From: Narcine bancroftii
Taxonomy: Eukaryota
Assembly (NCBI RefSeq): GCF_036971445.1
Contig: NC_091470.1
Location: forward strand, 310,496,001-310,560,000
DNA length: 64,000 bases
Reading direction: 5' to 3'
Part shown: positions 1 to 64,000 of the stretch, in pieces
How positions within the stretch are numbered: the stretch's first letter is position 1
How the letters are laid out: each line of letters begins with the position of its first letter
Notes under the pieces: generated by a model
The model's database searches: none
What the model saw: only the letters and a program-made list of their open reading frames with translations
What the model was told of the DNA's origin: nothing
Program-made: the position numbers and the translations under genes

Positions 1-2800
1 CCTGTGCTCCCAGTCCACTCTGCCCAATTCCTCCCTCATCCTATGGTAGTCACCCCTGTTGAAGCATAATATATTAGTTTTAGATCTAACGATTTCCCCT
101 TCCATCTGAATGAGAAATTCAATTATACTATGATCGCTATTTCCCAGATGGTCTCTGACTATTACATCATTTACTCTACCTATCTCATTGCACAGCACGA
201 GATCCAGGAGAGCATTTTCTCTTGTGGGTTCCTTAACATGCTGCTCAAGAAAACTATCGCAGATGCATTCTATGAAGTCCTCTTCCAGACTCACACGACC
301 AACTTGATTTTCCCAATCTATGTGGAAGTTAAAGTCCCCCATGACAACTGCTGTATCGTTATTACATGCCTCACTTATCTCTCTATTTATTTCCTGTGCC
401 ACTAAACTATTGTTATATGGTGGGCGATAGATAACACCCACCAATATTTTTTCCCTTTGTTATTATTTATCTCTACCCAAATGGACTCAACATTAAGCTC
501 TTTAGATCTTATATCATTCCTCACTACTGCCTGGAGCTCATCTTTGATTAAAAGTGCAACTCCACCTCCCTTACCATCCTGTCTATCTCTTTGCACCACC
601 TGATACCCTTGAAAGTTTAATTCCCATTTAGGGTCACCTTGTAGCCATGTTTCCGTGATGGCTACCAAATCATAGGCATGGGTACCGATTTGCGCCTCAA
701 GTTCACTAACCTTATTTCTAATACTGCGGGCATTCAGATAAAATGCCCTTATGCTCTTTGTCCTTTTAATATCTAGTGACTTCTGTAACCTTTTCTTTAA
801 ACAATAGAGGTCCCAAAACTGATCACTGCAGAACCACTGGTCACAAGCCTCCACCCTGAATAACACCTTCCACCACTCTAATCCCATCTGTCTTGTATGG
901 TCAGCCAATTCTATATCCATCCTATCAACTTACTATGGATGCCATGCATCTGTACCTTCTGAATTAGTCTACCATGAATGTACTTGTCAAGCACGTATTT
1001 ATCCTTTCTTATATTTTCCCTGCCACTGATATCAGGCTTATTGGCCTAACATTTCCAGGATTATCTTTTTTCCCCTTCTTGAATAGATACAATATTAGCT
1101 GCTCTCTCCAATTCTCTGGAATGATAGAGAAGGTGGAAAGATCTTTGTCAAGGCCCCAGCCATCTCTTCACTTACCTCCTTCAATAATTGGGGATAAATC
1201 CCATCAGGCCCAGGGAACCTAACCACCTTAATACTTCTGAAAAGACCCAGTAGCTTAAGAAAACAAGTAATAGGAGCACGAATACACCATCTGGCCTTTC
1301 AGGTTTGTTCCACTGTTTAATAAGATCATGGCTAATCTGGCTGTGGACTAGAGTTCACTCCTCTGCCTTTTCCCCATGACCTTAAATTTATCTACTATTC
1401 AAAAATTGATCTAACTGTTTTTTAATATATATTTAATGAGGCAATCTCTCCCTGCTTCTTGAACAGAGAAATTCACATATTCAGTACTCTCTGGGAGAAG
1501 TAGTTCTTTCTCACCTCAGCCCTAAATCTACTCCCCCAAATCTTTTCAGGCTATGTCCTCCTCATTCTAGTCTCACCTATGGATGGAACAACTTTACTGC
1601 TTTTATCTTATCCATATCTTTCATAATATTTTATGTTTCTATAAGATCCCTTTTCTGTCCCTCCTCATAGGCTAACCCACTCATTTCTGAAATCAACCTG
1701 ATATATCTCCTCTACATTGTTTCCAAAGTCAGTATATCTTTTGTCATGTAAGGAGAGCAGAATTGTATGCAGTTTTCCAGATGTGATCTCACCAGTACCC
1801 TCTACAATTGCAGCTGAACCTCCTGCTTTTAAATTCAATCCTTCCAGCAAAGCCCAGCATTCTATTTGCCTTCTTGATACCTGTTGCACATGCAATCCAA
1901 TCTTATGTGATTCATCTACAAGAACTCCCAAGTCCCTCTGCCATTTAAATAGTAATGTTACGTATTATCTTCTCCTCCAAAGTGGATGACCTTGATGCAC
2001 TCAGTCTCAGACCCTTGCCACCCATTTAAGCTATTTGTATATCTTTGTAGACTCTCTGCATCCTCTGCACAATTTGCTTTTCAACCCAATCTAGTATCAT
2101 TAGTAAACTTAGATATGTTGCACTCAAACTCCTCTTCTGAATTATTAATATATATCATGAACAGTTGTGGGCCAAGCAACAACCCCTGTGACACTCCCCT
2201 CACCACTGCCAAGCAGAGAAACACCTGTTTATCCCAACTCTTGGCCTTCTATTAGTTAATCAATCCTCATTTCATGCTAATACATTACCCCAACTCCATT
2301 CCTTCATATCTTATGCAAAAGTCTTTTTTTTTTAACACCTTATTCTTTTTGAACAGTGGCAAAACATTTGCATACACTGTTTAAGCAAATATACCACTGT
2401 TTAAAAAAGGATGTAGGCAGAAGGCAGGTAACTCTTGAGACACCCTCTTTTTCAATCTTAAAATGCCCTATCACAAGAACATTCTCCAAATTATGATCCC
2501 TATTACTATCCAAGTCCTTCTGGGTAAACACCAATGCAAAGTACTCATATAGAACCTTACCCACTTCCTCTGACTCCAAGCATAAATTACTCGTTTGTCC
2601 TTGAATGGTCAATTGTGTACTTGCCTATTAACAGCTGCTCTCAGTTTACTCTGCTAACCCCTGTCTAATCATGTCATAATTTGCTCTCCCTCAACATAGA
2701 ACTTTTATACATGGTCCAAGCAAATGCTTGTTCATAAGATGTGTTGAGTCTTTGCCCTCTTCGAGCTTGAACTCTGGACTGCTGGATCCATGGCCCAGAA
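1..2800 (-). mobile_element. Several decayed CR1-type LINE fragments (APE endonuclease and RT portions)
   Basis: ORF 402-920 has the APE N-terminus (YLNARSIRNK, VAITETWL, GGGVALL). RT remnants lie at about 900-2340 and 2430-2800. Confidence 0.8.
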
Positions 2801-2819
2801 TTCTGGCTGCTACTCCAGT

Positions 2820-3665
2820 ATGTGGACAGTGAGGAAGATTTTCAAAGTTTGCAGAGGGATCTGAACTAACTGGGAGAATAGGGCAAAATGGCACATGGTG
2901 TTTAATACAGACAAATGTGAGGTGATGCATTTTGGAAGGGCAAACCAAGGTAGAACACACACAATAAATGGTGGGGCACTGAGGAGTGTAGAGGAGCAGA
3001 GAGATCTGGGAATAAAGATACATTGTTCCCTGAAGGGGGCGTCGCTCATGGACAGGGTTGTAAAGAAAGCTTTTGGCATCTTAGCCTTTATAAATCAAAG
3101 TATTGAACATAGGACTTGGGATGTTGAAGTTGTTTAAGACATTGGTGAGGCCAAATTTGGACTATTGTGTGTAGTTCTGGTCATCTAACTACAGGAAGGA
3201 TATCAATAAGATTGAGAGAGGGCAGAGAAGATTTACTAGGATGTTGCTAGGTCTTTAGGAGCTGAGTAACAGGGAAAGATTGAACAGGTTAGGTCTTTAT
3301 TCCTTGGAGTGAAGAAGAGTGAGGGGTGATTTGATGGGTGTTTTCAAGATTATGAGAGGTATGAACAGAGTGGATGCGAGTAGGCTTTTTCCACTTAGAT
3401 TTGGGGAGATAATTGGAAGAGGTCTTGGTTTTAAGCTGAAAGGGAAAATGTTCTTCACTCAGAGAGTGGTGGGAGTGTAGAATGGGCTGCCATCTGGTGT
3501 GAATGCGGGCTTGATCTTGAGTTTTATTGGATAGATACATGGATGGGTGAGGTCTGCAGTGTTATGGAGTGGGAGCAGGTCAGTGGGACTAGCGGAATAG
3601 TGGTCAGCACAGACTAGAGGGCTGAATGGACTTTTTTCAGTGCTATAGCGTTCTATGGTTCTAAA
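2820..3665 (+). mobile_element. CR1/HER1-like LINE 3' end
   Basis: FNTDKCEVMHFG and RDLGI...VVKKAFG motifs. Ends in a (ttctatgg)-type tail at about 3650. Confidence 0.88.
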
Positions 3666-4546
3666 ACTATCTTAAACTTAAAGAACAGTGATCAATATTT
3701 CTAAAAATGTTCTCCCACTGACACTCTGATCACCTGACTGAGCTCATTTGCCAATACAAGGTACAGGCCCCCTTCCTGGTTGAGCTACTTCCAAGCTGTT
3801 TCAAGAAACTCTCCTGAATGCACATAACAAATACTGTCCCCATCTCAGCCTCTGGCACTAAAGATGTCCCAATCAATATTGGGGAACAAAGTTTCCCACT
3901 ATTGGAAATTTGTTGCTTTTGAAATTTTCCATAATCTAACTGCATATCTGTTCCTGCACTTCCCAGTAGCTTTTGGGATGCCTCTACTATAGCTCTATCA
4001 GAGTGATTGCTCTTTTTTTTTCTGATTTCCACCCATGCTGCTTAAGTTGTTGACCAGAAAATCTGACTCAATCTTTACTGCTCAGATGAGACAACAAAGT
4101 TTGATCTCATTGCATCCAAATTATGCCAGTTATTTGATCAGCACATTCACTGGTAGCTGTAGATCCAACAGCGCAGTAGGAATATCTAACTTGGTGTCAA
4201 GGTCATGAAATGGCTGTCTCATTGCTTGGGAAAGATTGAGGACCATCAAAATGTATGTGATGTGATCTCATTGTCTACATTAATCTGCCCTGCATTGATG
4301 TATATATTGGAATAGGGTGATATGAAAAAGTGCAAGTTGCAAATCTGTGGAAAAAAAAATATCAACCTTTATAAATTTTTTTGTGTGGAGATTAAGTTCA
4401 AGTAGTCCAAAAGAGAATGTCAAATGTAGCGGCAGGTGGGGGGGAGGGGAATTCATCTGACACACTGTGATTGCTGTTTCTGAGGAATCTTGCATATTTA
4501 CAGAATTATTAATTTTAATCCAAATTGCAATGCTTTTGCTGTACAG

Positions 4547-4776
4547 TGGTTAGATGGAAAGGAAATCAGTCGTTCTGAACAAATCCAGGCATTGCAGGAT
4601 TTCCCAGTAGTACAACAACGCATATTAGAACAACAGGCAGCTTATATCCTGAAGCGGACCAAGGAAAAGGATCACCAGCAGAATTTCGAGGAGAAAGAGA
4701 TTAATGAGAAAAATGGAAAATGGAAGGAAAATCCCAACTCCAATGGACACTGCAGTCCTGAAATCCATAATGCCTT
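4547..4776 (+). CDS. DNAAF11: DNAAF11/LRRC6 internal coding exon (first in window; WLDGKEISRSEQIQALQDF...)
   Basis: Acceptor gtacAG ends at 4546 and donor GTGGGT starts at 4777. 230 bp, ends in phase 2. The peptide resembles the post-LRR (LRRCT) region of LRRC6 as I recall it (WLDGKEI..SE.I.ALQD). Confidence 0.9.
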
Positions 4777-5214
4777 GTGGGTGAAACAATATTTGCTATT
4801 TTTATGAAGAAAATGTATGTGTTTTTGTTCGAACCAGTGTGTTGTACAAATTGATACAATCATGGTGTTACCAATTTATGAAGGAAATGTTGTAACCTTG
4901 AAAATAAAGAGAGTCAGATAAAAATCAAGTTGAGATTGGGAAAGGAGAGAATGGAGCAAGAATAAAGGGAACTAGGTGTCAGACTACAGATGCTGGAATT
5001 TCAGGCCAAACACAATCTGCTGGAGTGGGTCAAGTAGTGCCATTGGGGGATAAAGAACAGTTGACATTTTGAGCCAAAAATTTTGTTAGAACTGATGACA
5101 CTTCATGATGCTGCTGAGTTTCAGCTCAGTATATCGAACATTCTTTTTTCCCCTGATGCATTCCTTTAAATTCCTTTGTTCTGATGCATTCCTTTGTCCT
5201 GATGCATTCCTTTA

Positions 5215-5465
5215 AATTTAAATATTAAATTTAGATATACAGCACAGTAACAGGCTTTTTTGACCCATGAGTCCGTGCTGCTCAATTTACACCCAATTAA
5301 CCTATGCCCCCAGTATGTTTTGAATGGTGGGAGGAAACCGGAGCCTCCGGAGAAAATCCATACAGCTGCAGGGATAATGTACCAACTCCTTACAGACAGC
5401 ATAGAATTCAAATCCGGTCCCGATGGTTGAAGCTGTAAAGGTGTTGCGCCAATCGTGCCTCCCCT
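5215..5465 (-). repeat. tRNA-derived SINE (HE1/V-SINE-like)
   Basis: ggaggaaaccggag...ctccttacagacagc core. A similar copy lies at about 50995-51200. Confidence 0.6.
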
Positions 5466-6718
5466 TGAGCAGATCATGTTTGGTATCAGGTTAGTTAATC
5501 TCTCAGCCTTTCTGTTCTTGCACTCCCTTACAATTATACTTTTTTAGTTTATTTCAACAATTCTTGAGATTTAGAATTGTGTGTAAAACATGGAATATTT
5601 ACTGTATCTTTAAAATATATTTATGGCCAAGAAAATGCACTGGCACCTTAAGTCCCTCCAAACTCCAAGAAAATCTAGCAACTCACCTACATCCCTTAAC
5701 AACTTCTACAAGTTTACCTTTAAAAGCATCCTATCAGGGTCTATGACCGCATGGTATAGGAAGTGTTCCACTCAAGATCACAAGAAACTGTAGAGGGTTG
5801 TGAGTGAGGGTCAGCCCATTACATGTACTGCACTTCGTTCCATCAACACCATCTATACCTTCTGCTGCCTTGAAATGGCAGCCAACATATTAAAAGATCC
5901 ACCCCAGCCACAATATCTTCAACCCCCTCCATCAAAAATGTACAGAAATATGAAATCATGCACCACAAGATTCAAGGATGGTTTATTTTCTGCTGTTATC
6001 AGCCTTTTGAATGAGCCCCAAAATAGTACGTTTTTATACTACCTTTGATCCCTACCAACTGATCTCTATAATACTGCATTGTTTTTACTGTTTCATACTT
6101 GCATTATGTATGAAAATGTCTACTAGTCTTCTTGCAAAGTAACCTGTATCATTGCATTTTTTGATGCATTTGAGAATAAAAATAAATTGAAATATGTTGG
6201 AAACATTTCAAGGAGGAAAGCAATCCATTATGCACCCTAAATCTTGGCTCCTGTAGATGAATAATCAAGATCACTTTTGCACTTGTAAAATTTGAATGTT
6301 GTCATTCTGGGAACTGTGATAATTTAGTGTCCTTGAAACTATTTGCCTTGGACTGTCTGATTTACTTGACTTTTGGATTATTAATGCATAAGCATTAATA
6401 ATTTATTTTTTGACATGTCGCACCATGGTATGAAACGTTTTAAGTGAGTTTAAAGAGAAGTGTGGCCCTGATGAGTTTGAGTGTTAAAATGGAGATTTAG
6501 TGAGTTTAAAAGGAGGCGTGGGAAACAGAACCAGATGAGCAAGATTCTAAATCATAGTGATTTTAAAGTTGTGATAATTTGGAATGAAAAAAAATATCAG
6601 ATTGCATACATCTCTCCTCAAGACTTTAATAACAAAAATATCAGAACATCTATTTGTGCTTTCTTGTTGAAGATGCTTTTGTGTTTATTTATTGTTTCAC
6701 ATTTTCCCTTTTGGTAAG

Positions 6719-6904
6719 ACCTGCCCAAGGAAAGAACATAGGAAGCAAGCAATTCAACAGAAAAGATGATGAAGGCCTGAGAGAAGCAAATGAAGATGAG
6801 GTGAATAGAAAATTCTGGGAGGAGCCTTCATATTACACACCTGAGTCAAGACTGGAAACCCATCGATATATTGAGAAGATGAGAAAATCTAAAGAGAAGG
6901 ACAA
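6719..6904 (+). CDS. DNAAF11: DNAAF11 exon (PAQGKNIG...FWEEPSYYTPESRLETHRYIEK)
   Basis: Polypyrimidine tract with AG at 6717-6718 and GTAAAA at 6905. In phase with the neighbouring exons. The FW..P...TPESRLE motif is typical of LRRC6. Confidence 0.9.
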
Positions 6905-8004
6905 GTAAAATTATTATAAGTAAATAAATTAATATTGAAAACAAACAATGAAAATTCTTAATTATTTTAAGTTGAAAAATTACAGCTGGAAATGTTTATA
7001 AACTCCAAATGTCTTCTTTGATTAACTTGAGCTTTGCATGTTTGTCTCCATGTTCCTGTTTTTGTATCCAATATGGTTCTTCTATCAACTTATCGTATTT
7101 AAAGGCGTATAGAACTCACTGGCATAGAAACCCTCCCTCCCCCATTTTTAGCATGAGATTTCAGGAAAATTGTTTTAGTGTATTACCTTCACTCACCTTG
7201 ATGGAAACCCTCCAGCTTTGCATGGCCGAAATGCTGAAACCTCCTCGCACACGAGCAACACATCCTTCTGTCTGTCGCACACTGAGGCTCAGCCTACTTC
7301 CCCCCCATCATACAAATGCTGAATGATTGATAGATACACTGGGACCACGAGGGCAGAAGGGGGAGAATCTCGGGCAACAGGCAGGGTCCAGGGAGCAAAC
7401 AATAGATTGCTGGCTTTGAGGGAAGCACTGAACCTCAGTGATCAGGCTCCACACTGAGCCTTTGCTCTACAGGCTGCTCGCTCACTGTCACCCGCCCCAT
7501 GCCTCATTCAATTTGCTCGGGGGCCATTCTCATTGAACAAAGCCTGATCATCGAGGCCCAGTACACCCCTCAAAACACTATGGGAGAGAGCAAGCGGGGG
7601 AAGTGAGCAGTGGTGGTGACTCTGGAAAGCATGGGCAACCTCAGGAAAGATGGTCTGTGAAGCTGCAGCACCACCATGGGCTTCTTGAAGCTGGGTGAGT
7701 AGTTTGAACGCTTTACTCCTTTTGCCATCTTGCGAAGGAAAGCCTCGACTACGTTTGTATTTTTGTACCCAAAATGGTAGCATCAACATGTTATCTTCGT
7801 GTATAGGACCTGGAGTGATTTTTGGGGTAATATATGCCATTAAATATGGTACCTCTTGATTACTGGATGTTTAATGGACACCATTTGGCTTCCAAAACCT
7901 ACCTATGGAGCAATTATTTGTGTGAATATAGGTACAACATTCCGGTAAAATATTTTCTGACAGGTGAGCCTTACCTGAGTCTGATACTGCCTCAACTTAC
8001 TACT

Positions 8005-8666
8005 AGCTTGTTTCACACTTGCAAAAGGTCCCAGGAATTAATGGCCAATCAGCCTAAAAAGGGTCTGGTGTGGAATGAAAATTGTCTCAATGCCCAGTAC
8101 AATTCCCGGCATGTGCAGATGCCAGCATTGCAATCAGGCAAGTGTAAAATGGGCAATTGAATTTTAGGACAGAAATGACCCAAGTTTTTGCATGAGTGCA
8201 GGAACGTGAAAGAAGAAAAGATTAAAATGAAGGAATAAACTTTGCCATGGGAAAGTTGCAGTGGGAGAGAAAGAGAGAGAGGTCTTTATAAATTCTGTGC
8301 TGTAGTGCTACCAACTTTCCCACACTGTTTAAAAATTGACTGCAATTGCTATTTATTGCTAGCACTTTCCTCTCTCTCTCCTGCTATGATTTTCCCACAC
8401 CAAAGTTTATACCTTAATTTTAATCTTTTCTTCCTTCACATTCTTGCACTCATACAAAAACTTGGGTCATTTCTGTCCTAGAATGCAATGTCCCATTCTA
8501 CACTTGCCTGGTTGCAATGCTGGCATCTGCAGATGATGGGGATTGTACTATGGCTCAAGGTAGTCTATTTCACATTTGCATTGAGATGATTTTCATTTCA
8601 CACTAGAACCTTTTTAGGCCAATTGGCCATTAATTCCTGGAACGACTTGCAATTGTGAAAGGGACT
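8005..8666. mobile_element. Palindromic (foldback) MITE-like non-autonomous DNA transposon
   Basis: About 8005-8095 pairs with about 8575-8666, and about 8114-8260 pairs with about 8390-8531, as reverse complements. Confidence 0.75.
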
Positions 8667-9832
8667 CCCTACTTAAAACAATGTTGTCAGCTGACGCCTG
8701 CGTGCCAATTAAACCATAAATTAAAACATAAAGATGCCTATCCTTTTATCCAGGATTTTTGGACCAGACACCTGCCATTATTTGGAATCTTTGCAGTCCA
8801 TTGCCCCTGGCTGCCTGTCGTCCCTGTCCCCAGCCAGCTGTCACCACTTTCATCCCACACCACATCCTCTCCCCCAAAAGAGGTGAGCGCAGACGGATTT
8901 CAGGTGCTCCACCAGCTGGTCTGGCCAGCCCTCAGGAACACCCTGACACCAGTGCAGTTCCAGCTGCGTGGGGGTTTATGGGTAAGGAAGACAGCCATTT
9001 CCCCCTCATTGAGCCATCGCTGCAATCCAGTGCGGCACTCCATAACCTCCCAGCTCAGCAGCACTGCATCCCTGATGGTAGGGACAATGGATGGTGCTGC
9101 TCTGCTGGGGTTTGCCTGAGTGCTGGCCTGACAAGCAATCCCCCACCTCTACATTCAGACGGGGCTCTAGGAGGGGTGGAGGGGGCAATGGATGGATGGC
9201 GAAGATTCCCAACAACGGCAGGTGATCGGTCCTGATGATCCTGAATAAAAGCTTAGGCACATGAATTGTTGAAGGTAGACTCCAATCCCCGGGGATGAGT
9301 TGTGTTCAGTGGAAAAGCAGTCAGTGTCCCAGTTAAAAGTGGCCCAGTAGAAACAGCACAAACAGCTTTCTATCCTGGGACACTGCATAGCTAATTAACT
9401 GGGATGCTAGTGAAAAAAGGGTTGGTATTTTATGTTTAGTAACACCAATCCTCCCTATATATTAATGGCTTAAATATATGCATGCAGAGGCATCCTCCAA
9501 TTTGAATCACAACACAGAGTGGTGAGCACAACTGGTCTGGTTTTCCCCTTTCTGTGTTATATTTGATTTCTGATAATTGGCATTTCATCTTAACTCCATA
9601 ATAGAGATTCTTATTGTTAATATCTGTACTGTTTCCCAACACATGATGTGTATGCTCACCAAAGACAACTAGGATTTAATTAAGACCTGCTGGTGCAGTA
9701 CATAGTGTAAGTTTCCAATATCAGAGAGAGTGGAAGAAATCAAAGGATAAAATCAACATCAACATTGTAGAATTTTGGTTTTGAAAGCAGTTTGTTTAAT
9801 AGGATATATAAGTTTTATTATTTTCTTTGCAG

Positions 9833-9907
9833 AAATCCTAGAAAACAAAAACCACACCAAGTACTAATAACTTCTGAAGGAAGAGTCCTTAATGTTAATG
9901 AGCCTAA
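9833..9907 (+). CDS. DNAAF11: DNAAF11 exon (NPRKQKPHQVLITSEGRVLNVNEPK)
   Basis: ttttctttgcAG acceptor and GTAAGT donor. 75 bp, phase 2-2. Contains the LNVNEPK motif. Confidence 0.93.
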
Positions 9908-11189
9908 GTAAGTGACACAATTATTTGGTTGTCAGACTACGACCTCTTTTATACGTGGTATGATTGTATATTAATATTACTGTAACTGCTTTAATTCACA
10001 ATAACTGACAAGTTACCAATAAAATAGTTTGAACACTCAAAATGGTTCATATTTTAAAAAGCAAGGAAGAATTATAGAATTTATTGATAAATCTTTAGCA
10101 GTCCCTTTTAATACTTAATTTCATGAAGAAATAGTTTGCATCTTGTATTAGAACCAAAATAAAATGAAGAATTTGATCTACCAGTATCTTTACAGTGTTA
10201 TTAAAAGTTGTGTGCTTAGTGAAATAGAACATGATTCGGTTTGCAAAGGAAGATTCTAATAACTTGTAGAACTGCAAGAGTATGGCCTCCAGGTAGCATA
10301 GAATCCAGAATTTTCTAAAATAAAACATGAATAATAAAGTAATCACATTATTGTCTAGGGAAATTTTAACTGACTGCTATAGTTATAGAAGAGAAAGCTG
10401 AGACTGTAGTTCTTGAAAATTACTATTTATTAACAGGTTGGATCCTATATCAAATTATGACACTATTCGGGCAGAGTAAATTAATAGTTTAGCAAGGAAT
10501 CCCAAGGCTTGAAGTAATAATCTTGATTTCACTTCACCAGATTTATATTTTTCTAAACTTATCAAGTAAACAATCTGGATTTTTAAAAAAAACCTCTATT
10601 ATGGTGACCATGAAACAACCAGATTGTCATTGAAAACCCATGGTGTTTACTTTGTCCTTTTGGGGAGGAAGTCTACAGGCTTTGCGTTGTCTGTCCAAAT
10701 ATGTAACATGGATATTCTTAGGTAACCTTTGAAATGATCCAACACTGAATTTATTAATGTTACCCCAGAAAAAAGGAATTAAATTGGATGGACCTCCCAG
10801 ACTCTAGATTTGACCCTGGGATTTAACAATTGCTGTGATCGTCCTCTATTATCTCAGTAGAGCAACACAAGCACTTTTTAAAAAGTTTATTAAAATTAAA
10901 TAGCACTACAGTTAATATGAAGTAAAATACAATATAATAAATCATATAACATGAAGCTAGAACACAATAATATTAGTGATTAAGAACAGTTGCAAGCTAT
11001 AATAAAATATTTGCAGATAGTTGGATAAGGTGGGCTTCCCTGTGGGCTCAGCACCTGCAGTTATGGCCTGAGGGCCTCTGGTTTCTAAAGCATTTGGGTC
11101 TTGGGGTCAAGGTGGTGTGATTCAGAGCAGACCTGCTGATAATAGGGGGGATATAAGTGGTTACTTTGGAAGAGATAGCATCATCATAC

Positions 11190-11735
11190 TGTACTGTGTA
11201 CAGTTTTGGTCACCAAATTATAGGAAAGATATAAACAAAATAGAGAGAGTGCAAAGAAGGTTCACGAGAATGTTGACAGGATTTCAAGGTTTAAGTTACA
11301 GGGAAAGGTTGTGCAGTCTGGGGCTTTTTTCTCTGGAGCGTAGAAGATTGAGAGGGGACTTGATAGAGGAGTTTAAGATTTTAAAAGGGACAGAGTAAAA
11401 GTAGATAAGCTTTTTCAATTAAGAGTGGGGGAGATTTAAACTAGAGGGGATGGTTTAAGATTGAAGGGGGAAAATTATAAGGGGAACATGAGGGGAAATT
11501 TCTTTACGCAAAGGGTGGTATGGATGTGGAATGAGCTTCCGACAGACGTGGTCGAGGCGGGATCATTGGTTACATTTAAGGAAAGACTGGATAGTTACAT
11601 GGATAGGAGAGTACTGGAGGGGTATGGACCGGGTGCTGGTCAATGGGACGAGGAGGGTGGGTATTTGTTACGGCATGGACTAGTAGGGCCGAACTGGCCT
11701 GTTCTGTGCTGTAAGTGGTTATATGGTTATATGAT
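11190..11735 (+). mobile_element. CR1 LINE 3' end
   Basis: YCVQFWSP...IERVQRRFTRM...SLERRRLRGDLI and FFTQRVV.MWN.LP motifs. (gttatatg) tail. Confidence 0.9.
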
Positions 11736-12749
11736 CTTACACCATTCACTGTCTCTGAAGGGACTTTGCACTTTTCTGCCTCATTTCTCCCCTCTGTTTT
11801 CTTTCCATTTCCTTCCTTCCTTGTCTTTTCTCCTTTATCCTTTTTTCTATTTTTCTTTCCTTTTTCTCTTTATTTTTTGCAGTATGGAATCAAAGTGTGT
11901 TGACTCTTTGCTATCTTTTGAATGGCATGCAACTGAAATCTCAATACATGTAGCAATAATAATCTAAAGCTATCTGCTGCCGTAGCCTTGGAACTCTGAT
12001 TTTACAGATCCAATTCAACTACCATGTATTTAGCTCTAACTCTGATTCTAGGCACCACCCACCCTATTGTTGGTTCTAATTGTGAAAATTTAATTTGACT
12101 TGTCTACAGTTTCAAACTGCCAAAGTTTACCCTAACGGAAGAGTCATGTTTGTAACAATTTCAAAACCCATCCTTTTGATATTGCATCTTCATATCCAGT
12201 TTATTCCTTGCAAGTCTATGCATTACTTAATTGATTTTCACAATTTTTTAAATTGAATAGAGTTCCTTACAATGCTCCTAAGGCACTGAAATTCTGCAAT
12301 TATTCAGATGGTGGAGACAACATACAGCCTAAATTGCATCCTTGAGTTAATCTTGTTTGTAGCATCTTACGCTTGCAGCCTGTCTTCAAAAATTATTTTA
12401 GAAAGGTCATGTGGTCTCACAGTATGATGGGTTGGATTTTGGTTAACTGTAATTGATGATGGTCAATTAATAGTGAAATAAATATCTTGCTGAAGGCACT
12501 AATTAATGTCATTCCATTGTTGTGACTGATCTTATGACTTCTAATGACAATAGTTGGTTGTAACTTGACTTGTCCATTAACTTTTGCTGTATCTATTACT
12601 TGTCATCGTTTCTTTATTTTTGCTGTATGTAATAAACAGATTAAATGATTATTTAGATTGTGGCAAATATGTAACAGAAGCTACGTCTGTGTTTTTACAA
12701 CAGTAGTCCACCAGCTCCACAGTTGTTGCCACAATCGGCTAACCTGCTC

Positions 12750-13950
12750 TTTTCTGGAATCAACCTGGGGAATATCCTCTGCACTGCCCCTTGAGTCAAT
12801 ATTTTTTTCTCAATATACATTTAGCATTCTACATGTGGCCTCAGCAGTACCCTCTACAGTTGCAGCAGAACCTCCCTGTTCACAAATCCAATCCCTCTAG
12901 CAATGAAGGCCAGCATTCCATTTGCAAACTAATCCTTTGCAATTCATGCACAAGTACTCCCAAGTCCCTCTTCTCAACAATGTACTGCAATTTTTCATCC
13001 TTTAAATAATTTTATCTACTATTTTATCACCAACATTGCATTCCATTTGCCAGACCCTTGCCCAGTTTCTTAACCTACCCATAGCCCTCTACAGCCTCTC
13101 TGCACAATTTGCTTTCCATCCAATGTCATGTCATCAGCAAACTGAGATACTCTACACTTGGTCCCCTCTTCCAAATCAATCATGTATATCATGAACAACA
13201 CTGATCCTTACGACACCCCACTAACCACTGATTGCAAGCAGAGAAACATCCATTTATCCCAACTCTCAGCCTTCTTTTGATTAACCAAACCTCGATCCAT
13301 GCTAATAGATCAGGCCAACACTATGCATTCTTATCCTATGCGGCACCTTATCTCACGCCTTCTAGAAATCCAACTATTAGGTGTCCAACTGTTCTCTGTC
13401 CAATGTGATCATTGTATCCTCAAAACCTCCAGTAAATTTGTCAAACAGGACCTGGCCTTTCTGAATACTTGCTGCACCTGCCTGATATCCAGATGTCTTG
13501 CTGTTTTCTCCACTATATACATTGAGCTAACTGGCCTATTTACCTGCCTTTCACCGACATCATTTTTTAAAACAGTGACTGACATTCCTGTCTTCCAATC
13601 TGCCAAGACCTGTTCAGAGTCCAGAGAATTTCGGTAAATTATTAAAAAAGCCTCTTCATTACTTCCACAATTTCAATCAGTACCTTTGATGCATTACCTG
13701 ATATTGTGATAGTGATTGTAATATCACATCCATAACATCTTTCTTTGACATGTTTGATGTGCCTTTCACCAAGAAGGCCCACTCAAAATAATCATTCAAA
13801 GTCTCAGCCTTTTCCCATTACCCAAAATTAATTCCCCCTTCTCATCTTTAAAGGGACCTACATTTACCCACCCATTTCTTTAAAAAAATTACAACTCTTA
13901 CAATCTATTGCTATATTTTTTGCTAGTTTACCCAATCTTCCATTTTCCCG
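12750..13950 (-). mobile_element. Old CR1 LINE RT fragment
   Basis: Degenerate DWKT..V..RPVS and SCLTNLLE motifs (ORF 13409-13606). Confidence 0.7.
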
Positions 13951-14478
13951 ACTTTGTACGCATGAGCTTTTAGTTCAATATCAAATCATGCACAGAAACT
14001 AATAATACGAGAGAAAGAAGAGACAAAGAAAAGAAAATGGAGCATTTTAAAATTATTCCAGCATTCTTTGCGCATGTACATTTATATTTTAAATGCAAGA
14101 GAGTTATTTAAATTATTAGCAAATGTTTCATTAAAAATGAAATCCTTGCAGGAACTTTTTCTGGAATGAGTTTAATGGATATACTGCATAGTCATCCTAT
14201 ATATTTCACTGTCAGATGTCTCATTAATAACCAAAGATAAAGGATAATAAGCAAGGCAACTTGGGTAGATAAAACTTTTTAACTTAATTTTGTAATTAGG
14301 TCTGTTTGATTTGTTCCTTGACAGCCTTAATGTGGCTTTTAACAAAATCCAGTCCATTGCATTAATCACATTCCAAATTGACTAATTATTGTCAGTGTCC
14401 TTCTTTAAAGTCTTGCTCCACTTTAAAAAAAAAGTCGTATTGTATGCATAGAAATCGGTCTTTGATTTTTCTCCATAG

Positions 14479-14544
14479 GATTGATTTCACCTTGACTGAT
14501 GATGAGGAAAATAATCAATTCATATTAGATCTTGCTGTATACAG
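14479..14544 (+). CDS. DNAAF11: DNAAF11 exon (IDFTLTDDEENNQFILDLAVYR), start of CS/p23-like domain
   Basis: ctccatAG acceptor and GTAAGC donor. 66 bp, phase 2-2. Confidence 0.93.
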
Positions 14545-15464
14545 GTAAGCTTTGCTTAGTGATTCAATAATTGAAAATCAATGTTTATTAATATTTAACC
14601 CTCTGAAGATTGGATTTGTTTTTTTTCATGTTATTTTAAAGCAAGTTGCTAGTTTCTAATATTTGTTGCCCGATACTTGGGTGGGATAGGGCTCCATTAC
14701 TTTTGGACGGAAGTGTTTGTACGATTTGTGGGCTAATTTTTGGGCAATTGTGGTACAACCTGTATGATGTAGAACTTTGCAAAGAAGCAGAAAAGCTTCT
14801 GCTGTCTTTTCCATTGTGTATTATACTGAAACACATCCATATTCACAGCCTTAGAAATCTGGCATTCAGAGGTGCACATCTCTGGGTGGGTGCAGGGGCA
14901 TTTGGTGGTGAAGGGATAGAACATTTCCATGTGATTAGAAGGAAAATGGGACAATTTTCTCTTTATTTATCAAAGCACAGAATATGTGAGGAGGTAAATC
15001 AGGGGCTAATCATGCCACATCTAGTTAGCAAGTATATTTTGAGTATCATATGATTACACAGGAATGAATGCAGAGGGCATTCAGAGCAGCTTCGGTATTG
15101 TTTTCCTTTCGTGATAACAATTATGAGAGGCAAAATGAGGAAATAGGAGGGACATTTTTTTAAAGTGAGTAGTTCACGATGATTGATGTAACCCAATAGA
15201 TCAAAAGATTAAAGAGGATAAGAGATAGAGTTGTGGGTGGAGGAAGAATTGGGGGTCTGGAATCTGCTGCCTGAAAGGGTGATTGTGGCAAACCTTGATT
15301 TTAAAATATACTTTGATGAGCACATATGACATAATTTGCATAGCTACTGACTGAGAGATGGAGAGCTGGTTGGTGTGCAAAATGGAATCCTTCTGTCCAA
15401 CAAATTTCTCTGATTTTGTGAGATCTGTAATTGACTAATTTTTTTCTTAAAATAAATTCTACAG

Positions 15465-15534
15465 ATATCTGGATACATCTTTACTTGACATTGATGTTCA
15501 GCCAACGTATATTTGTGTGATGGTTAAAGGAAAG
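15465..15534 (+). CDS. DNAAF11: DNAAF11 exon ([23 protein letters not shown])
   Basis: tacAG acceptor and GTCAGT donor. 70 bp, phase 2-0. Contains the DTSL.D.DVQPTY motif. Confidence 0.93.
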
Positions 15535-16168
15535 GTCAGTAATTGATACAAATAAAATTAATGACACACCTACACCAGCGAAGCATTTTGAAACCCAAAA
15601 ATGAACTGAAAACAGCTGATTCAAAGAGAACCACTTTCCTCCTTTTAGACTGGTTGTGGCAACAACACAGCTTATACTGCGTGGCTTCAGAAACTGACAT
15701 GCTGCCCTTTCTGAATTATGTTAATCAGCATGGTCAGATATGACTCTGCCATCAATATGCAACTCCTCTTACTTATCTGGAATGGGAGAGAAGCAAAAAT
15801 TTAATAAAATGCAAATGCTGGAAAAACTAGTGAGATGAGCAGCATCTGTGGAAAAAGAAATTAGTTGACATTTTGGGTTTACAAACCTTCACTAATCTGA
15901 AATGTAGTTTATTTTTCCCCCAAATGCTGCCTGACTTGAAGAGTTTTTCCAGCATTTTCTGTTTTGGAACTAAATTAATAGATTATATTTGCAGTGGGTA
16001 GTAAAAGTGAATATTAGGCTTAATCTGGTGGAAAATAAAATATAGAGTCATAGTTCTACAGCACAGAAACAGGCCATTGGACCCAACCTGTCCTTGCCGA
16101 CCTCTATCGTTTCCTCTGGCAATAACTCTAGTCTCACAATTTATTGCTGGAGATAGTGGGTTCCATTG

Positions 16169-17635
16169 ATTTTTTAAAAATATTTTATTTAAAATTTTAA
16201 ATCACATCAAAAATACATATACATATAAACGTATTGATATCAAATTACACGTGAATATTTTCAACCCTCCTTCTCCCTCCCTGACCTTCCCCCTTTCTAA
16301 TCTAATAATAATAAAAATAAAGAAGGAATATATAGGAGAATGCCAATCTAAAAATAGAAATCTAAATATAAATTGATCTAAATTGTGGAGCACAGGATCA
16401 CCCATCAGATCAGATATTGAGAGATCTTTACATTTTTAAACCAACACTTTTTATGGGCTCCATATTTTCAAAAACAAATTACATAAATTATGTAATTTTT
16501 CTCAAATGGAATATTTGAACACAATTCCGCATGCCATCTCTCATCCTAAATCTACATTAGATTTCCATGTAATAGCAATTACATTTCCTTGAAACAGCTA
16601 AAGCAATTCATAAAAATTCTATTGTGGAAAGTGAAATTGGCTCAAGTTGGTATAACATGGAAATATGAATTAGGAGGTTTACAATTACCTAATTTTCAAA
16701 ATTTCTATAAGGCAGCTCAATTAAAATTTATTAATGTAATGTTTGATTCAGAAAAATCTTTAGCTTGGATTAGAGTGGAATTATATAATGTAGGAGAAGA
16801 TTCATTGGAAGAGATCATTTATAAATGGAATCCTAAATTATTAATGGGAACCAAATGTTCATTTATTTCAAAACATTTGCTGGAAGTGTGGAATGAAGTT
16901 GATTATGAAGTAGGAGGAAAAGGTTTAATTTCTTGTAAAATTCCTTTATATCAAAATAAACTTATTCCATTTTCTATGAATAATCAGCTTTTAAACATTT
17001 ACTTTCAAAAAGGAATTAAAATAATAGATGATTGCTTTGAAGTTAGCAAATTTATTACTTTTCAAAGAATGAAAGAGTTTAATGTACCAAATAATACTTT
17101 TTTCTTATGATCAAGTCAGAGCCTTTTTAATTAAAAAATTAGGTCATAATTTAATTTTACCAAGATAGAATGAATTGGAGGTATTAATAACTAATGGAGG
17201 TTTTAATAAGTTTATTTCAAAAATGTAGAGATTACTTCAGAAAAATGCTCCAAAATTGGAAATTCATAAATCAAGATTAAAATGTTAAAATAGATGAAAG
17301 TCATTGGAAAGAGATCTCTAAACAAATATGACTAAAATTATTAATGTTAGGTGTTGGTTAGTATAATATAATTGTTTACATCAATTATATTTAACACCTA
17401 AGAAGTTGAAGAAATTTAATTTGACATTATCAGATTTATGTTTTAGATGTAATAAAGAAGTTGGTTCTTTTATACATTCTACTTGGTTTGGTCCAATTTG
17501 GACTGAAATTAAAAATTTTTGAATAAAGTAATAGAAGTTACATTTCCAATAATCCTATGATATTTTTGTTAGGAGATAGTAAAAAATATTTGTATTAAAT
17601 TAGGATTAACCATGATTCAAATAGAATTTTTACAA
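16169..17635 (-). mobile_element. L1/Tx1-type LINE with inverted 5' segment
   Basis: The minus-strand 3' tail and ORF2 end occupy 16169-16586, joined to a plus-strand ORF2 segment at 16587-17635 (GGLQLPNF..FY.AAQL). A TSD-like gttccattg is on both sides. Confidence 0.75.
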
Positions 17636-18217
17636 ATTGAGTTCCATTGTTTTTGAATCAAACACTGAAGGCCTTGGGGGGAGAAAAACAATGTATGTGT
17701 AGTGGACTAAAATCCCGGAAAACAAAGATAGCAATGGAATGAGGCAGTTATCCATGCCAAATTTGAGCATCGGGATGTAGAAGCATAGAATGTTCAGTAG
17801 CCTCACACTAATGGACGAGGATGGTAAATTAATCTTCAAATTTGAGTGGATCAATTCCTAATAATGTGACAGTAGTTGTAGTGGTCATTTTGGAGACATT
17901 GGTGAGTCGGAAACAGTAGATGCTCAGTTAAGAGCTGCTTCATCTGCTTGGAATCAATTCCATTAGCAAGTTGGTGGTGATGTGAATGTGATACCTGATC
18001 TCAGAAAGAATTTACGAAGGTCATTCCTGACAAAACTACAATGGAAATATTTAGATTGATGAGGACAAGGGCAAGTATGTTTTTCCCCTCATATTGACTC
18101 TTTCATCAGCTATATTTATTAATATGCCATGTCCGGGAATGATGGATTTGTGCAGTAGTCTTCATTACATTCTTTAAATGTACTTTGGCACATTTAAAGA
18201 AAGGATATGGCTAAATA

Positions 18218-18724
18218 CGGCTCTGTACGGCTCTGTACTCGAGATGGCAGAGGTCGACAGCATCGAGTCCACGCTGCTGAAGATCCAGCTGCGCTGGATG
18301 GGTCACGTCTCCAGAATGGAGGACCATCGCCTTCCCAAGATCGTGTTATATGGCGAGCTCTCCACTGGCCACCGTGACAGAGGTGCACCAAAGAAAAGGT
18401 ACAAGGACTGCCTAAAGAAATCTCTTGGTGCCTGCCACATTGACCACCGCCAGTGGGCTGATATCGCCTCAAACCGTGCATCTTGGCGCCTCACAGTTTG
18501 GCGGGCAGCAACCTCCTTTGAAGAAGACCGCAGAGCCTACCTCACTGACAAAAGGCAAAGGAGGAAAAACCCAACACCCATCCCCAACCAACCAATTTTC
18601 CCCTGCAACCGCTGCAATCGTGTCTGCCTGTCCCGCATCGGACTTGTCAGCCACAAACGAGTCTGCAGCTGACGTGGACTTTTTACCCCCTCCATAAATC
18701 TTCGTCCGCGAAGCCAAGCCAAAG
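18218..18724 (+). mobile_element. Young 5'-truncated RTE-clade LINE
   Basis: LRW.GHV.RM...RLPK..LYGEL...RGAPKKRYKD motif, C-terminal Cys/His motif and (aagcc)n tail. 11-bp TSD atggctaaata at 18207-18217 and 18725-18735. Confidence 0.92.
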
Positions 18725-19532
18725 ATGGCTAAATATCTCTTCATTAGGTAATCTAGATAACTCCAAAAATAATTTACCTTAAAGAACTTGTAATTTTGAA
18801 ACAACAGTTGGTAGAAATGCATATTAACAAATATACAGGTTGTTGATGACCCCTTTAGTGAGTCAGTTCCTGCCAGACAATGGCACTAAAATGTTTTCTC
18901 TGCATTAATCAATTTGAATGGTGAATATATGGAAATGAGCATCTTACCCATGGCTATTTACTTACAGGAAAGTTGTATTTTTTTAAAAAAGTTTTAATTC
19001 CAGCATTATTGGTGGTTAAGTCTCTTTATTGGATAATGTTTGACCATAATCTTGCTCAACTCTGGATCATTTGGACATCATGGGCAAAGGAGTTCAGAGT
19101 GTGATCCTGAATGCCAACGAGCACAATGGTACTCAACCAAAATAGGACATTCCTCTGCAGGTTTATTGGTTTGTGACTTATAATGTGTATTGTATTCACT
19201 ATTATTGTCTGCCTGTCATCCAGTGGCAATGTGGTGTAGAGGAGTGCTACAAATTTTTCCTTCTGCTGAACACTTGTTCAAATGGGCAGGGGTTCCAACT
19301 TGGGGTCTGAGGTTACTGTTGGTGAGAGCTCCAGCCAGTTTCAGTGATGTGTGGAGGCGGACTGCAGCCCCAGGCCCAAGTTCACTGTGAGAATTGAGGA
19401 GGGTGTGGTTCCATCCCAGAGACCGAGGTTACAGTGGAAGCTCCACCCTGACCTCTGTCACAGTCGGAGTGGCAATTATCAACATTGTTGGTTTCAAAGT
19501 AACTTGGATGTGAAAATTCTACAAACTTATAG

Positions 19533-22500
19533 TTGGTTTTGGATGTATCTGGTAAATTCAAAGATGAAATTCTCATGAATTTAGTGAATACGGGATCTGG
19601 AAAGGGCTTCAAAGTTGGACAAGAAGAACACACAATTAGTCTATTTGCTGATACTGTGCTACTATACCTATCAATCCCAGAGAAAACTAGAAAAATATCA
19701 GATTACAAAATAAATATGGATAAAAGTGAGATAATGCCATTAACAAATTTTAAAAGATACCAAAAAGGAAGTAAATTTAAATGGAAGATGGATTATGGAA
19801 TAAAATATTTTGGAATAGCAACTGACAATAACTTGCAAAATTTGTTCAGCTTAAATTATGTTCCTCTTCTTGGGAAGATACAAATGGACCTGCAGAAGAG
19901 TTAACTGTGTCAAAATGAAAGTGATGCCAAGACTGCAGTATTTTTCAAATGCTGCCTATTCTATTACCTAAAAACTTCTTTAAACTACTAAACTGTGGAC
20001 AAACAAAATAACCACACAAGACATTTCTAGAGTGAATCAAATGGATTTACTCCTCATCACCCGTCCAATCTTTTAAAAGCCATAATCGTGCGCTGATGTC
20101 ATCATGCACTGACATCACACGACCAGTTCGAAGCATCCTGGGAGTTGTAGTGCTACCATAGTGCTGCTATATGCCCCCACCCCCCCCCCCCCCACCCCAA
20201 AGGACCAGAAGAAAGGTTTGTCTGACTTTTATGTGGTCAACCTCTGCAACGGACTTAGCTGCTGCTGTGGGGAAGACTTGTCCTCATGAGCTGATTTAAG
20301 TCTGTCAATAGTGAAAGCCTTTTGCTTCCCTTCAATATCCAAAATGCAGGACAACCTAGTTTGTCTGAGTAAGCTATAAGGCCCTTCATAGGGCATCTGT
20401 AAAGGTTGACCACGTCTTCCCCTTCGGACAGACATATTTGCAGTTTTTGAGATCTTCAGGCACAAGAGTGTTCTCCATGTGATGATGGTGCTATAGGGGT
20501 CAATCTTCCTGCAGTCTCCCTTAGCCTGCTCAACAGTTCCTTAGGTTCATCACTGGAGTTGAAATGGTAGGGGACAAACTCCCCAGAAACCATCAATGGT
20601 GCGCCCTACACGAGTTCTGCAGTTGAAGCTTGGAGATCCTCCTTTGGAGTTGTTCTTATGCTCAGTAATACCAAGGGCAGCTCATCAACCCAGTTTGGGC
20701 CCTCCAACTGAGCCATCAAGGTTGACTTGAGATATTGATGAAATCTTTCCACCATTCCATTAGCCTGGGGCTGAGAGGCATTCATTTAATGAATTGTTGT
20801 ACCTAGCAAGTGAGACAAGGTCGTCCACAGCAAGGAAGTAAATTGTGGTCCTCTATCCTAAGTTACATGCACTGGTAAACCAAAACAAGACATGTGGAAT
20901 GCCCGAGCACAAGTGTCTGAAGTAGCATCCACCATAGGAACAGACTCAGGCCATTATTGTAAAAAGATAACTGTATCCTCTTGAAACAAAGCAAAATGCT
21001 GAGCAACTTCCAGGAAGGACTGCAGTGGTGTCTTAGTATGCCGATTAACTTTTGCTTTTTGGTAGGCAATGCAGGACCTCACCATTTGTATAACATCTTT
21101 TTTAAGACCATGCCACATGAACCTTACGAACTGTCACTCTAATCAATGGATGTGAGATACCATGCACAGAGTTGAATACTCTGAACTACTGGGTGTGGGT
21201 GTCCCGTTGATATATCACAAAGGAGTAGTTTACCATTAACTCCAAACTGGACATCCTTCAATTGCAGGTTCGTGATTGCAGTCTGAGGAGCCTTAATCTC
21301 TTGGTCATGATCTTGGGCTGTGTAGTCAATACCTTGATCTACAGACAGAACCTCGAGTGGAGCAGAATGGGAAAGTGCATCAGCTACTATATTGTCTTTT
21401 CTGGAAATGTGTAGTATTTTTGTGAGGAATTCTAAAATGAATGATAGTTGTTGTTGAGCTGACCAGGGCCCTGCGACCTTGGAAAATGCACAAAGGGCTT
21501 ATGGTAGTGTACATAGTAAAAATCTCTGCCCTCCAAAAAATAACACGTGTCGAATACACAAATTAATGGCCAAAAGCTCCTTATCAAAAGCATTGTATTT
21601 CTTCTTTGCTTCACAAAGATTCCGGCTGAAGAATGCTAACGGCTTCCATTGCCTGTTGACATATTGATGAAGTTCACCTCCTACGGCCATTCTGGAAGGA
21701 TCTCTAGAAAGGGAGGTGGTTGGATTTAAAACTGGGTAGCTGAGCATAGTAGCATGAGTCAGCAAATCTTTCATCTTCAAGAAGGCATAGTTTCCCTCTT
21801 CAGTCCAATAGATGGTTCTGGAGTTTCCAGACAGTAAATCAAAAAGAGGCTTCATGATTTGAGCTGATCCCGGAACAAACCGATGGTAAAAATTTACCAT
21901 TCCCAAGAATTCATACAGGTTTTGAATACTTGGTAATGGCCTCAACTTTGGATTTCTGTGACATCATGCCTTCCTGAGTAATCCTATGCCCTAAGATATC
22001 AATCGTTTCTTGTCCAAAAACGCATTTATCTGGATTGATGGTCAATTCAAACTTTTGAAGACAAATAAAAAGTGTACAAATATGTTCCACATGTTCTTCC
22101 TTAGTCCCACTGGCCACTAAAATGTCATTGAGGTAAATGAAAACATTGGTCATACCGTGTCCTAAAGCATCCACCACTCGTTGAAATGATTGACCAGCAC
22201 TCTTTAACCCAAATGGCATTCGTAAAATTTTGAACAAACCAAACAGGGTAATTATTGTTGTTTTTGGAATGTCTTCTGGCTCTACTGGTACTTGGTGATA
22301 GCCACGCACCAGGTCTATTTGGGAAAAGATCTTCACTCCATGCAAATTAGCTGAGAAATTCTGAATATGAGTTATTGGATAACGATCTATTGTTAAGCCG
22401 CCTGTAAGCTCCATTATGTTTCAGGACCATATGTAATGGAGATGCACTTGGAACATTGGTCCTACGAATTATGCCTAATTCCTCCATCTTGCCAAACTCT

Positions 22501-25500
22501 TCTTTAGTTAAGTGCAGCTTCTCTGGAGGCAAGTGGCATGCTTTCATATGGATAGGAGGGCTCTTAGAACAAATACGATGAGTAACACCGTGCTTTGCAG
22601 TGGAGGGAGAAAATTGTTGAGTAGTAATCTCAGGGAAATCTTCCAACAGCTTGGAGAATTCATCCACTGGTTTGCTTAATGTTTGGAGGCGCAGAGCAGG
22701 AGTATGGGCGTATGCCAGAGGAATGGTCTGAAAAGTAGTTCCATCTATTGGCCGACACCCTTTTAAGTCGACGAGGAATGAATGAGCCTGAAGAAAATCT
22801 ACACCAAGCAAAAGTCGGGATACTGATGCTATAATGAATGGCCAAGTGTAAAGATGATTCTTGAACTTGACATTCATTCATCTTCCTGGTGTCAAAGGTC
22901 GAAATATTGGAACTGTTAACTGCTCTGAGTTGCAGATCCGGGGTAGGATGGCATGTGTCAAAACCAATGGGTGGAAATACACCAACCTCTGAACCCATGT
23001 CCACCAGAAAGTTTTGCTGAGACAACTGGTCCCATACATACAGTAGGCTTGCAGATTTCTTGCCAATAGCTGCAGTCCTCTCTGGTGATTGGCCTGGGCG
23101 TTTCCCATAAACACGCAGGGTGGAAGGCACTGAAATGAAGTGTCCACAGGCTGCTTGCTTGACTTGGGGCATTGCCTGCTTGTAGGGAGAGATGTGCTAA
23201 GAATACTAGAGTGTGACATGGAGGGGTTGATTGTGCAGTTTTGTCTTTCCTTGTTGTGTTTTCTAGCCAGCCATAGAATGTCTGCCTCCGCCACTACAGC
23301 CCTTGGGTCTTCAAATTAACACTTCGAATACAAGAGCCTAATATCATCTGGCATTTGGTCTAAAAATAGCTGCTTGAATAACGTATTGGGCCTTTCACCA
23401 GCTGCCAGGAACAGCATTTTATTCATTCGTTCTGAAGGGGTGCGGTCTCCTTACCCATCGAGATGTAGTAATTTGGCTGCCCTTTCCCTACGGGACATAC
23501 CATATACACGTCAAAAAAGTGTTTTTAAAGCGTCATACTTGCTGGCATGTGGTGGATCCCGTAGGAAGTCATCTATCTTCTTAGCGACATCCTGGTCTAG
23601 GGTATTGACAAGATGGTAATAATGAGTGGTGTCCAATTCGACCTTGCGAAGGTGAAATTGTGGTTCAACCTGTTGGAACCACAGTTCAGGCTCAGCTGCC
23701 CCAAAAGATGGTAGCTTCACAGCAACAGCTGCAGAGTCCATGTTTGTCCAAAAATATGTTTTTGGACTTGTTGGGGTCGGGAAATAACCGCACAACACAT
23801 TTCTAGAGTGAATCAAACTGATTTACTCTTCATCAACCTTTTAAAAGCCAGAATCACATGCTCTGACATCACATGGCCGGTTCGATGCCTCCTGTGTGTT
23901 GTAGTCCCTCCGTAGCCCTGGTACAAAACAATCATATTAGACAGTTCCTATGGAATTATAAGGAACCAAGAATTGCACTGGAAAACTGACATGGAAGTAT
24001 GGGCTGGGAGGACATCCAGACTTTAAAAATTATTGGCTAGATTTCTCACAGCCTTCTGTCTTGGATTCAAATGGGAATGTACTCAGTGGAGGAGGAGGAA
24101 GTGAAGGATTTTATCTATAAATGGAGTGTCAAATCACTAAAAAACTACATATGATCAGAACATGGCAAGAAATTAATGAACGTATAGGGAAACAAAAGTA
24201 GGGATATCAATGGAAGCACCATTTTATAAAAATGTGTAATTGAACGTAGGCAATAGAATATTAAATTTGTGGTATGACAAAGATATAAGATGTATTAAAG
24301 ACTGCTACATGGAAGGAACTCTTAAATCTCCTTTAACAATTTAAATACAAATATGGAGTGGTCAATGGGATCTTCTGTTTTCTCCAGCTGACATCATTCT
24401 TTAGAGAAAGATGGGGGCCAACATTGACCCCACCTAAAATTAATGAAACTGAATGAACAGACTGGACAGGGAATACACCCAAATTTATAACAAAAATGTA
24501 CTATGCTCTCCAGAGTGTAAGTCCAAAACCAGAATTGCAGAGGTCAAGGGAAAGATGGGAGTCAGACATGGGGGTGGTGATTCCAGAAAGAAGCTGGTCA
24601 TGCTGTCTAGCGATGTGGATTCGTTCAGTATAATTTTTTTCCACCAACTATATCTTACCCGCAGAAATATCAGAGATGAGTTTCAGATGTGGGACTAAGG
24701 CAGGAACTTTTCTACATGCTACTTGGTCATGTGGTAAAGTGAGGCCATTTTGCCAAGACATCTCAGAAAAATTAACCAGGATAACAGGAGTGCCTTTGCA
24801 GGTAACCCAGAGCTATATCTACTCAGTAATTTTATGGAGATAACTAATAAATTGAATCAATATCAAATTTCATTTATAAAAATAGCACTGGCGGTAGCAA
24901 GAAAATGTGTTACAATCATTTAGAAGTCTGACTCCCCTCCACTTGTAGCACAATGGATTGCAGAAATGAACAGCGGACCGATGCAAGTGACTGGCCACCC
25001 TAGCTCTCCCACCCCCGGCACGACACAGCACCTGGCCATTTCATCTCCCCAAAGAGATCGATTTGGCCCAGTTCGTTTTCGTGCAGAGGGGACCACAAGG
25101 TGCACCACTGCAGCAACCGTACAAGGGTCCATACAAAGTCTTGCTCTGATGGAAAAAGTAACATATCATTTATAGAGTAAATACAACACCTTTGTAAAGT
25201 TCTGGTAGCCATACCTGGACCATATGGGGCACCCAAGGACAACCTGCAGGCTTCAGCAGCGGAGATGGTCTATGGCACACCGCTTTCCCTGCCGGGTGAG
25301 TTTCTCTTTGGGGAGATGAATACAGCAATAAAAAGAAAAGGGGCTATAAAAGTAACTATTATATATACAAAAATGTAATTTCTTCAATTTTATTCTACAT
25401 ATTTAAAAGGTATGTAAGCTCTGACAGTGTGTGGATTTACATGTATGGTTGTGAGGTGGGTGGATGGAGGGACTATTTTGTTTGTTGTTTGTAAGAAAAA

Positions 25501-25516
25501 GTTTAATATATTGTAT
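19533..25516 (+). mobile_element. Decayed L1/Tx1-type ORF2 and 3' region interrupted by a Gypsy element
   Basis: SLFAD.VLLYL and YKINMDKSE RT motifs at 19533-19904. It resumes at 23930 and reaches the ORF2 C-terminus (ALAVARKC) at about 24890. Confidence 0.75.
19994..23925 (-). mobile_element. Gypsy LTR retrotransposon, degenerate
   Basis: LTRs at about 19994-20171 and about 23779-23925, outer ends TG..CA, 4-bp TSD aaac. Contains gag (VKLPSF...PELWFQQVE), protease (FLVDMGSE), RT ([13 protein letters not shown]), RNase H and integrase, with a G-rich PPT at about 20173-20198. Confidence 0.93.
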
Positions 25517-28500
25517 TGTGGCAGTGTGAGCATTGGAAGAAACACAGCCACCATGTTGAGGGTCGTTAATGACTTTTTATTCAAATACAGCACGCCCTTT
25601 TAAGGGCAGCATGAGCTCAGTCACCTGGTGCATTGTGACATCATAATCGCTGCCCAGGGTGCGTGCTGGAAGGGATGCTGAAGTCCGAGAGAAACCTGAT
25701 GATGCCATTTCCCCATGGCTGCCCCACTATGTGGCAATAAAAGCGGGGCCAGTTCGCCATGATGATGTGCGCCGCTACACCTCCTTTCACTTTGGTGGCT
25801 GGACCCGGCACTTGGGCGCGGCTGTCTGCACCGGCTCTGATAAGTCCAGATGGGCCGCAATCAGGTGGTCCACTGTAAAAAGTTCCTCTCTCCCTCCAAT
25901 GTCCAGAGTGAAGGTTCCGCCGGAACAGTGCAAGACTTTGTATGGACCCTTGTACGGTTGCTGCAGTAGTGCACCTTGTGGTCCCCTCTGCACGAAAATG
26001 AACTGGGCCGAGTCAATCTCTTTGGGGAGATGAAATGGCCAGGTGCCGTGTCGTGCCGGGGGTGGGAGAGCTGGGGTGGCCAGTCACTTGCATCGGTCCG
26101 CCAGCAGGTTTATGTCAATGGCAGTGGTGTCATGGTCTGGGCTGAAAAACTCACCCGGCAGGGAAAGCGGTGTGCCATAGACCATCTCCGCTGCTGAAGC
26201 CTGCAGATCGTCCTTGGGTGCTGTCCTAATCCTGAGGAGGACCCAGGGTAGTTCGTACGCCCAGTCTGGTCCAGAGAGCGTGGCCATAAGTGATGCCTTC
26301 TGGTGCCTGTGGAACCTCTCCACCAACCCGTTGGACTGCGGGTGGTATGCTGTGGTGTGGTGGAGCTGGACCTCCAGGAGCTTTGCCATCTGAATCCACA
26401 GGGCAGACATGAAATGTGCCCCTCTGTCTCTAGTAACGTGCGCCAGGACACCGAAATGGGCAATCTAATGGCTGACCAGAGTCCTGGAGCACGTCTCCAC
26501 GGAGGCCTTCTTAATCGGGACAGCCTCCGGCTACCTTGTGGTCCAATCCACCACCGTGAGGAGATAACGAACCTCCTTGGACACTGGCAGGGGCCCAACG
26601 ACATCAACGTTAATGTGTTGGAATCTGCGAACTGCTGGGTCGAAATTCTGGCTGGGGGCTCGCGTGCGTCGCTAGACCTTGAATGTCTGGCACCTGGTAC
26701 AGTTCCTGGCCAGTTCCGCCGCCTCCTTCTTTAGCCCGTGCCACATAAACCACTCCGTGACCATCCGCACAGTTGTCTTTACCGTTGAGTGAGCGAGATC
26801 ATGGATCATACTGAAGACCTTTGCCCTCCAGTGCGGCGGGACCATCGGGCACGGCGTGCCTGTTGAGACATCGTAGAGCAATGTGTCTGGACTGCTGGGC
26901 ACCCGGACATCCTTGAGTTTGAGGCCCGAGATGGCAGTCCACAAGGCCTGCGTCTCTGCATCATTCCTCTGTGCCTGAGCCAGTTGCTCATAATCGAGGC
27001 CGGGCACGAAAGTGTTGATGGCTGGATGGGAGAGTGCATCCGCCACAACATTGCCCTTGCCGGCCCTGTGTCGGATGTCAGTCGTGAACTCAGACACGTA
27101 TGAGAGGTGGCACTGCTGTCTGGCGGACCACGGATCCTTGGCCTTCACCAGTGCTTGAGTGAGGGGCTTGTGATCCGTGAAGGCTGTGAATGGCCTGCCC
27201 TCAGGAAGTAGTGGAAATGGCGGATGGCCAAATACAGCGCCAGGAGCTCCCGGTTGAAGGCGCTGTGTTTGACCTCCGGTGGGAGCAGCTGCTTGCTGCA
27301 AAAGGTCAGCGGGCGCCATTGTTCATTGAGTCATGATTCCAGAACCCTCCACACTGCCGTAGCTGAGGCGTCCACGGAGAGCGCCGTGCGCGCCTCTGGC
27401 TGCAGGTGCACCAGCAGCGTGGTGCTGGCTCAAACCTCCTTTGTCACAATGAAAGCCCTGTCCGCCTCCTCTGACCACAATAAAGTTTTTGGTGGCCATG
27501 AGTGCGAACAATAGGCGCATGGTGCGCGTGGCTCCGGGGATGAAACGATGGTAACCACCATCCCAGTGAACTCTTGGAGGCCTTTCAGGGTAGAGGGTTT
27601 GGGGAATCGTTGAACACCCACTACTTTCTCCGACGCTGGCACGGCCCCAGCCGCCGAAATAGTGTGCCCCAGGAACTGGAGGGACTCCTTACTGAACTGG
27701 TATCTGGCCGTGAGGCCAAAGTCCACTAGCCAGGCAAAGGGTATGCGGAGGTGGGCTTTGTGTTCATCGCGCTGGCGACTGGCAATGAGAATATCGTCCA
27801 GGTCTTTTCCAACCGCATCCATGAGGTGCTGGAATGTTTGGGCTGCGTTCATTAGACTGAAGGGCAAATGCAGGAACTCGAAGAGGCCAAAAGGGGTGAT
27901 AGCCGTCTTACCCACATTGTCTGGATGCACTGGGATCTGATGGTATCCCCACATGTGGTCCACTTTGAAGAAGACCCGTGCGCCGTGGAGGTTGGCGGAG
28001 AAGTCCTGTATGTGGGGTACCGGGTACCTGTCAAGGATGGTTGCACCTCTCAACCAATGGTAGTCTCCGCATAGTCTCCAGCCCCTGGACGATTTCGGGA
28101 CCATATGGAGCGGCGATGCCCAGGCGCTATCCAAGCGCTGGATGATTCCCAGTTCCTGGAGCCTGGAAAACTCCTCCTTTGACTGCTGGAGCTTCTCGGG
28201 CGCCAGGCATCTGGGTCTAGCATGCAGCAGGGGGCCCTGTGTGGCGATGTGGTGGAAGACTCCATGCTGGGGCAGGGCGGTGTTGAACCATGGCTCTAAG
28301 ATGGCAGGGAATTTGTCCCTTACAGCAGCTACGGCGGCGATTTCAGGCCTGCGGGCTTCTGCTGTGTCCAGTCAGGTGGAGTGGAATGTTCAAGAGTTGA
28401 CCAGCCTTTTCCCCTTCATGGCAACCAGTAGACTGTGAGCTCTGAGGAAGTCGGTCCCTGACAGCGCGGTGCTCATGGAGGCTAGGACTTCTAGTGGAAC

Positions 28501-29693
28501 TTCTCTTTCCCAATCTGGATCTGTGCCCTGTGGGTACCATAGGTCCTGATGGTGGAGCCATTGGCTGCCCACAGAGTTGGACCTCGAGATCGGGTGTGAG
28601 TCTCTAATGCTGTGAGTGGGGGGGGTGGGGGGGAACGACGCTGAGCTCAGTCCCTGTGTCCACCAGGAATCGGTGGCCAGTGGATTTGTCCATCACATAA
28701 AGGAGGCTGTTTGTGTGGCCAGCCGTCGCAACCATCAACGGCAGCTGGCCTTGTCGTTTCCCTGAAACCCGCAGGGCTGGCAGCACTTTCGGGCTTGCAC
28801 TCCCCAGCGCTGGTGGCAGAAACACAAGGTCGACTGGCCCTCCTCTGTCGTGACTTGCAGTCGGCTAGCTCCTGGACATACCACCTGGTTGAGGGCTGCT
28901 TTGTTCTCTCTCTTCATGCGCCAGAGGGCATCCGCATGAGCTGCTGCTCTCCGCGGGTTCGAAAAGTCTTCATTTGTGAGGAGCAGCTGGATGTCCTTCA
29001 GTATCTATTCCAGGAATATCTGGTGGAAGAGAAAACCAGGGCCAGCATTTCGTCCATCAGTGTTGATGGACTACAGTCCCCAAGCCCATCTAGGTGAAGG
29101 AGCCTGGAAGCCCATTTCTGGGGAGTTAGCTCAAAAGTTCCAAGCAGCAGGTCTTTTAGGGCGGTGTACTTGCCCGTAGCCGGAGGGTGGTGGATGATGT
29201 CATCCACCCTCACTGCCGTATCTAGGTCCAGAACGCTTACGACATGATAGAACATCGTGACATCTGAGGAGATGTTGTGGAGTTGAAATTATGCTGCCAC
29301 CTGCCCGAACCACGTTCTCAGTCGGAGGGTCCAAAAGGGGGGAAGCTTGATGGAGACAACATTAACCTCTGCTGAATCTATGGTGTTTTTAGTCCAGAAA
29401 AATGTCTGGGCTCGTCAGGATCACCACTGTGGCAGTGTGTACAGTGGAAGAAACACAGCCACCACGTTGACGGTCGTTAAAGATTATTTTTTATTCAAAT
29501 TCAGCAGGCCCCTTTAAGGGCAGCATGAGCTCAGTCATCTGGTGCATTGTGACATCATAATCCCTGCCCAATGTGTGCGCTGAAAGGGATGCTGAAGCCA
29601 GAGAGAAACCTCCGACAACGCCATTTCCCCATGGCTCCCGCCAGGTGGCGATACAAGCGGGGCCGGTTCGCCATGAGGATGTGCCCCACCACA
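25517..29693 (-). mobile_element. Gypsy LTR retrotransposon, degenerate, tRNA-Trp-like PBS
   Basis: LTRs at 25517-25779 and 29428-29693, 4-bp TSD gtat. A PBS-like tggtgatcctgacg lies next to the 5' LTR. Contains FLVDTG protease, RT, TDHKPL RNase H, and HPQSNGLVERFH and GPY integrase motifs. Confidence 0.94.
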
Positions 29694-29866
29694 GTATATT
29701 AAAAATTTTATTTTGTATAAGCATATTAGCCACCATATCGAATTCAACTTGGTACCAGTGCACATCAAAATTGTTGCTATGAACTTAGTTTTACAGGCCA
29801 TTTTCAAAAATATTTTTAGTTCATTTTAATCACACATATTACTTTAGGTTCTTTTAAAATAAATGG

Positions 29867-30603
29867 TGTGGTGGAATATTTGGGAATGTTTTTGGGAGAT
29901 AAATTGGTAAAATTAGAGTAGGTTACATACACACTTTAAAACAGATCATATTCATTGACTTTCAAGGAGAAATGCCAAGTAGGTGCTAATTGAAATGATG
30001 TCACGAAATGAATAGGCTATTGTCTTGGAAGTGCCAGGTTGTCTGTTTTGGATGTTTTTGCGAGCTTTTGACCTCTTTGCAAAATGTTCACTCAGAGGTC
30101 ATGGAGAGATTCTTGTTTACCTAAAGCAATCGATGGGAGCAGAAGACTAACTCCTATTGTTTGCTGGAGAAGGTCAGGGGTTTTGCATGTGAGAAAGAGA
30201 AGGACATGCTGCTGGCAGTTTTTGACTGTGTGTGACACAGAAAGCTATAAGAAGCCAGGAGAAGTTTGTTGGAACTGAAACAGAAGCTCCAGAGTGGTGG
30301 ATGACTGGAAATGGTATCTGTCTCTTGGAATAAGTGGAACAGAAAGAAACTCGGTAGTAGCCTGAAATAAAGAGGTTATCACCTGGAGAACCCTGATGGG
30401 GCAAGTTTAATCAGCAAGACATTGAGGTGATTAATGGGGGTACCTCAGTGGTGGAAATCCTGGAACAACTCATGTCTCTCTGCAAACCTAAGTTAAAGTT
30501 TGATTCTATTTTCATGTTTAAAGATAATTAAAAACAGCTTTTTTTTTAAGTAACCATTTGTCGTGGTGAATATCTATTGCTGCTGGGTTTTGGGCTCGTA
30601 ACA
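29867..30603. mobile_element. Solo LTR (737 bp)
   Basis: Starts TGT, ends ACA, and is flanked by a 4-bp direct repeat atgg (29863-29866 and 30604-30607). No internal domain. Confidence 0.7.
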
Positions 30604-30786
30604 ATGGGTTAATAGAATTATAAAAATATTTCATTAAGTAATTTAATACATGTATTTAAATTAAGTCATTCATCAAATGAAGCAACTTAATTCATAAATT
30701 AATAAAGTGAAAACAAATGAAAAATATTTTTTGTAATACTATTATTATCATTTATAAATATATATGTCATCCTGCTTTCTTACAAG

Positions 30787-30882
30787 GCATTCCAGCTCGT
30801 ACTTCAAGAAGAGGTAAACCCTGACAGTAGTTCAGCTCAAAGGTCCCAGACCACTGGACATTTGCTTGTTACAATGCCAAAG
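30787..30882 (+). CDS. DNAAF11: DNAAF11 exon ([32 protein letters not shown])
   Basis: tttcttacaAG acceptor and GTACAG donor. 96 bp, phase 0-0. Contains the conserved RSQTTGHL...MPK motif. Confidence 0.93.
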
Positions 30883-31269
30883 GTACAGAGTCACTGATTT
30901 TTTTTCCTGTTTTTTTTTTTCTTAATTCTAACTAGCTCAATGGTGAAGAGTTGATAACTTAGCCTGGTGAATGATAAAAAATCTATTGCAATACAGAAAT
31001 TTGCAGGAGCAACTTCAATAGGTCAAATATCACATCCATAGGAAGTAAAAAAACTGCTTTCCTAAATCATTTCTGATGATTTGACAATAGTTAACCACTT
31101 TTCTAATGTGAAAATATGACAATAAATACCATATTCTATTCTTCCCAAAAAAGTGAAAGATAACTTTTTTTCCACAAGAGGCTCTATCAGGTGAATTCTT
31201 TCATAGGTTATGAAAAGCATTAAGGAAGAACTATTCAAACTTTTTCCCAGCAATAGGTAGGCTAACCAA

Positions 31270-34130
31270 GAATCAACAAAAAATGCACCCAGGATGTATT
31301 TACGATGCGGATTGATACCAATGTTAGGCCTTCAGGAGGTGGTCAGAATGCCATAGTAAAAGCATGCTCCTCAAAAGCCAATTCACAAGTCAGACTATTG
31401 AAAATCATACACAACACATTAATTCGAAGTTCCAGCAACAGTCAAAAATTCATGCAGATTCCCAGCACCCAAGACAGCAGGCATACAGCAGCAGAGAGAC
31501 CAGGAATTCACAACAATTTCCAGTACACAAGTACACATCAGTGATGAGACCAAGGATTTTCAACATTTCCCTATTACACTTGACCACCAATGAGCTTATT
31601 ACAGAAATCTGTGGGGTGAGGAGAGCTGTGAAGCCCAAAATACGATGGCTTTGTCAGCAGTTTCAATCCATCGCATCCAACAGGTGGTGATGAGAGCAAA
31701 CATAGGATTTACTGAACATATAGAGCAGGTGCTCCCAGTCCCTACAAACAGTCTGCACTCACTATGTCAGCTATATTGCCTCCCAGAATGGAATGGCAAT
31801 ACTGCTAGCCCAGCACACCCAAACACTGGCCTTGCACACAGGTTTTTCATTGCTAGATTCTCACCAGTTTCCCAGTACAGCAGTGTGTAGGGATTTGCCA
31901 GGTCATGGCAGTATTTAAGTCGGGAAAGCAGGAGTTTGGTCAGGTTCTTAATGCAATAATGTTATCAGTAAACCATCTCTCTATGCATCTTAGTATTTTC
32001 TTTGGCTTGGCTTCGCGGACGAAGATTTATAATGACCCCTTTTAGCACTGATTACATTGCCTATTACCAATGCAAAAAGACATTCCAGACTAATCAGGAG
32101 TCTCAGGCAGACATTTGATAGCTTTGACAGGACTTGCATGCCAACTTCCTATGAGGTTAAATGAGGTAATATGAACTTAAGAGTATCTCCAAACAAACTC
32201 AATGCCTTCTTTGCACACTTCAAAAGGGAAAACTGTGATGCTCCCTCACAAGACTTCACAGCTCTTGGTAAATCTGTGCTCCCAATTTCTGAGGCTGATA
32301 TGAAAAGAATCTTCAAGATGGAAATCTTGGAAGGCGTCTGGCCTAGACAGTGTATTTGGCTGTGCATAGACCAATTGGTTGGAGTTTTTGCAGACATTTT
32401 GAACATCGCTACCATATTCAAAGTCCCCACCTGTTTCAGATTCATATTTCAGATTTATTGTCAGAGTACCTATATGACATCACATACAATCACGAGATTC
32501 TTTATCCTGCAGACGAGGCAGCATTACCAGTTATTGGTAGTGCAAAGCAATCCTGACTCAATGTACATGTGTAAACAAATAAAGAAATGTAAACAAACTG
32601 TGCAATACAGAGAGAAAAAAGAATCAATAAAGTACAAAAGTAAGAGTCCTTAAATAAGTCTATGATTGAGTTTGTTGTTGAGGAGTCTGATAGTGGAGGG
32701 GAAAAAGCTGTTCCTGAACTTGGCGATGCGAGTACTGTGGCACCTATACATCTTTCCTGCTGGTAGCAGTGAGAACAGAACAAAATAGCACAATAACTAT
32801 CAGCCGGTAATACTGGTGTCTACTATGATGAAGTCCTGTGGCACTCATACCTCTTTCCTAATGGTAGCAGCTAAAATGGAGCATAATAGCACACTGACTA
32901 TCAGGATGGTTCTGGCGTGCACCTTAATGAAGTGCTTTGATAAGTTGGTTGTGGAGCAAATCAACTCCTGTTTCAGGAAGGACGAGCCCACTTCAGTTCA
33001 CCTATCATCACAACAGGTCAATAGCGAATGCCATCTCACTGCATTAGAACACCTGGATCACAAAAACATCAACTGTGTTCTACCGGCTGCTGTTCATTGG
33101 CTACATCTTGGCATTTAGCCCACTTACCAGCAAAACCTATATTAAACTCAAGGAGATAGGACTGTGTGTTGTTCCTTTGCAACTAGATCATCGCCTTTCT
33201 TATCAGCAGATCCCCATTAGTGTGGATCATACCTCCTGCTCTATTCCCTATCCACCCATGATTGCGTAATCATATTCTATGTATTTGCTGATGACACCAC
33301 CATTGTGGCCAAATAACGGGAAATGGGGAAATGATGAGTCAGAATATAGTATGCCAATCAAGGTTCTGGTTGATTGGTGCCAGAAGAACAATCTTCCTCC
33401 TAATGTCAACAAGAGCAAAGAGCTTATTATAGACCTTAAGAAGGGGAGGCTGAGCAACTATGCCCCTGTCTTCATTGATAGTACGGCAATGGAGAAGGTT
33501 AGTTCAAGTTCAAGTTTCTGGGAGTTCATCTTTTGAAGGACCTCTCCTAGAGGCAGCACATTGAAGCAACTGTGAAGAAGCTACAGCAATGCTTCTACTT
33601 TCCAAGAACTCTGAGGAGATTTAACATATTGTTAAGTATTCTATCAAACTTATACATGAGTAATGCAGAGAGCGTACTGACTGGTTGCACCATCTGATTT
33701 GGTAACTCTAGTACACAGAAATACAGAAGGCTTAAAAAATGGCTCAACTAGTCAAATCAATCCCAAGCATAAACTCCAGTCCAGTGAAGACATCTCTCTG
33801 AGATGTTGTCTCAAGAAGGCAGCCAACATCAGGAAGACTTCTGTCAATCCAGCGTCAACCTCTTCTTGCTGCTACCTTCAGGCAGAAAATCCTGAAGCCC
33901 ATTATCTCTAGGTTCAAGAACAGTTTTTTGTACAAATGCCAGGCTCTTGAATCTCTCATTACTAACGTAACTAACCATAAACTAATCTGAGACCATCAAA
34001 AGAACTGTTTGGACTATTGAAACTTTTTTTCTTGCTCTAACTACAACAATATTTATCTATCTGCACTTTTGTATTTATTTTCTCTTTGTTGGTCTTGACG
34101 TAAATGTGCTAATTTAATGCGTGCATTGTT
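31270..34130. mobile_element. Decayed Rex1/Babar/L2-like LINE fragments, with a minus-strand 3' fragment nested at about 32435-32780
   Basis: LNAFFAHF, MKCFDKLV and WCQKNNL..NVNKSKELIID RT motifs. The nested piece has an inverted (atctga)-type tail. Confidence 0.65.
31999..32030 (-). mobile_element. 32-bp extreme 3' stub of the RTE family
   Basis: Reverse complement of ataaatcttcgtccgcgaagccaagccaaaga, as at about 18694-18725. Confidence 0.8.
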
Positions 34131-34732
34131 GTAGTTGGTGTATCATAAATATAGTACTTGTTTGGTTGCAGTAAATAAGAATTTTGGTACCTCTATACAT
34201 TGTACTTGTGATGGAACAATGAGCTTTCATTATTCATTACTGCTCTCATTCCAGGGAATGTATTCTGAGTCTTCAGCGAGAATGCAATTTATTTTGAAGT
34301 TTAAAGCTGCCATTTTGTATTTGTTGGAATTTCATAATAGTTCTGAGCAGAGATATAAATCAAAAATTTACAATAAGGAGGAAATTGAGCATGATCAGGC
34401 AAACAAATCAGTTAGAAGGAGAAGTACTTTTGCTTTTCATTGTAATGTTCACTTAATGGCTAGTTCTTTTGAGGTGGATGGAACTGAATTTCAGTTGATG
34501 ACTGATGTAATAACACCTGTTTGTTTTGGACATGTCCATGTAAAGCTTGCCCTCAATGAAACTTGTTTTTCTGAAGTAGTTTGTTTCTGAATCCTACCTC
34601 CCAAATATTATCTTATTCTTACTTTTCCTAATATTGATTACTGGTGGATTTTGGTTGCATGCTATTTTATTCATTCTATAAGAGTAATGAATATATTTAA
34701 TGTGAATCTTCAATCTGAAATAATCCTTTCAG

Positions 34733-34818
34733 GCACAAGAAATAATTAGACCAAAGCCCAAGAGTAAAATTACAGCTCAACCTTTAAACAGCACCAATCT
34801 ACACCCAGATGTCGCAAG
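34733..34818 (+). CDS. DNAAF11: DNAAF11 penultimate exon (AQEIIRPKPKSKITAQPLNSTNLHPDVAR)
   Basis: cctttcAG acceptor and GTAACT donor. 86 bp, phase 0-2, which exactly bridges the flanking exons. Confidence 0.82.
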
Positions 34819-35839
34819 GTAACTATTATGTAACACAAGTTAAATATTTCCTATTTTAATCAACACAATTACCTGCATTTATGTTGTGTCTTGAATCAAT
34901 GGTGGTCAGAGAAAGGTGGGGTGCACAGGAAGCCAACAAATAAATCGTAGAATCATAGAATTTTGATGGATTGGAAGGAAGTTGTTCAGCGTATCAGATG
35001 TATGCTTCTATATTACAGTAATCTTTCTACACTCATTAACTTTTTACTCATCATAGCTGGAATATGGCACATCCACTTGGCTCTGCAGACTCTATTCTCA
35101 ATAGACTTTGGAAATTAACTTTGTCCCTGTGACCTTTCAAAGATTGGTACATTTAAGATGGTAAATAAGAAATTAAATGCCCTGATATTTACCACACACA
35201 GGAATTATAATTTCTTAAAATGAGAATCAGGCCAAGGAATTAAAATTACCTCAAGCTAATGTTTCAAGGTAAGGTCATCTTTCATCCCAGGTTAAAATCA
35301 GAACTTGAAAAGGGTTAAGAAAGCTTCCATTTTTGTGATAAACTAAAATGTAACAAATAATTGGGCACTGAGTTGCTGTCTGGTTTTGTGTTTCAAAATT
35401 TCACTCGTGAACCTGAGCCATCCGGTTTCATCTACAAACTTTATAACTTTTATCAATTTACCTTAAAAACTTAAATGTTTCAATAAATGCCAAGGTTCTC
35501 CTGTAACTTTTTAAATGCAATATATTTGCATATCAAAATTATCATAATTGGTAAACTAGATCCACAAGAAACTGCAGATGCTGAAATCTTGAGTCTAGGA
35601 AAAGTTTGAGGAATTCAAATAAAAGGACCCAAACCTAAAATTTTTACTATCTATTTCTCTCCATGGATGCTATCTGGCTCACGAAGTCCTTTTGCTTCTT
35701 TTAGCTAGCTCAAGATTCCAGTATCTAAATCATAGACATACACTTCTATCAGGCCCTTTGGCTCAACTTTTCCCTGCTTACTACATTAGCATCCTAGGCT
35801 AGTCCCAAGAGCCTGCATTTGATCCATATCCTTCTGGAA

Positions 35840-37290
35840 CCATAGAACACTACAGTGTGGAAACAAGCCCTTCAGCCCATCTAATCTTTGCCAAATTTAT
35901 TTTGCCTCGTCACATCTACCTACATCTGGGCCATAGATATCCATATCCCTCCCACTCATAGACCTATCCAATCTACTCTTCTTAAATGTTTAAATTGATC
36001 CTGCATGCAACATTTCCACAATCATACCAACCTCTGAGAAGTTCCCCCTAAATATTTAATCTTTCACCCTTAACCCATGTCCTCTAGTTCTTGTCTCACC
36101 CAACCTCAGTGGAAAAAGCCTGTTTGCATTTACTCTATCTATACTCCTCATAATTTTATATACTTCCATCAAATCTCTCCTCATTTCTGATGCTCCATGG
36201 AATAAGGTCTTAATCTATTCAACCTCTCCTTATAATTTAGCTCTTCAAGTCCTGGCAAAATCCTTGTAAATGCTGTCTCACTCTTTCAATCTTTCTGATA
36301 TCTTTCCTGTAGGTAGGTGACCAAAACTGCATACAATTGACCAAATTTGGCCTCTCACCAATGTCTTTTACAACTTCAGCATAATATAACAACTCATGCA
36401 CTCAGTACAATGCTTTGATTTTTGAAACCCAATGTGCAAAAAGTTCTCCATACAAACCTAATTGCATGTGACACTACATTCAGGGAATTATATATCTGTA
36501 TTCTGGATCAATTGTACTCTGCAGTTCCCTATCATTTACTGTACAAATTCTACCCTGGTTCTTCCTCCTAGGTGCAACATTTCACAATTGTCAGCATTAA
36601 ATTCTATCTGCCATTTTGCAGCCCATCTTTCCAATTGTCCTGATCCCACTGCAAGTTTTGAAAGCCTTCTTCTCTGACCACTATTCCCCCAATTTTTGTG
36701 TCATCTGCAAATTTGCTTATCCACTTTATCATGTTATCATTCCAGATCATTGATGTGGATGACGAACAACAATGGATTCAGCACCAATCCTTTAGGATTG
36801 GTAGTCACAGGCTTTCAATTAGAAAGGCAATCTTCTACAACCATTCTCTGGATTCTCCTGCAAATCCTGTGCCTAATCTAATTTTCTACCTTATCCAGAA
36901 TACTGAGTGACTGAATGTCCTTGACTTTGTCAAAGGCCTCTCTAAAGTCCACATAGATAACTTGCTCTGCTGTTCCTTCAATTTTCCTGAAAAACTATGA
37001 TTGGTTAGACTTAACCTGCCACACACAAAACTATGTTGAGTATGCCTATTTCTATTCAAATCTGGTCTCTTAGAATATCTTCAAGTAGCTTATCCTCTAC
37101 TGATGTCAGGCTTACTGCCCTATAATTTGCCAATTACTCTTGGAAATGTTCTTAAACAATGGAACCACATTAGCTATCCTCTGGTACCTCACTATGGCTA
37201 AAGACATTTTAAATATCTCTGCTAGGGCCCTTGCAGCTTTCCTCAAGGTCCAAGGGAATATCTTGTCAGGCCCTGGGAATTGTATACTTC
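35840..37290 (-). mobile_element. CR1 LINE fragment (RT to 3' end)
   Basis: Reverse-complement RT motifs and a catagaac-type tail near 35840. Confidence 0.78.
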
Positions 37291-39445
37291 CTCACTGACC
37301 AATACACCATTAATTTTGGTACATGTACTAATCACCCACTTGCCCAAACTCATACCCAAAGAGGAGGTTCCGTGTTGCACATTCTCTAATAAGGCCCTCA
37401 ATTTATTAAATTGGGAAGCATTCTTGGACACATATCACAAATTCCATCCCTATATGGAATCTTGTTTTTTTAGGAATATTGGGGATCTCGTTCAGAAGAA
37501 GAGAGGTATAGGCAACATGGAGCAATTGAAGTACTTGAGGAGTATAAAAAAAATACAAGAAAAACCAAGTAAATCAGGAAGTCTGAAAGAAAACGAGATT
37601 GCTTTGGCAAACAATGTGAATGAAAATCCTAATGTTTTCTACAAGTATATTAAAAGAAAAAGGATATTAAGGGACAAAATTGGTCCCCTTGAAGATTGGA
37701 GTCGTTGGCTTTGTATGGAGCCAGAGGAGCTGGAAGAGGTATTAAATGTTTTTATTTTCATCAGCATTCACACAGGAAAATTGCACAGAATCGTGGGCAG
37801 TCAGGAAAACATGCACTGAGGTCATGGAACCTATACAGATTAAAGAGGAGGGGATACTTGTTGTCTTTAAGAAAATAAGAGTGGATAAATCCCCAGGGTC
37901 TGACAATATATTCCCTTGGAACTTGAGAGTGGTTAGTGTAGAAATTTCAAGGGCTCTGGCAGAAATATTTAAAATATCCTTAGCCACAGGTGTGTTGCCA
38001 GAGGATTTGAGGGTAGCTCATGTTGTTTCATTGTTTAAAAAAGGCTCCAAAAGTAACCCTGGAAATTATAGGTCAGTGAGCCTGATGTCAGTAGAAGGTA
38101 AATTATTGGAAGGTATTCTAAGAGATCAGATATACAATTATTTGGATAGCCTTGGACAGATTAGGGAAAGTCAACATGGCTTTGTGCAAGGTACATCATG
38201 CTTAACCAATCTTATAGAGTTTTTATCAAGAAGGTTGATGAGGTAAAAGCTGTAGATGTTGTCTACATGGACTTTAGTAAGGCCTTTGACAAGGTCCTAC
38301 ATGGGAGGTTAGTCAGGAAGGTTCAGACACTAGGTATTCATGGTGAAGTCGTGAACTGGATTCGACAATGAGTGGACAGGAGAAACCAGAGAGTAGTGGT
38401 GGATGATTGCTTCTTAGATTGGAGGCCTGTGACTTGCTGTGTGCATCAGGGATCAGTGCTGGGACCATTGATGTTTCTCATCAATATCAATGATCTGGAT
38501 GATAATGTAAATTGGATCAGCAAGTTTGCAGATGACATTAAGATTGCAGGCATTGTGGACAGTGAAGAAGGTTTTCAAAGCTTGCAGAGGGATCTGGACA
38601 GGTTGGAAAAATGGGCTGAAAACTGGCAGATGGAATTTAATGCAGACAAGTGTGAGGTGTTGCATTTTGGAAGGACAAACCAAGAAAGGACATTCACGAT
38701 AAATGGTAGGGCACTGAGGAGTGCAGCAGAACAGAGGGATCTGGGAATACAGATACATAATTCCCTGAAAATAGCATCACAGGTGGATAGGGTGGTAAAG
38801 AAAGCTTTTGGCATATTGGCCTTCATAAACGCAACAACTGAGTACAAGAGTTGGGATGATATGTTAAAATTGTATAAGACATTGGTGAGGCCATATTTGG
38901 AGTAATGTCTACAGTTTTGGTCATTTAACTAAAGGAAAGATATGAATAAGATTAAAAGAGTGCAGAGAAGATTTATTAGGATGTTGCCTGGACTTCAGAA
39001 ACAGAGTTACAGGGAAAGGTTAAACAGGTTAGGGCTTTATTCCCTGGAGTGTAGAAGAATAAGGGAAGAATTGATAGAGGCATTTAAAATGATGAGGGGG
39101 ACAGACAGAGTAAATGTAGATAGGGTTTTTCCGCTGAGGGTAGGTGAGATACAAACCAAAGGTTTAAGAGTGAAAGGGGAAAAAATTAAGGTGAATATGA
39201 TGGGGAACTTCTTCATACAGAGAGTGGTGGGAATGTGGAATGAGCTACCAGCTGAAGTGGTAGATCCGGGCTCAATTTTAACATTAAAGTAGAATTTGGA
39301 CAGATACGTGGATGGGAGAGGTATGGAGGGCTGTGGACTGGGTGCAGGTAAGTGGAATTAGGCAAAAAAAATGATTTGGCACAAACTAGAATGGCCGAGG
39401 GGGATGGGGGAGCCTTGTTTATATGCTGTAATGTTTTATGGTGCT
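37290..39445 (+). mobile_element. CR1 LINE ORF2 (RT to 3' end), few disruptions
   Basis: KSPGSD, PGNYRSVSL, SQHGF...SCLTNL, DFSKAFD, QGSVLGP and KFADD motifs. Confidence 0.92.
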
Positions 39446-42400
39446 CCAGAATCTTTATTGTATTATAACCTCAATTGTAAGGGCTTAACATTTCTTTACT
39501 GATTGGTGAAACATAGATAGATATATAATTTGCTTATTCTAGTTCATTTTATAGTCCAGTTTATTTCAGAGGAATAGGCTCAGGGTGAGAGGTGCATTAG
39601 ATGGCATAGCTCTCCAAGAAGAGGAAAGTTTAAAGGAGGTTTAAGAGGCACAGGGAGCGATAGATTGTGGTGGAGATGTTCTTACCAATCCTCACTTTCC
39701 TGTTAAGAATATCGTTTTAATATGACATCACCAAATGTTCACATATTTCTGCCTCGCAGCAGTTGATTGATTGAGTACATAATTCTTAGCAGATTTTTGT
39801 ACATCCTTGCACTGATTTACTGGCACCTAGCTTGCCAAAATGATGTCAATAAAGTCCAAAATTGCTATCTTTCACTACATTGTTCTTCAAAGTAACTGTC
39901 ATTGTTTGCATATTTTGTTTTTGTCATGAGGCCATTTAGCCCACCAAATCTATGCCAGACCTCGGAGCATTCTCATCAGCCAGATTCCTGCATTTACTTA
40001 CTTGTATCGTATTATTTCTCACATGCAACACACCCTTCATTCCCCTGGCATTTCTCTTCACTTTTTTTTAAAAACTCTATTTAAAAGAATTTAAACAACT
40101 TACAATCAAACATAACAGGAAGGAAAAACAAAAACCCTTCCCACCCCTTCAGCTGCCTTAAGGGGAGCCAGATATAAAGATAATAGTGATTATAAAGAAT
40201 ATTTCAAAGTATTTCTAAATTCATATACTCCAAATAAGAAGACCACATTTTAACAAAAAAAGAATAATTATCATGTAGATTACATGTATTTTTTTTCCAT
40301 AATACAATTTCTCAACTCATTATGCCAGTGTGTTATATTAACCTCCACATTATCCTTCCAAGTACTAGCTACACATTTTTGTGCTACAGATAACACTAGA
40401 CGTACAAATGCAATTTGAAATTTATCCAACCTTCATCCTTTCAAAGAAACCATATATCCCAACAAAAAGATTGATGGGTCTAACGGTAATTTAATCTTAA
40501 ATAATTTTTCCAAAACTAATTTATTCCTTCCCAAAATGGTTGTACTTTAAAACGAGAGCAAACAGCATATAAAAAGTTCCAGTACATAGTCCACATCTAA
40601 AAATCTAAGAATCCAAATTACTAAATCCATTTTTTTTACAACTATAACTGATGTAAAAAATTATAATTGACCATTCCATAACATACATCCGTTCCTTCAG
40701 TTACACTATCAGAACACATAACCTCCCAATTATCTTATGGAAAAATATGTTAAATCACTTTCCCATTTAAGCCTAGATTTCTCCCATTCCGGTTTATCCA
40801 TACTATCTTGTAACAATTGGTACATATCTGAAATATAACCTTTCTTAGGTACAGAAGAAATCAAAGACTCAAATTTTGTCAACATGGGTAAATTCATCTC
40901 TTTACCTTAATTATCGTTTATCAAAGCTCTGAGATGACAATACACAAACAGAGAATTTACAGATATATCAAATTTCTCCCTCAATTGAATAAAAGAAAGA
41001 AATTGGCCTTCAAAACAGTCCTGAATTATCTTTATGCCCTGAGAATTCAATTTCTTTAAATGATTATTAAACATTTAAAAAGGAATAAGCTGGTTATGAT
41101 ATAACAGGGTTTGAATTGGTAATTTACCCTTTGATCTTAAAACCCTGTTTCTTTTAATCCATATTCTTAACAAGTGTTTTAATACCGCCATATCACATTC
41201 CCGCAATAAATTCATATTCCATTTAAATATAAACTGATGTATCTCAACTTCAGATATACAAGCCATTTCCACCTTTGCCCAACTCGGAGGTTGGTCGACA
41301 TCCATCAATCTGCTAACAAATTTCAACTGAGCTGCGTCATAATAATTTTGAAAGTGAGTTAACTGCAATCCACCTAAAGCATATTTCCATGTAAGTTTAT
41401 GTAAAGCTACTCGGGCTAATTTTCTTTTCCATAAAAACTCCCGTACTGCCCTATTCAGGTCCTGAAAACACCCTTTGAAAATAAACATGGTATAGACTGA
41501 AACAAATATTGAATTCGAGGAAAAATATTCATTTTAATGCAATTTACTCGACCAATTAATGTTAATGGCAAATCTTTCCATTTAATCAAATCCATTTTAA
41601 TCCTTTTTGATAAAAGGACGTAATTCAATTTATATAAAGATTGGTAGTCGGCATTTACTACCACTCCCAAATATTTAATTCTATTTGACCACTTCAATTT
41701 TATAATACTTTTATATTCTGAATAATCTCCATCCCCAACTGGCAATATTTCACTTTTATCCCAATTTACTTTACATCCAGATAGCTCTCCAAATTTTAAC
41801 AAACAATCTTGTAAATATTTGAAAGACTGTTCCGGTTCTGTCAAATATACCAGCACATCATCCTCAAATAAATTAATCTTATATTCATCCTCCCCAATTT
41901 TCTTTCCTTTAATCTTATCATTCTGTCTTATTGTCTGAGCTAATGGTTCAATAGCCAATGCAAATAAGGCTGGTGACCTTGTCGAGTCGAATGCATTAAA
42001 TGAAATGATAAGGAAATTTGACCATTTGTCACCACCTTAGCAGTTAGATTTTTATATAAAGCCTTAACCCAGCCTATAAAATAAAGGACAAAATTAAATT
42101 TCTCTACCACCTTAAACAAAAAAATTCCAGTCAACCCTATCAAAGGCTTTTTCCGCATCCAGGTTAAGTTGCTGTCTAAATGCATTGACCATTGTTATTA
42201 ATCTAAGAAATAGGTCTATACAAAGATACTTTCAATGGGTCCCTATTTTAGGAATCACAGTAATTATAGCACTTGAACAAGATTCTGGTAACAACTGCTT
42301 CTCTGTTACTTGCTGCAACACATCTCCAAATATAGAGGATAAATCTTCATAAAAAACTTTATAAAATTCAACAGAAAATCCATCATCTCCTGGCGACTTT

Positions 42401-43022
42401 CCATTTGGCATCTCTTGTAGAGCCTCTTTAATCTCAAAATCCATAAATGTAGCTTCCAATTCTTTAACCTCATCCTCCCCTAAAACAGGTAAATTTAATT
42501 TAAATAAATAGGATTCGATAGAACCAGCATTCCGCTTTCCCTCAGAAGTATATAATTTTTGATAAAATGAATGAAACTGATCATTAGTTTCCTGAGGCTT
42601 ATAGGTAACTATTGAATTATTTTTCACAGCATTAATAATTTGTGATGTCTGTTCTCTTTTTAATTGTCATGCTATACCTTATGAGCTCATTCACCCAGTT
42701 CGTAATAACGTTGCTTAGATCGATAAAGTAGAGGCTCATACTGATAAGTTTGTAAAGTATTATAATGTAATTTCAACTTCACTAAAGCAGCTTTTTTTAA
42801 GCTTCTGTAACATCTTTCTGAAATTCCTTTTCCAATTCAGCAATTTGTTTCTCTAACATTAAGCTTTCCGTCGCATATTGCTTTTTAACTTTCATAGTAT
42901 AACTAATAATTTGCCCTCATAAATATGCTTTCAAAGCATCCCACAATACAAAATTACTACATACTGAATTGACATTCTCAGCCAAAAACAAAGTAATCTG
43001 CTCCTTACAAAAGTAATAAAAA

Positions 43023-43200
43023 CTTTGGCTTGGCTTCGCGGATGAAGATTTATGGAGGGGGTAAAAGTCCACGTCAGCTGCAGGCTCGTTTGTGGCTGAC
43101 AAGTCCGATGCGGGACAGGCAGACACGGTTGCAGCGGCTGCAGGGGAAAATTGGTTGGTTGGGGTTGGGTGTTGGGTTTTTCCTCCTTTGCCTTTTGTCA
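43023..43200 (-). mobile_element. RTE 3' fragment inserted in the L1 endonuclease region
   Basis: Near-identical reverse complement of about 18546-18724. Confidence 0.92.
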
Positions 43201-44738
43201 GCAAAAATTTTACAATTAACCATCAAAACCCTCCCAGCATTTCCTTCAAACGATTCCAATTCAAACAGAAATTTCTTATGAATTAAAATTGCTACACCCT
43301 TTGCTTCAGAATTAAAGAAAATACATGACCAATCCACTCTCTGTTGAATTTCAAATGTTCCTTTTCAGTCCAATGTGTTTCTTGCAAAAAAGCAATATCA
43401 ACTTTCATTTTTCTTAAATAAGCCAAAACTTGTTTGCGCTTAATTGGGTTATTCAAACCTTGAACCTTAATAGTTGCAAAATTCAAATTAGACATATCTT
43501 AATCTAATAATATATTCCACTACTATAAAATAATACTCCCCTTCTAATTCCCTTAATATTCTTACCCCCCCTGATGTAAATATTTTGAAAAAGGAAAAGA
43601 AAACTAACAATCCCCAAAACAAACTGCTAAAAAGTAGTAGCTCCCTAAAATCTGGGTGTGGTAAAACCCACTAGTGGCAGATGACTAAAGGTCTCAGTGT
43701 CATCCAGCCCCCCGAGTCAGACTTTCACAAAATACTGAAACAAAAATAATCAACCCAATGATTCCAGTCCCAATGATTGTTCCGGATCTTCAATATCAAT
43801 AAGACTTTGTGTCAATTCAACTTTCTTCCCATTCTTTCCATGTTTTCCATTCTTCCCATTTCCATTGCCATTTACCCTCCTCTTAGGTGACAGTGATGAC
43901 GATCGTCCATTTCCTCGTAAATCTGGCAATGAATTTGCAAAAATTAATGTGTCATGATCATTTTCAAAGAATTGAGATTGAAAGTTCCCATAAAAAACTT
44001 TTAACACGGCCGGATAATGAAAGGCAAATTTATATCCCTTTCGCCACAGTACTTTAGCTGAATTAAATTCTCAGCGCCTTCTAATAATTTCTCGACTCAA
44101 ATCCGCATTAAAAAATCCTGTTATTCTGGACCATCATTGGAGCCTGATTCTGTCGTGCTTTCTGCACCGCCATGTAATGGAGGATTTAGACCAGCTTATG
44201 CAAGAAGGGATGCAGTTGCATCAGAAGACATAATCTAAATTTACACCATGAGGCCCAGAGATGCAGTTTTCTTTTGTTGGTCGCAGACTGTCAGGAGACC
44301 TTGAAGATAATTAAATCATTTGTTCAAAGAGATAAGATCTGAAGTAAACAACTTTTGGGTAATATAAGCCATGGTCCCACTGCGGAAGTTTGAGACTCTC
44401 CAAGAGGTGGCAACATCTCTCAACAAGAAGAAGAACTTCAAGAGTCCAACTAACGTCCCGGTCGAGGGAGGTAGAGAAGCTGCTACCGGCACCCCGAAAA
44501 CCTACTGCAAGTGTGCAGTCGTCGCCTCGCTTTGGCAGTTGGGACCAGTCCAGGCATTGATAAGTATAATTGGGAAGGGCTTGCATATTGTAATGTGAAT
44601 TCAGCTAGCTATTTAGTAATAAAGACTTGTATAAACTGAACTGCTCTCGGTGTGTGTGTCTATTTTCTTTCGGTAGCTCAAACACTGTGACCAATCTAAA
44701 ACGATCAAAATGAAAGGTATAAGTTTACCCAAGACAAT

Positions 44739-44756
44739 TGGCGCAGCGAGCAGGGT
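44739..44756 (+). promoter_or_regulatory. Primer-binding site complementary to the tRNA-Ser(UGA) 3' end
   Basis: TGGCGCAGCGAGCAGGGT is the reverse complement of ACCCTGCTCGCTGCG-CCA, the recalled vertebrate tRNA-Ser(TGA) 3' end. It lies 2 nt after the LTR's terminal CA. Confidence 0.82.
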
Positions 44757-44766
44757 TGGTCTCAAG

Positions 44767-45399
44767 ATGTTTCGTCGAAAGAAAGAGGTGAGCCCTGAGC
44801 AGTTCTTGACTCCAGGATGGAATTCCAAAGACGATGGGTTTGGCATGTTGGCCAATACCCTGTCTTTGTTGGGACCACCCCTCAGTTGGGATGAGAAGTT
44901 AGATCCATCAAGTGCGCCTCTGGGAGAGCGGGTTGCCACTCTCCTTCGAGACAGTAAATTTCCTGTTAAAAAGGGGACGCTGACAGACAGTTTTTGGCTG
45001 CTGGCCACAGCCTTACGCCACTCTGTTCAGCATGAATCAGAATCAGTAAGGCGAGAAGTAGAATCTCAGCGTAAGAGAGAGCAACTAGAGGAGGAGCTAG
45101 AAGCCCTGCGACAACACTGTTCCATGATGAGTGAGATTGTTTGCACCAGTCAGGACCGAGCCAAAGAATGGGAGGATAAGCATGTCCAAACGATCTGCCG
45201 TAATATTAAACTCCGGCAGCAGTACTGTGCAGATAAAGAAAGGCATGGAGTAGAACCCGATCCACATTTGGGAATTGTCTTGGGTAAACTTATATCTCTC
45301 ATTTTGATCGTTTTAGATTGGTCACAGTGTTTGAGCTACCGCAAGAAAATAGACACACACACCGAGAGCAGTTCAGTTTATACAAGTCTTTATTACTAA
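44767..45399 (+). CDS. Truncated gag-like N-terminus (coiled coil) reading into the antisense LTR
   Basis: ATG lies 10 nt after the PBS, in frame with ORF 44710-45399, with no stops. The last ~40 codons come from the inverted LTR. Gag identity is inferred from position only. Confidence 0.5.
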   Translation: MFRRKKEVSPEQFLTPGWNSKDDGFGMLANTLSLLGPPLSWDEKLDPSSAPLGERVATLLRDSKFPVKKGTLTDSFWLLATALRHSVQHESESVRREVESQRKREQLEEELEALRQHCSMMSEIVCTSQDRAKEWEDKHVQTICRNIKLRQQYCADKERHGVEPDPHLGIVLGKLISLILIVLDWSQCLSYRKKIDTHTESSSVYTSLYY

Positions 45400-48131
45400 A
45401 TAGCTAGCTGAATTCACACTACAATATGCAAGCCCTTCCCAATTATACTTATCAATGCCTGAACTGCTCCCAACTGCCAAAGCGAGGCGACGACTGCACA
45501 CTTGTAGTAGGTTGTCGGGGCGCCGGTAGCAGCTTCTCTACCTCCCTCGACCGGGACGTTAGCTGGACTCTTGAAGTTCTTCTTGTTGAGAGATGTTGCC
45601 ACCTCTTGGAGAGTCTCAAACATCAGCAGTGGGACCACGGCTTATATTACCCAAAAGTTGTTTACTTCAGATCTTATCTCTTTGAACAAATGATTTAATT
45701 ATCTTCAAGGTCTCCTGACAGTCTGCGACCAACAAAAGAAAACTGCATCTCTGGGCCTCATAGTGTAAATTTAGATTATGTCTTCTGATGCAACTGCATC
45801 CCTTCTTGCATAAGCTGGTCTAAATCCTCCATTACACACCATTCATAATATCATTTCTCTGTCCTGGTATTTCAAACAGCGAATCAAAACTGCTTATGGT
45901 GGTGGGCCTGGAAACGGTTTCTTCCTTAGTGCTCTATGTGCTCGATCTAACTCCAGACCATCCAGAAAAAATTCCTTGCTTAACACCTCAGGAATCCATT
46001 TCTTAAAAAACTTTACTGGATCAGAACCTTCTATATCTTCTGGAAGACCTACTATTTTTACATTATTTCTTCAACCCTGATTTTCTAATGAATCAATCTT
46101 CTTCAATAATTCCTTCTTCTGAATCCCCCAATCCACGAATGTCATCCATTTTTCCATATTTTGCTCTACTTGATTCTTACATTAAAAAAAACTTCAATCT
46201 TTTTAAATGTTATCTTGTACAGTGTCCACTGATTTTATACATCTATTAACATCACTTTTAAATACATTAATACCTTGCTTCATACAAGTCATTTCTTCAC
46301 ATATAGTAGTCATTTTAGTTTTCACTTCCATAAATCCTTGAGTCATCTGAGTAGACATCTGTATTGATATATGTTCTATTTGATGAGCAATCCCTTCCAA
46401 AATTGTGAACACAGAATCCATTCCAGGTTCCATCACCTCCTTTTGAGGCCTACCTTTTCTGGTCTCAGTCCCCATTTCTTCCTGTGTAAGTTCCAGTAAT
46501 GTTGATCTTTCTTCCGCCTCTAACATCATAGGTCCTCTTCCAGTGCGGCTGCTGGTCTGAACGCCTGTCGAAAGCGTGCCGACCTCTTCAGCCCACCGCT
46601 GTTCAGGCTCCCCCACAGCCCACACCTTGTCCAGTAGTTCCCAGACCCACAACACTCCACACATGCCCGGCAAAGTCATCTTCCACACAGGTGCTACACT
46701 GCGCGCTCCAGACTGCCAGGCAGTATTGTGGGCTCACGGGTCTGTCTTTGGTCAGCTGATCCGCCCACGCCCCTGGACTCACGGGGGCACAAGTCAGGGC
46801 CAGCTGAGCCCGTCACTGAGCCGGCGCCATCTTGCAATCAGTGCCGGCGTAATACTTAACCGACCAGGAGTCCTCTGAGGCTTGGGGACTCCAGGTGATG
46901 ACTCCATGGCTTCAACTTGGTAAGTAGGCCTCAGTTCTTCAACACTTTTGTAAGGTAATTTCTTTTGCAATTGAGTTTTTGAATTTTTCACATTTGCAGC
47001 CATTGCAATCCTCCAATATTCCAAAGTCTATAAATATTATTTTTAACCACCTTTACAAATTTTAAATTCGGGTATTTAGAAGTCTAACTGGGGGAAGGTG
47101 GAACCACACGTCTTGCCATGCCCCTGCCATTTCTTTTCATTTGAGACAATTTACAATAGTGTAATATGAGATGTGGGAGGAAACCAGAAGGCCTGGGGAA
47201 GTGTATGCAGTCAAAGGAGGAAAATGCAAACACCTCACAGATAATTATTTTACTTTTTAAAATATTTTTATTGATTTTAACATACAAATGCCTATCACAA
47301 ATTAAATAAATATTAATCAACAATCTATTCATATTTGTTTATTTAACAATATTTCTTTAAAACATTAAATTCGATCACTATGGTAATTAACCATCTATCT
47401 CTTTCTCATAAGATGTTCAAAAATAGTTCTGGATAGAAAATAAAAAAGACTAAATTAAACAATTCCTTTATTTAAACAAAGAGTAAATTCTGTCTCATTT
47501 AATGATATGATCTATGTCAACCATATTTAAACCCATAGATAACCAACAGATAAATCCAGAGTCAGGACTGACCTAATTGCTTAACTGTGCACTACCTGCT
47601 GTGCCACTGTTCACTCCCAGAATAACTTTCACAAAAATAATGCTGAATGTTCAAACCCAATTTTGTCTGAAGAGCCTGATGCATTTTTCCTGCAGTCATA
47701 TGCATGGTGCTGTGTCACCTTTTGCAAGACAAATTTCAAATAGACTGATCCAAATGGTAAACCCATTCACCACATTCCAGATGCTTTTCCACATTCCCCT
47801 TTAAAATTAAGTGGCCAGAAGATGAAGATTGAGTGATAAAGAATGAAAGAAATGATACCAAACTCCACCCCCACCAAGGCTTCACAAGGCACTTCCAATG
47901 ATGTTGTCATCAATTGCATCTGTGACCTCCAAAAAAACCTCAAATTCCACCATTTAAGTGTGAAATTTTTTGAAGGAGAATGTTAAATTAATTTGAAGTT
48001 ACAGTGTGCCCAATAAAAGTAATACTAATGAAACAGGTTAGCCTAATACAATAATAAATGTATAAACCCAATGGATGGGAAGATTTGAATTGTACAATAA
48101 TCTGATTGAATATTCTGCTGTTATCCCACAG

Positions 48132-48312
48132 AACAACTCAATGTATTGAGAAGCTGGAAGTGGATCCAAGCAAACACGTTGACATAACCAGTATAGTGAC
48201 AATGAAGAAATCAGTTCCTCAAGGACCACTCAAAATCAATCAAAGTAGGGCACTGAAAAGGGACATCGGTGACTTTCAGGATAACCCTGAGGTTCCACCA
48301 CTGCTCGACTAA
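48132..48312 (+). CDS. DNAAF11: DNAAF11 terminal coding exon (...EKLEVDPSKH...DFQDNPEVPPLLD*)
   Basis: atcccacAG acceptor and TAA stop ending at 48312. EKLEVDPSK and F.DNPEVPPL match the LRRC6 C-terminus. Confidence 0.92.
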
Positions 48313-48415
48313 AACTAGATATGAATCAGCACCGTCGGTCTGGATATTTGATCAAATGAATTCTTCCTCTTAATTGTTGTATAGTTTTCCTATTTTAAGG
48401 TAAAGCAGCAGTGAA

Positions 48416-48421
48416 AATAAA
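48416..48421 (+). terminator. Candidate poly(A) signal of DNAAF11 (alternatives near 48609 and 48728)
   Basis: AATAAA about 100 bp after the stop codon. Which signal is used cannot be determined from sequence. Confidence 0.45.
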
Positions 48422-48959
48422 GTTTACTATGACCAGAATAATTTGGATCTCATTTGTTTATTATTAACTTGAGTCATCTTGCATCAGTCACAAACAGCCA
48501 ACTTCTTACAACTCTGTACTTAAAATGATAATTGTAAGCAGAATTCTGAAGTCAATTTACTGTTAACTTCAAAAAAAATCAAGATTATAACCAAGCTTCA
48601 AAGCAAGAAATAAACATTTTAAAATTATTTTTATTCAAATTTCCTATTGATTTCCACCACTGGCAGTGTGGGAGGACATGTTCAGAAAAATTGGATTTTA
48701 ATTTAATTGCTTATTCATTTGTTTTAAAATAAAGTAAGCTGGTTGCCTTAGTAAGGAGCAAGCAATACAGGTCCATGGCCAGCCACAGGATCATCGATGT
48801 TGACTGAATGCTTCTATCTAAATGACCTCAATTCCACTTCCTCCTCTCATCAACCCACATTTTCTTTTGATTTACATATTTCAGATAGTGTAAGTTTGGA
48901 TTTCTATGGGGTTTTTTTTTTTAACCTACTTCTGTTGTGGTCACGTACTTGCCTTCATT

Positions 48960-49810
48960 AGGAGCAAATGTTTGCCCATAGTTCTCCTTGGCATGCATAC
49001 TGCTGTTAAAGCAGATCTTGGATGTTCACTGGCAGAGCTAATATGCGTCACTACATTAACCTTGCCAGGTGAGTTTGTGAATCTCAGTCAAAGCACAACT
49101 CTATGATCTGGCTAGTTATGTTGATCGTCTTTGGGAATACCTACTCCTGCATGGCAGGCGTCACCTCCAGTGTATGTGCTGAATGATTTATGACATTGTA
49201 CTCCTGTTCCTCTGGCATAATGTTCGTGAACCACTCCAGCCAGTTTACGATGGTTCTTTTCAGGTCTTACAACACCACCCAAAGACCTTTGTGATTGACA
49301 GGAATAGAAAAGCTGACAGTTTCCATCAACAAGTTGAAGCCCAACATTTATTAATGGTCCATATTCTGCGTTGGAGCCAGAGTTAGAGAGCCAGTCGCAC
49401 TCTTGCCAGTCATCACCTGTGTTGCACTGTCGTACGAGATCGGGCTGAACTTTCAGCCCTCCAGTCAGTTACACAGTGGGACAGTCCAATCAGTCATTCC
49501 TTCCATGGCTCAAAGGCTGGGGTGGGGGGGCTATTGCATACTTACCTTCATTGGGAGTTAATGATGTAACTGATGCAACCTGCAGGAGAAATAGTGCACG
49601 TGTGGGTGTGTTAAGCATCGGTATACAGGTGTTGAATCTCAGATGCAGGAGGAGGAAAGTGAGAGCGTCAGGATCAAACATGTGGCAGTGAGCTAATAAG
49701 AAGATCAGTGGTGTTTGGGGAGTTGAAGAATGCAATGATGTGTCCAGTGAATAATAAAAAAAAAGTCGACTTCATGGTGTGCTGAAGGAAACAAGTGAGT
49801 GTATTCTTTG
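48960..49810 (+). mobile_element. Old Gypsy integrase 3' remnant, PPT and probable LTR
   Basis: LPIVLLGMHTAVKADLGCSLAEL and PLQPVYDGSFQVL motifs, with a G-rich PPT at about 49518-49530. Confidence 0.65.
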
Positions 49811-51329
49811 TTTGTAAACTGTGGTAAATCAGTGTCATTATAATTCTCTCACCTCAACCCATACTCTTCTCTCCACTTTGTAGGAGAAAATTGATGGGTG
49901 TGCACAATAAAATGATTGGAGCATTCGTAGGCATACCAGGAAACTCGCGTGCTATGTCAAGGAGCACGGAAGAGTCCAGTGTTAACCCAGCAAAGGACTC
50001 TTTGTCAACTCTGCAGACCCAGATCCACAGTGTAGCAGTGATAGCTAATGCTATTAATACTTATGAGCCCAATCATGTAGTTGACGTCTCAGCTTCAACT
50101 GCGTCACAGGTAGGAGCAAGCTAATTTCTGATAATGAAGTGGATACTCTATTCCTATCCAAGCTCTGTCTCTGGAATTGTGGTTATGGATTTCATTTTCA
50201 AAATGAATTGCTGAGTTTTGCTTTGGTCCAACAAATTGTTCTCTAAAGCAAATTGCTTGGATCATTAAGATGCTGTTGCAGGTGAGTGGTGAGAATCCAT
50301 AATGTATAAATCTCAGGATGTCTTTACACCTGTGCCCTTGATGTCATCAGTGAGCTAATATTGCTTTCACACATGCTGAGTTCCAAACAATTATAGGTCC
50401 AGAAATGGTTAAGGTCACTTCCGGTGCAAACCCAGTGAGAGTGGCGAGTGGAGTAACATCGCTCATCCGCACGGTCCTATTGCTGATGGCTCTGTACAAG
50501 CTTTAAAAGGCCTGTTAAAAGAGTTACAACAGTGTAAAAAACCTGAAGCCACAGGGTCTAAGATGGCAACACCTGTGTTGGGAGTGGCCTCCAGGGGTTG
50601 CAGACTCTGGAGTAGCAGCAGACTGACACAGAGCACCAGAAAATGGGGAGAGCACCCCCTGTTCGGGATGAAAACTAGAGGTGATGACCCAACAGGACAG
50701 TGACCATGGGCGTCTCTGTGGCTGAAGACACACCCTGAATACTTCTGGGCAAGGAACCCACACAGGCTGCAGGCTGTTAGAGACTGGCACATGGCATCAG
50801 GTATCGGAACTGGAATTCGAGAGGATGCTGAGGGCAAGAAGGGCTCCAGGAATTGAAGACTTCTGATTGTGTCAGAGGTTTGGATTTGGAGCTCGGGTTG
50901 TTGATGGTTTGAGCTGAACTGGAGTCAGTTCAGTTGTGGGAGCACAAGGATACTCAGAGATTTTAAAGGGATTCTCTTGCTTCTCCTTCCTTTAAATTTA
51001 GACATGCAGCACGGTAACAGGCTCTTCGGCTGACGATCCCATGCCATCCAATTATGAACAATTACACCCAATTAACCTATAACCCCCATATGTTTGTGAA
51101 GGGTAGGAGGAAACTGGAGCCCCACACAGACATGGGGAGACCATACACAATTCTTATAGACAGTGCTCAATCTGAAACCAGATACTTAAAGTGGAATGTG
51201 AGTTGTTGGGTGGGGGGGGGGGGGGGGGGGGGTGGGTGCAGTTTGAAAACCATTGATTTATTCCAAGATCTCTAATCACCTCTGATACATTACACAACAA
51301 TCCAGAACAACCAATCCCTAGTGGGCTCA

Positions 51330-54030
51330 TCAACAAGCTCCCATAAATAGCCTTCTCATAGGCATTCTACAAATTATTTCTCTTGAGATCCAGTCCCAAC
51401 CTATTTTTGCCCAATCTACTTGCGTGTTAAAATCCCCCATGACTACCATGACATTGTCCTTCTGACCCACTTTTTAAATTTGTTGTGCACATCCTGGCTA
51501 CTATTTGGAAGTCTGTATATAACTGCCAACAATGTCCTTTTACCCTTGCCATTTCTTAACTCAATCTACAATGATTTTATATCTTTTTATCCTATGGTTC
51601 CTCTTTCTATTTAATATTATTCCTTACCAACGGAGCCTCGTCACCCCCTCTGCTTACCTGCCTATCTTTTCAATACACTTTGTATTCTTGGGCATTCAGT
51701 TCCCAATGACATGCATCCTTTGGGCACGACTCCTTGTCCAAGCAACATCCCAATAAATCTCTTCACCATTCTATCTTGTTGCTACCTTTTCTGTAAATAG
51801 GTGATTCAAATTTGACCTCACCAATGTCATATACAACTTTAACATAACATTCCTGCTCCTATATTTAATACTTTGATTTATGAAGGCCAACATGTCAAAA
51901 GCTCTCTTTACAACCCCATCCACCTGTAATCCCACTTTCAAGGAATTATCTATTTGTATTCCCAGGTCCCTCTGCTCTACTGTACTCCTTGGTACCCTCC
52001 CATTCACCGTGTATGTCCTTTCTTGGTTTGTCCTTCAAAAATGCAACTCCTCACATTTGTCTGCATTAAATTCCATCTGCCATTTTTTCCAGCTGGTCCA
52101 GATCCCTTTGCAAGCTTTAAAAACCTTCTTCGCTGACTATAACACCTCAAATCTTAGTGTCGTCTGCAAACTTACTGATCCAATTTACCATATCATCATC
52201 CAGATCATTGATATAGATGAGAAACAACAATGGTCCCAGCACTGACCCCTGAGGCACACCACAGGTCACAGGCCTTCAGTCTGAGAAGCAGTCATCCACT
52301 ATTACTCTCTGGGTTCTCCCATCCAGCCATGGTCTAATCAAGTTCACTACTTCATCAAGAAGACCTAGCATATGAATCTTCCTAATCTTGACTAACCTCC
52401 CATATGGGACCTTGTCAAAGGCCTTACTAAAGTCCATGTAAACAATATCTACAGCCTTTCCTTCATAAATTTCCTGGCATCCTCCTCGAAAATCTCTATA
52501 AGATTGGTTAAACATGATCTACCACGCACAAAGCCATGTTGACTATCTCTGATCAGTTTCTTGCTATCCAAATAATTGTATATCCGGCCTACAATTTCTC
52601 AGGTTATTTTGGAGCCATTTTTAAACAATGGAACGTGAGCTATTCTCTAATCCTGTGGCTAGGACATTTTAAATATTTCTGCCAGAGCCCCTGCAATTTC
52701 TACACTAGTCTCCCTCAAGGTCTGAGGGAATATCTTGTCTGGCCCGGAGATTTAACCACCCTTATTTGCTTTAGGACAGCAAACACTTCTTCCTCTTTAA
52801 TCTGTATAAGTTCAATGACTTTCTTGTTTGTTTTCCTTACTTCCCATGACTTTGTTTCCTGAATGAATACTGATGGGGTTTTAAAAAAACATTTAAAATC
52901 TCTCCCATCTCCTTTGGCTCCAACAGAGATGACCACTCTGATCTTCAAAGGGACCAATTTTGTCTCTTACTATCCTTTCTTTTAATATTCTTTAGGATTT
53001 TCATTCACATTGTCTGCCAAAGCAACTCATGTCTTCTTTTAACCTTCCTTATTTGTTTCTTGAGGTTTTACTTGCATTTTTAATGCTCTTCAAGTTGCTC
53101 ATTTGCTCCACGTTGCCTATGCCTGCTATACACCTCTCTCTTCTTCAGCACTAAATCCCCAATATTTCTTATAAACCAAAGTTCCCTATGCCTGCAAACC
53201 TTGCCTTTGATCCTGACAGGAACATACTAACTCTATACTCTCAATTTCACCTTTGAAGGTCTTCCACTTACTTTGCACATCCTTGCCCAAAAACAACGTA
53301 TCCCAATCCAAGTTAGATCCAATTCTCATTTCCTCAAAATTGGCCTTTCCCCAATTTAGAATCTCAACTCCTGGTCCTGGCCTATCCTTCTCCATAATTA
53401 ACTTGAAACTCATGACATTATGATCACTGGACCCAAAATGTTCCCCTACATATACTTCTGACACCTGTCCTGTCTCATTCCCCAATAGGAGATTCAGTAT
53501 TGCACTCTCTCTAGTTGATGGATCTATATTTTGATTGAGAGAATTTTCCTAAACACATTTGACAAACTCCAAGCCACCCAGCCCTTTTACAGTATGGGAG
53601 TCCCAGTCAATATGTGGAAAATTAAAATCCCTTACTCTCACAACCTTATGTTTCCAGCAGCTGTCTGCTATCTCTCTACAGATGTATTCCTCCAATTCTT
53701 GTTGACTATTATAAGTGTGGTCATACCTTTCCCGTTTCTCAGCTCCACCAATATACCATCAGTAGATGAGCTCCCTGGTCTATCCTGCCTGAGCACAGCT
53801 GTGATATTTTCCCTGATGAGCAATCCCACTCCTGACTGTCATCCATCTCCCCTCATTCTGCCTCCTAAATAATCTGGAGTTCATCCAACTCCAGCTCCAA
53901 TTTGTTAACTTGGCTTGTCAGGAGCTGCAGCTGGATGCACTTCTCACAGATTAAGTCGTCAGAGATACTGTTGGCTTTACTGATTACTACATTCTGCAAG
54001 AGGAGCATTCCCCTGCCTTAGCTGCCATTC
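51330..54030 (-). mobile_element. CR1 LINE fragments (RT, APE and ORF1 end)
   Basis: VDIVYMDFSKAFDKVP, EHFGSSDHN and RDLGIQ motifs. Confidence 0.85.
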
Positions 54031-54400
54031 CCACTATTTATGACTAGAGGAACACAATATATGATATGCATAACCTGCTCTTACCAGTGCCTTCCTGCTG
54101 AATCCTTTTTGTTCTTGAATAGAGTGGCCCTTTCTTAGTTCAACTCCTACTATCCCTCATCTGTTCTCACTGAAGCCTGTTGAGCTAGAGCCTTACCACT
54201 CTGATTCAGCCCACTCCAATGACCCCTCCCTCAATTAGGATTTTGGTAAATCTCAGCTTTTGGTTTATTTAGAACTATTTCTTTTCACTTGAGGCTTGAT
54301 GAAGCTTCTAATCCAGAAATAATGTAGAAAAGAGAAATAGATTGGAATGGGACTGAGAATTGAAGATTGAACATGGTTAGGATTGTGAGCAGAGGCGAAC

Positions 54401-57400
54401 TCTAGTACCTTCGATCAACCACATTAAACAGAGACTTGTGATTAAAAGGCTTTAATCACCCTAAGACATCAACACATCTCATGTTGCTGGCCCAGTTCCA
54501 AGGCAGGTACTGAGGGAGGAGCTTGGCTGTAGCAGCCTTTATAGGGATTTCCAGGAGGGAAGAGTCACAGGTTCAGGGGGCAGGACAGCATGTACAATAC
54601 AAACAATACAGTGGTTGCCCACATTCCCCCTTTTGGAACAAAGTCAGGCGGGGTGATGTGATTCAATGTTCGTTACAGGTTCAGCCCGTCCAGTGGTCTC
54701 GTCTGTGGCTGAGACCATCGTAAGGTTTCCTGGATGGTGTCTTGTGCAACAGGCTGTGCCTTTAGTGGCTGAGGTGGTGTGGGGGGGGGGGGGGGGGTTA
54801 GTAGGACCATGGGGTTGCTTGGTCTGGGGTTGGGGCACTGTGTCAAGTGCAATTAGTGGGAATGTTTGGCCAGGGTTACTGTAAGGCGATGTTGATTGCT
54901 TGGTTGAGGTACTCCACGCAAGCATATTGGGGGTATGTGTGGAGGAGGTGGACCTTCTCGACCAGGGGGACAATCTTGTGGTATCTGATATGCCTTCAGG
55001 GCAGTACAGGACCAGGGTTTATTAACCAGGATGGCAGTGTGGTTCCCAACACCAACTTCCTGGGGAAGGAAAAGGCCTTTCATGCAGTGTCACATTAGTA
55101 GCAGGACAGAGGAGGGACCTGGTGGCATGGAGTGCCTCAGGGAGGACATCTTACCACCGGGAGATGGGGAGGCCTTTTGATCCGAGGACTAGGAGGACTG
55201 CCTTCCAGACAGTGGCATTCTCCCTTTCTATCTGACTGATCCCCTGTGGGTTATAACCCATGGTCCTGCTCGAGGCTATGTCCTAGGATAGTAGGTACAG
55301 GTGCAGCTCCTCACTCATAAATGAGGATCCCAGTCACTATGGATGTAGCAGGGGTAACCGAACAGAACGAATATGCTGTGCAGTGCCTTTATGACTGTGG
55401 CTGTGGTCATGTCCAGACAGGGGATGCCAAAGGGGAAGTGGGAGTATTCGTCGATGATATTCAGGAAGTATACATTTCACTTGATGGACGGAAGGAGGCA
55501 CATGAAATCCATTCTCAGCCACTCGAAGGGGTGGGTAGCTTTGATGAGATGGGTTTTGTCTGGCCTTTAGAATTGGGGTTTACACTCAACACAGACTGGG
55601 GAGCTCTGTATCAGCTCCCTGATATCCTCAACCAAGTAGGGGAGGTTACAGGCTCTAACAAAGTGGTAGAGCTGGATGACCCCGGGATGGCAGAGGTTGT
55701 TGTGGAGGACTTGGAGGTGGTCCAACTGCGTGTTGGCAGATGCCCCCCAGGACAGGGCATCGGGAGGCTTGTTAAGCTTCCCAGGCCAGTACAATATCTT
55801 GTAGTTAGTTGTGGATGGATAGCTCAATTCTCCACCTCAGGATCTTGTCATTCTTAATTTTTCCTGCACCGTTTGCTATTGAACATAAAGGCAACTGCAT
55901 GTTGGTCAGTCAGCAGGGTGAATGGTTTTCCAACCAGGTCATGCCTCCAGTGGCACACAGCTTCCACTATGGCCTGGGCCTCCTTTTCGATGGTTGAGTG
56001 CTGAAGTTTGTGGCCCTGCAGGATTTGGGAAAAGAAAGCTACTGGCCCGCCCACCCAGTTGAGCGTGGCAGCCTGGGCAAAGTTGGACGCATCACTCTCC
56101 ACCTGGAAGGGAATGGATTCATCCACAGAATACATCATCACCTTGACGATGTCACCCTTGATGTGTGTGAACGCTGCTTGGGCTTCCGCTGACAGGGGAA
56201 AGGTGGTAGATTTCACCAGGGGGCAGGCTTTGTCCATGTAATTTAGGACCCACTAGGCGTAATACAAAAAGAAGCCCAAGCACCTTTTCAGGGCCTTGAG
56301 GGTATGAGCAATGCGGGGCATATGTGGTCAGGATTGTGAAAAATGACACCATTCTCTACCACACAACCCAGGATGGCCAGTCATGAAGTACTGAGCACAC
56401 ACTTTTTTTGGTTACAATATAGGTTGAGGCTTTTGGCCATCTGGAGAAATTTCTGCAGGTTAGCATCATGATCCTGCTGCTCAATTGTCCAAGTAAGGAA
56501 ATGTAGACTTGGCTCCATAGTCATCCACTGTTCAGTTTTTCTCCCTCTGGAAGAAAGAGACCCCATTGGTGACCTCGAAAGGGACTCAGAGTAATTGATA
56601 GAGGCGGCCGTCTGCTTCAAAGGCAATGTTACAAGCTGACCTCTCGACGGATTGGTAGTTGGTGGTAGGCCAAGTTGAAGTCAGTGGTTGAGAAGACCCA
56701 GAACTAGGCGATCTCATTTACCATGTTGGCAATGCAGGGAGTGGGTAGGCATCCAGCTGGGTGAACAGTTTATGGTCTGGCTGTAGTCGATGACCATCTG
56801 CTATTTCTCTCCGCTCTTAATAACCACCACCTGTGCCCTTCTGCCTGAAGCAGTTAGACCTGCTTTGATGAAGGCCCTGTCCCCGGGACTGTATTGCCTG
56901 CTCTTGATGGTGACCAGCTTACACTCGGGGGTGAGGTTCTCGAACAGGGGTGTTGGTGGGACCCGGAGGGTAGAGAGACCACAGGTTATATTTGGGTTGG
57001 GGAGAGGAGAATTGGGTGGTTTAAGAATTTGCAATTGCAGATTATGAGGGGCGGTGAGAACAGTCAAACTACATTTGAATGCTCTTTAGTTGGCACTGGA
57101 AGTCCAATCCCAGTACGACTGGAGTGCAGAGCTGTGGCATGATAAGGATCTTAAAGTTCTTGTGCACCATGCCCTGCACAGTCAGAGTCACGGCATGGTG
57201 CAGCACCCGTGGATCTCAGCCAAGTGGGATTTGGAGGCCAGGAAGATGATAAATTTTGCCAGGGTTACCATGACTGAGTAGCACTATACTGTGCCCAGAT
57301 GAATGAAGCTCTCTGTGCTCCCTGTATCAAATAAGCAATTTGTGACGTGACCATTTACCTCAATGTTCATCATGGCCCTGGCCAGTTGATGTGGGCAGTC

Positions 57401-58587
57401 CTGATCCAGGGTAATCAAGGCCAATGCCTGGTTGCTGTCAGAGTTCCTACTATAGAGTTGGTTTGTGGTGCTGCTCTTTGCCATACCATTTTTCTGCCCC
57501 CCTTGGTCCCACTGAGCCATTTCCCATGACCGGAAGTGAAGCTGGAAGTGATGTGGTCTAAGATGGTGGTGCTGCTGGCCACACACGGCGCTGCTGGAGA
57601 AATGTTGGGACCTACATACCTTCCTGTAGTGTCCTGTCTTCCTGTAGGCAAAAGCATGTAGCGTTTTGGGCAGGCAGTTTTCTTGGGGATGCTTCACATG
57701 GCCGCAGAAGTAGCACTTTGGGTGCTCAATGGTGGTGGCAGTAACTTGGGACCCCACATCCCAAGATGGCAGCGCCTGAGTTCCTCATTTAGCAGCCACA
57801 TTCCCTGAGGAGAAGACCTCTGCATGCAGCTGCATTGTCTCAAATGCTTTAGCCAGGTCAATGACTACTTGCAGGCTTTGATCGTCCTTTCCCAGGAGTC
57901 TCTGACTGATGTAATTAGACTTGAATCCAGCCACATCTGAATTGTGCATCAGGCCTTCTAAATGGACAGCAGCAGAGACTTCTCTGCAGTCACAGGCTTA
58001 CCCCAGCTCTCACAAGACCCACATGAATTCGTCGACTGACTCACCAGGCACTTGTCTACGACTGCCCAGAAAGAATCTGGTGTAGATGACATTTGTTGGG
58101 GTCTAATGTTTCTGCAGGAGCTCCACTGCAGTTGAATAAGTAGTTCTGTCCCTTATCATCTGGAAGTCTCAATGGCCGACCTGAGCAAAGAGTAGATCTC
58201 ATTTGTCTTCCTCATTGTGCATGTCGTTGCTTCTCATGAAAGTGTTGAGTCAGTGCAACCATTGGTCAAATTTGACTGAGGGCCTCTAGATCTTTAGGGT
58301 TGGTGTCCAGTTTATCCACCAGTATTGCCTTGTCCATGGCCCAAAATTTAAGGTAATTAAATTTCAGTGCTATCGATCAACCTCATTAGACAGAGAGTTG
58401 TGATTAAAAGGCTTTAATCACTTTAAGACATCAACAGATCTCACATGTTGCTGGCCTGGTTACAAGGCAGGTACTGAGGGAGGAGTTTTGGCATAACAAC
58501 CTTTATAGGGATTTCTGAGGGGAGGAGTCACAGGTTCAGGAGGTGGGCCAGCACATACAATACAAACAATACATTAGTTGCACCACA
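54401..58587 (-). mobile_element. Gypsy-type LTR retrotransposon with CCHC gag, degenerate
   Basis: LTRs at about 54401-54623 and about 58363-58587, TSD cgaac/agaac, PPT at about 54624-54634. Contains a CYFCGHVKHPQENC knuckle, LFDTGS protease, ESDAS/TDQ RNase H and an H..LCHPG integrase motif. Confidence 0.88.
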
Positions 58588-59099
58588 AGAACACAATGGG
58601 AGAGGGAATGTAAAGGCTCCAGAGAGTTATCTGTGGAACAGTGGAAAGATCACAGTACAGGTGTGGTGGGATACTAAAGGAGAAGAGATTCAGGAACATG
58701 GAGGTTTGAGGCTGAGAGAGGTCAGGTGGTTGGGTGGGAGGGGGGGGGGGGAGAATGGGATGCCATAGGCAATGGCATTAAGTGCCTGAGCTTGCACATG
58801 TTTGCATGATAGAGTGAGTGACTACATACTGAATGATGTCTGTCTGTGTCTATCAATATGTGAGTATTATAGTCCATAATATCAAGTCTGGTCACATGGT
58901 CCATATTGCCACTGGATCAAAGCCTCATTTGTCAATTTCAATCTCGTGTGAAAGCAGGTATGCAGTGGTTAACCATGAGTTAAAAGTAATGGGACGGAGA
59001 ACTTCCAATCCACAATGTGAAAGGCAAGACCTAGTTTGTCAGGACCTTCAGAAAGAGAAACAGCAGTCATACACTTGAGCATCACTCTGCTATCACAGC

Positions 59100-60313
59100 A
59101 TAGTGACTCTGTTGCTTTGATATTCACAATGCCATTTTTTCAATATGAGGACAAGAGTTGTGCCAATTAAAGTCAAAGAAGCTATTATGAGGTAAAAAAA
59201 AATTAAAAATAAGAGACATCGCTCAAAGGATTACCAAGATTAATTATTTGGAACATCATTAAGAAGGAAGAGCATTCTGATGAGCTCAGTAATGACAAAG
59301 GGACTGATATTCCAAGGAAGCTGGTGACAGAAGAATTCTCATCATAATGAAGCAAAATCCCTAAATGCTGGTCCGACAGATCAGAAACACTCTTCAGGAT
59401 ATGTCAATGACTACTGACCACAGAAGATTTCATGAACAGAAATACAGAGGTACACAAGATGCAAACCATTAGTTAGCCACAGAAACAGATGGCCAGATTA
59501 TAGTTTGGTAAGAAGTATTCAAAAAAGAGCCTGTAGAATTCTGGAAAAAGTTCTTGTAGACAGATAAGACCAAGAGTGACCTGTATCATAGTGATGGAAG
59601 AACAAAGTGTGAAGGGGTAAAGGAACTTCTTAAGATCTAAAGGATACCAGTTCATCTGTGAAACATGGTGGTGATGAAATGGCTGGTGGCAGTAGCAAAA
59701 TGAATTCTGAAGTGTATAGAAACATCTTATCTGCTCAGGTTTGAGAAAATGCCTCCAAACTCATTGGATGGCGCTTCATCCTGGAGGATGTCAATAATCC
59801 CAAACATTCCTAAAGCAGCAAAGGAGTTTTTCCAAAACTAAAAGCTGGAAAATTCTTGAATAGCCAAGTCAGTCATCTGATCTAAATCCAATTGAGCATG
59901 CCTTCCATATGCTGAAGAGAAAACTGAAGGGGACAAACCCCCAAAATGAGTTGGAGACAGCTGCAGTAGAGGCCTGGCAGAGCATCACCAGATACTCAGC
60001 ACCTGGTGATATCTATTAATCACAGACTTCAAGCACTCATTGCATGCAAAGGATATGCAACAATGTACTAAATATGCCTACTTTAATATATTGTACATTC
60101 CATTGCTTTGACCCAAATATTATGGTGCCCTAAAATGTGGGGCTATATATAAAAGGTGCTGCAATTTCTACATGGTCAAACCAAACCTTGAATAATATCT
60201 GGAATGTGCATTTTAATCACAGGACTTGTTTGATCACAAATTTAAAACTGTGTTTAGGGGTGAATAAAGGGGGAAAAAAAGTGTCTTTGTCCCAAACATT
60301 ATGGAGGGCTCTG
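59100..60313 (+). mobile_element. Tc1/mariner transposon remnant (left TIR not found)
   Basis: Degenerate DN.PKH (about 59790) and PSQS.DLNPIEH (about 59860) motifs. The right TIR ends ...ctctg followed by TA. Confidence 0.8.
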
Positions 60314-63300
60314 TATATGCCATCACTGCTTTTATTCACTTCACAAAGGGAAACAATTGAATCATCCTGGGTGACTTTAGTGGCAGGCGAAACAAGAGAC
60401 ACAGCTTTGACAAACTGCAAACAGCAATGAGGTAGTAGGTATAGCAAGCTCTTAGAGGGTATACTGACAATAACCACAACAGCAGTGCGAGTATAAGACA
60501 GCTTTAATAAACTAATATGTACACCAAGAGGTCTTGTCTCTCTGCAAGACAAACCTGGAAGGCTAGACTGTAGCTCTGGACTGCTTTACATACAAGGTCA
60601 CCGGGATGACCCCTGGTAACCTAGTGGTGTAATTACATATCACCTCAGAGGGGCTGATCTCCTGAAGAAGTCCTTGAAGCATGTTCTTGTCATAAACAGC
60701 ATCCAACATTGTCAGTGAAGTAAGCACAAAACCTCCCCCAGTCCAGGCATCAGCAACTTTTATATTATTAGCTGAGCAAGAAATGAAAGCTGTGTTTGAA
60801 TCACCGGTACATTGACAGCAAGTAACTAACTCTCTTCTAAATAGCTTCATTTGCTTGTATCCAAAACATCTGCATCAATGGAAATATTGCTGCAAAACCA
60901 TCTGTGTCAAATCTCTTAAGGGCTCTTCTTCCATAGCCCTTATTAGACTGTGCCTCACAAACAATCGATCCCCTGTGTATGGACTATCCCTTTGAATGGC
61001 CCTTTGCTTCTCAATCAAGAAGAACGAGGTCTTAAATAAAAGCAGGTAGTACTTGAAACAAAGTGAATTGAAGTATCTGGTGCAAGAAAATTAGAATGAG
61101 CACGAATGGAAAAACTAACTCTTATTCTTTCTGCAGATGTTACCTGACTTGTTGGGTGTTTCCAGCATTTTCTACTTTTGTTTAAAATTGGCACAGCTGC
61201 AGGTTTTCATTGATTATTCAAGAAATAGGGCTGGTTAGATGAAATTAACCATCACTCAAAGAGGAACAACATTAAATGTAGCTCTGGGAGCTAAATTAAC
61301 CATACAAGTTTACCATTGGAAGAGGGACAACACTTGAGTATAGTTAGCTTGCTTGCATTTATGCTTTCAAATGGCACTTTCCTCCTCACAGGGATTTTTC
61401 ATATGTATTGAAACATTGGAACCAAAATTGTACAAAAACAAAACAAATTTCCATGTCTAGTTTATTACTTATTTTCAGGATCATGAAATAGCACTGTTAA
61501 TATTTTCAACTCCATGAGAATTTTGATGAACAAGTCTCTTTGTTAAGTTTAATAGATTTATTTTTCTTACTGGGATATTTCCCAGGACAATGCTGATGAA
61601 AAAATTGTGTTTATGCTGCTGCAGTGGAATAGAGGGGTAGAATGAGAGAGAAATAAGTTACTAGAGAGCCAAAATCTAACTTGGCATTGCATTAACAAAG
61701 TTGTTGTTATTATTTTGTTGTTGCTTAATACAGAGATTTCTGGGAAGGGATGTACAGTATAGAATTAATGAGTAGTTGGGGTCAATAAAATACAGTCTGT
61801 TCTTTGGAAGGAAATGGGTTGGTAAAGTGGAATGGACAGTTCTCTCTGTTAATGCTGAGAGTATGGGCTAGTTTGAAATCATTAGGCATTTCAACAGGAA
61901 TGGTCACCTTATTGTTTCCTTGCTGGCTCAAATACAGCAAAACCTAAGAGAATGGAGCCATCATGACTTCTTATGTGGAATGTGGTATTGACTGGTATAA
62001 TTCATTTCTTTATTTGAAGCTGGCTATTAAGTATGCAATAGACACAGCAGAGATAATTTTGCAAAGAGATGCGGATTCTTATTTATGTTATGGAATGTTT
62101 GTACTTGGAAGCAGTGTGTAAGCCTTTGGCAAATTCCATCAATTATTGCAATAACCACAATTCATTATCTCCTATATTATTAATGAATATTAACCATTCA
62201 TCATCTTAGGCAGTCCTTTGGGGTTGTGGAAGACTTGCTTTCATTCCAATTCTGTGGCTAAATTGAAGATTTCTATACAGGATCTGTGTGTTTTGGGTAA
62301 GGAGAAAGTCCTTACAAGGATGGCTAATTTTGAATGTTTTGTGTTCCTTTGACCATTTGAAAATTACCCCCATCTGCCCCTCTCAAAGAAACTTGAGCTG
62401 CTCTATGTCTTCCCAGATGCTCTTTCTACATTTTACAGCCTTCAACCAAGAATTCCCATGAGGTGGCATGATACATATTTATAAGGAGATTTAGAATTCT
62501 TCCCTTGGCAAACCTTGGAGTCAAGTGAATGTGTTGGGATTTGATGTTAGGTACCTGGATGTATGAATATGATTAGTGCCTTGATGCTTACAATATTGAC
62601 CTTGGGAAAGGCACTGAAGTTGGTTGGCCTATTTTGCCTATCAGTTTGGAAGATTTTGTACATATTCCATTATAGTTATTTCTCCAGGACCTTTGGCATA
62701 TCTACTTTAGGGTGTCATGACTGCAGTTTTGCAAAAACAGAGAATCACTGATGCATGCGAGGCCATGAACATGGTGCCAGTTCGAGGTTTTGGTGCTGGA
62801 GCAGCCTTTGCCTCAATCAGTCAAAAATCACTAAAATCTCACTGAAACCTTGTGATGAATTTTATCACCAATGTTTGCTTTTGTGGAAAGCTTGTTGGAG
62901 TTGAGGTGCAGCATTGCCACAAAGAATATTGAGAAGAGTATCAGAGTAATGGTATAGCTTGATTCATTTTGCCCCAGGTTTTGGATATCTCATAGAGTCA
63001 GTAGTTATGATCATGGTCTCCATTGTATTAATATGGTAAACATAGAATGAGCTGCCTATTTGACAAAAAAAGCAGAGAGTCAGGATATTGTCATATATAA
63101 CAGTTTATGACATGGAAACAGGCCATCTTGACCCTTCAAGTCCATGCCGGTTCACTCAAATGGCTGATTTATTATCCTTTCAAGCGCATTCTCCTGCCTT
63201 CTCCTAATGAAGGACCTCTCTATCTCCATCTTAAGCAATGTTTATCCAAGCAATGCGAGGCCAATAGACTGACGCAATGGGTTAATTAAATATATGTTTA

Positions 63301-64000
63301 TGAGAGATTAGAATTGGGTTAGCTGTTAGGTTGCATGCCTTGCAAAGTTCCAAGGCAGGTGCAAACAGAAGGTTCTGGGTTTTAGCAACATTTGCAAGGA
63401 AAGCCTGGAAATTGCAACATTTGCGAACTGGAACCAAAAAACCCAGAGCCTGGAACATCAGGAGTGGAGGGGCAAAGAATGAGAGAGAGGGCAGTCTGAG
63501 AAAAGACTGGACTGAAGAGAAGCCTACTGAAAAAGCTCCTTTTTCAAGACTGGACAGAGTTCTGATATGGTAGCCTGAGTGTACTGTCTGTGGAAATCAG
63601 GAGTGGCAGCTAGTCTTCCCGGTGTGGCGAAGAGGAGAAGAACTGTGAGAAGAACCTGGAAAGAAGACAAGTTTGGGGTATCCAACAAGCAACAACCATC
63701 TCTCTGTAACCTGCCACAACTTTCCTGCCTAGTAATTTAAGTAAAGCACTGAGGTTTGCTTGAATGTATGTAGGGCACTACCAGTAACCACAAAGACAAG
63801 CTGAGAGAATGATAGGCTTTAAATACACAGAAGAGCCTTGCTGGCCCGGATCCCAGAATAGGAATGCCTGCACAGGAAAGGTGGTTTGACCTTTGTGGCC
63901 CATGACCATGGGGGAGGAGTCATAGGGTATGAATCATCTGTGGGAGGGCCAGCTCCATATATACAACCAACAATGATAACTATATACAATGGAGGAAACA

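Follow-up and report, generated by a model that had tools for sequence, protein, structure and literature searches.

Inverted LTRs within a single 5-bp target-site duplication: probable same-end insertions of an endogenous retrovirus in Narcine bancroftii

The textbook view of retroviral integration is that a single cDNA contributes both of the paired ends, one U3 and one U5. Retroviral autointegration can generate inversion circles in which LTR-PBS-gag is followed by an inverted LTR, with the processed CA joined directly to viral DNA, and DIRS-1 elements carry inverted terminal repeats and a tyrosine recombinase and have no integrase, target-site duplication (TSD) or tRNA primer binding site (PBS). 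In vitro, HIV-1 integrase gives rise to concerted products from U5/U5, U3/U5, and U3/U3 pairs, mostly with a 5-bp duplication (PMC8742673). The element described below resembles such same-end products in having two like ends and a normal TSD; it differs in being germ-line DNA whose inner ends are joined, whereas in vitro the donors are synthetic DNA molecules not linked to one another, whose insertion yields a linearised plasmid (PMC8742673). Aberrant ASLV and HIV-1 proviruses integrated by one end show unprocessed or truncated viral ends and extra viral DNA in either orientation, as found here, but one of their junctions is host-made and most have large host rearrangements, whereas both junctions of our element are integrase-like (PMC5041404). 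A genomic report of same-end proviruses with a TSD was not found in the literature searched, including the portions consulted of PMC7060167, PMC7944446, PMC11054761, and PMC2857682; this coverage is incomplete and in vivo precedents are possible.

The window, i.e., the whole stretch of DNA that was analysed, is 64 kb of N. bancroftii sequence, and the parts of the element are listed in Table 1. Direct LTRs are lacking, and unlike those of an ordinary provirus the outer ends are not U3 plus U5: the U3 end of the left LTR forms one outer junction, of the integrase type, and the U3 end of the right LTR forms the other. Alignment of the LTR pair (561 columns) gave 14 substitutions, nine of them transitions, and one 3-bp indel, which agrees with the approximate count made for the inverted LTRs in a preliminary description of this DNA. 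The tRNA-Ser PBS, described there as intact, pairs with the 3' end of the host tRNA-Ser(tga) found by ARAGORN at 15/15 encoded bases plus CCA. The gag-like frame described as open does run for 210 codons, but gag accounts for only about the first 167 of them, and the remainder runs into antisense LTR. It matched no Pfam family above the cut-off, and at the age of the element an open frame of ∼167 codons would require no selection. No PPT-like match adjoins either LTR of the window element, and a direct R repeat, pol, and env are also absent; because it has neither PPT nor direct R, the element cannot be recopied by the normal route. The preliminary description missed the ATT that lies beyond the CA of the inverted LTR and the 4-5 bases of filler after it. 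The filler is similar to the U5 terminus and also to the end of a PPT variant. An autointegration product was considered and rejected: ATT and filler stand between CA and the viral DNA, the corresponding bases differ in ordinary copies, and the U3 ends are joined to host DNA.

Table 1. Parts of the inverted-LTR element and its host LINE (positions in the 64-kb window)
Feature	Position	Strand	Remarks
Host LINE, first ORF region	43753-46200	-	decayed; interrupted by the insertion
Left TSD copy	44168-44172	+	cgcca
Left LTR (U3-R-U5)	44173-44736	+	564 bp; TGT...ACA; TGTAATGG...CCCAAGACA; AATAAA at 44618-44623
AT dinucleotide	44737-44738	+	LTR/PBS spacer
PBS	44739-44756	+	18 nt; complementary to tRNA-Ser(UGA)
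gag, 5' part	44767-45267	+	∼167 codons, ATG at 44767; broken off, a different sequence continues here in ordinary copies
Inner-joint filler	45268-45272	+	4-5 bases; absent at the same place in ordinary copies
ATT after terminal CA of inverted LTR	45273-45275	-	unprocessed U5 end (AT + first PBS base)
Right LTR, inverted	45276-45836	-	561 bp; 97.5% identity to left LTR
Right TSD copy	45837-45841	+	cacca; one CpG-type change vs left copy

The LINE frame interrupted by the element is one that we take to be L1 ORF1; two pieces of it had no match in Pfam, and EN and RT matches are present downstream. The LINE is collinear on either side of the element. In 11/11 other copies of the host LINE the target site is carried once (CACCA in five, CGCCA in four, CGCCT and TGCCA in one each), and therefore the flanks represent one 5-bp TSD, at a frequently decaying CpG, in agreement with the single TSD with a CpG-type change proposed in the preliminary description.

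A search for the autonomous parent, also proposed there, led to a gag-pro-pol-env ERV of ordinary build, whose LTRs are direct and whose TSDs measure 5 bp. RVT_1, rve, and TLV_coat domains were detected in copies L005, L008, L009, and L006, in gag-pro-pol-env order, and among 54 ordinary LTR pairs the 5-bp flanks were identical in 44 and differed by one mismatch in four. The closest solved structures to the parent RT are the MLV and foamy RTs. In the RT similarity search the nearest matches, most of them unnamed, had identities of 44-74% and originated in cartilaginous fishes, amphibians, bony fishes, reptiles, and birds; a dUTPase domain accompanies many of them. On this comparison the parent appears to be class III-like, of the ERV-L / XtERV-S kind. 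TGT...ACA termini, a serine tRNA PBS, and a 5-bp TSD are common to our element and to class III ERVs, and the parent also has their YIDD-type RT and gag-pro-pol-env organisation, whereas the window copy departs from them by its inverted LTRs and by the absence of PPT, pol, and env (PMC8278194). Identity as a DIRS-1 element was rejected on account of the rve integrase of the parent, the tRNA PBS, and the TSD.

The same ERV has made at least nine further same-end insertions with a 5-bp TSD, four U3/U3 and five U5/U5, spread over four contigs. Including the window element, all outer ends lie exactly at TGT or ACA (10/10), and the ten elements all differ in build and in their inner joints. The TSD is perfect in 7/10 (U3/U3 elements L037+L053, L094+L079, and L099; U5/U5 elements L056, L057, L133, and L185) and has one mismatch in 3/10 (U3/U3 elements L194 and the window element; U5/U5 element L102+L174), with chance expectations per locus of ∼0.0014 and ∼0.02, respectively. 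In a census of 95 elements, based on individually retrieved loci and not on a genome-wide inverted-pair pattern, 6/95 were same-end (Wilson interval 2.9-13%) and 2/95 were U3/U3. Another candidate convergent pair, L195, turned out to be direct.

RNase H would leave the last A of the tRNA on the U5 end. In the genome, CA+ATT+H had 65 matches vs 14 for CA+AAT+H, and the ATT lacked a TSD explanation in 18 of 38 scorable events vs 0 of 12 controls (hand tally; Fisher p = 0.002). The ATT of L037, L079, and the window element is not an independent count, since these were chosen partly via the motif. Judging from these counts, unprocessed U5 ends become fixed in the genome of N. bancroftii. Some solo LTRs with a retained ATT may be direct insertions of an LTR piece. 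L194 consists of an LTR, AT, and exactly the 18-nt PBS, which equals plus-strand strong-stop DNA, followed by antisense internal sequence; its joint shows microhomology at 8/9 bases in the single comparator found. In L094+L079 the left LTR falls inside a clade with 100/100 support and the inverted LTR outside it, with 1 vs 18 mismatches to a marker copy, and 0/41 ordinary LTR pairs cross the same lineage line. By their LTR lineages, the two ends of L094+L079 evidently derive from two DNA molecules or source genomes. Two source molecules are also suggested for L037, in which a repeat unit present in both of its own LTRs is missing from the inverted U3 piece. The LTRs of the window element are sisters (99/96 support): they differ from each other by 2.5%, and among 203 other LTRs the closest is 3.9% away. 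Two source molecules are therefore not evident from the window itself, and the LTRs of L099 and L194 likewise give no sign of them.

We concluded that the window element is probably a dead-end insertion of an ordinary ERV with like ends outside, in which a mis-assembled reverse-transcription product was inserted concertedly by integrase. Each outer end coincides exactly with a U3 terminus, and the two are enclosed by one TSD of the family-normal 5 bp, which supports the integration via two U3 ends put forward in the preliminary description. The inverted LTR would come either from a second cDNA or from plus-strand strong-stop DNA (U3-R-U5-AT-PBS, of which a single PBS base is left here). A cDNA that had broken within gag would have received it in reverse, through its unprocessed U5 end and with a few bases of filler in between, and the viral integrase would have paired the two U3 ends after or just before this inner joining. 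Alternatively, the joint may postdate integration, with host end joining connecting two molecules that the chromosome already carried; we modestly favour an origin before integration, inside the reverse-transcription complex, either by end joining or by a template switch. In the U5/U5 sisters the situation is likely mirrored, with minus-strand strong-stop pieces as the starting material. Counting against concerted insertion, the short terminal inverted repeat TGT/ACA would provide a 3-base microhomology also usable by a later rearrangement. The one differing TSD base and the sister relation of the window LTRs were counted against it as well. We lean slightly towards same-end integration being a regular in vivo pathway, in which integrase would pair U3/U3 or U5/U5 ends, often of two molecules and with strong-stop intermediates, and which would account for several percent of germ-line insertions.

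A later rearrangement would start from an ordinary provirus, of which repair or replication deleted most, copied the 5' LTR backwards, and rejoined the 3' flank via the 3-base ACA microhomology. For the window copy this accounts for the filler, for the close kinship of its two LTRs, and for the ATT, which would have been copied where the 5' LTR meets the PBS, but we consider it unlikely: an exact strike at the LTR end is needed in 10/10 same-end elements, there is no route to the U5/U5 elements without U3 (L056, L057, L102, and L133), the two LTR lineages of L094+L079 and the ATT behind a 3' LTR in L037 are left unexplained, and imprecise inverted pieces without a TSD occur at only two loci (L078 and L081). 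Less probable again is the ASLV/HIV-1 route, in which one U3 end was integrated and the free end primed host synthesis on viral DNA before host repair to the chromosome. The aberrant ends and extra viral DNA in either orientation reported in PMC5041404 fit this route, and so do the unprocessed U5 ends without a TSD in the parent family; however, the usual outcome described there is large host duplications, deletions, or inversions with one abnormal junction, whereas all ten cases here have a 5-bp TSD with an exact LTR terminus at either junction.

The inner junction of the window element had a full-length match only in the window itself among the 40 scored of 1603 candidates, and it was absent from the 55 examined of 64 other ATT-H loci and from the 206 others of 207 retrieved loci. 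Genome-wide, a U5 end joined to a reverse PPT gave one match (L079); a genome pattern search for integrated 2-LTR-circle junctions gave 0 matches, and U5-to-U5 and U3-to-U3 junctions within 14-30 bases gave 0 matches each. Because its inner junction is unique, the window element does not represent a propagating family. The undescribed non-autonomous inverted-LTR family offered as one option in the preliminary description, with several loci sharing the junction under different TSDs, could call on the at least ten same-end elements and on the one microhomology joint common to L057 and L102, but with no second locus carrying the window junction, no PPT or direct R, and ten different builds it is extremely improbable. 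Its other option was a one-off aberrant cDNA, made by foldback or from two joined molecules; the latter form is supported as probable, and "one-off" holds for the window copy and not for the phenomenon. Palindromic reads that misled the assembly, or a site hit by two independent insertions, are very improbable explanations too. Among the short-read contig pieces listed from four of eight public runs none spans the inner joint, but the arms differ by 14 sites plus the indel, evenly across both branches, the TSD is single rather than double, both sides of the host LINE are collinear, and nine independent parallels exist on four contigs. Other copies dominate the public short-read contigs, in which element-skipping joints appear at multi-copy depth; these joints were rejected as an empty allele, as their depth fits paralogous LINE sites.

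Concerted insertion by like ends is known in vitro, and tens of genomic cases would show that it occurs in the germ line; by rough extrapolation, ∼50 same-end insertions would be expected genome-wide if the 6/95 rate holds for the 781 motif matches. Such copies may offer a readout from sequence only of the frequency of two molecules per intasome, strong-stop substrates, the R boundary, and RNase H cuts. If same-end integration is a regular pathway, an overlooked class of inverted-LTR fossils would preserve a base-level record of how intasomes assembled and of the errors of reverse transcription, and this class may be general because LTR finders requiring direct repeats would likely miss it. 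The U3/U3 copies carry two inward-facing putative promoters and would be natural candidates for producing double-stranded RNA directed against the family.

The window element (44173-45836), an ERV insertion with inverted LTRs in a host LINE copy, begins with a 564-bp LTR, then AT and an 18-nt PBS; ~530 bp of leader and gag follow, and a filler of 4-5 bases plus AAT separates these from the reversed LTR. Pairwise alignment of the LTR arms gave 14 substitutions over 561 columns and one 3-bp indel, the same count as the manual one in the preliminary description, and the PBS assigned there to tRNA-Ser corresponds to the 3' terminus of a tRNA-Ser(tga) gene of the host. Since the target pentamer is single in all 11 other host LINE copies, five of which carry the CpG change of the right flank, the element represents a single insertion flanked by a 5-bp TSD, and both of its outer ends are exact U3 termini; the single duplication with a CpG-type change and the integration through two U3 ends proposed earlier are thereby supported. 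The LTR divergence (2.5%) is similar to that of older ordinary pairs with direct LTRs (medians 3.05%, n = 10; 3.5%, n = 1), and the two LTRs may therefore be as old as the insertion itself.

The LTR and gag of the window element come from an abundant ERV, its U5 end plus ATT having 781 exact matches genome-wide. Natural parent copies contain frames for gag, protease, RT, RNase H-like, integrase, and env, as well as a PPT and direct LTRs; the 5-bp flanks of 54 ordinary LTR pairs were identical in 44, had one mismatch in 4, and had more in 6. Among solved structures, those of MLV and foamy RT come closest to the parent RT; in protein comparison its nearest matches are vertebrate proteins, for the most part unnamed, and many of them carry dUTPase. 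The parent would fit the class III XtERV-S/ERV-L kind, with which it shares TGT/ACA ends, a serine PBS, and a 5-bp TSD (PMC8278194).

We mapped the first 100 listed U5+ATT matches on contig C1, which represent 95 elements, all of them fetched. Like ends (both outer ends U3, or both U5) with a 5-bp TSD were found in 6 of the 95 (Wilson interval 2.9-13%), two being U3/U3. This count is a floor because 19 of the 79 loci L095-L173 had no complete far end in the fetched stretch; in addition, elements with a PBS or several units are over-sampled by the motif, and solo LTRs are mostly missed. With three further elements taken from other lists (L094+L079, L185 from the control set, and L194 chosen by eye) and the window element the total is ten, each differently built. 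Their TSDs are perfect in seven and have one mismatch in three (chance per locus ~0.0014 and ~0.02, respectively).

Target-site duplication of the window element, and joints and census members of the like-end elements (L-numbers, other loci of the same ERV)
Feature	Window position	Description
TSD, left copy	44168-44172	cgcca, flank of window element
TSD, right copy	45837-45841	cacca, flank of window element
Window element joint		inverted LTR with CA-ATT, then filler, then antisense gag
L037 joint		whole provirus; 3' LTR ends CA-ATT, attached to 240-bp inverted U3 piece
L079 joint		3' LTR inverted in place at PPT; ATT again present
L099 joint		broken-off pol fused to 120-bp inverted U3 piece
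L194 joint		LTR, AT, and exactly 18-nt PBS, fused to antisense internal sequence
L056, L057, L102, L133 (four of five U5/U5)		R-U5(-PBS-leader) units of ~100-190 bases, both orientations, no U3 start
L185 (U5/U5)		provirus 3' end attached backwards to partial LTR
Census U3/U3 elements		L037+L053; L099
Census U5/U5 elements		L056; L057; L102+L174; L133

An ATT that follows a 3' LTR, as in L037, represents an unprocessed cDNA end: AT plus the base opposite the last A of the primer tRNA, an A that RNase H would leave on the U5 end. Such ends are over-represented generally: the motif ATT-H (U5 end CA, ATT, next base not G) has 65 matches versus 14 for the control AAT-H. By hand tally, 18 of 38 ATT events (window included) versus 0 of 12 scorable controls were unexplained by a TSD (p = 0.002); this tally excludes 10 decayed PBSs and 6 loci whose left end was not visible, and counts three duplicated rows once. 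The LTR-AT-PBS piece of L194 has the extent of plus-strand strong-stop DNA, and its joint shows microhomology of 8/9 bases in the sole comparator found. The units of L056, L057, L102, and L133 span what minus-strand strong-stop DNA would cover if early jumps were repeated.

The left LTR of L094+L079 falls within a 100/100 clade of very young LTRs; its inverted LTR, PPT variant, and part of the interior all lie outside. None of 41 ordinary pairs of this subfamily crosses the clade line, and LTR divergence is 3.2% versus a median of 0.26% in those pairs. The inverted U3 piece of L037 lacks a repeat unit carried by both of its own LTRs. Because of these differences in lineage and repeat content, both elements would need two templates. 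In the window element, L099, and L194 the partner pieces are mutual closest relatives, which fits two copies of one source and self-copying equally.

The preliminary description had offered a one-off aberrant cDNA or an undescribed non-autonomous inverted-LTR family. The window junction, between inverted LTR and gag piece, had a full-length match in the window alone among 40 scored of 1603 candidates, and was absent from 206 other loci compared and from 55 fetched of the 64 other ATT-H loci (the other nine, which lie on small contigs or in the cluster at C8 316-322 Mb, were assumed to be copies of a duplicated locus). The element also lacks both a PPT and a direct R, and for that reason presumably could not be copied by normal reverse transcription. 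A propagating family was rejected on these grounds and is the least credible reading. The unique junction agrees with a one-off event, but the phenomenon is recurrent, with ten like-end elements in the same ERV. The window element is not a DIRS element, an autointegrant, or a new family.

From the like ends with their normal TSD, the uniqueness of the joints, the retained ATT, the pieces of strong-stop size, and the presence of two lineages in one element, we consider it probable that a strong-stop piece of the LTR became attached in reverse to a broken cDNA and that integrase acted on both U3 ends at once. In vitro, concerted integration of like ends with a normal TSD has been documented (PMC8742673), and the window element resembles it. 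A later rearrangement via ACA microhomology would have to reach an LTR end exactly in all ten like-end elements, and we regard it as rather unlikely. The aberrant one-end proviruses described in cells carry extra inverted viral DNA and mostly large host rearrangements (PMC5041404); one-end integration plus host repair is a still poorer candidate here, and an artefact or double insertion slightly poorer again. Within the open literature, where subscription journals are mostly missing, we found no account of like-end proviruses with a TSD in any genome.

Solo LTRs L042 (1960-2040), L040, L038, and L078 (5992) retain CA-ATT or CA-AT before the TSD and may have arisen by direct insertion of an LTR piece, not by recombination; L042 repeats the final 9 bases of its U5 after the ATT, and that repeat is processed. 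Two unrelated solo LTRs (L059:6036 and L075:6037) share the same 10 bases from ATT onward, with different left flanks. At L206:1420-1540 (G000:C9:89119950 region), the U5 end and AT are followed by ~55 bases of reverse-transcribed tRNA-Ser, well past the 18-nt PBS: here the genome has fixed a product of reading through into the primer tRNA. The 3' LTRs at L054:6757 and L195:6942-7086 are followed by part or whole of the PBS, in L195 also by 144 bases of leader. A provirus whose 3' end is CA-ATT is found repeatedly at G000:C8:316.8-322.1 Mb and on contigs C109-C123 and C193; its right flank is identical in three fetched copies (L061, L062, L092), and it is likely a segmental duplication.

Direct-orientation insertions with only a partial 3' LTR (R-U5 after leader or pol) were found at L055:3688-4838, L151, L161, L134, and L144, the last missing most of U3; 5-bp flanks match in L055, L144, L151, and L161, the left flank of L134 being outside the view. 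They likely arose from early minus-strand jumps. L078:568-1078 and L081:4018-4046 are inverted LTR pieces without TSD whose ends are not at LTR termini, L081 having a 19-bp terminal inversion with ATT. The provirus interior is locally inverted at L082:9500-9650 and L063:936-1323 around a hairpin of what we take to be a 5S-like or other repeat end; these could be insertion-linked inversions or assembly palindromes. The window also contains two old LTR-like elements with direct repeats, 85% alike (25517-29693 and 54411-58587); the former, presumably Gypsy-like, has RT-like frames, and 24973-25320 holds further pieces of its 3' region, one of them inverted.
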